Source: Squalus acanthias (taxonomy: Eukaryota). Taken from it: a stretch of 64,000 bases of DNA. A program made the translations under genes and the position numbers. How positions within the stretch are numbered: position 1 is the stretch's first letter; each line of letters begins with the position of its first letter. The stretch is taken from assembly GCA_030390025.1 (NCBI GenBank), contig CM059438.1, positions 38,068,001 through 38,132,000 of the forward strand. The letters are read 5' to 3'. The notes below the pieces were generated by a model that ran no database searches, was not told the DNA's origin, and saw nothing but the letters and a program-made list of their open reading frames with translations. Below are positions 1 through 64,000 of this stretch, one piece after another.

Positions 1-752
1 GCAATATGCACTTAATGGCACAGTTTTAAAGAGTGTGCAGGGACAGAGGGACTTGGGAGTTAATGTGCATAGGTCCCTGAAGGTGGCGGGACATATTGAG
101 AGAGTGGTTAGCAAAGCATATGGGATCTTGGGCTTCATAAATAGAGGTATTGACTACAAAAGTAGAGAAGTTATGCTGAACCTTTATAAAGCGCTGGTTA
201 GGCCACAACTGGAGTATTGTGTCCAGTTCTGGTCACTGCACTTTAGGAAGGATGTGAAGGCCCTTGAGAGGGTGCAGAGGAGATTTACCAGAATGGTTCC
301 AGGGATGGGGGATCTTAACTACAAGGACAGGTTGTAGAAGCTGGATTTGTTTTCATTAGAGCAAAGGAGGTTGAGGGGTGATTTGATAGAGGTGTACAAG
401 ATTATGATGGGTTTGGATAGGCTAGAGGGGGAAAGGCTGTTCCCAGTAGTTGATGGTACAAGGACTAGGGGATACAGATTTATGGTTTTGAGCAAGAGAT
501 ACAGGGGGGATGTGAGGGAAAACCTTTTTACGCAGCGAGTGGTGAGGACCTGGAAAACTCTGCTGATGGAAGTGTTGGAAGCGGAGACACACAATGTTTT
601 CAAGGGGAGACTGGATAGGCACTTGAGGGAAATAACTTGCAGGGCTACGGGGATAGAGCGGGGGAATGGGGCTGACTCGATTTGCTCTACAGAGAGCCAT
701 CACGGACTCGATGGGCCGAATAGCCTCCTTCTGTGCCATTATGACTCTGATT
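1..752 (+). mobile_element. CR1 LINE 3' fragment (ORF2 C-terminus + 3'UTR), decayed
   Basis: ORFs 35..337 and 347..814 with [11 protein letters not shown] and [12 protein letters not shown]; near-identical to 9855-10620 and to the reverse complement of 56015-56800. Confidence 0.92.
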
Positions 753-1425
753 CCTCCTCTGTATTAACTACACTACCCTTCACCCCCAAATTTGGTGTCA
801 TCGGCAAATTTTGAAATTGTACTTTTGTTTCCTGAGTCCTAATAGTTTATGTAAATGGTGAACAACCGTGGTCCTTGTGGAACACCACTTCCCACCATTT
901 GCCAATCTAATTAATTACCTTTAACCCCTATTTTCTGTTTTGTAGCCAGTTTGCTATCCACTCTGCTACTTCTCTCCAGACTCCATGTTCTGACCTTAGT
1001 CATGAGCCTACTATGCGGTACCTTTTATTGAAGACTTTTTGGAAATCCAAATATGTTACGTCTACTACATTACCGTTGTCTACCTTTTCTGTTACTACTT
1101 CAAATAATTCAATGAAATTGGTCAAGCATGACCTTTCCTTTTGGAATCCATGCTGACTATTATATTTTCAGTCTCTAGATGTTTTTCTATTACATCTTGA
1201 GTAAGGATTCCATTATCTTTCTTGCATTAAGCTAATTGGTCTGTAGTTCCCTGGGCTCGTTCTATCTCCCTTTTTTTATTATACAGGAATCACAATAGTT
1301 GTCCGCCAGTCCTCTGGCAGTATTCCCTTTTCTAATGAATTTTTATATGTAATAATGCCTCTGCTAACTTATTTTAATATGCATGGATGCAATCCGTCCG
1401 GGCCAAGGGTTTTATCCAACCCAAG
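753..1425 (-). mobile_element. Older CR1 ORF2/RT fragment
   Basis: Reverse strand shows degenerate KFADDTKFGG and GPDGLHP motifs. Confidence 0.75.
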
Positions 1426-1956
1426 TTTGAATAATTTATCAATTATCTCCCCCTTTCTATCTTGATTGTTTTTATATTTTGTATTACACAAGCTATTTAT
1501 GCTGATTTTTTTCCCTCTCCAGTCTAAGATTGTCTTTTTTGAGATTTCCATCTTTGTTTGCAATATGTACTAATCTCAGTTCTGCTTATAGCCACTTAAG
1601 TGTGACTGGTCGGGTGGATATGTGCTAAAATGTTAATGTGTCCTCACTACCCTGTGCTCCCCTCTTCATTTTTTTGTTAATAGTATGAATAAACTACAGT
1701 AAGCAGATTTGTGTTGATGGATCAATAGCATGAATTGGCTGCTGGTCCTAGTGTCAATAGGATCTGAAACATCAATTTGAAACCTTGTTTGCAATGAAGT
1801 GTGGACTAACTATGAAAGTGCAATATTGCAAATAAATCAGTATTTGTCTTATGAAACAAATGTAATTTGCATTTTAAAACTTTCTAGAAAATATAGAAAC
1901 TTAGTAAACAATGTCACATGACTGATACCAGCCAAAGTACAGTGATTATGTCAAAT

Positions 1957-2125
1957 AACAACAGAAAATGCTGGAAACACTCAGCAGGCCAGGCAGCATC
2001 TGTGGAGAGAGAAACAGAGTTAACGTTTCAGGTCTGGGGCCCTTCTTCAGATGCTGCCTGGCCTGCTGAGTGTTTCCAACATTTTCTGCTGTTCTTTCAG
2101 ATTTCCAGCATCCAGTGTTTTGCTA
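1957..2125. mobile_element. Palindromic Penelope-type terminal element (46-bp inverted arms around a hammerhead remnant)
   Basis: Arms 1957-2002 and 2048-2093; same sequence family as 23000-23215 and 38570-38685. Confidence 0.75.
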
Positions 2126-2325
2126 TTGTACAGAGATTGTCAATTGAAACAAGCCCTGAATTGTGCGGCAAGTTCCAAGCATTCTCACATTTGGGGAAAA
2201 TAGAAGCTTTCGGCTAGTTGCATCCAGCATTTATTATACTTTACACTTACACAGGAGTTTTCAATTTTTTTTCAGAAGTCAAAAATAAAATGTAATTTGC
2301 CAATATTTTTTTTTTTCTTAGCACA

Positions 2326-2481
2326 ATGGAGCCGGTACTAAACTCAAAGTTCACATTTCTACAATCGCATGGAATTGTGAATGACGAACAAGAGATGTCT
2401 ACTGCGGAGGATTTTGAAGACATTAGAAAGGATTTGATTGATGAACTTTGCAGGGAAGAAAATTCAAATGCATCACATGTG
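2326..2481 (+). CDS. KIF20B: KIF20B coding exon 1 (MEPVLNSKF...NASHV); exon starts at 2322 with 4 nt of 5'UTR
   Basis: Poly-T tract + AG (2320-2321), Kozak acaATGG, donor GTAAAT at 2482, 156 nt, phase 0. Confidence 0.88.
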
Positions 2482-5400
2482 GTAAATATATAATAGGATG
2501 TCGCTGCATGCAGCAAGACATGGACAACATCCAGGCTTGGGCTGATATGTGGCAAGTAACATTCAGGTCACACAAGTTCCATGCAATGACATCTCCAGCA
2601 AGAGAGAGCCTAATCACTTTCCTTGACATTCAATGGCATTACCATTGCTGAATCCTCCACCAACATCATCCTGGGCGGGGCGGGGGGGGGGTCACCATTG
2701 ACAAGAAACTTATAACTGGACCAGCCACACGCATACCGTGACTACTAGAACAGGTCAGAAATTGGGTATTCTGCGGTGAGTGGCTCACCTCCTGACTCTC
2801 CAAAACCACTCCACCAACTGCAAGACACAAGTCAGGAGTGCGATGAAATACTATTCACTTGCTTGGATGAGTGCAGCTGCAACAACACTAGAGATGCTCG
2901 ACACCATCCAGAACGTAGAAGTCTGTTTGATAGGCACCCATCAACCAGTTTAACAATCCATTCCCTCTGACCAGTATACTGTGGCTGCAGTGTCTACTGT
3001 CAACAGGATGCACTGCAGCAAGTCACCAAGGCTTCTTAGGCAACACCTCCCAAACCCATAACCTCCACCACCTAGAAGGACAAGGGCAGGGCAGCAGGTG
3101 CATGGGAACACCACCACTTCTAAGTTCTTCTCCAAGTCACATCCCACCCTGACTTGGACATATATTCCCATTCCTTCATCTTTGCTGGGTCAAAATCCTG
3201 GTACTCCCTACCGAACAACTTTGTGGGACTACCTTCTTCACATGGACTGCAGTGGTTCAAGAATGCCCACCATCTCCAAGGGCAACTAGGGATCGGCAAT
3301 AAATGCTGGCATTGATAGCAATGCCCATATCCTGAGAATGAATTTTTTTTAAATATGGACTTGCAAATTTTCAACTTTTGATGTCTTGAAAAATATAAAA
3401 TAACTTCTTTTTTCAGGTTCAACAAAATTGTTCAGGTACAAAGGATCATTTGTGTGTTTATCTTCGTATTAGACCTTTCACTGAAACTGAAGTCACACAA
3501 AATGAATCTCAGGTTGGTTATCTAAATTACTTTGGGGAAAAATAAACTGTCTTTAAACGTTGACCCCATTGATATTTATGCTGATATGCCAAACTCTCTC
3601 CTTCTAGGGCTGTGTGTTAATAGAAAACTCAACTCGTGTGATTCTGAAAGCCCCACGAAATTCCTTGAGTTCCCGATGTAGTGATCGAGGAATTGGCCAA
3701 ATATCACAAAGCTTTACATTTTCTCATGTAAGTAAGAAATATAGTGTGTTGAGTATTTTACAGGCTAGCATAATGGTAATCTTGAATAGAGGCCTAATTG
3801 GTACACTTATTTGTACTTTTAAACGGAGTTCTGTATATGATGAGTTCCTTTTCTGAGCCTATGTCTGCATGCATTTAAAGATAGTAGCTAATGGCCTACT
3901 ACATTTGTGACAAATTTCTAGCTTAAAATTTCACAGCTAACAAAATGAAACTGCCTTGGGTAACAGGAGTTTGGCAGTGCTTAATGGTATATACTTCAAT
4001 GCAAGGAGTCTAGTGAATAAAGCAGATGAGCTGAGAGCACAGATGGACATATGGAAGTGTGATAACATGGCTTAAAGAAGAGCAGGAATGGCAACGCAAC
4101 ATTCCTGGTTACAGGATTTTGAGATGAGATAGAGAGGGGGATAAAAAAGGAGCGGGGGTTGCAATATTGTTTAAAGAAACAATTACAGCTGTGAGGAGGG
4201 ATGATATGTTAGAAGGATCATCAAATGAGGCCATATGGGTTGAACTGAAGAACAAAAAAGGGCAATCACAATCACTGTTTCCCCCTAATTTTTTTTGGGT
4301 GCGCAGCCCATTCACAGTTTCACGCATGCGCAAAACTTAACATTGGAAAAAGCCGGTCCTGGACTGCGCGGCCATGCAGCTTAGAGGGAATATTGATCAC
4401 AATGGGAGTGTACTATAGACCCCCAAACAGTTAGAGGGAGATAGAAGAGCAAATATGTAGGTAAATTTCTGAACTGCAAAAACAATAGGGCAGTAATAGG
4501 GGATTTCACCAACCCTAATAGTAACTGGGATAGAATTAGTGTAAAAGGTATAGAGGGTGCAGAATTAATAAAATGCGTTCAGGAGAATTTTTTTTTTAGC
4601 TAGTATGTAGCAATCCCACCAAGAGAGGGGGCAGTTCTGGACTTAGTTTTAGGGAATGAAGCTGGGCAAGTGGAAGGGGTATCAGTGGTAGAGCATTTTG
4701 GTGGAAGTGATCATAATTCAGTTAGATTTAGAGTAGTTATGGAAAAGGACAAAGAGAGAACAGGTGTAAAAGTTCTCAATTGGGGAAAGGCCAATTTTAC
4801 TCAGCTGAGATGTGATTTAGCAAAAGTGGACTGGAAACTGCTACTTGAAGGTAAATCAGTGTCAGAGCAGTGGGAGGCGTTCAAGGAGGAGATAGAGGGT
4901 TCAGAGCAAATATGTTCCCACAAAGAAAAAGGGTGGGACTCCCAAATCTAGAGCCCCCTGGATGTCATGGGGCATACAGGGTAGGATAAGGGGGGGTGGG
5001 GGAAGCAAAACTTTTGTCAGATACCGAAAGCTCAGTACTACAGAAAGCCGAGAGGAGTATAGAAAATGCAGGGGTGAAATTAAAAGGAAAATTAGGAAAG
5101 CAGAGAGGGCATGAAAACATACTGGCAAGTAAAATCAAGGAAAACCTAAAGATGTTTTATAAATACATAAAGCAAGAGGAAAACTAAGGAAAGAGTAGGG
5201 CCTATGACAAAAGGTAACTGTGTGTGGAGGCGGAAGACATGGGTATGGTTCTTGATGAATACTTTGCATCTGTCTTCACAAAAGAGAGGGAAGATGCAGA
5301 CATTGTAGTTAAGGAGGAAGAATGTGAAATATTAGATGGGATAAACCTAGCGAGAGAGGAAGTATTAAAGGGTTTAGCATCTTTGAAAGTGGATAAATCG

Positions 5401-8400
5401 CCAGGCCTGGCTGAAATGTATCTCAAGCTGTTAAGAGAAGCAAGGCAGGAAATAGTGGAGGCTATGACCATCGTTTTCCAATCCTCTCTGGCTACAGGCG
5501 TGGTGCCGGAAGACTGCTAACGTTGTACCATTGTTTAAAAAGGAGAAAGGGTAAGGCCGAGTAATTACAGGCCAATCAACCCAACCTTGGTAGTTGGCAA
5601 ATTATTGGAAAAAATTCTGAGGGACAGGTTTAAGTTTAAGTTTATTTCTGCTAAGTTAGTTAATAGCCTATAAAATAGAGGGAAAGAGCTGATTGGTGAG
5701 TAGCGGGGGAGTGCTTTTTGTTAAGTTTATTTCTGCTGGGTTAGTTCTATTAACTAGAGACATGACATGACATGGCAGGGCAGCTCAGTCCCGTGGAGTG
5801 CACATCCTCTGCCATGTGGGAAGTCCTGGACGCTTCACGTAGCCTGGACGACCACATGTGCAGGAAGTGTCAGCAACTCAAGCTCTGGGTTTCGGAGCTT
5901 GAGCAGCGGCTGGAGTCACTGGTGCATCCGCGAGACTGAGAGTTACGTGGATAGCACGTTTCTAGCGGTGGCCACCCCGCAGCTTAAGAGTATGCAGGCA
6001 AAGAGGGAATGGGTGACCGCCAGACAGAAGAGGAGGACCAGACAGGTAGTGCAGGAGTCCCCGGAGTGCATCGCGCTCTCCAACCAGTATTCTGTTCTGA
6101 GTACTGGTGAGGGCGATGGTTCCTCTGGGGAGTGCAGCCAGAGTCAAGTCCACGGCACCACGGGTGGCTCAGATGCACAAGGGGGGGGAGTAAAAAGAGT
6201 CGAAGAGCAATAGTGGTAGGGAATTCGATAGTTAGGGGAGCAGACAGGCGTTTCTGCGGCCGCAGACGTAACTCCAGGATGGTATGTTGCCTACCTGGTG
6301 CCAGGGTCAAGGATTTCACTGAGCCGCTGCAGGACACTCTGAGGGGGGAGGGTGAACAGCCAGAGGTCGTTGTCCATATCGGTACCAACGACATAGGCAG
6401 AAAGAGGGATGAGGTCCTGCAGGCAGAGTTTAGGGAGCTAGGAGAGAGATTAAAAAGAAGGACCTCAAAGGTAGTAATCTCCGTATTACTCCCGGTGCCA
6501 CGTGCTAGTGAGTACAGAAATAGGCGAATAGAACAGATGAATGTGTGGCTGGAGAGATGGTGCAGGAGGGAGGGCTTCACATTTTTGAGGCATTGGGACC
6601 GTTTCTGGGGAAGGTGGGACCTGTACAAGCCGGACGGGTTACACCTCAACAGAGCCGGGACCAATATTCTCGCGGGGAGGTTTGCTAGTGCTGTTGGGGA
6701 GGGTTTAAACTAATTTGGCAGGAGGATGGGCACCAGCTTATAGGAGTAGAAAAGAGGAATAAGGTGCATAGAAGAGTGAGTGTGTTGGATAGTACTAGAG
6801 GCGGAAGTAATACCATATTAGGTAATAGCAGACTAAAAAAGACTACAAAAAATTCAAAAATGGGTTTAGAATGCATGTACGTAAACGCTTAAAGTGTGGT
6901 GAATAAAGTTGGTAAGCTACAAGCACAATTAGCCGTGTGGTAATATGATGTGGCAATAACGGAAACGTGGCTTAAAAAAGGCGAGGACTGGGCACTTAAT
7001 ATTCATGGGTACAAGGTGTTCAGAAAAGATAGGGAAGGAAAAAAGGGAGGGGGGGTGGCAGTGCTGATTAAGGAAGGCATTGTAGTGTTGGAAAGGGAGG
7101 ATGTTTTTGAGGGGACAAGGACAGAATCCATTTGGTTAGAGCTGAGGAGCAAATGGGTATGATCACGCTATTGGGGGTATTCTATAGGCCTCCAAATAGT
7201 GAGAGGGAGGTAGAGGAGCAAATCTGCAGGGAAATCGCAGAGATATGCAAGAGCTATAGAGTGGTGATATTGGGGGACTTTAATTACCCAAATATCGATT
7301 GGAATAATACTAGGGTAAAGGGAAAGGAGGGGGAGGAATTTCTGAAATGTGTTCAGGACAATTTCCTTGACCAATATGTTCTTGGCCCAACTAGGAAGGA
7401 GGCATTGCTGGATCTGGTGCTGGGGGATGAGGTGGGCTAGTTCGACCAAGTGTCTGTGGGAGAACACTTTGGTACGAGTGATCATCGTATCATAAGATTT
7501 AGATTAGCAATGAAGAGGCGCAAGGAGCAATCTAGAGTGGAACTTCTAAACTGGAACAGGGCTAACTTCAATGGGATGCAAAAGGATCTAGCCAGGGTAA
7601 AATGGAACCAAAGACTGACCGGAAAAACTGTAACGGAACAATGGGTGATCTTTAAGGAGGAGATGTTCCAAGTACAGGCTAGGTACATTCCGACAAGAGG
7701 GAAGGGTAAGGGAACCAAAGCAAGGGCTCCTTGGATGACGAGGGAGATAGAGAAGATGATGAAACAAAAAAAGAGGGTGTATGATGCATGCCAGGTGAAT
7801 TCTTCAAGGGAGAACCAGACCAAATACAATAAGTTGAGAGGGGAAGTGAAGATGAAAATAAGATTGGCAAAGAGAGAATGTGAGAGTGGAATGGCGGTTA
7901 ACATAAAAGGGAACCCAAAAATCTTCTACCAGCATGTAAACAGTAAGCGGGTAGTAAGAGGCGGGATGGGGCCTATTAGGGACAAAGAAGGTGATATATG
8001 TTTAGAGGTGCAGGGCAAGGCTAGAATACTCCAATGAGTACTTTGTATTGGTGTTTACTAAGGAGGTGGATGCTGACAAAATATCGGTAAAAGTGGAAAA
8101 GGTAGAAGGAATGGAAGGGGTGAAAATTGAGACAGGATGTACTAGAAAGGCTGGGTATGCTTAGAGTGGACAAGTCGCCTGGTCCGGATGGCTTGCATCC
8201 CAGGTTGCTAAGGGAATTGGGGGAGGAGATAGCAGAAGGGCTTGCCATAATTTTCCAATCTTCCCTAGATGCGAGGGAGGTGCCTAAGGATTGGAAAGTG
8301 GCAAATGTGACATCATTGTTCAAGGAAGGGTGCAAGGACAATCCTAGTAACTACAGGCTGGTCAGTTTAACATCAGTGGTGGGTAAAGTTTTAGAAACAA

Positions 8401-11400
8401 TAATTAAGGAAAAAATTAACATGCACTTGGAAAGGCTAAAGCTAATTAAGGAGAGCCAACATGGATTTGTAAAAGGCAGATAGTGTTTGACTAATCTAAT
8501 TGAATTTTTTGATCAAGTAACAGAGGTTTGATGAAGGGAATGCAATGGATGTTGTCTACATGGATTTTTGGAAGGCGTTTGACAAAGTACCACATAGAAG
8601 GCTGGTAAACAAAATTGAGGTTTATGGAATAGGTGGGTCAGTGGCTTAAGGACAGAAAACAGCGAGTTGTGGTAAATAGCGGTTTTTCAGACTGGAAGAT
8701 GGTAGACAGTGGTGTTCCCCAAGGGCCACTGCTTTTTTTGATATATATATAAATGACCTGGATATTGGAATACAGAGTAGAATTTCTAAATTTGCTGATG
8801 ACACCAAACTTGGGGGTGTGGCAAACAGTGAGGATGACATCAATCGAATGCAAAGACATAGAAAGGCTAACGGAATGGGCAGACAAGTGGCAGATGGAAT
8901 TTAATAGAGAAAGTAACATTTCCAAATTTGCTGATGATGCAAAGCTAGGTGGCAGTGTCAGTTGCGAAGAGGATGTGAAGAGGCTTCAAGGGGATCTCGA
9001 CAGGCTCAGTGAGTGGGCGAGAACATGGCAGATGGAATATAATGTGGATAAATGTGAAGTTATCCACTTTGGTAGAAAAAACAGAAAGGCAGAGTATTTC
9101 CTAAATGGTGAAAGATTGGGGAATGCAGATGCTCAAAGGGATCTGGGTGTCCTTGTACATGAGTCACTGAAAGTGAATGTGCAGGTGCAGCAAGCCATTA
9201 GGAAGGCAAATAGTATGCTGGCCTTCATTACAAGAGGATTTGAGTACAGGAGTAAAGAAGTCTTACTCCAATTATATAGGGCCTTGGTGAGACCACACCT
9301 GGGGTACTGTGTACAATTTTGGTCTCCTTACCTAAGGAAGGATATACTTGCCATAGAGGGAGTGCAACGAAGGTTCACGAGATTGATTCCTGGGATGGCG
9401 GGACTGTCGTATGAGAAGAGATTGAGTAAACTAGGTCTGTATTCTCTTGAATTCAGAAGAATGAGAGGGGATCTCATTGAAGCATACAAAATTATTACAG
9501 GGCTTGATGGGGTGGATGCTGGGAGAATGTTTCCCTTTGCTGGGGAGTCTAGAACGATGGGCCACAGCCTCAGGATAGAGGGTAGGCCATTCAGGACTGA
9601 GATGAGAAGAAATTTCTTCACCCAGAGGGTGGTGAATCTTTGGAATTCTCTACCCTAGAGGGCTGTGGAGGCTCAGTCATTGGGTGTATTCAAAACAGAA
9701 GTCGATAGATTTCTGACTAGTAAGGGCATCAAGGGATATGGCGATAGGGCCGGTGAATGGAGTTGCGGCAGAAGATCAGCCGTGATCTCATTGAATGGCG
9801 GAGCAGGCTCGAAGGGCCGAATGACCTACTCCTGCTCCTATTTCTTATGTTCTTAGAAGTGTGAGGTGATACATTTTGGCAGAAGGAACCGGGAGAGGCA
9901 ATATACACCTAATGACACAGTTTTAAAGAGTGTGCAGGGACAGAGGGACCTGGGAGTTAATGTGCATAGGTCCCTGAAGGTGGCAGGACATATTGAGAGA
10001 GTGGTTAGCAAAGCATATGGGATCTTGGGCTTCATAAATAGAGGTATTGAGTACAAAAGTAGAGAAGTTATGCTGAACCTTTATAAAGCGCTGGCTAGGC
10101 CACAACTGGAGTATTGCGTCCAGTTCTGGTCACTGCACTTTAGGAAGGATGTGAAGGCCTTGGAGAGGATGCAGAGGAGATTTACCAGAATGGTTCTGGG
10201 GATGGGGGATCTTCGCTACAAGGACAGGTTGTAGAAGCTGGATTTGTTTTCATTAGAGCAAAGGAGGTTGAGGGGTGATTTGATAGAGGTGTACAAAATT
10301 ATGACGGGTTTGGATAGGCTAGAGGGGGAAAGGCTGTTCCCACTAGTTGATGGTACAAGGGCTAGGGGGACACAGATTTATGGTTTTGGGCAAGAGATAC
10401 AGGGGGGATGTGAGGAAAAACCTTTTTTACGCAGCGAGTTGTGAGGACCTGGAATTTGCTGCCGTTGGAAGCGGAGACACTCAATGTTTTCAAGGGGAAG
10501 CACTTGAGGGAAATAAACTTGCAGGGTTACAGGGATAGAGCGGCGGGGAATGGGACTGACTGGATTGCTCTACAGAGAGCCATCACGGACTCGAATGGCC
10601 GCATCCTATGCCATATGACTATAAATCGTCATTTAGAAAGGCATGCATTAATCAAGGACAGTCAGCATGGATTTGTTAAGGGAAAGTCGTGCCTGACTAA
10701 CTTGATTGAATGAATGAGGAGGGTCGATGAGGGTAGCGGATTTGGTGTAGTCTACATGGATTTTAGCAAGGCTTTTGACAAGGTCCCACACGGCAGACTG
10801 GTCAGAAAAGTAAATGGGATCCAAGGGAAAGTGGCAAGTTGGTTCCAAAATTGGCTCAGTGGCAGGAAGCAAAGGGTAATGGTTGACGGGTGTTTTTGTG
10901 TCTGGAAGGCTGTTTCCAGTGGGGTTCCGTAGGGCTCAGTACTAGGTCCTTTGCTTTTTGTGGTATACATCAATGACTTAGACTTCAATGTAGGGGACAT
11001 GATTAAGAAGTTTGCAGAAAGTACAAAAATTTTGCCATGTGGTTGATAGTGAGGAAGAAAGCTGGAGACTGCAGGAAGAGATCAATGGACTGGTCAAGTG
11101 ATCAGAAAAGTGGCAAATGAAATTCAATCCAGAGAAGTGTGAGGTAATGCATATGGGGAAGGCTAACCAGGCAAGAGAATACACAGTAAATGGTAGGATA
11201 CTGAGAAGTGTAGAGGAACAGAGGGACCTTGGAGTGCATGTCCACAGATCCCTGAAAGTAGCAGGGCAGGTAGAAAGGTGGTTAAGAAGCCATACGGGAT
11301 ACTTTCCTTTATTAGCCGAGGTATAGAATATAAGAGCAGGGAGGTTAAGCTAGAACTTTATAAAACACTAGTTAGGCTACAGCTAGAGTACTGAGTACAG

Positions 11401-14400
11401 TTCTGGTCGCCACATTACAGGAAATATGTAATTGTACTAGCGAAAGTACGGAGGAGATTTACAAGGATGTTGCCAGGACTGGAAAATTTTAGCTGTGAGG
11501 AAAGATTGGATAGGCTTGCGTTGTTTTGTTTGGAACGGAGGAGGCTGAGGGGAGACCAAATTGAGGTGTATAAAATTATGAGGGCCTAGATAGAGTGGAT
11601 AGGAAGGACCTATTTCTCTCAGCAGAGAGGTGAATAATTAGGGGGCATAGATTTAAAGTAATTGGTAGAAGGATTAGAGGGGAGTTGAGGAGAAATGTTT
11701 TCACCCAGAGGGTGGGGATCTGGAGCGCACTGCCTGAAACCCTCATCACATTTAAAAAGTGCTTGGATATGTACTTGAAGTGCCGTAGCCTACAAGGCTA
11801 CAGACCAAGTGCTGGAAAGTGGGATTAGGCTGGATAGCTCTTTTTCGGCCGGCACGGACACAATGGGCCGAACGGCCTCCTGTGCCGTAAATTTCTGATT
11901 CTATTCTAAAGGTGACTCAGAATGTTCATTATTCTTGGGTAACAAGAGTAACTAATTGTTCATAACCATAATGGCCCAAAAATTCGTGAGGAAGCCTTCG
12001 TGCGAGGGTAAGGCTTCCCCGCGATCTCTCACTGCGCGTTGGCTTTTTCAGTTCCAGCTCGCACGAACTTGATGTTCTGGACAGCTGCTGTGCTGGGCTT
12101 GCGTATCCCACAGGCGTAGTTAATTCGTGCGAGCTGTGGGATCACGTGACTCAGTTAGAGCCAATGGCAGCACACCATCTTCCATTCATAACTTTCACAT
12201 AAGTGCTGTGAAAGCTATGAATCTGTACCCCCCCAAAAGAACAGCTAAACCTCAATTAAATAAAAAAAAAACCATCACATTAATAAAATAAGTATAGTTA
12301 AATAAATTAACCATTTTAAATAAAAAATTAAATTTTTGAAAAATTTAAAATCTTTTTAAAAGTTATAAAAATAAACTTACCTGTCTTTAAAGTCTCTAAA
12401 AAAGATATACCTGTTAAAAAAAATTCAAAATCATACTTAATTCACTACTTACCTTGTTAAAAGTGGGTCTTACTCCTTTTTTTATGTGTAAAATCTTCCG
12501 TACTTACCTGCGCGTTGAAACCACTAAGTGCACTGCATGCGCGCAGCCTGTAGCGCGCACGCGGTTCAGCTAGGAACCGCCCCCTTTTCCATTCACCAAG
12601 TGCCGGTTTTCAGCGCATGCAGAAAACCGGCAATTGGAGACAGAATACGCGAGAGTACGCAGTGCGTACTCTCGCGTAGCGGCACTAATTTTTGGGCCAA
12701 TAACTGAAAGGGGCAATTCAATCGAAGAAGCCCGTTTGAGAACTACCAAATTAATTAGACAAAATATACAATTGGGCTGAATATCAGATTAAATTTAATA
12801 ACAAAAAAATAGGAAGAAAGATGGACAACAAGAACTTTCATGCATGGTGTTGAAATTGTAAGGGCAACGTTGACAGATTTAGAGCTTTTCGTCACATTTT
12901 TGCTCTGCAATGATTTAATCAACAAAGCAAGTGGAATGCTGAACCGTGTAGCAGTGGAGTACAAATTGAAGGAAATCATGGTATAATGATAGTGTTCTGA
13001 TCCGATCATGCCTTGAGAGCTGGGTATTGCTCCGGAAACAGTACAGAGATGATCCACAGGATTGGTTTCTAGTGTCAGAAGACAGTAATGAGAAGAGAGA
13101 ATTAAAGACCTTTTCATTCTCAAAAGGTGGCAGTGGTGTATAAGATGATAACTTGTGCAAAAGAGCTAAAATGGAACATTACTTTAAACTAACAGTAGGA
13201 CAAGGGTGCACGGGTTCTAATTTGTAAAAGGCTAATTTAAGATTGGCAGTTCTTCGCACAGAGGGAACAATGTATGGAATGGATTTCTAGATGGAGTCAT
13301 ACAGGTGAAAACCATGGGACAGTTGAAGAAATGATTGGATGCTGTGATGGGCAGACGAAGTTCATTGAGCTGAAAGTGCTAAGATGGACAAAATGACCAC
13401 CTTCATCTGCATTTATTTTGAGATAATTCCCCCCTCCAAATATTGCGAGTTTGTTTCATCATGAAAGGGTACAATAATATCATGATGAAAATGTTCTGCG
13501 TTTAAAATGAAAATTTAGGTATTGACCATAGTCCAAATTTGATAAATAATTGGCCTTTTCAGCCTGTCCCCAGGCAACTACATTGGCCATGAACATAGAA
13601 TAATACTTGAAACAGAAAGCCTTGTGCATTAGAACAGAAAAGGGCATTTGAACATAATAATCTAGTGTTTGACTGGAAAATGATGTATTGTGTTTCACTT
13701 GTTGGCAGGAGATCATTAAGTGTGCTACATGCATGACACTTTAGGTTTCCCTAAAACTTTGAAAACTGGTGTGTATGTGCACTATGTAGCTATACTTGCA
13801 AAGTAATGTTTTGAAAGAAGTTGAAATGGTTTGCATATATCCTTGATGAGACATGGGCCCATAATTTCCGATCGGAGGCTTCCTGCGTGCGGATGCCTCC
13901 TATCGGAAAAAAATCTGCGAACTTACCTGAGGGCTCCCGAGGTCCGGACACTTCCGCTCCTGGCCTCTCCAAACTCGAAATGCGCAGGGCCCACGTATCC
14001 CAGAAGCGCATGCAGTTCGCAAGCGTCCTTGGGATCACGTGGGCCAGGCCAGCCAATAGCAGAAGGGAAGCTCCCTTCATACTTTTGACAGATAGACCTG
14101 TCAAATATATGAATGGAGATCACCCCAAAAACACAGTAAAACATTAAATAAATCAAAAAAAAACACCATGTTTTTAAAATGAGTTAAAATTACAATAAAT
14201 TATATTTTAAACAAAAATTTAATTTTTTGAAAAAAATAATTAAAGTTTTTTACGGGGCTAAAAATAAACTTAACTTTTAAAGTTTTTAAAAAAACTTTTT
14301 TTCAACTCTTATGCTGGTAAAAGCAGGCCGTACTCCTGCTTTTACCAGGCGTAAGATTTCTAAGGGTTTTCTGCGGGCGGAGGTTCTCCAGAAAGCGGAA

Positions 14401-17400
14401 CTTCTCTGGGGCAGGCGTCCAATCTGTCAAGGCTTCGCATGCCTGAAATCGGCATTTCCAATGCCCCTACGGGTGTGTACACAGCCCGTACACACCCGTA
14501 GGCATCGGAAAATACGGGCCATGATATAGCTGGATGAAACAAAACTTCTCCAACTGAATATTGGCATCTTCTTCACCTAAAATCAGTGTCTCTGGCCTTG
14601 AGTCTGTCACCCTTCCTGGCTTCTTTCCCCACATCTGCTTTATCAAAACAACATTCTTCAACGTCCACAATTCTTCCCTACCCCCCCCTCCCCCTCTCCT
14701 TTCCCTTCTGCTGCCAAAACCCGAGTCCATACCTTCATTGCTTCAAGGCATGACTTTTCCAACACTCATTTAGCTGGGCTTTCCACATCAATCCACCATA
14801 AGCTTTAACTCATCCTAAAAGACAATAGTCCAAGTCTTTGTGCACACACTGACCTTTCACCATGTTCCCTTTGCACTGGCTCACTGCTCCGGCATGTCAA
14901 TTTCAAAATTTTCATCTTTTGCTTTCAGTCTCTGTCTGGTCTTGCCCCACCTAACCTTAGTTCTCTCCTTCTGTCTAATGTCTCTGCCTGCACTGGCTAC
15001 TTTACTAACACACAATTGCTCGCTGCACCCTTTACCCTCTTACTTCTTCATTGGTCTTCAGTCATTCAGTTACTATGCAGTTGCTCTGTGGAATTATCTA
15101 CCCAGTTCCCTCTCCCTCACCACTCGCATCTCCAGTCCCTTCTGCGTCATCCCCCCAAACCACTTGCAACAACACTTTCAAACTCCTAACTGTCTAGTCT
15201 TTGGCCCTCCATTCACCACGATACGTCTTCAGCTACTAATCTGCTCAATCACACCCTCCCCTCCACCTTGGATGCTCTTGTCCACAGTAAAACCCTTGCT
15301 CTCTCCCACCTTGGTACGGCCCCCATTTTTGCTCCCTTAAGTCCAAACAACGCAGATGTGAACAATTTTGCTCACAACTAGTTTAGCCATTCAGCACCAG
15401 ATCTGGCTGGACCCGCCAAGCTCTGCCAAAACTGCTCACTATGCCAGGTTCATACTGGAATACAAAGATAACTCCCGGCTTCTTTTCTTCACTCACTCTC
15501 CCCTGCCTGCTCTGCCCTCGCCTCCCAACAACAAGTGTGAAGAGCTATGGACTTCTTTGTCACCAAGATTGAGGCTATCTGTTCAGCTGCCTCTGCTGCG
15601 ACTCTCCCTTCCCCATACCCACCAAGCCAAGCTCCCCCCCACCCCCCCCCCCCCCAAGGTTCTCCTCTGACCTAGCCCTTCAGTTTCTCTCCTACCTCCC
15701 CTTGTGCCCTCTCCGAGCCCATCTTGTCCATGAGACTGACCTCTTGCTCTCTTGACCCTATTCCCACTAAACTGCTGACCACCCAGCTTCCCTTCCTGGC
15801 CCCCATGTTAGCTGGTATTGTAAACAGTTCCCTCCCCTCAGGTACAGTCCCCCTCCAATTTCCTCCAATTAAACATTGAGAAGACCAAAGCCATTGCCGT
15901 CGGCCCTTGCCTCAAACTCTGTTCCCTAGCCACTGATTCAGTCCCCCTCTTGAGCTGAACCAGCCTCAGTGTCCTATTTGACTCTGATCTGAGCTTCCAA
16001 TCCCAAATCTTCGCCATCATAAAGACTGCCTACTTCCACCTCCATAATATCACTCACTTCCTCCCCCTGCCTGAGCTCATCTGCTGCTGAATCTCTCATC
16101 CGTGCTTTTGTTACCTCCGACTCGACTATTCCAATGCTCTCCCGACCGGCCTCCCATCTTCCACCCTCCATAAACTTGAGCTCATCCAAAACTCTGCTGC
16201 CCGTATCCTAACTCGCTCCAAATCCTGTTCACCCATTACCCCTGTGCTCGCTGATCTACATTGGCTCCCAGACTGCCAACGCCTTGATTTTAAAATTCTC
16301 ATCCTTGTGTTCATTTTTTTTTTTAAACCCATTATTTTAACTCTTAGGTTTATGGACCAGAAACCAAACAAAGCGAAATATTTGGAACAGTAAAACCACT
16401 CATTGAGGAAGTTTTGAATGGACAGAACTGTTTGGTGTTTACCTATGGTGTCACCAATGCAGGAAAAACATACACATTTCAAGGTTTGTTTATTTTCTTT
16501 TAAATTATGGAAAGAATATTTTGATTTTCTTTTCTTTAAAAATAATCAAGTGTAACAACATTTAATATTCTGTTTTGTTGTAGGACCAGACCACGACATG
16601 GGTATCTTACCACGGTCGATGAGTGTTCTATTTAAGAGTATTGAAGGAAAGATTTATCAAAATATGAACATTAAACCTCAGAGATGCACAGACTTTAGTA
16701 GATTAACAGAAATGCAAGTGAAAGAAGAGGAGACTATTAAAAAATCAGTACTTCATCTATTTAGAGAGGTAAACAAGTGAATTTACAGTTGAACTAATTC
16801 TTTTTATATTGTATTAAAATCTGTATGAATAAATGTTCTGTATTTAAACTAGCATAATTATTGGTCTTATCTTTCACAGCTGAGGATGAATTAATGCCCA
16901 AACAGCTCTTTACAAAGAATTGTGGATAACTTGATTTTTTTCTAAAAATATTAATTCAAAAATGATAAATTTGTACATTAACTGACTTCAAGTAGATACG
17001 AAACATGAAATTAGTTAATAACGTTAGCTCCATCAATCCTGTTCCTAAAAAAAAAATTAAAACATCTGCACGTTGATTCAGTTCTTACAGTATTTATCTC
17101 ATTATCTCCAACAAAGAATTTTAATCCTGAGGAGGCAGGTTACTGCAGAATAAAGTGCTTTATTAAGAATAAATTATCATAATTAAATTTTAAGGCCACC
17201 CCCTGTAGAGGAGCTTCTGTTTATTTTGTTTAAAGTTGAGGAAACCAAATATTTTTGAGGCTTCAGTAGACCCCACACACTTTCTCTACAAAGTAAACAA
17301 AAATAATTATAGGCTGCATATAGTGACACCACACTTCCTGGCCAGAATGGAGATGATTGAATAATACCCCCATAATTATAATTAGGCTGCATATAGTGAC

Positions 17401-20400
17401 AGCACAAGTCCTGGCCAGATTGGAGATGATTGAATAATTCCTCCATCAATCACCCCTGGAAACTGCACGGCTGAAAGTGACTGGGATTGATTTTACGGAC
17501 ATTATTTGTATTCTGCAACTATCCTCCACTCGCTGCATTTTGCTGGAGAAATAATCCTACTTTTATTGGGAGACTCTGGCCTCACTATCAAGCCCCCACA
17601 ACGGGTGGGAGGAAGTTGGTTGGAGGGGATGGGGTTAAACACTTTAAAAAAAAAAAAAAAAGTAACACGTCCCCAACCCGCTGCATACGCTTACAGCGGC
17701 GGGTTGCAAGGCAGTGCAATTGGGGGCCTGATTTAAATTTAATAGCTGCCAGGCAGGTTTTCCAGGGCTCAGGAAACCTAGCAGCGAAAGGGAGGCAGGA
17801 GCTACTGGCTCCAGAGGTAAGTGCTTTTATAGCACTCCTTGTAAGACAGGAGGAGCAGCAGTTCTTTCCCGCCCCCTCAAGGATGTCTTCGGCTAATCAC
17901 GGCCTCTCTCTAACTCCTGCCGCGATTGGCGCCCTCTCCCCAAGCCCCAATTTGCAGCCTGCCCCGTGATCTGATTCTTGTAAATTTGGCTGGCTGCCGG
18001 GCAGGAAACTGGAGAAAAAAATTGAGGTTGTGTAGTCAAATTCGGCAGTACCGCTGCATCCCCAGCCTTGCCAGTTTCTATCTCGCTTCTCTGCACCCTC
18101 TCCCTGCCTCCCTGTAAATATCTGGGACTCTGCTGTAGTTTGTACAGACTCTGTTTAAATAGACTCTGTTTGTTTGTTGAGTAAATGGCCTCTGTTTGCT
18201 GTCAAATAGACTCTGCTGTAAGTCCAGCCCTGCCTTCAACTCATTGGCTGAGAGAGTGGTGTCAATACCCACTCTGTTATAATTAAATGATTTTTTTTTT
18301 TTAAACAATGGTAGTGTGAAACGTAACTAAGAAAAACAACCAAAGTCTTAAGTTAGACGAGAGAGTTAGCCTATATATCATATTACATTAGCCTGGGGTC
18401 ATGTTGCAAGGTAACGTCCTTGTCCAACTCTGTTATAGCATGCTGTGCCCTCCAAAAGTGGACCCTATATAACTATGGTCATATTGAAGATCATTTTGGA
18501 TTTAAGTAGAGGTAATACATTAAAACACAAACTTTAAATTTTAAAATCTTGTTTTCCCCTTAGAGTGACCAGTGTAATAGGAGCAGTCAGCAGAGTATAC
18601 TAGATGCTACAGAAGGTAAGTTGAACAAGTGTGTATAAAACATGTAAAATTTACTGATTCATTAGTAGTACACTGGGGTATAATTTGATATCGTAAACTT
18701 TAGTCATGAATCAAAATAGTTTTTCTAGACCATGTTATAAACTTTGTGAGTTGGTCTTTTAAGGTTTGTAAATACAAGGGAGCAGCTTTCAGCACCTTTA
18801 TGTTAGGAATAGGGTACTGATTTGTTGCTGATTATGCCTCCTAGGTTATAGACGGGAGGCCACTGAAAAATACTTAGTATTTTTCAATCATCTTAACAAA
18901 TTGTTTGGTGATATGGTCCTGCACTTTTGGGATTCAAATGGCTACGTTACCCCTTCTAAATATGTATTTTCCTTTCAATCTGCCTAACACTTGTATATAA
19001 AAGAAAATGGCAAATGCCAAGAGTAAGAATTCTAATAATGCAACTTGTTTTGAATCATTGTAAAACCACATGCTTCGCTGCAGAGTGCCAAAGTACGCAA
19101 GTATATTTATATTTCCTTTAAAGATGGCTGAAAAGATTTAATTTATATTTAACTTCAGCCCTTGATCTATCTTACTTAAATTTCAAACTGGTTTACTCCA
19201 GTATTGAGCCACATAGTTTGAATGACTGATTAGCAGTCACTCAAACCATGGTTGAAATCCCAATCATTTTCTTCTTGAATTAATGTCACATCTACTGATA
19301 AATGGAACAGAGGAACAGGAGTAGGCCATTCAGCCCAGAGAGCCTGTTCTGCCATTCAGTTAGATCATGGCTGATATGTATGTTGTCTCCATTTACCTGC
19401 CTTTGATCCATATCCCAGGGTGCCCTTACCAAACAAAAATCTATTGATCTCGGTCTTGAAAATTTCAATTGACCCAGCATTCATTGCAGTATGGTGGACT
19501 GAATTCCAGATTTCCACTATCCTTTGTGTACAAAAAAAAAGTGCTTCCTTATTTCACTCCTGAATGGCCTATCTCTAATTTTATGATTGCCCCTTGTTCT
19601 GGATTCCCACCACCAGATGAAATAGCTTCTCTATGTACCCTATCAAATCCTTTTATCATTTTAAACACCTCAATTCGATCACCCCTCGAACTTCTAAACT
19701 TAAGGAGCTAAACGCCAAGTTTATGCAACCTGTCCTCATAACTCCGGTATAATTCTGGTGAATCTGTGCTGTATCCTCTCCAAGGCCAGTATATCCTTCC
19801 TGAGGTGCGGTTCCCAAAACTGAACGTAGTACACCACATTGGGTCTGAGCAAGGTGCCACTTCCTCCCCTTTGTATTCCAACTCTCTTAAAATAAAGATT
19901 CCATTAGCCTTTGGTTACGTTTGGCACCTGCACACTAGCGCTTAGTGATTTTGTGTAGCTGAACACCCAAGTCCCTTTTCTCCTCCACAGTTCCTCGTCT
20001 TGCTAGTAAGAAAATATTTTGATTTTTGTCTTTCTTGGATCCAGGGTGGATGACCTTGTATTTCTCCACATTGAATTCCATCTGTCACTGTTTTGCCCAC
20101 TCACTTAATCTGTCTATGTCCCTTTGTAACTTCCTGCTCCCATCTACACAGTTTACTGTGCCTCCTAACTTCGTGTCATCTGCAAACTCGAATATGCAAC
20201 TCTCTATCCTTTCATCCAAGTCACTGATGTATATGGTGTAAAACTGAGGCCCCCGTACAGACTCATGGGGAGCACGACTTGTCACATCCCACCAATCAGA
20301 GTACACTCCTTTATTCCTACTCCCATTCTCCTAACTTGCAATCAATTAGCAACCCATGTCACAAAGTTACCTCCAATTCTGTGCGCTTTTATTTTTGCTA

Positions 20401-23400
20401 ATCTCTTGTGTGCAACTGTATAAAGTATCTTCAGGAATTCCATGTAGAAAATTTCCATAGACACTCCACTGTCCACCATGTTAGTGACCTCCGGCTCAGT
20501 TACTCCATTAGAATCTCTGAAGGTAAACTGATTTAATCACTTTTTAAAGCAAGATATTTGAAACAGCAACCAAGACCAGGGGAAAAGTGTTAAATCATTT
20601 GTTGTAAGAGTACTGGTGGAGAAACTTGCTTTGTTCACAAAAATTTAATTCAAAATTTGTGTATTGACCAGATATTCTGAATTTTTGGGTCAGTGAAATT
20701 TGCAGAATAAATCAGCAGTGTGTGACTGTTAGGGGCAATATAGCATTTGTAGTTTGTTTCAAATGAGAGACTAATATTTAACTCCTCTGACAATATCCAA
20801 TCCACCAAATAGATTAAAATCTCAAGATGGTGTATTATTGGTTTAACCATTAAAGATTATTTCTTCTTTTAAAGCCGGAAGTTCGCTGAAACCACTTGGT
20901 ATTCTAGGAGATTTTGCCGAACACTTAAAGCATTCCGAACAAGTTGCTGTGCATGCACCAGAAAGGATCAGATTTTCTGTCTGGGTTTCATTTTGTGAAA
21001 TATACAATGAAACGCTTTATGATTTACTTGATCCAGTGCCATATAAATGTCAGAAAAGAAAGATCCTTCGTCTTGCACAGGATGCAAAAGGCAACACTTA
21101 TGTGAAAGGTAATTGAGCAACTATTTAACAGCTTTACAATTTTTGCATAATTGGTACTGAAGGAATAACATTGGCTTCTTACAATGTTTCATTCTTTTTT
21201 TTTTTAAGCCTTATTTTCCTGTGACTAGTAACGAGCAGTTTTACTGTATTATTCAGTACAAGATCAGGGTCTTTTCAAAATGTCAGTGTGCTTTGTTTTA
21301 TTTTTAGATCTAAAATGGATTCAGGTTTCCAATGCAGAAGAGGCATATACAATATTAAAACAAGGGAGAAAGCAGCAAAGTATTGCTTCCACAAAAATCA
21401 ACAGTCTTTCAAGTAGAAGGTAATTTACTTAATTAAATTCAATTACTGATGCAAATGTTGTGTAGTAACAGCTATAAATAATCAATTTGCTTAACTTTGG
21501 TGTGTAATTCTGAGCAAAACCGCATGCTTTAAACCAGTAACAGAGCTGAATTTAAAACTTCTCTTAAATGTTTGTTCTACAGCCATTGTACATTTTCAAT
21601 AAGAATTTTGCATGTGGAGGATGGTGGACTTCATGTTACAAGAGTCAGTGAGTAAGTAGTATATTCTAGTTAAGGAGATTTCTTTTCAATGAAAACATGA
21701 TTATAAAAATTAGCAATGAATCCAAGGGGAAAAGTTGTTTGTCAAAAACTCGAGCTGTAGTGAATTTTATATGGTGTAATTAGCAAACTGTGCCTCTTAA
21801 CTATTCTCTCCCAACATTTGTGTGCCATCTTCACCTCCATCCTTGTCCTTTTTTGTGGTTGGATTATGTCCCTGGTAAGTGGTTTTGGGCAATTAAACCC
21901 ATCAAACCAGCAATCTGCATGATTTAAGAAGCTTTCAACTGTAGGCCTACCCTGCTTCTTTTCTGACTTCCCCACCGACCCACCCACTCCACTTCATCAC
22001 GAGGGCTGCTTACAACTGTACATGAAATCTATGGAGGAGCATCACTACAGCTACATCTGTCAGAAGCAATTCAGACAGACTTTGGACTCTGGATAATCCA
22101 GATTCTGGAATTCTATAAAGATTATTTCAAGAATCTGAACAGTTACAATTCACGTTTTCCCTTTTAACTCTTCTAGTTTACAAACGAACTGCACAATTGG
22201 GAATTCTTCACAAAAGGCTTTTTGCACATTATTTTAGTTGTTTTGGTCTCTTAGACTCTTGGAAGACCCTGCTCCTCAGCAGCAAAAACTTCTAATTTAC
22301 ATAAAGCAAAAATTCTTTGAGGGTGTGATAGTTAATCATTATCAAAGCAAGAATATTGTGATATGTCAAAAATGCACAGACCTCCTTAATATGTCTCTAA
22401 ATTTATGATACAACCTCATGAGAAATGCCACAGAAAATGCTCATGAGTAAATAAATACCCATTATGTGTAATATTCGATGTCTTAACAGCTCATGACTGC
22501 AGACCGGGGGATGTAATCGATGCTTATATGCCTCTCGCCCATCTGTAGAATGTGGGATGGATAAAATAGAGATAATTCACACACAAATCAAAAGAAACAA
22601 GTATTGAGCAGCAAACCTGCTGACATAATAACATAAGAATTAGGAGCAGGAGTAGGTCATATGGCCCCTTGAGCCTGCTCCGCCCTTCGGTAAGATCAAG
22701 GCTGATCTTCGACCTCAACTCCACTTTCCCGCCTGATCCCCATATCCCTTGATTCCCTCAGAGTACAAAAATCAATTATCTATGTCTGCCTTGACTATTG
22801 ACTCCATTTAATGTTTAAGGATGAGCGATTTGAATCCATCTTAAAACTGACTTAAAATACACACCTTAGATAACATTTCTATATTTGTCACACTTGACTA
22901 CTTCTAAGCTAACTGGAATAGGGCATTGTTGTCGTAATATGATGCATGTTCTTGTCTGAGCATCAGTGGCATGCCAAAAACAAGGTTATACTAAATCTCA
23001 AAAGCTAAATACTGTGGATGCTGGAAATCTGAAATAAAGAGAAAATGCTGGAAATACTCAGCAGGTCAGGCAGCATCTGTGGAGAGAGAGAAAGAGTTAA
23101 TGTTTCAGGTCGATGACCTTTTGTCAGAACTGGAAAAAGTTAGAGATGTACCAGTTTTAAACAAGTAGAGGCAGGAAAATGGGGGAGGGGAGGGAAAGAA
23201 CAAAAGGGAAGGTCTATAAAACTCTATAGCTTGTATGGATCAAGTCAGTATCCAGTATTGATGTGAAGGCTGTGGGATTGGTTGGGCAGATTAAAATGTT
23301 GCACCAGTACTTTACCTTTACTGGCAGGAGCCGGCTTCATTATTATGTACTTGATAAACCTTGTATAACTGCTGAAGACCGCTTTAATATTTTGACCATG

Positions 23401-26400
23401 GTCCTAGACTGGTGTCCCACCTGTGGGATATCCTATTATAATCTGAACTAAAACTCTAATTTAGAAAGGAAGCTTCTCAACTGCCAGGCCAAGCTGTTAA
23501 AGGGCACAGTATAAATTAATTAATTTCTAGTTCAGTTAAGGATTTTTTTGTCTGAATGAAACTGCTCTATTTACAGGTTGTCACTTTGTGATCTTGCGGG
23601 ATCAGAGCGGAATGCAAAAACCAAGAATGATGGGGACAGATTGAGAGAAGCCGGAAACATTAACACTTCTTTGTTGATTCTTGGAAAATGCATTAATGCA
23701 TTGAGACATAACCAAATTTCAAAGTAAGCGAATCCTTTCAGTCTCTTCCTGCCCTCCCCCCCAACCATCAATTTGCTTGCTACAAGTAGTTCTTGTATCC
23801 TTTACAATTGCAGAATAAGATTTTAATGTTGTTTTGCTTAAGTAGTGATGACAATTGTAAGTTTAAACATATCCTTTTGTTTACTGTAACATTCTTCTCT
23901 TCTCCCTCCCCAGTCATCAGCCATGTTATTAAAAAAAAAATGCTCCAATAGTGAGTAAATGAGATTTTTGGTAATATGCAATTATCTGTGTTGCAGGTGG
24001 CAGTCGTTGATTAACTACAGGTTGCTAAATTAGGGCAGACTCTAGTTTATCTCTATGGGCCCTTTTTGTATTTTTCAGTTACTCTGGCTCTAATAGACGA
24101 GCCCACTAAAGGAATTATGAATCAATTATGTTTCCAATACTCATCCTGATATAAATACATTAGCTATCCTGGGCTTCAACAAAACAAAAAGGTATATCAA
24201 CCTGAAACCCAGAGAGGAAGGAGCTGAAAACTGCAAGTCGTGATTGTAGTCAACAACAACAACTTGTATTTATATAGTGGGCCGAAAATTGATCCCGGGA
24301 CGCGAGAGTACGCACTGCATACTCTCGCGTATTCCCACTCCAATTGCCGGTTTTCTGCATGCCCTGCGCATGCGCTGAAAACCGGCAATTGCTCTTCCGA
24401 AAAGGGGGCGGGGCTTGAGTGCATCGCGTGCGCGCTACAGGCTGCGCGCACGCTGTGCACTTCATGCTTTGGACGCGCAGGTAAGTAGGGAAGATTTTGG
24501 AAATGTAAAAAGGAGGAGTAAGACCCGCTTTTAAGAAGGTAAGTAGTGAATTAAGTATTTTTTTGAATTTTTTTTTACAGGTATATCTTTTTTATAGACT
24601 TTAAAGACAGGTAAGTTTATTTTTATAACTTTTTAAAAGATTTTAAATTTTTTCAAAAATTTAATTTTTTTATTTAAAATGGTTAATTTAATTAACTATA
24701 CTTATTTTATTAATGTGATGGGTTTTTTTTTAAATTTAATTGAGGTTTAGCTGTTATTTTGGGGGGGTGTAAGATTCATAAGTCTCACAGCTATGCTGTG
24801 AGACTTATGAATGGAAGATGGTGTGCTGCCATTGGCTCTAACTGAGTCACGTGATCCCACAGCTCGCACGAATTAACTACGCCGCTGGGATACGCAAGCC
24901 CAGCACAGCTGATGTCTGGAACATCAATTTCGTGCGAGCTGGATCAGAAAAAGCATAAGCGAGGTGAGACATCGCGGGGAAGGCTTACCCCCGCGGGAAC
25001 AGAGCGAGATCAATTTCTGGGCCAATGCCTTTAACGTGGTAAAATGTCCCAAGGCATTTCATAGGACTATTATAAGACAAAAAATTGACGCCGAGCCAGC
25101 CACATAAGGAGAAATTAGGGCAGGTGACCAAAATCTTGGCCAAAGAGGTAGGTTTTAAGGAGCGTCTTAAAGGAGGAAAGAGCGGTTTAGGCAGGGAATT
25201 CCAGAGCTTGGGGCCGAGGCAACAGAAGGCACGGCCACCAATGGTTGAGCGATTATAATCAGGGATGCTCAAGAGGGCAGAATTAGAGGAGTGCAGATAT
25301 CTTGGAGGGGAAGGGGGGGCTGGAGGAGATTAGAGATAGGGAGGGGCGAGGCCATGGAGGGATTTGAAAACAAGGATGAGAATTTTGAAGTCGAGGTGTT
25401 GCTTAACCGGGAGCCAATGTAGGTCAACGAGCACAGGGGTGATGGGTGAACGGGACTTGGTGCGAGTTAGGACACGGGCAGCTGAGTTTTGGATCGCCAA
25501 GTTTATGTAGGGTAGAATGTGGGAGGCCAGCCAGGAGTGCGCTGGAATAGTCAAGTCTAGAGGTAACAAAGGCATGGATGAGGGTTTCAGCTGGGGATGA
25601 GCTGAGGCAAAGGGCGTTAATGGGTGATGTTACGGAGGTGGAAATAGTTAAGCCATGGATATGTGGTCGGAAGCTAATTTCAGGATCAAATATGACACCA
25701 AGGTTGCGAACAGTGTGGTTCAGCCTCCGACAGATGTTAGGGAGAGGGATGGAGTTAGTGGCTAGGGAATGGAGTTTGTGGCAGGGTCTGAAAACAATGG
25801 CTTCAGTCTTCCCAGTGCTTAATTGGAGAAAATTTCTGCTCATCCAGAACTGGATGTCTGATTGGCAGTCTGACAATTTAGAGACCAGACCGTGGAGAGG
25901 TCGAGAGAAGTGGTAGTGAGGTAGAGCTGGGTGTCGTCAGCGTTCATGTGGAAACTGACGCTGTGTTTTCAGATGATGTCGCCAATGGGCACCAAGTAGA
26001 TGAGAAATAGGAGAGGGCCAAGGATGATCCTTGGGGGATACCAGAGGTAACAATGCGGGAGCGGGAAGAGAAGCCGTTCCAGGTGATTCTCTGGCTACGA
26101 TTAGATAGATAAGAATGGAACCAGGCGAGTGCAGTCCCACTCAGCTGGACGACAGTGGAGAGGCGTTGGAGAAGGATGGAGTGGTCAACTGTCTCAAAAG
26201 CTGCAGACAAGTCAAGAAGGATGAGGAGGGATAGTTTACCTTTCTCACAGTCACAAAGGATGTCATTTGTGACTTTGGTGAGAGCGGTTTCGGTACTGTG
26301 GCAAGGGCGGAAACCTAATTGGAAGGATTCAAACATGAGTTGCGAGAAAGTTGAGCACGGATTTGGGAGGCGACAACACATTCAAGGACTTTGGAGAGGA

Positions 26401-29400
26401 AAGGGAGGTTGGAGATGGGGCGGTAGCTTGCAAGGACGGAGGGGTCAAGGGTTGGTTTTTTGAGGAGCGGGGGAACAGTACCCGAGGAGAGAGAACCGTT
26501 AACAATGTCAACTAACATGGGAGCCAGAAAAGGAAGTTGGGTGGTCAGCAGTTTGGTGAGAATAGGGTCGAGGTATCAGGAAGTGGGTTTCATGGACAAG
26601 ATGAGCGAGGAGAGGTCATGAGGGGAGATCAGAGAGAAACTGGAGAAAGATGTGAGTTCAGGGCTAGGGCAGGGGGGTCCTTGGAGGAAGTTTGGCCTGG
26701 TGGGCATGGGGAAGGAAGGGAAGTAGCAGAGGCAGCTGAACGGATGGTCTCAATCTTAGACAAAAGTCTGAGCTCCTCACACCTGTTGTCGGAGGTAAGG
26801 GTGGAGGAGACAGGAGAGAGGGGTTTAAAAAGACGGTTAGCAGTGGAGAAAAGAAGTTTATCTTTGCATTCCAGAATGATTCTGAAATAGTGAGCAATTT
26901 TGGCAGACGAGAGCAGGACTCGATAATGCTTTCTGGTCCAGCCAGATCTGGCGGTGAATGGCTAAACCAGTTATCTGCCATATCCGTTTAAGTCTGCGTC
27001 CCTTGGACTTAAGGGAGAGAAGTTGAGGGTTGTACTGGGGGAACGGCCAGGGTAAGAGAGAGCAATTGTTTTAATAGGGACTCTGGCATCAAAGATACTG
27101 GTGAGGGTGTGGTTGAACAGATTGGTAGCTGCAGAAATGTCATGGTGAATGGATAGCTAAATCCTGGACAGTTGGGATTTCACAAGTGCAGTTGTAAGAG
27201 AGTTTGGAGAGTTTTTTCCGGGGCGGATACAAGGAATTAGGGTTAGTAGGGAAGGTCGGTGAGAGAGTATGCTGGGACAGTTGGGGTTGCTGCTCGTAAG
27301 GAGGCAGCAGCGAGTGCCTCGATGGGCCCTTTGTAGGATGCCAAGAGCGGCTCAGAGGGAAGCTGTAGGCTTACCTAAGAGGGAGTCAAGCCTGGGAAGG
27401 TGGCAGGAGAGTCGGAAGGTCGAAGAGTAATGAAGGATTGGGGTGGGGATTTGGGAGGGCAGAGTATCCGAGAGAGGAGAGATGAAAGGAGGCATGACTA
27501 CAGGAGAGAGTGGTCAGGGAGGGATAGAGAGAAAAGGAAAAGAGGGGCGGGGTGGGGGGGGGGGGGAAGTGGAAAAGTATTGAATGGCTTGGGTCCGGAA
27601 CGGTTCTAAATATCGGTTGAGCTAGACTGACCGAATGCTCATTTGTCCATAAGAAGATTGGTAGAAGTCTGAATAAAAAGTTTTCCCCAACATAAGCTCT
27701 TCTCGATATTCATACTGCTAGGAAAAGGAATCAAATATCTGGACTGAAATAAAATATCCACTACGGCCTGAATTATTTACCTTGTTCTCTCTGTTTAATG
27801 ACGCTGGGATTCTTGACTGTTTAATCATTTGTTTTCAGATTATTAAATGCCCAGCTAACGTTCTAAACTTTTAATCTCTATTTGGAAACTTCTACTTGTT
27901 CTCACAAAAGGATTATAATTGGTTCTCACAAAAGGATTATAATGTGAGACCAATTTATTTTATTAGTATTCAACTTTGGAGCATATTTTTTATTGAACAT
28001 GGATTAATTTAATCTGATTGAAGATTCCTTTCACCATTGGAAAATGAGTTGGGATAATCTCAGCCCAGTCTTCCTAATTAGTGAGAATCCATAGTGCAGA
28101 ATAGTTTATTACTTCGGACTTGTGTTAGCAGTCTCACTTCAGAGGTCAAAAGGTTGACTGTTGACATGAAATATTTGAAGTTGTGGCACATTTTTGGGGC
28201 AAAGATACAGGGAGTTTTTTCCTGTAGAGATTTCACAATCCCATGATGTTCCAAATGCTTTGCAGCCAATTAAGTACTTTTTGAAGTGTAGCCAATGTTG
28301 TAGGAAATGCATCAGACAATTTGCGCAAAGCAAGGTCCCACAAACAGCAATGATATAAATGACCAGATAATCTGTTTTAGATATTGGTTGAGGGATAAAT
28401 ATTGGCGGAGACACTTGGGGAGAACTCCCCTGCTCTACAATTAGTGTCATGGGATCTTTTATGTCTCCTGAGAGGGCAGATGGGGGCTCGGTTTAACATC
28501 TCATCTGAAAGACAGCACCTCTGACAGTGCAGCACTCCCTCAGTACTGCACTGAAGTTCCTGCCTAGATTATGTGCTCCAATCTCTGGCGTAGTGCTTGA
28601 ATCCACGGCCATCTGACTCAGATGAGAGTGCTACGACTGAGCTACTCCTGGCAGAAGGCAGAAATCCACCAGTGAGCAAAACTTTACATTTCAACTCTAG
28701 TTATGCCAAGCCTTAGGTTAATTTGCCATAGTTCCGATAAAACCCCATTCTGCCTCCACAATGATACTCGATTAAACTACCCCCCCCCCCCCCATTTGCT
28801 ACCAAACTGCAGCAGCTCTGCTGCAGTACTATCAAACTCCATGCCCCATCCCAGTTTTGCCAAACGCTGGGACATTCTCCATGCAGCTAATCTTCTTTTC
28901 CCCCTCCTCAATTCTGCTACTAATGTAAATATATCTCTAGTTGGTGCATATTTCATATAGAATCTTACAGCACAGAAGGGAGGCCATTCGGCCTGTCATG
29001 CCAGTGCCGACACTTTGAAAGAGCTGTCCAATTTAGCCCCACGCCCTAGCTTTTTCCCCATAACCCTGCAAATTAGTCCTCTTCAAATTCATGTCCAATT
29101 GCCTTTTAAAAGTTCCTATGGAATCTGATTGTACCACCCTTTCAAGTGGTGTGTTCCAGATCTCAACAACCTGTGTGAAGAAATTTCTCCTCATTTCCCC
29201 TATAGTTCTTTTGTCAATTATTTTAAATCTATGACCTCTGGTTACTGACCCAGTTGCCAGAGGAAATAGTTTCTCCCTACATGTTCTATCAAAACCCATT
29301 ATAATTTTGAATACCTCTATTTGGTCTCCCATTAACTGTCTCTGCTCTAAGGAGAACGATCCCATCTTCTCCAATCTCTGCACATAACTCAACTCCTTCA

Positions 29401-32400
29401 TCCCTGGTATCATCCTGATAAACCTCCTCTGTACCCTCTCCAGGACCTTGACATTATTCCTAAAGTGTGGTGCCCAGAATTATACACAATACTCCAGCTG
29501 AGGCCGAACCAGTGATTTGTAAAGCTTTATTTGACTTATGTGGTTTTTGTATTCAGTGCCCCTATTTACAAAGCTGAGTATCCCATACACTTTCTTAACC
29601 ACCTTCTCAACTTGCTCTGCCTCCTTCAAAGATTTGTGAATATTGAAAGATCTTTCTATGTAATCTCAGTTTTAAATTTGGTAAGGAATCGAAATTAAGG
29701 CTAATCCTTTCCGGTTTCCACAGAACAATAGACAGTTACAGAATTCAATCCCTAAATCACCAGGAAGAATCCAAAACACCAGGAAAATTTACAAAAATGG
29801 AATTTGACTTAATCAGTTACTGTAAATCAGTTGTCCTGATGTAATCCCCTACTTCTGTTGTTATAAAACATCAAATCCTCCAATTCACTATTAGCAATGT
29901 TACAGGCGGTCTACTAGAATAGAATATATATGAGCAATTAACATTAACAGGGAAAACACAGTTTTGAAATGTACACTAAACTGTTATTTTAATAAACCAA
30001 GTATTTTTCTATACACAGTTCTTTTCTTGTCTCCTCTTAAGCACTGGAAGCTAGCTATATATACTTGGTCAGATCTTAATCTGTTCAACTCTGCTCCACT
30101 CAAAGTTCTCTTTGCTCTTTTTATACACCTCATCCGATTGCCAAGCCTTGTTAGAAATTCATCACTGGCCACCCTGGCATATCTAGAAATGAACCAAAAA
30201 TGAAGTCCATGTATAATTGAAATTGTGTGTTGGACTTTGCAGCATAAGCAATGAGGTAGGCTGAGACAGTGCAGGTGTTTTTAAATGTTATGCCTGATTT
30301 TAGGGGATGGCTATCGCATTTAAACATGATTGAACGGCTTAATTTCACTTTTTAGTTCCATATAAACGAGATTTTCTTGGCAAATCCTGTTTTGGAATTG
30401 TCATATTTCAAATCTTCGAAACTTGTACTGTTTTGAAAATTCTGTTGGCAGTTTGCACTATTTAAGAAAAATTGAAGTATCTTTCTGTTAATCTTCAACT
30501 TCAGTGTGCAAAGCTTACATTAGTTAGAGATCTAACATTTACAATTCAATTTGACCACATTTAAACGTGAGGGATGGTTCTCTTGTGATCTAATGAAATC
30601 TAAAAGGGGAATGCCGAAAACTGAATACTACTGTGGATGCTGAAAGTTATGTATGCCAAACTCATTCAAGTTTCTGTAAAACTTTTTCTTTGTGTCTCTT
30701 AGGACTCACAGCCATGTTCCATTTAGGGAAAGTAAGCTTACTCGCTACTTCCAGGGGTTTTTCTCTGGGAGAGGAAAAATTTGCATGATTGTTAACATCA
30801 GCCAGTGTGCTTCTATGTATGATGAGACGCTGAATGTATTGAAGTTCTCTGCAGTGGCACAAAAGGTAGGTTAGATATGTGAATTGATAAAATTGTTATA
30901 TTCTAATCCATAAACCTTTGTCAGTTGCACAATTGAACAAATGACCGGTACCCATTGGTAGCAGATTCAATAATAACTTTCAAAAGGGGAATTGGATAAA
31001 TACTTAAAGGAAAAGTTTGCAGGGCTATAGGGAAAGAGTGGAACTAATTGGACAGATCTTTCAAAGAGCTGGCACAGACATGGTGGGACAAATGGTCTCA
31101 TTGCACTGTAAGATTCTATGTATCACCGTTTGCGTGATTCATGATTGGAGCTGCAGTTTAAAATTTTTTTTTTTTTTTAAATTGTTTTCATAGGATGTGG
31201 ACGTCGCTGGCAAGGCCAGCATTTATTGCCCATCCCTAATTGCCCTTGAAAAGGTGGTGGTGAGCTGCCGCCTACAACTGCTGCAGTTGGTGTGGTGAAG
31301 GTACTCCCACAGTGCTGTTAGGTAGGGAGTTCCAGGATTTTGACCCAGCGACGATGAAGGATCGACGATATACTTCTAAGTCAGGATGATGTGTGACTTG
31401 GAGGGGAACTTGGAGGTGATGGTGTTCCCATGCGCCTGCTGCCCTTGTCCTTCTAGGTGGAAGAGGTCGCGGGTTTGGAAGGTGCTGCCGAAGAAGCCTT
31501 GGCGAGTAGCTGCAGTGCATCTTGTAGATGGTACACTGCAGCCACGGTACGCCGGTGGTGGAGGGAGTGAATGTTTAAGGTGGTGGATGGGGTGCCAATC
31601 AAGCGGGCTGCTTTGTCCTGGATGGTGTCGAGCTTCTTGTGTTGTTGGAGCTGCACTCATCCAGACAAGTGGAGAATGTTCCACCACACTCCTTACTTGT
31701 GCCTTGTAGATGGTGGAAAGACTTTGGGGAGCAGGAGGTGAGACACTTGCTGCAGAATACCTAGCCTCTGACCTGCTCTTGTTGCTACAGTTTTTATGTG
31801 GCTGGTCCAGTTAGGTTTCTGGTCAATGGTGACCCCCAGGATGTTGATGGAGGGGGATTCGGCAATGGTAATGCCGTTGAATGTCAAGGGGCGGTGGTTA
31901 GACTCTCGCTTGTTGGAGATAGTCATTGCCTGGCACTTCTGTGGCGCGAATGTTACCTGCCACTTATCAGCCCCAGCCTGAACGTCGTTCAGGTCTTGTT
32001 GCATGCGGGCATGGACTGCTTCATTATCTGAGGAGTTGTGAATGGCACTGAACACTGTGCAGTCATCAGCGAACATCCCCATTTCTGACTTTATGTTGGA
32101 GGGAAGGTCATTGATGAAGCAGCTGAAGATGGTTGGGCCTAGGACACTGCCCTGAGGAACTCCTGCAGCGATGTCCTGGGGCTGTGATGATTGATCTTCA
32201 ATTACCACAACCATCTTCCTTTGTGCTAGATATGACTCCAGCCAGTGGAGAGTTTGCCTCCTGATTCCCATTGACTTCAGTTTTACTAGGGTTCCTTGAT
32301 GCCACACTCTGTCAAATGCTGCCTTGCTGTTGAGGGCAGTCACTCTCCCCTCACCTCTGGAATTCAGCTCCTTTGTCCATGTTTGAACCAAGGCTGTAAT

Positions 32401-35400
32401 GAGGTCGGGAGCTGAGTGGTCTTGGTGGAACCCATACTGGGCATCAGTGAGCAGGTTATTGGTGAGTAAATGCCACTTGATAGCTCTGTTGATGACACCT
32501 TCTATGTTGATGACACCTTCCATCACTTTGCTGATGATTGAGAGTAGACTGATGGGGCGGTAATTGGCCGGATTGGTTTTGTCCTGCTTTTTGTGGACAG
32601 GACATACCTGAGCTGTTGTCCACATTGTCGGATAGATGCCAGTGTTGTAGCTGTACTGGAACAGCTTGGCTGGAGGCGCGTCTAATTCTGGAGCACAAGT
32701 CTTCAGCACGATAGCCGGGATTTTGTCATGGCCCATAGCCTTTGCTGTATCCAGTGCGCTCAGCCGTTTCTTGATATCACGTGGAGTGAATTGAATTGGC
32801 TGAAGACTGGCTTCTGTGATGGTGGGGACCTCAGGAGGAGGCCGATATGGATCATCCACTCGGCACTTCTGGCTGAAGATGGTTGCAAACATTTCAGCCT
32901 TGTCTTTTGCACTTGCGTGCTGGGCTCCACCATCATTGAGGATGGGGATATTCATGGAGCCTCCTCCTCCCGTTAGTTGTTTAATTGTCCACCACCATTC
33001 ACGACTGGATGTGGCAGGACTGCAGAGGTTTGATCTGATCTGTTGATCGTGGGATCGCTTAGCCCTGTCTATGGCATTAGTTCATAGCTTTAAGTCAAAG
33101 GCTTTGGTAGTTGTGTCTGATGTCTGCCTATTATTCAAGGAGAGTGTGTTTTAGTACAGCAATTGGTGGCAAGGATGCCTTTTTATGTAGCTAATGTCCT
33201 TTTCCTACTTCATTATTGTATTAAGAAATATATATTCTGGCTCTTCGATAGCTTTCCAAACTCCAGGGGTAAGATGCATTTTCTAGCTTTAGTGGCCAAA
33301 AAAATACTTTACAGTTTGTAATGTCTTTTTGATTTTCATCTCCAAATTTTAATCTTTCACTAGGTTTTTTTGTTCCCTTGTGTCCTGTTGCAGCTCTTTA
33401 AGCCATACATTAGTTTGTCTTCTGCATCAACAATTCCTTTTATGATGCTTTTTATTTGAAGCATAGGAAACTATTTGAGGCTAATTGACAGGTTTGAGAA
33501 AAGGTCCTGTTTGACAAATAGTAACTAAAAGACATTTTACCAGCATATATTCTGCAATTCAATATGTTGCAAAGTTCCGTTGCATCAGATCCTGTTGGAT
33601 AAAACTTAAAGCTTAAGCTCTGCGAGGTTGTCTTTGAAGCTGTTGTCAATGTTTTTCTGGATAAGCTTCAGTTGACCTGTTGGTTTTCTAAAGTGAGATC
33701 TTCACAAGAAGGATCATTGAACTTTGTTGCCTGAGAAAATGTTTTTTTTTTAAAGTCAAGGGTGGGGTAGAGAAGAAAAGTGAGCAACTGTGAAGGGAAG
33801 GGTATTTCCCTGAGGTAGGCTTCAGTTGTATCCTGACAAATTATTCCTTACTAGTTACTGGTGTCAAGCTTTTCAATGTGTTTCTAGTTCCAGTTAGAGA
33901 CTCTTCACACTTTCAGCCTAAGTGAAATTGATTAGGTGTTACAGGAAACTCTTTATTAACCGGGACCGGCACCACGCCGGTCTATCGAAAGTACCGGATA
34001 ACGGAGAGTTATATCTACCGAGGCTATTTTTAACAAAGAAAAATAAATAAATCAAGAAATGTGCAGTATACTTCCGACAGCGCCAGGAGGCCGAGTAGTG
34101 GCACTTTTGAAAACTACCCCTACTGACTAAATCGGCGTTCTCGGACTTGGGATCGGCAACATTGCTGGTTATTTGAGAGGAGTTTTCGGAGTACTCGGCG
34201 TTCGCGGGGACTCTACTGCGACTCTGCAACATTGCCGGTTATTTGAGAGGAGTTTTCGGAGGATGATTTTTGCCAGTTAAGCGAGAATTCCGGATATTTG
34301 GGTGCCGGATAAACACAAGTTTCCTGTATATAGGATTGTAGACCTATAATGGATGATTTATTGTAGTTTTAAGGGATAGCAGATATCTGCATTCTGTCGG
34401 ATTTGCTGGATTCTAGAATCGTGCTAAAGCATGAAGAACTTAATTCAATGAATACAATAGAATACTCCTCATAGTCCCTACGCAAGCCCAAACCTGGATC
34501 ATATTAGTCTGTCAAAAGTGAGAAGTCGCACAACACCAGGTTATAGTCCAACAGCTTTATTTGAAATCTCAAGCTTTCGGAGCGCTGCTCCTTTCGCTCC
34601 GAAAGCTTGTGATTTCAAATAAAGCTGTTGGACTATAACCTGGTGTTGTGCGACTTCTCACTTTTGTCCACCCCAGTCCAACACCGGCATCTCCGCATCA
34701 TGCGTATTAGTCTGTAGTAGGTAAAGGTGTTTAGAATAAGATTGATTTTTTTTTAATGGATTGACACTTTGTAATTGATTTTCAGCTATGTTTATTTATG
34801 AATATTGTTTCCAGATTTTATTGAAGCAATTGAGATGATTGCGGCTGCGCAAACAGAATCTACTTATGGAACCAGAGACCAAGAAGCTAATATAATATGC
34901 ATGTTTCAAAGTGCACTGAACTCACTTTTTTGCATAAGAGCTTAAATTTGGCTTTGTTTCCTCCTGAAGTACTGAAATTTTAATGGACAAATTAGTTCCC
35001 ATCTCTTGTGACTGTCATTTTCTCACTTCATTTAGGATCCATGTAATTGATGGATTTGTGATAAGGATAATCTAATTAATGGGTGTGGATTAGCAGCATT
35101 CCACTTGCATCCTGGTTGCTTTCAGTGATTTTTTTTTTTAGCAGTAGTGAATAGTTTCAATGCCTTCACTGTGCTGTGCTAACCTACTAAAATTGATTTT
35201 TGTTTTCTCTGACAAAAATAAGGACTCACTTTATTAAACTAGTATTTTCTATTCTAGGTTCTTCTCAATAGTTCAAAGCTTCTTCCCACATTCTTGGTTC
35301 CAAAAAGATCAGCCAGAGATGTTTCACTGATCATCAACAATGCTGAAAATGAATCATTTTTGGGAAGAAGACAAACTATGTCTTGGGATGCTAGTCTGGA

Positions 35401-38400
35401 GGATGTTATTGAAGTGGAGGAGGGGGATACTGAGACAATTACTGTAACTGAAATGAAGCGGGAGGAGGAAGAAGAGGAGGAGGAGGAGGAGGAAGAGGAG
35501 AATATAGTAATGAGAAAAAACATCTATGAGGTAAATACATTGTATTTAATCTTACTACTAAACTGAAGAGAATTTTGTGCTGTGTGATATTTAGAAAGAC
35601 TTCTTGAATGGGTAGAAGATGACCATTTGCTAACCAGGTTAACAAACTCTATTTTTAAAAGTTAATGAGAAACCTTTATCTACCTCTGGATATGGACAGT
35701 ACATCTTGCAGAACCCAGGGTACATTCCAATGCATGTGGAGCTACCTCCCATGATCGGTAATGGATATAACTCATCATGGAGAAAGCTTCACATAATAAC
35801 AGAAGAGCAGGTCATTGAAGGATTTGATGTGCTGATGTACAGTACAGTCCAAGGTATAGGATATATGTCCACTTTTTTTATAAAACTCTACCATCTCTAT
35901 AGAGGGTGGGTGACAAAGAACAAAACTGTGTGCCAGCTCAAGATGTTTTGAATGGCCCACGGGTACAGTAGTGTAGTGGTTATGTTACTGGACTTTGAGT
36001 TCACATCTGACCATGGCCGTCTGAATTTTAATACAATTTTATATATTTTTAAAAAGCAGCTGGTACCAGGAAAAGTGACCATGAAGCTGTTGGATTGTCA
36101 TTAAAAACCCAACTTGTCCCCTAATGTCCCCAGTTAGTGCAACTATGGATGGGCAATAAATATTTGCCTTGTCAACGATGTCCACATACCGAGAATGAGA
36201 ATAAAACTTATTTCCTGTGCCATCTGTTAGTTTAGTTTGTTTTCATTCTCTAGTGATTTAGTTGGACAGATTGTTGTTTGAGCTCTTCCCTACACCCCAC
36301 TATGTATGGTTTGTCGTTCACTAAGAAAATGCAGTGGCTATGATTCCTTTTGATTTTAAAGTATTGGTGTGGGAGCACATTCACACAAGTGTACTCTATA
36401 CTTTTGGGTTGTTTTTCTCCCCCTTCTAAACATGGAGCAATATTGCGGGGGGGGGGGGGAGGAGGAGAAAGGTCCAGTCCTGTCTGATGAAAAATCAAAT
36501 AGTTCTTTTTTGTGCGTAGATTTTATTTAATATCTCTTCAGGTGAAGTAAGAGATGTCATTGCAAGAGAATGGAACGTTATTTTCAGTGCCAATAGATCA
36601 GGTATAGCATAGCCAGAAGCAGTTGCTACTGTTCTCCAAAATGCACTTTAACCACAATCTGAGATTTCCCCCCCACCCCAAGCACTGTAATAGCGTGACA
36701 TTTCCATATCCTATATTAATAATCACCACCGTGTTTTTTTTCAAACTAGATCATTTGTGCTCAGTTACAGGCAGTTGAGTTGCAACTACTTAAATGAACT
36801 TTGTTTGGGATCGTTGTAGCCAGCAGAGCAAGGACTTTCATCTCTAAGTTTGTGCTGAATTCAAGCTAAAGTCCCAGGAGTGAGAGAGTACTGCAGTTCC
36901 CTGTGATTTATGCATAGTTTTGATAGTGTTTTCAACATGCTTTATACTCTTTAAATACAGTTTCAGGGAAATATAATAGAAATGTTCTCAAATTAAAGAA
37001 ATTCTTTTGTTAGAATTTGAATGTGCCCTCTATAGTTTTTTAATTGTGTTGCCATATATAGAAACTGCTGCTTTACATACAAGAGCTGAAAAACAGGTTG
37101 ATTGAGGAAAAGAAAGAAAAAGTGATCTTGGAAAAGAAAATCCGGGAAGAAGTTTGTCAAGAGATGGAAAAGTTCATGGCTCAGTTTGAAAATAATTTAA
37201 GGTACAGTCTTGGGTGATTTTTTAAGGAAATGGTCACTTTAGATGTAATTTTGAAGGAAAATCCAAACCTATTAGTTAACAATTTAATACATGAAATTTA
37301 AAAAAAAACTAAATGAGAAACTTCTTTTTATGTGTGACGGGTGGGCACTTTTGCTACAAAGTAACATCTACCCTATACTTTCATCTCCTACAATCCATGT
37401 CTGGAACTGAGATCACTGGTAAAGCCAGAGGAGACCTGACATTTCAAGTCTGAGGGTTTCAGCTTTTCTGCTGTATGTAACCTTGTTCAACAATTGTCTA
37501 TTCCTAAGTACTTTATTGCTTAAATGAAAGAAGAGATCAACAGATTTTATAACATCAGTGTCATAGCTTTTGATCATTTTTGTATCTTCAGGATATTCAA
37601 TTTGAGATTGGTGGCATATACTTCCCCACTCTTATTCTGTAGGGCTGTGTTCTGGAAATTATCCATAGTTTTTTTTCCTTAAGTAGTTCATTCTTAACTA
37701 GAGCATGGGATAGCAGCCTAGTTGTATGCCTCTCTCTCTTTCGTATCCAAGGTGCAACAAAAGAAAAGAAGTGTCCTTCGTATTAGAACTGCCCCAATTT
37801 AAATTAGCTTCTCTAGTGAAGATCGGCGACAAACCAAACGCGCATGTTAAGTTTTAAATCTGTCATATTTTCCAGATAGTTGGAGCATGAACTGCGCCTC
37901 ATATTTTCCAGACAGTTAGAGGATGAACTGCCTCTCACCGGTTTATTTTCTTCTTCCTTTTGCCATCTGCTTAATTACCAGATCAAGTTTAATAACAACT
38001 AAAACTTGTATTTGTAGTAAAACTTCCCAAGGCGCTTCACAGGAGTATTATCAAACAAAAATTTGACACCGAGCCACATAAAGAGATATTAGGGCAGATA
38101 AGATGTAGGTTTTAAGGAGCGTCTTAAAGGAGGAAACGTGTAGCGAGGCGGAGAGGTTTAGGGAGGGAATTCCAGAGCTTAGGGCCTCAGCAGCTGAAGG
38201 AACGGCTGACAATGGTGGAGTGATTAAAATTGGGGATGCTCAAGAGGCCAGAATTGACTTACTTTCCCATAGGCAGCCTCTCTGGTGTCAAACAGCTTTG
38301 TTTTTTGAACACCAAGCTGGCGCACCGATGGTAAGCAAGCCTGTATGTTTAGCATTTCAGACCCCTGAAGTAATTACAGATGCAATGTCTTTAAATAAAA

Positions 38401-41400
38401 CTAAATGAGAACTGAAAGTGAGAAGAGGACCATCAGGGGAGTCTATTCAGCTTTTCTTTAATATTAATCTTAGTCACCACCACCATTTCATTTGAATTTG
38501 TCTGTCATTGTTTTAGCTAACAATTGGTGCCTAACACATTACAACGAGGCAGATTCCATTTCCTGCTTTCTTCCAGTTCTGACGAAAGGTCTTCGACCTG
38601 AAACGTTAACTCTGTTTCTCTCTCCACAGATGCTGCCTGGCCTGCTGAGTTTTTCCAGCGTTTTCTGTTGTTATTTCAGATTTCTTTTATTGTTGTTTTC
38701 AGTGGTTGTGATACTGGGCTAACAAGCTAGTGGTTGGGAGGTAAAATCCCACCATGGCAACTTGTGAAACTGAAGTCAATAAATCTGGTAATTTATAGAC
38801 TAGTACCAGGAAAAATGATCAAAGCTGCCAGATTGTTGTAAAACCCCACCTGTTTCACTAATGTCCTTTTCAATTGGAACATGCTACCCCTAACTGCCTT
38901 GCCTGGGATAGATTCAGAACAGATATAGCAGCTCAAAACTGGGCATCCATGAGGCGCTGTGGGCCATCAGCAGCAGCAGAATTGTATTCCACCACAATCT
39001 AACCTCATGGCCCGGCATATCCCTCAAGCCAGGGGACCAAACCTGGTTCAATAACGAGTGGAGAAGAGCATGCCAGGAGCAACACCAGGTGTACCAAAAA
39101 ATGAGATGCCAACCTGGGGAAGCTGCAACACAGGGCTACATGCATGCTAAAAAGCGGAAGCAGCATGCTATAGATAGGGCTAAGCGATCCCACAATCAAC
39201 GGATCAGATCAAAGCTCTGCAGTCCTGCCACATCCAGTCGTGAATGGTGGTGGACCATTAAACAACTAATGGGAGGAAGAGGCTCCATGAATATCCCCAT
39301 CCTCCATGATGGTGGAGCCCAGTACACGAGTGCAAAAGACAAGGCTGAAGCGTTTGCAACCATCTTCAGCCAGAAGTGCCGAGTGGATGATCCATATCGG
39401 CCTACTCCCGAGGTCCCCACTATCACAGAAGCCAGTCTTCAGCCAATTCGATTCACTCCCCATGATATCAAGAAACCGCTGAGTGCACTGAATACAGCAA
39501 AGGCTATGGGCCCCGACAACATCCCGGCTATTGTGCTGAAGACTTGCTAAGCTGTTCAGTACAGCTACAACACTGGCATCTATCCGACAATGTGGAAAAC
39601 TGCTCAGGTATGTCCTGTCCACAAAAAGCAGGACAAATCCAATCTGGCCAATTACCGCCCCATCAGTCTCCTTCCTCTCAATCATCAGCAAAGTGATGGA
39701 AGGTGTCATCAACAGTGCTATCAAGTGGCATTTACTCACCAATAACCTGCTCACTGATGCCCAGTATGGGTTCCACCAAGACCACTCAGCTCCCGACCTC
39801 ATTATAGCCTTGGTTCAAACATGGACAAAGGAGCTGAATTCCAGAGGTGAGGTGAGAGTGACTGCCCTTCACATCAAGGCAGCATTTGACAGAGTGTGGC
39901 ATCAAGGAACCCTAGTAAAATTGAAGTCAAAGGGAATCGGGAGGCAAACTCTCCACTGGCTTGAGTCATATCTAGCACAAAGGAAGATGGTTGTGGTGGT
40001 TGAAGGTCAATCATCACAGCCCCAGGACATCGCTGCAGGAGTTCCTCAGGGCAGTGTCCTCGGCCCAACCATCTTCAGCTGCTTCATCAATGACCTTCCC
40101 CCCAACATAAAGTCAGAAATGGGGATGTTCGCTGATGACTGCACAGTGTTCAGTGCCATTCACAACTCCTCAGATGTTGCATGCAGGCATGGACTGCTTT
40201 ATTAAGACCTGGACGACGCTCAGGCTTGGGCTGGTAATTGGCAGGTAACATTCGCGCCACAGAAAATGCCAGGCAATGACTATCTCCAACAAGCGAGAGT
40301 CTAACCACCGCCCCTTGACATTCAACGGCATTACCATTGCCGAATCCCCCACCATCAACATCCTGGGGGTCACCATTGATCAGAAACTTAACTGGACCAG
40401 CCACATAAATACTGTGGCAACAAGAGCAGGTCAGAGGCTAGGTATCCTGTGGCGAGTGTCTTACCTCCTGACTCCATTGATTATAATTACTGTAAAATGT
40501 TGGAGTTCTACAGTGACCATTAATTGACTGAATTAATCTGTATGATTCCTCTCTGCCTATTTTTTAATTCCCCATCCCCTTTTTCTGGATGCCTGTCCAC
40601 CTCTTATTTTTCCGTCCTTAAGCGAGGGTCTTCACCTAAAACATAACCTTGCTGTATTCTCCATGCATGGTGATTGCCCTGCTGTGGGTTCCCAGCATTT
40701 TTTTTTCCAGATTTCCACCATCTCCGGTATTTTGCTTTTCACTTGAATTGTTTCACCTGTGTTTTTTGTTTATAGTGAGCATGTAAAGGAAGAAAATCAG
40801 TTCACTGAGGACAGAATTGAAAAACGCAATGAAATATTTCAAACTTTGGTCAAGACGTGTGTTGCTATTGACAAGAATGATGCTGTTACTGAAGTCTGTA
40901 CTGAACCAGAAGTCAATCGGGTATGTGTTTTGCAGTTGTTTTCAACAGAAACTATTGCTTTTTGAGATGTTCTTCTGTGCTGTTCATTGACAAACCATTT
41001 TCACAAATTCCAAGTACTCTTGCTAATCGAAACCTAGTACTGGGTGTCCAACCCTATCCAAATCTGCCTTGGTTCACAATTTCATCTGGCTCATCTCGCA
41101 GTTTTGGAGTCATCGTCCTCAAAGAAAACTCTGGCCGGAATTTTCTTGGGGGGGACGGGGCCGGGGGGGGCTATGGGAAATTTGATTTTTTTGAACCGGG
41201 TCAGGATCCCGCCGCAACGTGCTTTTCCCAATGTTGGGTCTGTCGGCACTGAGCAGACCCTACGGGCAGCGGTGGGCAACCCAGTTAAACTCATTAGCAT
41301 CTAGTTGACGGATCATTAACAGGCTTTTTTAACTTGCCTTTTCACTTTAACTTCATGGCCACGGGACCACGCTGTTCGGGGACCACGGCTGTTAACCTGA

Positions 41401-44400
41401 GGCGGGAGTTCAGTGGCCATTGCTCCAGCTGATTACTTGACAGCTTCAAATGTACGGTAAAAGCACCCACCTGCCATGATCACTTTCATCAGCCACAAGC
41501 TGGTTCTCAGTCCATTTCCAACACACATTCTACAGGCTTTCCATTCTCCATCCACTCTTGCCTCCATTGGAAGAACTCTCATCATTGGCACGATGCTTCC
41601 TTCATCTCTTCTTCACCTGCCATCTATTCCATCGACATGGGTGCCCTTTATACTGTCGCACCTTGGTCCTCCGAATCCGACCACGATCAGCCCCAACACC
41701 AGCAGCACGAGACACACCAGCAGCACCAACAACACCACCAACCTTCTCCACAATCACCTGATGCTGCACAGGGATAGAGGGCATCAGCACCCGAGCACAT
41801 TGCTGCCCGGGAGGCATGGGATGGCCTCACTATGGCCATATTTACTTCACTTGACACTACACCCTGGCTGCCACGTGATGCGCCAGGTTGGCACCCCCCC
41901 ACACCAACACCATAAAGCATCCCTACAATGTCCAGGCCATTCCTTTCACCCTCCCCACCATTGCGGGGTGTACAGTTATGTCTCGCTATTCACTGCAACT
42001 CACCTAAGCCACTACCAAAGGTGCACTCAAATCTGTCCAAGAATGGCAATTGTTGTAAGTAAAGGTTTCAAAGTTTGATGGCACATTAACAGAAACTTTA
42101 CATGAACATTGGATGAACACCCAAGTGGCAACCCCTGTGTGTTGTTAGTTGGTATGATTGCACTAGGATGAGGGCGAGTGTGAGGGTTGGCTAGTGAGAT
42201 GGGGATGTGAGAATGTAGATAGAGAGAGGGGGATGGGTGGACATGCACGGTAAGTTGGTGTGAGTAAGGATGTGCAGGAGTAGGGTAGGGAAGGCAGACT
42301 GATGGGGATGTGATGAGAGGCACAGCAGGATGAAGCTGAGTGTGGCTTTGTACTAATATTTCATGATCTAATGAGATCATTGGAAGGTTTGTGCCACTGC
42401 ACCCAGGTCCTCCTGACAACATCCCTGCTTGTGACCTCCTCTGCAATGTGCAACTAGGTTGTTTTGTTCTCCTGGGGAGGTCTCCTCCGCCCATCGGAGG
42501 GGAAGAGGATCTCCCTGCATGCTCTGACTCCCCCATAAGCATATGGAGGGAGTCATGGGAGAACCTGGGTGCAGCCCTGCACCTCTGTGCAGTGATTGTC
42601 AGTGTTTGCAGCACCTCAACGCTGTAGAACACTGACAGCACAAATGTTAAAAGAAAGTTGGCCATGGTCCCTTTAAGGAAACCGGCTGATGACGCGTCAT
42701 GAATGACGTCACCAGACCCGCTTCCTCTCATTAGGCAGGGAAACGTGCTGGGCGGGCTTAACAAGCCCCATCAACGGAAAATCATTTTCCAGAGCAGGAT
42801 GGAGCCAGCAGCGGGGTCAGTGCCTGCCCTGGACCCACTGAGGTGAGGAAAATCCAGCCCTCTGTATCTGATCCCTCCTGTTCCTGGCACAAAGCTATAT
42901 ATGAGTGAGGTGAGCACTATTAATAAAAAGCAGCCCCCCACCACATACAATGAAATGCAGTGCTGACCACTGTCAATGGGAGCACACATGCCTCCTGTGT
43001 ACCTTCTGCTTTCAGTGGCAATGTCTGGTCCCCAGGGCTTTGAGGTTGCACGCTGCATGCCAGTGTCAGAGAGGTGTAGCAGGGTCATCGATTTTCTGTG
43101 GTTCTCTACAAGACTGTTTATGCTTGAGCCTGATTTCCATGTCTGGCAGGAGCGCAAGTTACTAAAATTCCTCAATTTGTACCAATCCAAAAAGCCACAC
43201 GAAATAAGAGTAATGAGCTTCAGATGCTATTACTTCTCTCCCTGAAACTTTTTCTTTATGTAGAATTTCACATGTAGAGTTAAGCATTATTTGTTGAACA
43301 CTGAAGCATGCATTTGACTGGGAAATTGGCCTTGCACATTTGTTTCCAAGTACAGTTTCTCCCAATTTTGATGCTGGCAACCACCAAGATCAGCCTCGTG
43401 TGTGATGTATCGTTAGTTACCTCTGAATGAACAATCTTCTGCCACCTAATTGATCGTCCAAGGCCCACTGGCTTTCTCTGTTTCATTGTCAGCCTATTTT
43501 GAATAAGGGAAGGTTGAATAAAGTGACTGACTTTTCTAGGTTATTCTACAGACAGTTGGGAGGCTTGAGGTCTGGGCACAGGATCACAAGATCTTGCTCA
43601 CTGCTAACCTAATAGTTTGTACCTCCATTCCATTGGATAGTCTTTAGTCACAAGGTTGCTAAATAGTTTCCACAGACATGTGAAAAATTAAATGTAAGCA
43701 TTTAGCTAGCATGTTATTAACATGATATGCAAGTTCCACTTTCAGTTAGTGTTCCAAAGATTTACTTTTTTTCAATCCAGTGATTTGCTGATTTATAATA
43801 CTAGCTGTGCAATCCATCTACTTTTTCAAAACAGGAGAGTGTGGTTAATACTAATGTTGTGGGCTACATCAAGTCCTTGGAACCAGATGTAGCTGAAATC
43901 AAGAAGCAAGCTGAAATGATCCATCACCATCTAACAACTGCTCCAGAACCTCAAGAAACTATTGCACTCCTGGAAGCTAATTTAGCTTCTGTCATTCAGG
44001 AGCTTAACCAAACACAAGAAGCACTGAAAAAGAAAACTGCTGGTAAGCCTCAGCAAAAATATTGTTGTACTATAATTATAAAACATATGGTGTTAATACA
44101 TTTTGTAAAATATTATTTCACATGGTATTGGGTTATAAGGCGGTTTGTTTTAGGTAAACAAATATGGCTTAATTTATGTAAAATTTGAAACGAAAGGTTA
44201 TTGCCATAGGGGATTTGGTAATTAGGGGGATAGATGCCATGCTCTGGAGTCACGACTGAGAATCCTAGGGTTCTAAAAGAGGTGGATGCATTGGTTGTGA
44301 TCTTACAAAATTCCCTAGATTCTAGAACGGTCCCCGTGGAATGGAAGGTAGTAAATGTAACCCCGCTATTCAAGAAAGGAGGGAGAGAGAAAACGGGGAA

Positions 44401-47400
44401 CTACAGGCCAGTTAGCCTGACATCAGTCGTCCGGAAAATGCTGGAATCCATTATCAAGGAAGTGGTAACGGGGCACTTGGAAAGTCATAATATGATTAGG
44501 CAGAGTCAACATAGTTTTATGAAAGGGAAATCGTGTTTAACAAATTTTAGTTTTTTGAGGATGTAACTAGCAGGCTAGATAAAGGGGGAACCAGTGGATG
44601 TAGCATATTTGGATTTCCAAAAGGCATTCAATAAGGTGTCACATAAAAGGTTGCTATGCAAGATAAGGGCTCATGAGGTTGGGGGTAACATATTAGCATG
44701 GATCGAGGATTGGTTAACGAGCAGAAAACAGAATAGGGATAAATGGCTCATTTTCCGATTGGCAGGCTGTAACTCGTGGGGTGGTCAAGGATCAGTGCTT
44801 GGGCCTCAGCTATTTACAATCTATATTAATGACTTTGATGAAGGGACCGAGTGCAATGTATCCAAGTTTGCTGACGATACAAAACTAGGTGGGAAAGTAA
44901 CCTTTGAGGAGTACAGAGTCTGCAAAGGGGTATAGACAGGTTAAGTGAGTGGGCAATAAGGTGGCAGATGGAGTATAATGTGGGGAAATGTGAAGTTATT
45001 CAATTTGGTAGGAAGAATAGAAAAACAATACTTTTTAAATGGTGAGAAACTATTAAATGTTGGTGTTCAGAGAGATTTAGGTGTCCTTGTACAGGAAACA
45101 CAAAGTCAGCATGCAGGTACTGCAAGCAATTAGGTAGGCAAATAGCATGTTAGCCTTTATTGCAAGGGGGTTGGAGTCGAAGAGTAAGGAAGTCTTGCTA
45201 CAATTGTATAGAACTATGGTGAGACCACACCTAGAGTACTGTGCACAGTCTTGATCTCCTTCTCTGAGGAAGGACATACTTGGTTTATAGACGGTGCTAC
45301 GAAGGTTCACTAGATTGATCCCTGGGATGAGAGGGTTGTCCTATGAGGAGAGGTTGAGTAGATTGGGCCTATATTCTCTGGAGTTTAGAAGAATGAGAGG
45401 TGATCTCATTGAAACATTTAAGATTCTGAGGGGGATTGACCGGGTAGATGCATCCCCTGGCTGGGGTATAGTCTCAGGATAAGGGGTCGGCCATTTAAGA
45501 CTGAGATGAGGAGAAATTTTTTCACTGAGGGTTGTGAATCTTTGGAATTCTCTATCCCAAAGGGCTGTGGCTGCTGAGTCATTGAATATATTCAAGGCTG
45601 AGATATAGATTTTTGGACTCTAGGGGAATCAAGGGATATGGGGATCGGGTTGGAAAGTGGAGTTGAGGTCGAAGGTCACCCATGATCTTATTGAATGGTG
45701 GAGCATGCTTGAAGGGCTGTATGGTCTACTCCTGCTCCTAATTCTTATGTTCTTTTGGCCTCTCTGGCTCAACCCAACCTTTTGCCTCAACCCCTTGGGT
45801 CAGTGTAGATCAATGATAGTACTCACTTGGCTGATCAGTGCATCTTGGTCTCTAACACCTGATGGGTGCAGAACTTCTCACCTCTTTCCACCCCCCACCC
45901 CAACACAGGCTTGAGCAAAGCGTTTTCCCATAGCTGCTGAAGTGGCGGTGATTAGACATAAATTCAGACATCAAGTAGGAAGCGGTTCTGTTGATATTGA
46001 AGGCACCACACAATTGAGACATCAACCACTGATTCACTGTAGTCACATCCTGGCTACCTCTGGCCAATTTTTGTGCAGAGTTCTTCTAGAGACTATGTTC
46101 AGATGCCATGCTTTGATGCTATTTTTCAAAGAGCTCGAATAGAGTGCCTTTACTATCTGAACATTTGAGTAGGTTTACATAATGTTGTTTTTAAATTTCA
46201 GAATTAGAGGCGTATGAAAAATTGACTGAAGATGAGGAAAAATTGAGGGAAGCTCATAAGGTGACTGTTTTAACACTATCTGAAGACTTGACTTCTACCA
46301 TTTTCTCAAGCTGCATTTTGTTTTCATTTTGGAAATGGTGTTCACAGTTTTGGTATTTTTTATTTAAGAAAGCTATTTGAGAGTAAAAGTTAAAAAGCTG
46401 CATTACATTTATCTTCCTATCACATGATTTCATTGTAAGCATCTTGGAATTCATAGTGGTGAACTAGTCAGATTTGTTGCCCTATTCTGTGTGAATTGTT
46501 AGAGCTTTCTAACACTTTGTTCTGTTTTAGATGCATCTTTGACCACAATTTGATTTTTTAGCAGTGAGACATTTTCTTTTAACCTAATGTTTAGTCAAGA
46601 ACTTGCATTTATAATGTGCTTTATCACCTCTCTCAAATATCCCAAAGAATTTCACATAATTAATTACTTTGCAGTGCAGTCACTGTTATGGAGGCAAATG
46701 TGGCAGCCATTCTGCACAAAGCAAAATCCCACAAACAGTGAGGTTAATGATCAGTTGAACTATTTTGGTCAGCATAATGTTTGCAGGATGCAGATAATTC
46801 CTGTTTTTTGAGTCGTAATGTGGGATCTTCAATATACTATGGAGTGACAGACAGGGCTTTGGTTTAGTACCTCATCTGAAGGATGGCACCGCAGCACTCC
46901 ATACTGCACTGAAGTGTCAACCTAGATTATGTACTGAATTTGTAGCCTGGGGCTTGAGTTCACAACCTTCTGATTCTGATGAGAGTACTACCAAATGAAC
47001 CAAGCTGACATTGTTTGAAAACTTAAAAGTGCAAGAAGCTCATAGTGGTATGACAGTCACTCTCCGTAAGTTAGCTCTCTTTTGAAATAAAAACTGAAAA
47101 TGCTGGAAATACACTACGGGATAGTCAACATCTGAAAGAGAAAGACCTGTTAAGAATTTCAGGTTAAAACCTTTGTATGACTTTTATGGTCAGAGCATTA
47201 AGATTGCTGGAAATTACCAAAGCAACAGGTGGAGGTGAAGAGTACACAGATGGTAATTATTTTCACAGAAAAGATAGCAATTGGGTGAAATAGTCTGTAA
47301 CTTTACTTTTAAACCACAGCAAAGAGATGAAAAATCTCTTTGCTATACAAAGATCATCATAGGTAGAGATGTGAAGAAATATACGAGTTTAAAAATTGCA

Positions 47401-50400
47401 AATCGAAAGGGAAAGCAGTGGAACGTGAAGAAGAATTCCTGAAATTTGATGGCCGGTACAACCACTTGTCCACGCCAGATCTGATGTCCTGAGGCATTTT
47501 TTGGTACAAGATATCCATGTCGTTACTATTGTCTAGGTGCCCGAGTCTCCGCTTTAGCATGTACATAGTCTTCTGAAAGCTCAGCGCCACTGCTGGCAAG
47601 GATAGGAACAATTGTCAGAAAGGAATCCTAACCCTAAAAATATCTGTCTATACTTGATTTGTTGTTGGTCTAGATGGGTCTCTGGTCTTTTTCTGTCTTT
47701 TTCATTCTTATCAACTACTTTTTGCATAGTCCAGGGATCGTTGCCTTGATCTGCTTGGTCTCTATCCCTCAGATGCTTGCTATATAAATGCTCTGAGTAA
47801 TTGGAAGAGCCACACCTGTAAATTTGCAGAGAGCCTCTAGTCACTGAGCCATACGGTCAAGTCAAGAATATCTATTTAGGTTGTACTTTATTCTGTTTTC
47901 TGTGGGTTGATTTTTATTTTAGCAGCAGCCAAAGTTCCAATGGACAGCAAATATACTGGACTTCTGTAATCAAACTTAAATTTAAATTAATGCTGTTGTC
48001 CCAATTGATTCTGACTGCAGTGATGTTGGGTTTTATTTTATTATCTACCTCAAGAAATAACATCCTACATGTATTTGTACTTATTTTTAATATTAATGCA
48101 TTCTTTTCATATAAAAATGCATAGAATGATGAGATCCAAAAGTTGAAGGATGATTTGATGCTCAAGGATGCTGATCTGAATAAGGTGAAAAATCTGCTTG
48201 CGAGTTATGAGGAAAAAATTGAAGATTATGTAAGTTTCCAAATTATGTAATTTTAATTGCTTATTGTGGGACAGTTCGACAAATTAACTAGATACTTGCG
48301 CAAATATGAAACTTTAAACCTTCATAGTGACAGTGTAAAACAGAGGTTTTAAGGAGCACAAGCCAAACTCTCTGCCAATTTTGGACTGCAGCAGTTGGAC
48401 CATTGTCTTGATAAGTGCTTTCAAACTTTTTTTGCGCTTGGCCCAGCAAAAAGAAAATCACCGCTTCTTTTGCCTGATCAACTATGGATACTGCTAGCCA
48501 ATACGTTGGCAAAGCTTGCATTGTCTCCCCTGTTCTCTCATCACTTTTCACTTTCCTCATTCTATTCTCATTTCTTACTTTTCTGTTTTTACCTTTTTTT
48601 TTTCCCCCATTTGTTTAACACTTCCCCCTATATTTCCTGAAACATTCACGTGTGATGTGGGGAGAGTCTGCTGGAAGATGGCAGAGTGGCTGTGATGCCC
48701 AGCCATGGTAATTCAGGACTTTATCTCATCCCATTGTGGTCAGCAAACATTTTATTTTAAAGCTTAAATTTTGCACCAGCAGATAGTGGATAGCCAGGAA
48801 AACAGTTGGTCAAAGAGGGAGGAGAACAGCACAATTCTTTACTTGAAGTTTGGACTAAGATCCTTTGTTTTAAAAGCTATATTTGCCTAATTTTAACCAC
48901 TAACTACATCCCACCTGGAAAGGCCTTGGTTGGTCCCCACTATTTATGCAATGAACCCAATTGTATTTACTTTCAAATCTTAATGGTGGTAATCAGTGAC
49001 TGTTTTCACAGCTAAAATTTGAAAACCCCTCTGGATTTTTCTGACTCCTTGATTCCAAGGCTGTTGCTCCCAATGCCTGTCCGGCATCAAGTCTTGGATG
49101 AGTCAAGATTTCCTCCAGAGGCAAAACTGAAGTCTTCCTTTTTGGCTTTCATCAGCTCCTACATGTCTCTGCCTTCAATCCACCAATCTCCCGACTGCCA
49201 TCTTAGGCTAAATCCAGTGATGTAAAATCTGGGTATGCTGCTTGGTCCTAAGCTAAGTTTCCTTCCCCACATTTGTTTTGTTGCAAAGTTGGACGAAGGA
49301 GGTCATAGTAACATTGCCTGCCTGTGCCCCTACTTCTCTCCCATTGATCATGCCTTTGTTACCTTGGGGCTCTAATTTTCTCCTAGCTGGCCTCCCTGCA
49401 ACTCACTCAAAGCCATTCACTTATCTATCTTTTTAACTCCATTATTGATGCTGCTTTTTCAGCCATGATGTCTTTGGAACACTCTTTCCATCCCCTGTCC
49501 TATTTGGAAAAACTTTCTCCAATTGCTTTTTCATCCAGGTGACTCCATTCTACCTATTAATTTCTCTGCTCCATGTCCATTGTGGCCTCAAATTTGTAAA
49601 ATCCTCTGAAGTCTTTCAAATGTGAGGAGCCATACATAAATACAAGCAATTGTTCATTGAGCATAATGCAATCTTGCATATACAGTGGAACATGTTTTTA
49701 AAGACTGCCTGTTCTGCCAAGAAAAAGTGATTTCTCAAATGTGATTGCTCATTGAGGGACAGTGCATAATGTGAGACTTTCTACCCAGAATATTGTGGTT
49801 GCATATGACCGGTGTTTAAAAAGACAGGTTGTGTTGTATTAAATTTTCACAGCCAGAATAGTTTTTATCATGTTATGTAGATAGACTATGCATTTAGATT
49901 CTTTCCTTCCTTTGTATTTTTAAAATCTTTTGCATTCAACAGTCAGTTTGAAATATTATAGTGAAGAAAATGATACCAATAACTGAGGAAATATCTTGCG
50001 TTCTTGTTTATAGTGTGATGGATTTTAGGCAAGACAGTCCTAAGATTGCATCAGAAGTTTAAATTAGGAAGAATGCATTATATTGCATGGGAACATAGGA
50101 ATATACAGGATCAGAAAAGACCATTGATCAGTCCCACTGTCTAGAACATATCTTATCTCACGATACCGCTTATGACCCTCTACCTAGCTTTCCTCCAGGT
50201 ACTTATCCAATTCTCTTAAATTTGTAATCAGTCTTTGCTGGCTGCCTCCTTAAGGTCCATTCCATACATTTAACACCATCTATGTAAGGTAGTTAAATCT
50301 AAACTGTCTTGTAGAATCTGACTAAATTATACATATTGGGATAGAGTTTTTGCTTTGGATTCAACCGGCGATCCGGGAGCAAATTGCGCTAGTTTTGTGA

Positions 50401-53400
50401 AGTGTTTTTTCCCCCCCCCTCAAGTTTATGCTCAAACTCATTTGCATATTGCTGAGCACAAAATCTGCCATAAACCAGTGCAATCGGGCAGCATTTTGGA
50501 ACATAATTTTAAAAAAAAATTTGGAGGAAAAATATTCCGTAATATTTTTGAGTGGTAACTTGGTGTAGTTTGATTAATACAGCTGAAAATGGGTATCACA
50601 AAAAATAAGCATTTTAATCCGTGTCTAGTCCACCACTTGTGAGTAACTCGATTTTAAATAACTGTGACTTTTAAAAACGATACAGAACCATTTACTAGTT
50701 ATATTGGTGTACAGTAGTCAGTTTCTTAGTAAATTAAAAAATTATATTCAATAGTTTTTAAAACTTGCCTATTCGTGTCCTTGTGCCTTAAAAAAAAAAA
50801 TGCTTAATTTTTATAGCCTCCACGTAGGCCTGCAAACAAATGCAATTAGTGGAAACTCGCAATGGTGATTTGTGGGCAGGTCCGGCTTCTAGCACTTTTT
50901 TTTAAACTACCGCAAAAGATCGCAGAAACTCGAGTTGTACTGAACGTAATTTGCGCTTAAAATTGAGCGAACTTTTGTGCTAGGTTGCTGATTTTGGGCG
51001 ACTTGTGCTGAAAAAACCAGTGCAACCGAGTGGAAACTGCAGGCCATTGACATTAATCTTGTCTATACCCTTTAGGATCTTGTATATTTCATTAATGCCG
51101 CCCAGGCCATTTCTTCTCCAGTGCAAACATTTCCAGTCTCCTCCCAAGTCAGGAATCTAATCGCAACTATTAGTTACCTTTCACTGCACCCTTTCTAATG
51201 CATGGATATCTTTCTCATAATATGGTGACAACAACTGTGCAGAATACTTGGTGGAGTCAACTAACATGCTATCCAAACTTGGTCACTGAAATTTGTACAA
51301 TATAGCCTGAGATCCTATTGCTGTCTTAACTGCTGCCACATGCTTTGATGGCTTCACTGATCAATCCACCAGTACCACTAAATTCATCTCCTGTGTTGTG
51401 TCCTGCAGAATATCAATTAATTTACACTACCACTAATTATTATTCTTTCCCAATTTCAGACTTCATTTGTCCACATTAAATGACATCTGCCACTAGTCAG
51501 CCTAGTACCCTAATCTATCTAGCTTCTTCTGTAATTGCAGTCCCTTCCAGCTCGGCATCATCAGTAAACTTTGTTTCTGTTCCCACTTTTAAGTCATTTA
51601 TGTATACTGTAAACAACAACTGCAGCACTGATCCGGGAGGCATCCAATAATTTCCTCCTTCCCTGCTGATTCAGCTACACACAGAACCGTCCTCTGCTTA
51701 AACCAATTTCAGAAGCACTACACCTAGGCCATGCCATTCAGTTTCATGAACCAATCTCCTGCATTGCACGATATCAAAAGCTCAAATCTACATCCAATCA
51801 GTTTTCCCCGTCAACCAGGTTATTTATCTCCTAAAAGATCACTCTAGATTTGCCAGGCATGATCTTTTTAGAAGACTTACTTTTCAATATTTAGATTAAT
51901 CAATAAGGTTATTAGAATGTTAATGTCAAGTCAGTTTTATTAAGATTGTAGTACTTACAATCACACCAAATGATTGGGGAATCAAATGTTTTGTAGCTCT
52001 GAGCTCAGTCTTCAGATTGATTCACCCTCCGAATCTGAATCTGCGTTAAAGTACACTACCGTATATACCTTAACTGCTTACAAGTTTCTTATCAAAATGT
52101 CCTTTAATGGCATGCTCAACATGACCTAATAATGCCTTGTTTACATGCAACTTTATTTGAGCTACAGTGTACATGATCAATTTATGATTTGCAATGATCC
52201 TATTGACATGGGTGAAGATGACTCAACCTTCCATCATCCTGTTTTCAACTTTCTTAATTTGGCAAAAGTAACCATGGTCCTCATATCTTTTCTTCTTGAG
52301 GTTGCCAGGCCAATCTCAAATTTTAATGAGGTTAGAGACTCTCCGTACCATGTATGAATGTTACTAAGGTTCAGTAAATGATGATGCCAGGTGGGATATG
52401 CCTCTCCTTGCAGGGGAAACAAAATGGTGACTTACCGAACAATGGAGCCTCTGCTGTGTCTTTTTTTTTTAACCGGAGTCACCATTCTGAATTTAAACCC
52501 TTTTCACCCATGTCTCCTTACAATCTCCCTCCCGAAAAGTCGTGCTGTCTCCCTCTTGTAATTCCATATTTCTTCAGATGATTTATTACTCTTTGCTTCA
52601 GGACACCCTCCAGTACTTTCTCTCTCATGGGTATCAGAATGACCGGCCTATAGTTCCCTATATGTATGGTCTTCCTCAGTTTTTTTTTAAAGGGTGTTGG
52701 CTAACCTCCGCATGCATCTCTACCTCAATGGGTTTGGAGCTTATCTTTTGCCTTTTTATTATATTGTAACCACTTAGTTTGTTATTGCTGTGCATCAAGG
52801 TGGAATTTTAGAACAAAGCATTTTGTGCATTAGGAGCCTGGGAAAACCATATACTTGCATGGCTCAAGAAAGGGTGTCTTCAAAGCTGTCTAAAATTGTT
52901 TCAGTCTATTCTCTGGAGACTAAACTACATTTAAAGAATAATAATTGTGCCCCTTGACTAATTTACTATTCTGACTGTCTTTTGACACAACAAGTCAACA
53001 CAAAAATAGCTTATTGAAGCTTACTAGTGATTCTTTGCCATCCTCAAGTGAAATCAAAATTCAGTTTCAAATTAGAGCTCTGCCTTTTTCCATCTCTAAT
53101 TACTTGTTTTGTGAGTAATTGCCTGTGATTTTCTTTTGCTGAGTTAGACCTTTGCCCTTCATGCAATTAAAAATAATCTTTTGCTTGCGTCAACCTCCTA
53201 ATCAAAACTTATTTTGGCTTTAACTCTTAATTTTTTCACTTTGTACCCGTTATAGTATAGAAACTGGAATAAGTTGTTTGATTCTATAGCATTGAAGAAA
53301 AAAATTGGCACGTTTTTTTTCTTGTTGCTTCTAGGAGAAGACTATAGAAAATATTCAAGAAATGTTGGAAACACGTGGGATAAGTGAGGATCCATGCACT

Positions 53401-56400
53401 AAACCAATGAAAAATCTTTCAACTACTAATAGAAAACGTACTTGTGAAAATTGTTATGAACCGGAAGACCAGCCACCTTCCAAGAAAGGTACCACTTTAC
53501 CCTGCATTAAAATGATCAGATGCAAGCCAGTACAAAGGAATGATGGTAAAGCAGCTCGTAAATTTCTCAAGCCGAAGAGGAGCAATGGTTTAAGTAAATC
53601 TACGGATATAAGTCTATAAATTCCATTCTTTTCATGAACTATTTCTGAAGAACTTGCATACATACTGTATTCCACTGAATGTACATAAATGTGAAATCCA
53701 CTGAGAGGTTTTATTGTTTGCATTCGCAAAAGTAGCCCTTCTCATGAGTTGTACAGACCAAGCTCACTTGGCTGATTAGTAAACTATGCCATCCTATTGT
53801 GTATCTTGTTTGTACCAGGCATTTCAGGTTAATGTAGTGTGTAACAATATAATTAATTGCTCTTTGTAGACTGACCAGTTGTCCCAAAAAAATGCTACAC
53901 AACACATTTTTGAAGTGCCATGATGGATTTGCATGGTATTAATTTCTGTATGTTATTGCAGTGATGAGCAGGCTGGCAACATGTGGTTGATTACTCTGAG
54001 CGTGGGCATTTGAAAGAACCATATTGTTTATGTTCTACTTGTGCGCCTTGCAATACTTTCTGGTCATTGTACAGTTTTATTTTAGAAAACTTTTCTCTTC
54101 CTATACAACAAAGAAATAATATAATGAAATAACAAATTCAAAAAACAGTCTAGAATACAAAATTCTGAAGATACGGTGTTCTTGGCATGTGGCATGCTTA
54201 TCCTAGAAATCTGAATTCCCTGCATCCCCTTGCATGTCTCATTAGGTGTGGACCTTCATTTGAAAACCTGTGGGTTAACTAAACTTTAGCAAAGCAATGT
54301 GTGCATATTGTTTAAGTGTACTTTTCAAAGCCTTTTTCCACATTAAAATTTTGTATTTTATGAATTTGAAATTTACCATCCCATGTGATATACTTTGTAT
54401 TTGCTGTTTGGTAGCCAAGCACAAAATTATATCTGCTTCTGGAAATTCTTTTAACAAATAAAAAGTTCCGTGAACTTTTATTGTGTTTTTCTTTTTATAG
54501 GTCCATTTAACAAAGAGCCATACAACAGCACCAGCATGAAAACTCTGGAAGAGAAAGTTGAAGGAATGCGAAATGAACTATCTGATAAAGAGAGAGCAGT
54601 GACGACATTAAAGGGAGAAATACAGTCTTTAGATGGCCAGTTAGCTTTAGCCAAAGAGGATCTCGACAATGAGAGAATCTCAAAGGAAGGACTGAGTAAA
54701 CAGGTAGAAAGGCTTCAATTAGAACTAGCTTCTTCGGCTGACACCGCTTTCAAACTAACTGAAGAGATTGCAAACCAAAATTCTCATTATGAAAAGCTGA
54801 TGTTTGAGCTTAAACTTGAGAAGGAATTGAATGAGCAACAATCTGAAAAAATTAAAAAGCTCCAGCTAGAGATAGAATTAGGTAAGCAAGAAATAGCACA
54901 GAGAGAACAGCAAAATAAAGCATTAGAAGATAAAATAAGCAAGCTAAATGATTTCCAGAAAGAATCTGAATTGTGCGCTGTGGAACTGAAAAACACCAAG
55001 GATCTCTTGGAAAAGGCAGATAGAGAGTCTCTGAAGAAAATGACAGAAATTGAATCTCTGCAGAGACAACTATCTGTGCTTAGTCAAGAACTAGATAACG
55101 CAAAGGATACAGCGCAAAGACGGGACAGTGCTCACTTCCATAAAACGATTGAAGCACTCCAGAAGGAGTGTGAGCATATAGTTAAGATGTCATCCCAAAA
55201 AAGCCAGCAAATTCAAGAACTAGAAGAAAAGCTTGAGTTCTTGAAGAAGCAAAGAGCAGATCTCCAGACTGAATGTACTGAACTGAAAGTAAATGAAGCT
55301 ATAACTCAGAATTTGCTTCAAGAAAAAGATGCCCACCTTCAACAGTTGAAAGCGACGCTTGAAGAAACTGAAAATAAAATGCAGGCTTTAATACAAAGCA
55401 AAGAAAATATTACAGAACTACAGAAAGAGCTTGAAAATTACCAACACACACAAAAAGCTCAAGAATTGGAAATCTCAAAAAATAAAGGCAATTTAACCAG
55501 ATTTGAAGCGCAATTGAAAGAGCGAGAGCACCTCATTGTCGATTTGCAAAATAATTTAAAATACACGGAAAAGAAATTACATGACTCGGAAAAATGCATT
55601 GGTGATCTGAAACTACAGGAAATGAGATTTGAGAAAGAAATCAGACAGGCCCAAAATGCTCGGGATGTTGCAACAGAAACTTTATCCAAGAAGGAAGGAG
55701 AACTGGAATGTAAACATTTAGAATTTCTTCAGTAAGTACTCTGAAATGCATTACTTGATGGTGCAAATATGGTATTCGTAACTCTGCAGTACTATTTGCA
55801 GATGTTGACTCTGAAAATGCCAAGCTTTGCTTATTGATGAATGCAAGGTGTATATTACTCTGATATTGCAATACTGTACATTCTTTTCAATTATGCCATC
55901 TTTTAAAATCACTAAACTTAAAAGTGTGACTTAATCCATCTTACCCATTTAATTTTTGCATCTACTGTAATTTTCTAAATTTGATTTTTATAGATCTGAT
56001 CTCTTCCTAATCTTAGAGTCATTGAGTCATAACGGCACAGAAGGAGGCCATTCGGCCTATCAAGTCCGTGCCGGCTCTGCAGAGCAATCGAGTCAGTCTC
56101 ATTCCCCCGCTCTATCCCCGTAGCCCTGGAAGTTTATTTCCGTCAAGTACCTATCCAGTGCCCCTTGAAAACATTGTGTGTGTCCGCTTCCACCACTTCC
56201 GTCAGCAGCGAGTTCCAGGTCCTCACCACTCGCTGCGTAAAAAAGTTTTCCCCCACATGCCCCCTGTATCTCTTGCCGAAAACCTTAAATCTGTGTCCCC
56301 ATGTCCTTATACCATCAACTAGTGGGAACAGCCTTTCCCCGTCTAGCCTATCCAAACCCGTCATAATCTTGTACACCTCTATCAAATCACCCCTCAACCT

Positions 56401-59400
56401 CCTTTGTTCTAATGAAAACAAATCCAGCTTCTCCAACCTGTCCTTGTAGCTAGGATCCCCATCCCCGGAACCATTCTGGTAAATCTCCTCTGCACCCTCT
56501 CAAGGGCCTTCTCATCCTTCCTAAAGTGTGGTGACCAGAACTGGACTCAATACTCCAGTTGTAGCCTAACCAGCGCTTTATAAAGATTCAGCATAACTTC
56601 TCTACTTTTGTACTCAATACCTCTATTTATGAAACCCAAGATCCCATATGCTTTGCTAACCACTCTCAATATGTTCTGCCACCTTCAGGGACCTATGCAC
56701 GTTAACTCCCAGATCCCTCGGTCCCTGCACACTCTTTAAAACTGTGCCATTAAGTGTATATTGCCTCTGCCTGTTCCTTCTGCCAAAATGCATCACTTCA
56801 CACTTCTCTATTAAATTCCATCTGCCATTTGTCTGCCCATTCTGCTAGCCTTTCTATTTCCTGTTGCAGTTGATTGGTATCAGCCTCACTGTTTGCCACA
56901 CCCCCAGGTTTGGTGTCATTGGCAAATTTAGAAATTCTACTTTGTATTCCAATATCCAGGTCATTTATTTTTTTAAAAAAGCAGCAGCCCCAGCACTGAC
57001 CCTTGGGGAACACCACTGTCTGAAAAACAGCCATTTACCACAACTTACTGTTTTCTTTATTCCTTATCCAAGGTGCCACCTATTCATGAGCCTCAATTTT
57101 GTTAACCAGCCTTCTATGTGGTACTTTGTCAAATGCCTTCCTAAAATCCATGTAGACAACGTCCATTGCATTCCCTTCATTGAACCTCTCTGATACTTAA
57201 TCAAAAAATTCAATTAGATTAGTCAAACATGATCTGCCTTTTACAAATCCGTGTTGTCTCTCCTTAATTAGCTTAAACTTCTCCAAGTGCCTGTTAATTT
57301 TTCCTGTGACTATTGTTTCTAAAAATTTTACCCACCACTGATTTTAAACTGACCGGCCTGTAGTTACTAGGATTGTCCTTACACCCTTTCTTGAACAATG
57401 GTGTCACATTTACCACTTTCCAATCCCCACATCTAGGGAAGATTGGAAAATTATGGCAATCTTGCTAGCACTGACGTGGTGAACTCAATAGTCTACGCAG
57501 TTAAGCAATCGCAACAGGCACCTTGCAAAACACTACAATCTGTTTATTTAAAAAAAAACTAAAGTTCTTAAGATTCGTGGGAAATGTTGTGGTTATGTTT
57601 TCCACTGATTCCTGAAAACAGACCTTGGTTTAACTGCTTTTGTAGCAACTGATCCTTCAATGGTTTACTTTTGGAATATGTTTTTGTCCCTCTCCATCCT
57701 GCTGGATTGCAAATTTGACCTTTTCATAGTTTAAAAAGTCTTGTGGTTTTGTATGACCTCTAGCTTATCAGATATTCTGATTTGGTGTATGATTGGTTTA
57801 TGATAAAGACTGTACAAGACTGAATCTTGTACTTTTCTCCTGAATGGTCAACATTTCTAAGTACAATGATTACAATTGGAATTGCTGTTGTGTGACTAAC
57901 CAGAAAAATTGTAAGAAGGGGAGATCAACTTTGCTAACGGATCCTTCCCTTGAACAAAGTTTGTGAAGCTTGTGCTTGTACCTTTTTTTTTAAAACGAGT
58001 ATGGGAAGGTGACTTTCAACTTGCAAAGCATTGATGTCAACAACATTGATAAAATGGCGAGTGCTGTGATCTGTAATACTTAAATATGAAAAATGCAAAA
58101 CCTATGTGTGAAAATCTTGGTCTTCCATGTGCCCACAAACTGATATATCTTGAATAAGAATAGAAAATTAGAGAAGTTAAGTGAAACCTATTCTAATGTC
58201 AGGTTCTGTTCCCTTAATTTTAAAGAATTTTAATGCTCTTTTTAACTATTGATCAGTTTGTTCCTACACAGAGCCACCCAGTGGTAGATACTTCCCAGGA
58301 AGGATAAAGTAAGACAAACAATACTGAAGATAATAGTGAGGAATAAAAAAGTGTACTAGGGTGGTGAAATGGGAGATTAGAAGGCCTAAAAGGAAATATG
58401 AAAAAAAGTCTTGCAATAGTATAAGAGGAAATAGTAACCGCTTATATTCGCTTATTCAAAAGTTTAAAAAAAAAGAGAATGTACGACCACGGATGAAGGA
58501 TTCTAACTGTGTGGAAGATGAATTTATGGCAGAGATATTAAATATTTTACATCAGTTTTTACAATTGATCGGGGAAATGAGAACATAGTTATGCCAAAGG
58601 AAGATATGGAACAATTGATAGAAATGACTAGAAAACAATTTAGTTCTGAAGAAATTAGCATATCTCAATATGGATCTGTCACATGGCCCTATTGGCATAC
58701 ACTCTAGGTGTTGAAACAATGTAATCAGAGACAAGATGGCCAGGGCCTGGCCACGGTTTGTCAAATCTCATGCAAACTGTTCTGTGGGACGAGAGTAATA
58801 AAGAAAGACTTGCATTTAGTGTCAGCATAGATTTTTGTGTTCCAGTCTCTGGAGTGGGACTTGAACCCACACCTTGTGACTCAGCGACGAGAGTGCTACC
58901 AACTGAGCCACAGCTGACACTAACACCCTTGTTTAAGGAGAGAGTAAAATGCACTGGGTAACTATAGACTAGTTAGCCTAATGTCATTTGTGGAAAATCT
59001 TAAAATCCATAAATAGAGATAAAATTAGTAAGCATTTACAATTGCATGGGTTAATCAAGGACATCCGTGCTGGATTTGTTGAAAGCAAGTTGCGCTTAAC
59101 AATTTTTTTTTTTATAAAGTAGTGACCAATTTGGATAGATAAAGGGAATATAGTTGTAGTGTACATGTTTCTTGAGAAGGAATTCCATAAGGTGTCCCGA
59201 GGCTTGTTACAGGCCTATGGTATATGAGGAAATGTAGCAGCATGGATTAAAAAGTTGGTTGGTGGATAGGAAATAGTTAAAGTAAATGGATACTGCTCAA
59301 ACTGGAGGAGTGTTTGAAGTGGTGCCCTAGGGGTCAGTGCTGGGTCCACTTTTGTTCCCTGTGTATATAGATGATTTGGACTTTGGCCTCGGGAGCACAA

Positions 59401-60079
59401 TCTCAGAATTTGCTGATAACAGAAAAGTAAGATGTTGTGACCAGGAGAACAAACACGTTCATGGAAAAGGCAGAATGGGACCTCAGTATAGGGTCTCGTC
59501 TCCTCCAAAATCCAAACTCTCCAACAATATAGCAGCACTCCTTCTGTTCTGCGCTGAAGTGTCAACTTGGATTGTTTTCAAGTCCTTGGACTGCGTTTTA
59601 GAAACCACAACCTTCTGACTCTGGTAAGAGTGCTACCACTGATCTATCCTGACACTTCATGTCAAATTTGCACTATTGGGCATAAATTCAGAAGCAAACT
59701 TGCAGTATAATAGCTTAATATGAATGATGCCTATATTGCAATTTATATTGATCCTTGAAAAACGGGTATGTCTACACTCGCATTGTACAAATATCAGGAG
59801 CAGGCATGCAATTAAGCTCAGGGTGGTTTGGGCTATGTCTAATATCATGCTCTTCGCTGTTGCCGCAGGTTTATTTTTCCCTTTGAACGAATTTTCTTAC
59901 CAAGTTTAACTTCTGTGTTTGTGTTTTTGTTGCATCAAAGGCTAAGGAATGAACTTTCTGATAATGCTTCAAAATGTCAAATATTGACAGTAGACCTGCA
60001 GAGGAAAGATGATGAGTACAGTGAACTCAAGGAAAAATACGTAGATGCCAAGAAACAGATGCAACAGGTAGAGAAGGAG
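2326..60079 (+). CDS. KIF20B: Kinesin-like protein KIF20B (kinesin-6), spliced CDS, 3'-partial; join of the 20 coding exons below (1308 codons)
   Basis: Manual splicing gives an uninterrupted frame with P-loop GVTNAGKT, switch I SSRSH, switch [17 protein letters not shown] and the long kinesin-6 loop-6 insert. A long coiled-coil stalk follows, with motifs ([31 protein letters not shown]) that match my recollection of vertebrate KIF20B rather than KIF20A/KIF23. Confidence 0.95.
2497..3350 (+). mobile_element. 3' fragment of a second CR1/Jockey-group LINE family
   Basis: [19 protein letters not shown] motif; 3' tail GGCAATAAATGCTGGC...GAATGAAT shared with 31163-33075. Confidence 0.85.
3417..3512 (+). 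CDS. KIF20B: KIF20B coding exon 2 ([25 protein letters not shown]...)
   Basis: tttcag acceptor, motor beta-1 motif VYLRIRP, donor GTTGGT; 96 nt. Confidence 0.95.
3608..3727 (+). CDS. KIF20B: KIF20B coding exon 3 ([16 protein letters not shown]...FTFSH)
   Basis: ttctag acceptor, donor GTAAGT; 120 nt. Confidence 0.95.
3965..5627 (+). mobile_element. CR1 element A, 5' part (APE endonuclease to start of RT), decayed
   Basis: Motifs [21 protein letters not shown]; breaks at ...ILRDR and resumes at 10621. Confidence 0.88.
4273..4395. mobile_element. hAT-type MITE (123 bp) nested in CR1-A
   Basis: 8-bp TSD ATCACAAT (4265-4272 and 4396-4403); imperfect TIRs CACTGTTTCCCCCTAA / TTAGAGGGAATATTG. Confidence 0.88.
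5628..8911 (+). mobile_element. CR1 element B, near full-length 5' part: short 5'UTR, ORF1 (about 5772-6713, Cys-motif N-terminus + SGNH/GDSL esterase) and ORF2 endonuclease/RT, with stops and frameshifts
   Basis: ORF1 motifs [29 protein letters not shown]; ORF2 motifs [29 protein letters not shown]. Confidence 0.92.
8912..9854 (+). mobile_element. CR1 element C, 5'-truncated, nested in CR1-B
   Basis: Starts at [14 protein letters not shown], ends in a TTCTTATGTTCTT tail; CR1-B resumes directly after it; AGAA repeated at both junctions. Confidence 0.9.
9855..10620 (+). mobile_element. CR1 element B, 3' part
   Basis: Continues [14 protein letters not shown]; colinear with the uninterrupted minus-strand sibling near 56800. 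Confidence 0.9.
10621..11908 (+). mobile_element. CR1 element A, 3' part (RT to 3' tail)
   Basis: [12 protein letters not shown] continues ILRDR from 5627; tail TTTCTGATTCTATTCTA. Confidence 0.88.
11973..12698. mobile_element. PIF/Harbinger-type MITE, family 1, copy 1
   Basis: TIRs GGCCCAAAAATT / AATTTTTGGGCC; 3-bp TSD AAT; GC-rich arms and AT-rich core; inverted sibling at 24279-25023. Confidence 0.88.
12800..13420 (+). mobile_element. Highly decayed CR1 3' fragment
   Basis: Residual similarity to the CR1 ORF2 C-terminus and 3'UTR. Confidence 0.5.
13856..14520. mobile_element. PIF/Harbinger-type MITE, related family 2
   Basis: TIRs GGCCCATAATTTCCGAT / ATCGGAAAATACGGGCC; TSD ATG; shares GGGATCACGTG..AGCCAAT and the AT-rich core with family 1. 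Confidence 0.88.
14560..16313 (+). mobile_element. L2 LINE fragments (older 14560-15130 piece, then an internally deleted ORF2 piece)
   Basis: L2 motifs [33 protein letters not shown]; homologous to the reverse complement of 25024-27230. Confidence 0.82.
16348..16483 (+). CDS. KIF20B: KIF20B coding exon 4 (VYGPETKQ...[15 protein letters not shown]), P-loop
   Basis: cttag acceptor, Walker A motif, donor GTTTGT; 136 nt. Confidence 0.97.
16584..16768 (+). CDS. KIF20B: KIF20B coding exon 5 ([12 protein letters not shown]...LFRE)
   Basis: tgtag acceptor, GILPR motif, donor GTAAAC; 185 nt. Confidence 0.96.
17310..17445. repeat. Two-copy tandem duplication, period about 73 bp
   Basis: TAGGCTGCATATAGTGAC...GGAGATGATTGAATAAT at 17310 and 17383. 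Confidence 0.85.
17578..18128. mobile_element. Degenerate Harbinger-type MITE
   Basis: TSD TCT on both sides; weak TIRs GGCCTCACTAT / ATATCTGGGAC; removing it restores a local AGACTCTG repeat unit. Confidence 0.6.
18564..18615 (+). CDS. KIF20B: KIF20B coding exon 6 ([17 protein letters not shown]), small loop-6 exon
   Basis: ccccttag acceptor, donor GTAAGT; 52 nt; bridges phase 0 to phase 1 as the flanking exons require. Confidence 0.85.
19304..20490 (-). mobile_element. CR1 3' fragment
   Basis: ORF 20085..20306 FADDTKLGG; CR1 tail at the left end. Confidence 0.85.
20875..21108 (+). CDS. KIF20B: KIF20B coding exon 7 (...[19 protein letters not shown]...GNTYVK)
   Basis: ttttaaag acceptor, EIYNE motif, donor GTAATT; 234 nt. 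Confidence 0.95.
21308..21419 (+). CDS. KIF20B: KIF20B coding exon 8 ([13 protein letters not shown]...NSLSSR)
   Basis: tttttag acceptor, start of switch I, donor GTAATT; 112 nt. Confidence 0.97.
21583..21651 (+). CDS. KIF20B: KIF20B coding exon 9 ([23 protein letters not shown])
   Basis: ctacag acceptor completes SSRSH, donor GTAAGT; 69 nt. Confidence 0.96.
   Translation, partial: PLYIFNKNFACGGWWTSCYKSQ
22622..22795 (-). mobile_element. Short CR1 3'UTR fragment
   Basis: Reverse complement of the CR1-C-type tail (CTCCTGCTCCTAATTCTTATGTT). Confidence 0.8.
23000..23215 (-). mobile_element. Penelope-type terminal fragment with a mutated hammerhead (23095-23131)
   Basis: Same family as 38570-38685; minus strand reads AGTT CTGACAA AAGGTC ATC GACCT GAAA CATT AACT. 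Confidence 0.75.
23577..23723 (+). CDS. KIF20B: KIF20B coding exon 10 ([11 protein letters not shown]...[13 protein letters not shown]...NQISK), switch II
   Basis: ttacag acceptor, DLAGSE, donor GTAAGC; 147 nt. Confidence 0.98.
24251..27600 (-). mobile_element. L2 LINE (ORF2 RT region to (GTT)n tail), interrupted near its tail by a MITE; boundary beyond about 27230 uncertain
   Basis: ORFs with [56 protein letters not shown]; (CAA)n at 24251-24263. Confidence 0.9.
24279..25023. mobile_element. PIF/Harbinger-type MITE, family 1, copy 2 (inverted relative to copy 1)
   Basis: TIRs GGGCCGAAAATTGATC / GATCAATTTCTGGGCC; TSD AGT/AAT; splits the L2 tail TATATAGT|GCCTTTAAC. Confidence 0.9.
27898..27943. 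repeat. Direct tandem duplication of GTTCTCACAAAAGGATTATAAT (period 24)
   Basis: Two exact 22-nt copies. Confidence 0.85.
28228..28646 (-). mobile_element. tRNA-derived SINE, DeuSINE/SacSINE1-like
   Basis: Minus-strand head with box A (TAGCTCAGTCGTAG) and box B (GGATTCAAGCAC); central CTTTCAGATGAGATGTTAAACCGAG domain; L2-like 3' part. Confidence 0.78.
28956..29645 (-). mobile_element. CR1 3' fragment
   Basis: ORF 29033..29413 encodes the CR1 ORF2 C-terminus. Confidence 0.88.
30703..30865 (+). CDS. KIF20B: KIF20B coding exon 11 ([15 protein letters not shown]...[14 protein letters not shown])
   Basis: ctcttag acceptor, VPFRESKLT, donor GTAGGT; 163 nt. Confidence 0.98.
30958..31120 (+). mobile_element. 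Short CR1 3'UTR fragment
   Basis: TTCAAAAGGGGAATTGGAT...AAAGAGCTGGCACAG...ATTCTATG tail. Confidence 0.7.
31163..33075 (-). mobile_element. Second CR1/Jockey-group LINE family, 5'-truncated, with a 420-codon open RT segment
   Basis: ORF 31693..32955 with [33 protein letters not shown]; A-rich tail at 31163. Confidence 0.92.
33942..34326. mobile_element. Tc1/mariner (Tigger/pogo-like) MITE
   Basis: TA on both flanks; TIRs CAGGAAACT..TT.ATCCGG; internal duplication of about 36 nt (34156 and 34226). Confidence 0.82.
34513..34702. mobile_element. Palindromic Penelope-type insertion (72-bp inverted arms) with TSD
   Basis: Arms 34513-34584 and 34595-34666 with one mismatch; flanking direct repeat TATTAGTCTGT at 34502-34512 and 34705-34715. 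Confidence 0.85.
35258..35530 (+). CDS. KIF20B: KIF20B coding exon 12 (neck; SWDASLEDV, poly-Glu)
   Basis: ttctag acceptor, donor GTAAAT; 273 nt; matches ORF 35294..35566. Confidence 0.93.
35960..36205 (+). mobile_element. tRNA-derived SINE with a 3' tail shared with the second LINE family
   Basis: Head TAGTGTAGTGG...GAGTTCACATC; tail GGATGGGCAATAAAT..GCCTTGTCAACGATGTCCACAT. Confidence 0.72.
37062..37201 (+). CDS. KIF20B: KIF20B coding exon 13 ([20 protein letters not shown]...IREEVCQE...)
   Basis: tatag acceptor, IREEV motif, donor GTACAG; 140 nt. Confidence 0.94.
37863..37936. repeat. Two-copy tandem duplication, period 36 bp
   Basis: TCATATTTTCCAGA.AGTT.GAG.ATGAACTGC occurs twice. Confidence 0.8.
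37992..38256 (-). mobile_element. L2 3' fragment
   Basis: Colinear with 25030-25285. Confidence 0.85.
38570..38685 (+). mobile_element. Penelope-type terminal fragment
   Basis: Reverse complement of the 23030-23135 family sequence. Confidence 0.78.
38575..38611 (+). ncRNA. Minimal type I hammerhead ribozyme motif
   Basis: AGUU-CUGACGA-A-AGGUC(UUC)GACCU-GAAA-CG-UU-AACU: intact core boxes, 5-bp stem II, 4-bp stem I, palindromic AACGUU in place of stem III. Confidence 0.7.
38700..38900 (+). mobile_element. Decayed SINE, same family as 35960-36205
   Basis: Shared ACCATGGC...TAGTACCAGGAAAA.TGA...AAGCTG...GATTG...AAAACCC...CTAATGTCC. Confidence 0.65.
38905..40475 (+). mobile_element. Second CR1/Jockey-group LINE family, internal fragment
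   Basis: ORFs 39089..39550, 39693..40205 and 40276..40527; closely matches the reverse complement of 31730-33075. Confidence 0.92.
40620..40740 (+). mobile_element. Highly decayed Penelope-type terminal fragment
   Basis: CCCAGCATTT...CAGATTTCCACCATCT..GGTATTTTGCTTTT resembles 2075-2125. Confidence 0.5.
40776..40920 (+). CDS. KIF20B: KIF20B coding exon 14 ([21 protein letters not shown]...VNR)
   Basis: tttatag acceptor, donor GTATGT; 145 nt; phases consistent. Confidence 0.92.
41133..42860. mobile_element. PIF/Harbinger internal-deletion derivative
   Basis: TIRs GGCCGGAATTTTC / GAAAATCCAGCCC; TSD TCT (41130-41132 and 42861-42863); contains a Myb/SANT-like remnant. Confidence 0.85.
42362..42590 (-). 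pseudogene. Harbinger Myb/SANT-like (trihelix) DNA-binding gene remnant
   Basis: With one frameshift it reads [69 protein letters not shown], the F..L..W..IA..V..RT..Q.K..DL pattern. Confidence 0.75.
43835..44042 (+). CDS. KIF20B: KIF20B coding exon 15 (ESVVNTN...EIKKQAE...LKKKTA)
   Basis: acag acceptor, donor GTAAGC; 208 nt; coiled-coil composition. Confidence 0.92.
44275..45754 (+). mobile_element. CR1, 5'-truncated (RT to tail)
   Basis: ORFs 44234..44566 and 44594..44935; tail TTCTTATGTTCTT. Confidence 0.9.
46202..46260 (+). CDS. KIF20B: KIF20B coding exon 16 ([20 protein letters not shown])
   Basis: tttcag acceptor, donor GTGACT; 59 nt; bridges phase 1 to phase 0. Confidence 0.85.
46598..47010 (-). 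mobile_element. DeuSINE/SacSINE1-like SINE, decayed
   Basis: Colinear with 28228-28646; L2-like tail AACTTGCATTTATA. Confidence 0.75.
47083..47180 (-). mobile_element. Decayed Penelope-type terminal fragment
   Basis: GAAATAAAAACTGAAAATGCTGGAAATAC...CATCTG resembles 23030-23110. Confidence 0.55.
48125..48229 (+). CDS. KIF20B: KIF20B coding exon 17 ([15 protein letters not shown]...EEKIEDY)
   Basis: catag acceptor, donor GTAAGT; 105 nt; heptad-like. Confidence 0.85.
49170..49650 (+). mobile_element. Old L2 3' fragment
   Basis: CATGCCTTTGTTACC and ...ATAAATACAAG tail similarity. Confidence 0.5.
50090..52750 (-). mobile_element. Old CR1 fragment(s), interrupted by a MITE
   Basis: CR1 tail GGAACATAGGAATA at 50090; degenerate RT motifs on the minus strand ([19 protein letters not shown]). 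Confidence 0.6.
50338..51045. mobile_element. Harbinger-type MITE, family 3
   Basis: TSD ATT on both sides; imperfect TIRs GGGATAGAGTTT / AAACTGCAGGCC; GC-richer arms and AT-rich core. Confidence 0.68.
53335..53488 (+). CDS. KIF20B: KIF20B coding exon 18 (EKTIENIQE...RKRTCE...QPPSKK)
   Basis: ttctag acceptor; RKR..PPSKKG motif; donor GTACCA at 53489 (alternative in-frame donor at 53546). Confidence 0.88.
54501..55731 (+). CDS. KIF20B: KIF20B coding exon 19, large 1231-nt coiled-coil exon
   Basis: ctttttatag acceptor, E/K/L/Q-rich ORF 54470..55735, motif [30 protein letters not shown], donor GTAAGT. Confidence 0.96.
56015..57440 (-). mobile_element. CR1, CR1-B subfamily, 5'-truncated
   Basis: Reverse complement matches 1-750 and 8240-8911/9855-10620. 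Confidence 0.92.
58330..59440 (+). mobile_element. Old CR1 ORF2 fragment with a nested SINE
   Basis: Degenerate [22 protein letters not shown] and EFADN motifs. Confidence 0.7.
58800..58920 (-). mobile_element. Internally deleted DeuSINE-like SINE (tRNA head joined to tail)
   Basis: Minus strand GTGGCTCAGTTGGTAGC...GGGTTCAAGTCCC (boxes A and B) followed directly by TAAATGCAAGTCTTTCTT. Confidence 0.75.
59470..59656 (-). mobile_element. Decayed DeuSINE-like 5' fragment
   Basis: GCAGCACTCC..., ACAACCTTCTGACTC...GAGTGCTACCACTG. Confidence 0.6.
59941..60079 (+). CDS. KIF20B: KIF20B coding exon 20 ([11 protein letters not shown]...[12 protein letters not shown])
   Basis: caaag acceptor after a TG-rich tract, donor GTGAGT; 139 nt. 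Confidence 0.94.
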
Positions 60080-60109
60080 GTGAGTCATATGGTTAAAAAT
60101 ATAAATAAA

Positions 60110-60250
60110 TAAATACTGGAAACCTGAAATATAAACCAAATGTTGAAAATACACAGCAGGTTTCTGTAAAGAGAAAAGATCACTCAATGTGTTGTGTGGA
60201 AGAGTTCCTTAATGGAGCTGAACAGCAATAAAAGGGGGGGAGGGGGAGAA
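60110..60250 (-). mobile_element. Decayed Penelope-type terminal fragment
   Basis: CTGGAAACCTGAAAT...AAATGTTGAAAATACACAGCAGG resembles 23020-23070. Confidence 0.5.
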
Positions 60251-62759
60251 TGGGTTGAATGGCCACACAGATTTTGACTTTAAATTTGTGTAAATTACAA
60301 CATAACTTTATATTTGTAAATCAAGAAATTAGTCATGATTTTATTTAGTTACCATGAGATTCTCTTGCACCAGTTCCTTTCTGTGAATTATACCTGCAGT
60401 AGTGTTACTTCAATTCAATGTTGCTATGTCTATTGTGGCTAGTTCTGTAGAAATTTGGCTTTAGCAGTTAGCTAATTTAAGTAGTAACTAGTTGATTCTC
60501 TCGTGGCTTTGCCCATGGATCTGAAAATTAATATAACTGTCTCCCATTTTTTAATTCTGTCTCACTTTTTGTGTCTCATTCTCACACTTAGACAAACTAT
60601 TAGGTGTGGGAATCTGCCATGTGCAGTGAAGACAACTACTTGTATTCTGAAACTAGGTAGTTTCATCTAGGCCAAGAGATCACTGCCTGCTAGAACACTA
60701 AATAGGTGGACTGTTTTAAATTTCTCAGGAAATCAAAAATCACAGATATAGCAATAAAATCTAAATATTAAATAGAACATACAAACCAGGTTATGGCTCC
60801 CAGTTTCAACCAGCAGTTTGTCATTCAATTTTGTAAATATTATTATTTCCCTCATAGCTGGAGGAATAAATTACAATGTTTTGAGCAAAAATATGAATTA
60901 TTATTTCTTTTATATTCCAGATAAGGAGCTAATGTAGTCAGTCTCTGGAGGGATTCTTTCAATTAGAAAGATTGCCTCATTGTTTAGAGAGTGGATTTTT
61001 ATAGTAAGGACCAAGAACTGTAAAGCTGTAGAAAAGATTAACCTAATCTTTGGTAAATTAAATATCCAATATTTAATATTACTAAAGTTTTGCTTAAATA
61101 TGTTTTAAGGCTTTATTCAGAGCTCCCCTCCAATTTGATTAACAGTACAGCTCTTCCAGATATGTCTTTTCTTTTAACCCTAGTTTTTAGTTCTTGCGTT
61201 CTCTCTCAGATACACAAGGAACTGCAGCTGCTTTAATCATTTAGCATACATTCCAAACAGTGACAAAATTTCACTTGTTTGCTGTTGAATGTTGTAACTT
61301 ATGGTTTACCTTATTTTGATGCGTTTTTATACGCACAAAATGCCAATTCCCTTCACTTCGAATAATGGATTTGCTTGGTTTTTAGTGCTGTCAGTCTTGG
61401 GTATATTTCCGTTGCTGGACACAGGAAATATGGCGTTTACAAATGGCAAGTCCTGACATGCTTTGTGAATTGTCAGGTTTGCTGTTCACCACGTACATGG
61501 GGTCTGTAAGCACAGATTGCTTGACAAGAGTGGCCTTTGGTGTGTTCTGGGAGTTGTCTACTACCTTAAGCCTCTTCAGCTGACTTGAGAATTCTGGTAA
61601 GCCCCATGAACTCAAGATCTAGGCTGCCCAGAGAGGCACCGGTGTATGATGGAAAACATTTATATACATTTCAAGCACATAGTGCTAATGTGTGGGTAAT
61701 TTTAAAAATACATATTTTCTAGCCAATTTTTTTGTTTTTGTTTTCATTGTTACAAATCTTTTTCCAATACATAGCTTTTCAACTTTAGCGGACTTACTGT
61801 CATACCTCTCGCATCGTGTCTGTAGTTCTGTTTGTGTTCAACTATTATTTTGTCTCTCAGCACCTTTTTCTAGGCCTATCTTCTGCGTTTCTTTCAATCT
61901 CCCTGTATGGCTTTGCCAGATTTATGTCTTGTCTTTGTTAAAGGCCAGGGTAGCTAGATGCCAGCCAACATTTATAGGGTTGGTGGTAGATACTGGAATC
62001 AAGTGGAATAGACTGGCTAGGTAGGGGCTGCTGTAATGTATAAGTGAGTAAAAACCTATATTAAATAACTACTGCACCATTTTTGTAGAATGCTAACAAT
62101 TTTATTTATACCGAATACCTCTGCATTTTTTTGTATTTCTTGCTTCTATTTCCAACTATTGATAATGTAAGAGCAACTGAACACTTTGTTTTGTATCTGC
62201 AGGAGTGGGTGGAAGGGGTAATAGCTATGGTTCAAGTCTGAGTAGAGAGAATAGGTTGCTTGGAGGGAGTAGGTGGGCTTGTTTTGTGTCAGGCCTGTGA
62301 GCATGCAGGGTAGTGCTGCAAACTTGATGAGTTCAGGGGGGGCTCTTAAGGCATGGGAACATTCAGAAGGGATGCCTGGGATTTGGGAGATATCTGGAGT
62401 GGACATGGAATGTGAGCACCTGAGGAAGAGCAGGTACTGGTGAACACTCACAGGGAAGCTGGGGCCAGTGAGCAATCTGGTTGATGTGGTGTGGCATGGG
62501 TAAGTGAGCACTTGTGGCTGGGGATGGGTAGAGAAAGGAAAGAGAAAGTTAGGCACAGGGTGGACATAGTGCAGTGTAGAATTGTATTGTGTAGCTGAGG
62601 AAAGGGATGGATCCAAGAATAGAGCACGAGCCCATGCAGTGAGCAGACAGGTGGCAGTGAAGTTGGGGTTTGGAATCACCTAGGGAGGAAGCAAGTGAGC
62701 AAAGTCTGGGCTTGGCACTGTTATCAAGCAGAAGTGAATAGATGAAGTAGACAGCAGGG

Positions 62760-64000
62760 ACTAGAGACCATTGTCGAGGACAAAATTAATTCTCACTTGG
62801 GGAAGCATGGGTTAATAAAGGACAGCCAGCATGGATTTGTTCAAGGCAAATCATGTCTGACTAACCTGGTTAAGTTCTTTGATGAAGGTAGTGCAGTAGA
62901 TGTTGTGTATATATGGACTTTCAAAAGGCATTTTTGTAAGAGGTTAGCTAGGGAAAATGTTGGGCCTATTAAGGACCCAGAAGAGAAATCTTCATGTAGA
63001 GGCAGAGGTCATGGCTAAAGTATTAAATGAGTACTTTGCATCTGTCTTCACAAAGGAAGCAGATGATGTGAAGGTTACACTATAAAAGAGGAAATGGAAG
63101 TTATGAACAAGATAGTAACAGATCGAGAAAAGATGTACTAAAAAGATTAACATTACTGAAAGTTAGCAAGTCACTTGGTCCAGATGGAATGTATCCTAGG
63201 TTGCTGAAAAAAGCAACGGTAGAAATAGCAAAGGCATTGGTCACAATCTTTCAATCCTCATTGGATACAGGAGTAGCACTAGAGGGTTGCTAATATTATA
63301 CCACTGTTCAAGAAAGGGGAGAGAGATAAACCAGGAAACTACAGGCCAGTCAGCCTAACATTGGTGGTGGGGAAGTTATTGGAAACCATTCTCGGGGACA
63401 AAATAAACTTTCATTGGGAAAGGCATGGGATAATCAAGGAGAGCCAGCATGGATTTGTTAAAGGCAAATAGTGTCTGACTAACTTGATTGAATTTTTTGA
63501 GGTAACTCAAAAGGTTGATCAAGGTAGTGCAGTAGATGTTGCACATATGGACTTTCAGAAGGCATTTAACAAAGTGCCACACAGGAGGCTTGTTAAGATG
63601 GAAACCCAAGGAATTAAGGGGAAAGTGGCGGCATGGATATAGAATTGGCTCAGTTGCAGGAAGCAGAGAGTGGTGGTGGATAGATGTTTTTCAGACTGGG
63701 AGGTGGTTTGCAGTGGTGTTCCCAAGGGTCAGTTTTGGGTCCATTACTCTTTTCATTTTTTATAAACGACCTAGACTCTGATGTAGGGAGCAGCATTGTA
63801 AAGTTTGCAGATGATACGAAACTTGGTAACGTAGTAGAGTGATGAGGATAATTGTAGACTTCAGGATGACATACAGGATGGTGAAATGGGCAGAAGCATG
63901 GCAGATGGAGTTCAATGTGGAGACGTGTGAAGTGGTGCATTTTGTGAGGACTATAGTGCAATGCTAGTATACTATAAATGGCACGATTTTGAAAAGTGTA
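62760..64000 (+). mobile_element. CR1 ORF2 fragments (two overlapping-homology pieces), continuing past the window end
   Basis: [13 protein letters not shown] occurs twice (about 62825 and 63445); KFADDTKLG near 63800. Confidence 0.85.

Follow-up and report, generated by a model that had tools for sequence, protein, structure and literature searches.

The stretch of Squalus acanthias DNA analysed in this work (64,000 nucleotides of contig CM059438.1, hereafter the window) is occupied from position 2326 onwards by KIF20B, a gene on the plus strand that extends to about 92,470, as was determined by protein mapping over the window and the neighbouring DNA. One long exon inside the window gave 21 matches to shark and ray KIF20B (79% to Heterodontus). 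The first-pass annotation had placed a hammerhead ribozyme in the sense strand of the intron between coding exons 13 and 14, and the exon map bears this placement out: the intron spans positions 37202-40775, and the predicted cut precedes the acceptor of exon 14 by 2,168 nt. The motif is carried by a short end-piece (pseudo-LTR, pLTR) of a Penelope-like element, and further pieces of the same family are scattered over the window (Table 1). In the inverted insertion upstream of the start codon the minus arm keeps the core boxes, and the 5' strand of its stem I is gone at the inversion junction. The only other KIF20B copy in sense orientation with intact core boxes (L047) was found outside the window, ~52 kb downstream in the last introns (about 90,830-91,045 in extended window numbering), where it forms part of an inverted insertion and has a mismatched stem I. 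Besides these pieces, two LINE-type reverse transcriptase fragments (31728-33077 and 39165-40475; 1.35 kb each, 90% identical, in opposite orientations) occupy KIF20B introns 11 and 13 and could pair in the pre-mRNA.

Table 1. Features of the KIF20B locus and of related loci; positions are those of the window unless a locus is named.
Feature	Position	Strand	Remarks
Inverted two-arm miniature insertion, same family	1953..2128	.	Roughly 200 bases before the start codon of KIF20B
Antisense copy, same family	23024..23208	-	Core broken (G8 to A), palindrome broken
KIF20B coding exon 13	37062..37201	+	Upstream of the insert; protein mapping
5'-truncated end-piece (pseudo-LTR stub) of Neptune-like Penelope element	38553..38684	+	132 bp; five other pieces in the window
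Minimal type I hammerhead	38575..38611	+	Stem I, core, extra A, 5-bp stem II, palindromic helix III stub; full-descriptor match
Stem I	38575-78 paired with 38608-11	+	Direct reading of the sequence
Core box C3-A9 (CUGACGA), intact	38579..38585	+	Sequence reading, per-position profile
Extra A	38586	+	Sequence reading
Stem II hairpin	38587..38599	+	5 bp (38587-91 with 38595-99), 3-nt loop, closed by A10.1-U11.1
Core box G12-A15.1, self-complementary AACGUU and cleavage triplet GUU	38600..38607	+	GAAA 38600-03, palindrome AACGTT 38602-07
Predicted cut	between 38607 and 38608	+	Sequence reading
Old degenerate sense copy	40627..40715	+	About 69% identity, without hammerhead core
KIF20B coding exon 14	40776..40920	+	Protein mapping; exon end approximate
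Old degenerate antisense copy	47083..47174	-	About 73% identity, without hammerhead core
Second-family hammerhead	L043:7342-7378	-	About 2.6 kb before the window; others in L089, L228, L132, L148
Full-length element L302	L302:1391-4783		Two hammerheads, open frame

The 37 bases claimed earlier, with all parts of a minimal hammerhead and a predicted cut after 38607, are present as described at 38575-38611 of the plus strand. The core boxes alone occur at chance level (8 matches in the window vs 7.4 expected), and the full descriptor, which combines the core, both stems, the palindrome and the UH of the cleavage site, matched only here in the window and had no match in shuffled window sequence totalling 6.4 Mb. 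Inside the window the motif is also the only sense copy with an intact core, as had been stated, judging by both the full descriptor and the repeat search. According to the folding analysis, stem II pairs in its native context with a probability of 0.94 or more (above 0.93); the folding z-score of the 37-mer (-1.43) is by itself no evidence. The stem II closing pair is A-U instead of the usual G-C, and the cleavage site is GUU. The Rfam search that had been proposed as a check did not bring the expected match: in the window no model matched at its gathering score, and at 38300-38900 no hammerhead appeared at E values up to 10. By this search the motif does not fall among the canonical Rfam type I hammerheads, a group marked by a model match, helix III and loop-loop contacts.

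The stub shares 96% identity with the pLTR at locus L055, which continues into the element ORF, and 92% identity with both pLTRs of the full-length element L302. No target-site duplication of at least 5 bases was found within 30 bases of its ends. Copies of the family have the 3' end in common and are truncated on the 5' side. Across the genome of 3.7 Gb, a 35-base pattern of the motif has 20,145 exact matches (forward 9,992, reverse 10,153; control 0), to which non-overlapping variant patterns add 3,324 copies with a GUC site and 230 with a G-C closing pair, so that all three patterns together account for at least 23,699 copies; three anchors downstream of the hammerhead have 37,772, 6,733 and 6,865 exact genome matches. 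The window stub is an ordinary member of this Penelope-type family of over 20,000 nearly identical copies, and the special standing implied for it finds no support, its hammerhead being the commonest variant among more than 20,000 intact-looking copies. The density of 5.4 exact copies per Mb gives an expectation of 0.24 sense copies per 90-kb gene by the exact pattern alone; one sense copy in the 90-kb KIF20B is thus about what this density predicts. In the whale shark, 30% of Penelope-like elements lie within introns (bioRxiv 10.1101/443036, in excerpt). If this figure is borrowed, the genome would hold, as a rough inference, ~3,500 intact-looking copies in intron sense strands. No published description of the shark family was found in the literature searched, i.e., that outside subscription journals, Repbase and Dfam; the supplements of PMC4209133 and bioRxiv 10.64898/2026.07.22.740005 may list it.

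The link of the repeat to Penelope-like elements, proposed initially from the shape of the motif, is established by its parents. Upstream of the motif, longer copies carry a frame for a GIY-YIG endonuclease (Pfam E 1.7e-5, above cut-off) and a reverse transcriptase, and the start of this frame occurs 512 times in the genome. Among the 21 long loci examined, three (L192, L301 and L302) combine both motifs in one uninterrupted frame of 1,002-1,004 codons, which lies between two hammerheads spaced at about 3.2 kb; in a fourth the frame has 943 codons and one hammerhead is present. The Pfam matches of the L302 frame are significant yet just below the curated cut-offs (RVT_1 24.5 vs 29.6, GIY-YIG 21 vs 22.6); in L302 and L014 the endonuclease is preceded by a CX4CX2C linker. 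The 3,324 copies with a GUC site form a homogeneous subfamily that includes L302, and the existence of full-length open elements together with such a subfamily makes a young or still active family likely. In tandem order the hammerhead lies about 280-310 nt past the stop codon, and the likely start codon is 172 nt downstream of the first base of the hammerhead. Short tandem units, each comprising a pLTR with the ORF start and a hammerhead, were revealed at L296:884-1728, L189 and L297 with spacings of 386, 322 and 310 bp; they are retrozyme-like and, of the natural sequences, would suit a dimer assay best. A 344-base back-joint of the tandem kind in contigs of two runs of other organisms is a weak sign of the same arrangement. 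One of the long elements adjoins a GC-rich open frame of more than 435 codons (L031:8525-10000, minus strand), which resembles the C-terminal part of a transposase-derived gene.

The behaviour of the family was analysed on 157 copies picked via the anchors downstream of the hammerhead, hence with no bias for the core: 97 distinct copies from the first 100 places of the 37,772-match anchor and the first 30 each of the 6,733- and 6,865-match anchors. All of them lie in the initial 15 Mb of a single contig, and some represent the paired arms of a single insertion or have been duplicated locally. The motif is spanned by 106 of the 157, of which 18 were discarded for indels or for more than 9 differences and 88 profiled. 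The core is intact in 68/88 copies, and both stems and the palindrome are also kept in 51/88; the window 37-mer is the commonest variant (12/88). Frequent variation is limited to N7, position 10.1 (A in 53/88 and G in 35/88, opposite mostly U), loop 2 and H17, while the extra base between positions 9 and 10.1 is A in all 88. The change of G8 to A, seen in 9/88 copies, is consistent with CpG decay following insertion.

A second, unrelated Penelope-like family carries, behind a GIY-YIG frame, the same hammerhead layout with different stems, AAGCUU in place of AACGUU and a G-C closing pair. In 15 variants of the two families, 99.4% of cells are paired and 8 of the 11 pairs, the palindrome included, are changed on both sides (slid controls 46% at most); the set was hand-chosen and the signal comes mostly from one between-family event per pair, so that the independent events are few. 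Because the stems and the palindrome covary across two families, the fold is, as read from the sequences, kept by selection on element lineages, and this statement concerns the elements and not the host.

The ends of the insertions were mapped with the first base of stem I (38575) as +1, so that the predicted cut follows +33; short microhomologies blur each mapped end by a few bases. A pile-up of 5' ends at the predicted cut was looked for and rejected, since only 3/157 ends fall within +32..+36, one of them exactly at +34. As many as 150/157 copies extend through the predicted cut, which means that the insertion templates were uncut or re-ligated; circles re-ligated from cut RNA would likewise yield copies that read through the site. 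A different edge emerged at -3..+3, where 23/157 copies begin (16 simple ends and 7 flagged inversion junctions). The rate of 5' ends is 2.9% per base there vs 0.3% per base in the adjoining 56 upstream bases (23/39, binomial p 7e-13, for copies that are not fully independent); 35 further copies end inside the motif, mostly at inversions. The same +1 edge appears in other organisms, namely in 62 contigs of one run, with unrelated flanks just before 38575, and in 15 contigs of another at +1/+2. It could be a transcription start, an exon start after CAG, or a stop caused by self-folding of the cDNA. The sequence at +1 fits an initiator consensus. An upstream exon shared by the copies that begin at +1 was considered and rejected, their flanks being unrelated by eye, and a transcription start or a cDNA fold-back stop is favoured over an exon start. 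No description of this edge was found in the literature searched, outside subscription journals, Repbase and Dfam. The 3' ends form two clusters 30-45 nt apart (77/157 and 64/157), a pattern that two internal priming sites would produce (PMC11167929).

The start of the window copy lies 22 bases upstream of +1, and the copy accordingly came from a read-through template. Apparently, the reverse transcriptase of the parent element was primed about 110 nt into a pLTR, on a read-through (tandem) transcript with an uncut hammerhead, and would have halted after 132 nt, leaving the stub at 38553-38684.

Whether such a stub would cut the RNA that carries it was assessed by folding. In the minimum-energy fold of the monomer (-9.1 kcal/mol) the two core strands are paired with each other; the fold with both stem I and stem II has a probability of 0.002, and stem I forms in native context with a probability of 0.01-0.06. 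The double-hammerhead dimer reaches -9.7 kcal/mol vs -18.2 kcal/mol for two such rods, i.e., the active dimer is 8.5 kcal/mol worse; for other variants of the window family this gap is 5-9 kcal/mol and for the second family 2.5 kcal/mol. Nearest-neighbour energies of this kind omit tertiary core contacts and protein help. Published assays point in the same direction. The minimal hammerhead of Schistosoma showed no cleavage as a monomer and low cleavage as dimers (PMC4209133, in excerpt), and among Xenopus dimer elements one of nine cut in vitro (bioRxiv 10.64898/2026.07.22.740005, in excerpt). The hammerhead of the Anolis element was cleaved only with the element protein; core mutants had no effect on insertion, and RNA-seq ends at the site were absent (PMC11167929). 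Since the modelled monomer rod is inactive and published minimal-hammerhead monomers did not cleave, cutting of KIF20B RNA by the lone window copy appears unlikely, and the earlier suggestion that the nascent transcript is cut there stands unsupported, the predicted fold and the published assays both speaking against it.

Low but real cutting of the nascent KIF20B RNA, via a trans-dimer or via an element protein folding the retained tail, most plausibly in the germ line, nevertheless deserves consideration, improbable as we judge it. The core, stems and palindrome of the window copy are intact, and a copy with so perfect a sequence would be competent given a partner or the element protein. Partner copies are abundant in principle (20,145 pattern matches), but helix III amounts to just 4 bp in trans, and the energy deficit of the active dimer relative to two inactive rods stands against such pairing. 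The second sense copy in the same gene could serve as a partner, except that it lies 52 kb and many introns away and its stem I is mismatched. A related hammerhead is protein-assisted in vitro (PMC11167929), and an intronic ribozyme can reduce full-length mRNA, as in Cpeb3 (PMC10919898, in excerpt). Against this, the window copy would need to act within a short time and with a probably weaker site. The acceptor is 2.2 kb away, or about a minute of transcription, vs a half-life of 2-3 min and 9.9 kb in Cpeb3; the site is GUU, which would be less active than GUC, and stem II is closed by A-U, which would be less active than G-C.

Another route by which the stub could affect KIF20B, if at all, is splicing, with cryptic acceptors provided by three sense sequences that combine a pyrimidine tract with CAG. 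The AG dinucleotides at 38575-76, 38628-29 and 38678-79 each follow a pyrimidine tract, a donor-like AG/GTAAA near 38742 makes a cryptic exon possible as a candidate by sequence, and an intron of D. virilis Penelope ends at hammerhead helix I (PMC4209133, in excerpt). We give this explanation a very small chance. Contigs of four runs on the pLTR-ORF junction (other organisms, contigs only) contain no GT..AG joint ending at the hammerhead, and the genome tolerates thousands of such copies. Next to no weight is given to a domesticated regulatory ribozyme of KIF20B similar to the conserved intronic hammerheads of amniotes. The window copy is intact, sense and intronic, as such a ribozyme would be, but it is young (96% to other copies) and identical over its 37 bases to the commonest variant of the family, it lacks a stable helix III, and there is no sign of locus-specific conservation. 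Contigs of four runs of other organisms at 38300-38900 cover the repeat and leave its flanks uncovered, and are therefore silent on orthology as well as on RNA ends.

Taken together, these considerations make it highly probable that the motif is the minimal hammerhead of a 132-base Penelope-like end-piece and a passenger that is spliced out with its intron uncut. The hammerhead would be kept by selection in the element lineage, where it would cleave only when present as a tandem dimer or assisted by the element protein; a lone intronic copy would have no partner, and no time before splicing. A far-reaching extension, which we regard as a decidedly long shot, is that thousands of intact sense intronic hammerheads, silent alone, are switched on by the Penelope protein, so that bursts of the element nick host pre-mRNAs, that of KIF20B included; element RNA would then start at the first base of the ribozyme, and solo copies would be run-off copies of uncut transcripts.

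The single site in KIF20B is of little importance by itself. The family, with its more than 20,000 intact-looking copies and intact parents, offers the numbers needed to ask what Penelope hammerheads do, and its copy numbers allow asking whether hosts purge hammerheads from the sense strand of introns. Judging by the sampled insertion ends, RNA beginning at the cut is not the template from which copies arise, and cDNA synthesis is brought to an end by something at the ribozyme's first base.

Among known systems, the intronic ribozyme of Cpeb3 (PMC10919898, in excerpt) and the amniote RECK hammerhead (PMC6155905, in excerpt) share with the window copy their location on an intron sense strand. 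In contrast to these single-copy, conserved and active monomers, the window copy belongs to a young high-copy repeat without helix III. The short tandem pLTR units of the shark genome (386, 322 and 310 bp spacing) resemble the non-LTR retrozymes (bioRxiv 10.64898/2026.07.22.740005, in excerpt); the latter comprise at least two tandem hammerhead units, whereas the window copy is a lone stub and no tandem array.

With the Anolis Poseidon element PAc (PMC11167929) the shark family shares the two 3'-end clusters to be expected from two internal starts of reverse transcription, and insertions derived from uncut RNA. PAc belongs to a different clade, and its ORF begins inside the hammerhead, whereas the likely start codon of the shark element comes 172 nt after the first base of the hammerhead. 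With the Neptune EN+ elements, as described in the excerpted text of PMC8557442, the shark element shares the reverse transcriptase, the CX4CX2C linker and, at the C-terminus, a GIY-YIG domain with a Cys/His motif, as well as pLTRs and tandem and inverted insertions. The linker pattern CX2-5CxxC is present, but it marks Neptune and Nematis alike, and the clade of the shark element is here tentatively placed by its linker.

The closest likeness is to the minimal hammerheads of metazoan Penelope-like elements, as far as the excerpted text of PMC4209133 describes them. Both are of type I, with an extra base between 9 and 10.1 and a short stem I; both have a palindromic 15.2-16.2 (CG here, GC in the second family) and no loop 3; both reside in the flanking repeats of an element with a reverse transcriptase and GIY-YIG; and both are mostly dispersed as single copies, with opposite-strand pairs 100-700 bp apart. 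The G10.1-C11.1 pair, highly conserved there and not obligatory, is the one typical feature that the window motif lacks, the shark family having A-U or G-U at this place and G-C in 230 copies only. The shark family further differs in its 5-bp stem II and mostly GUU site, and it counts at least 23,699 copies vs about 4,000 in the coelacanth and 9,000 in Xenopus. With these differences, the window motif is one of the minimal hammerheads of Penelope-like pLTRs and would work as they do.
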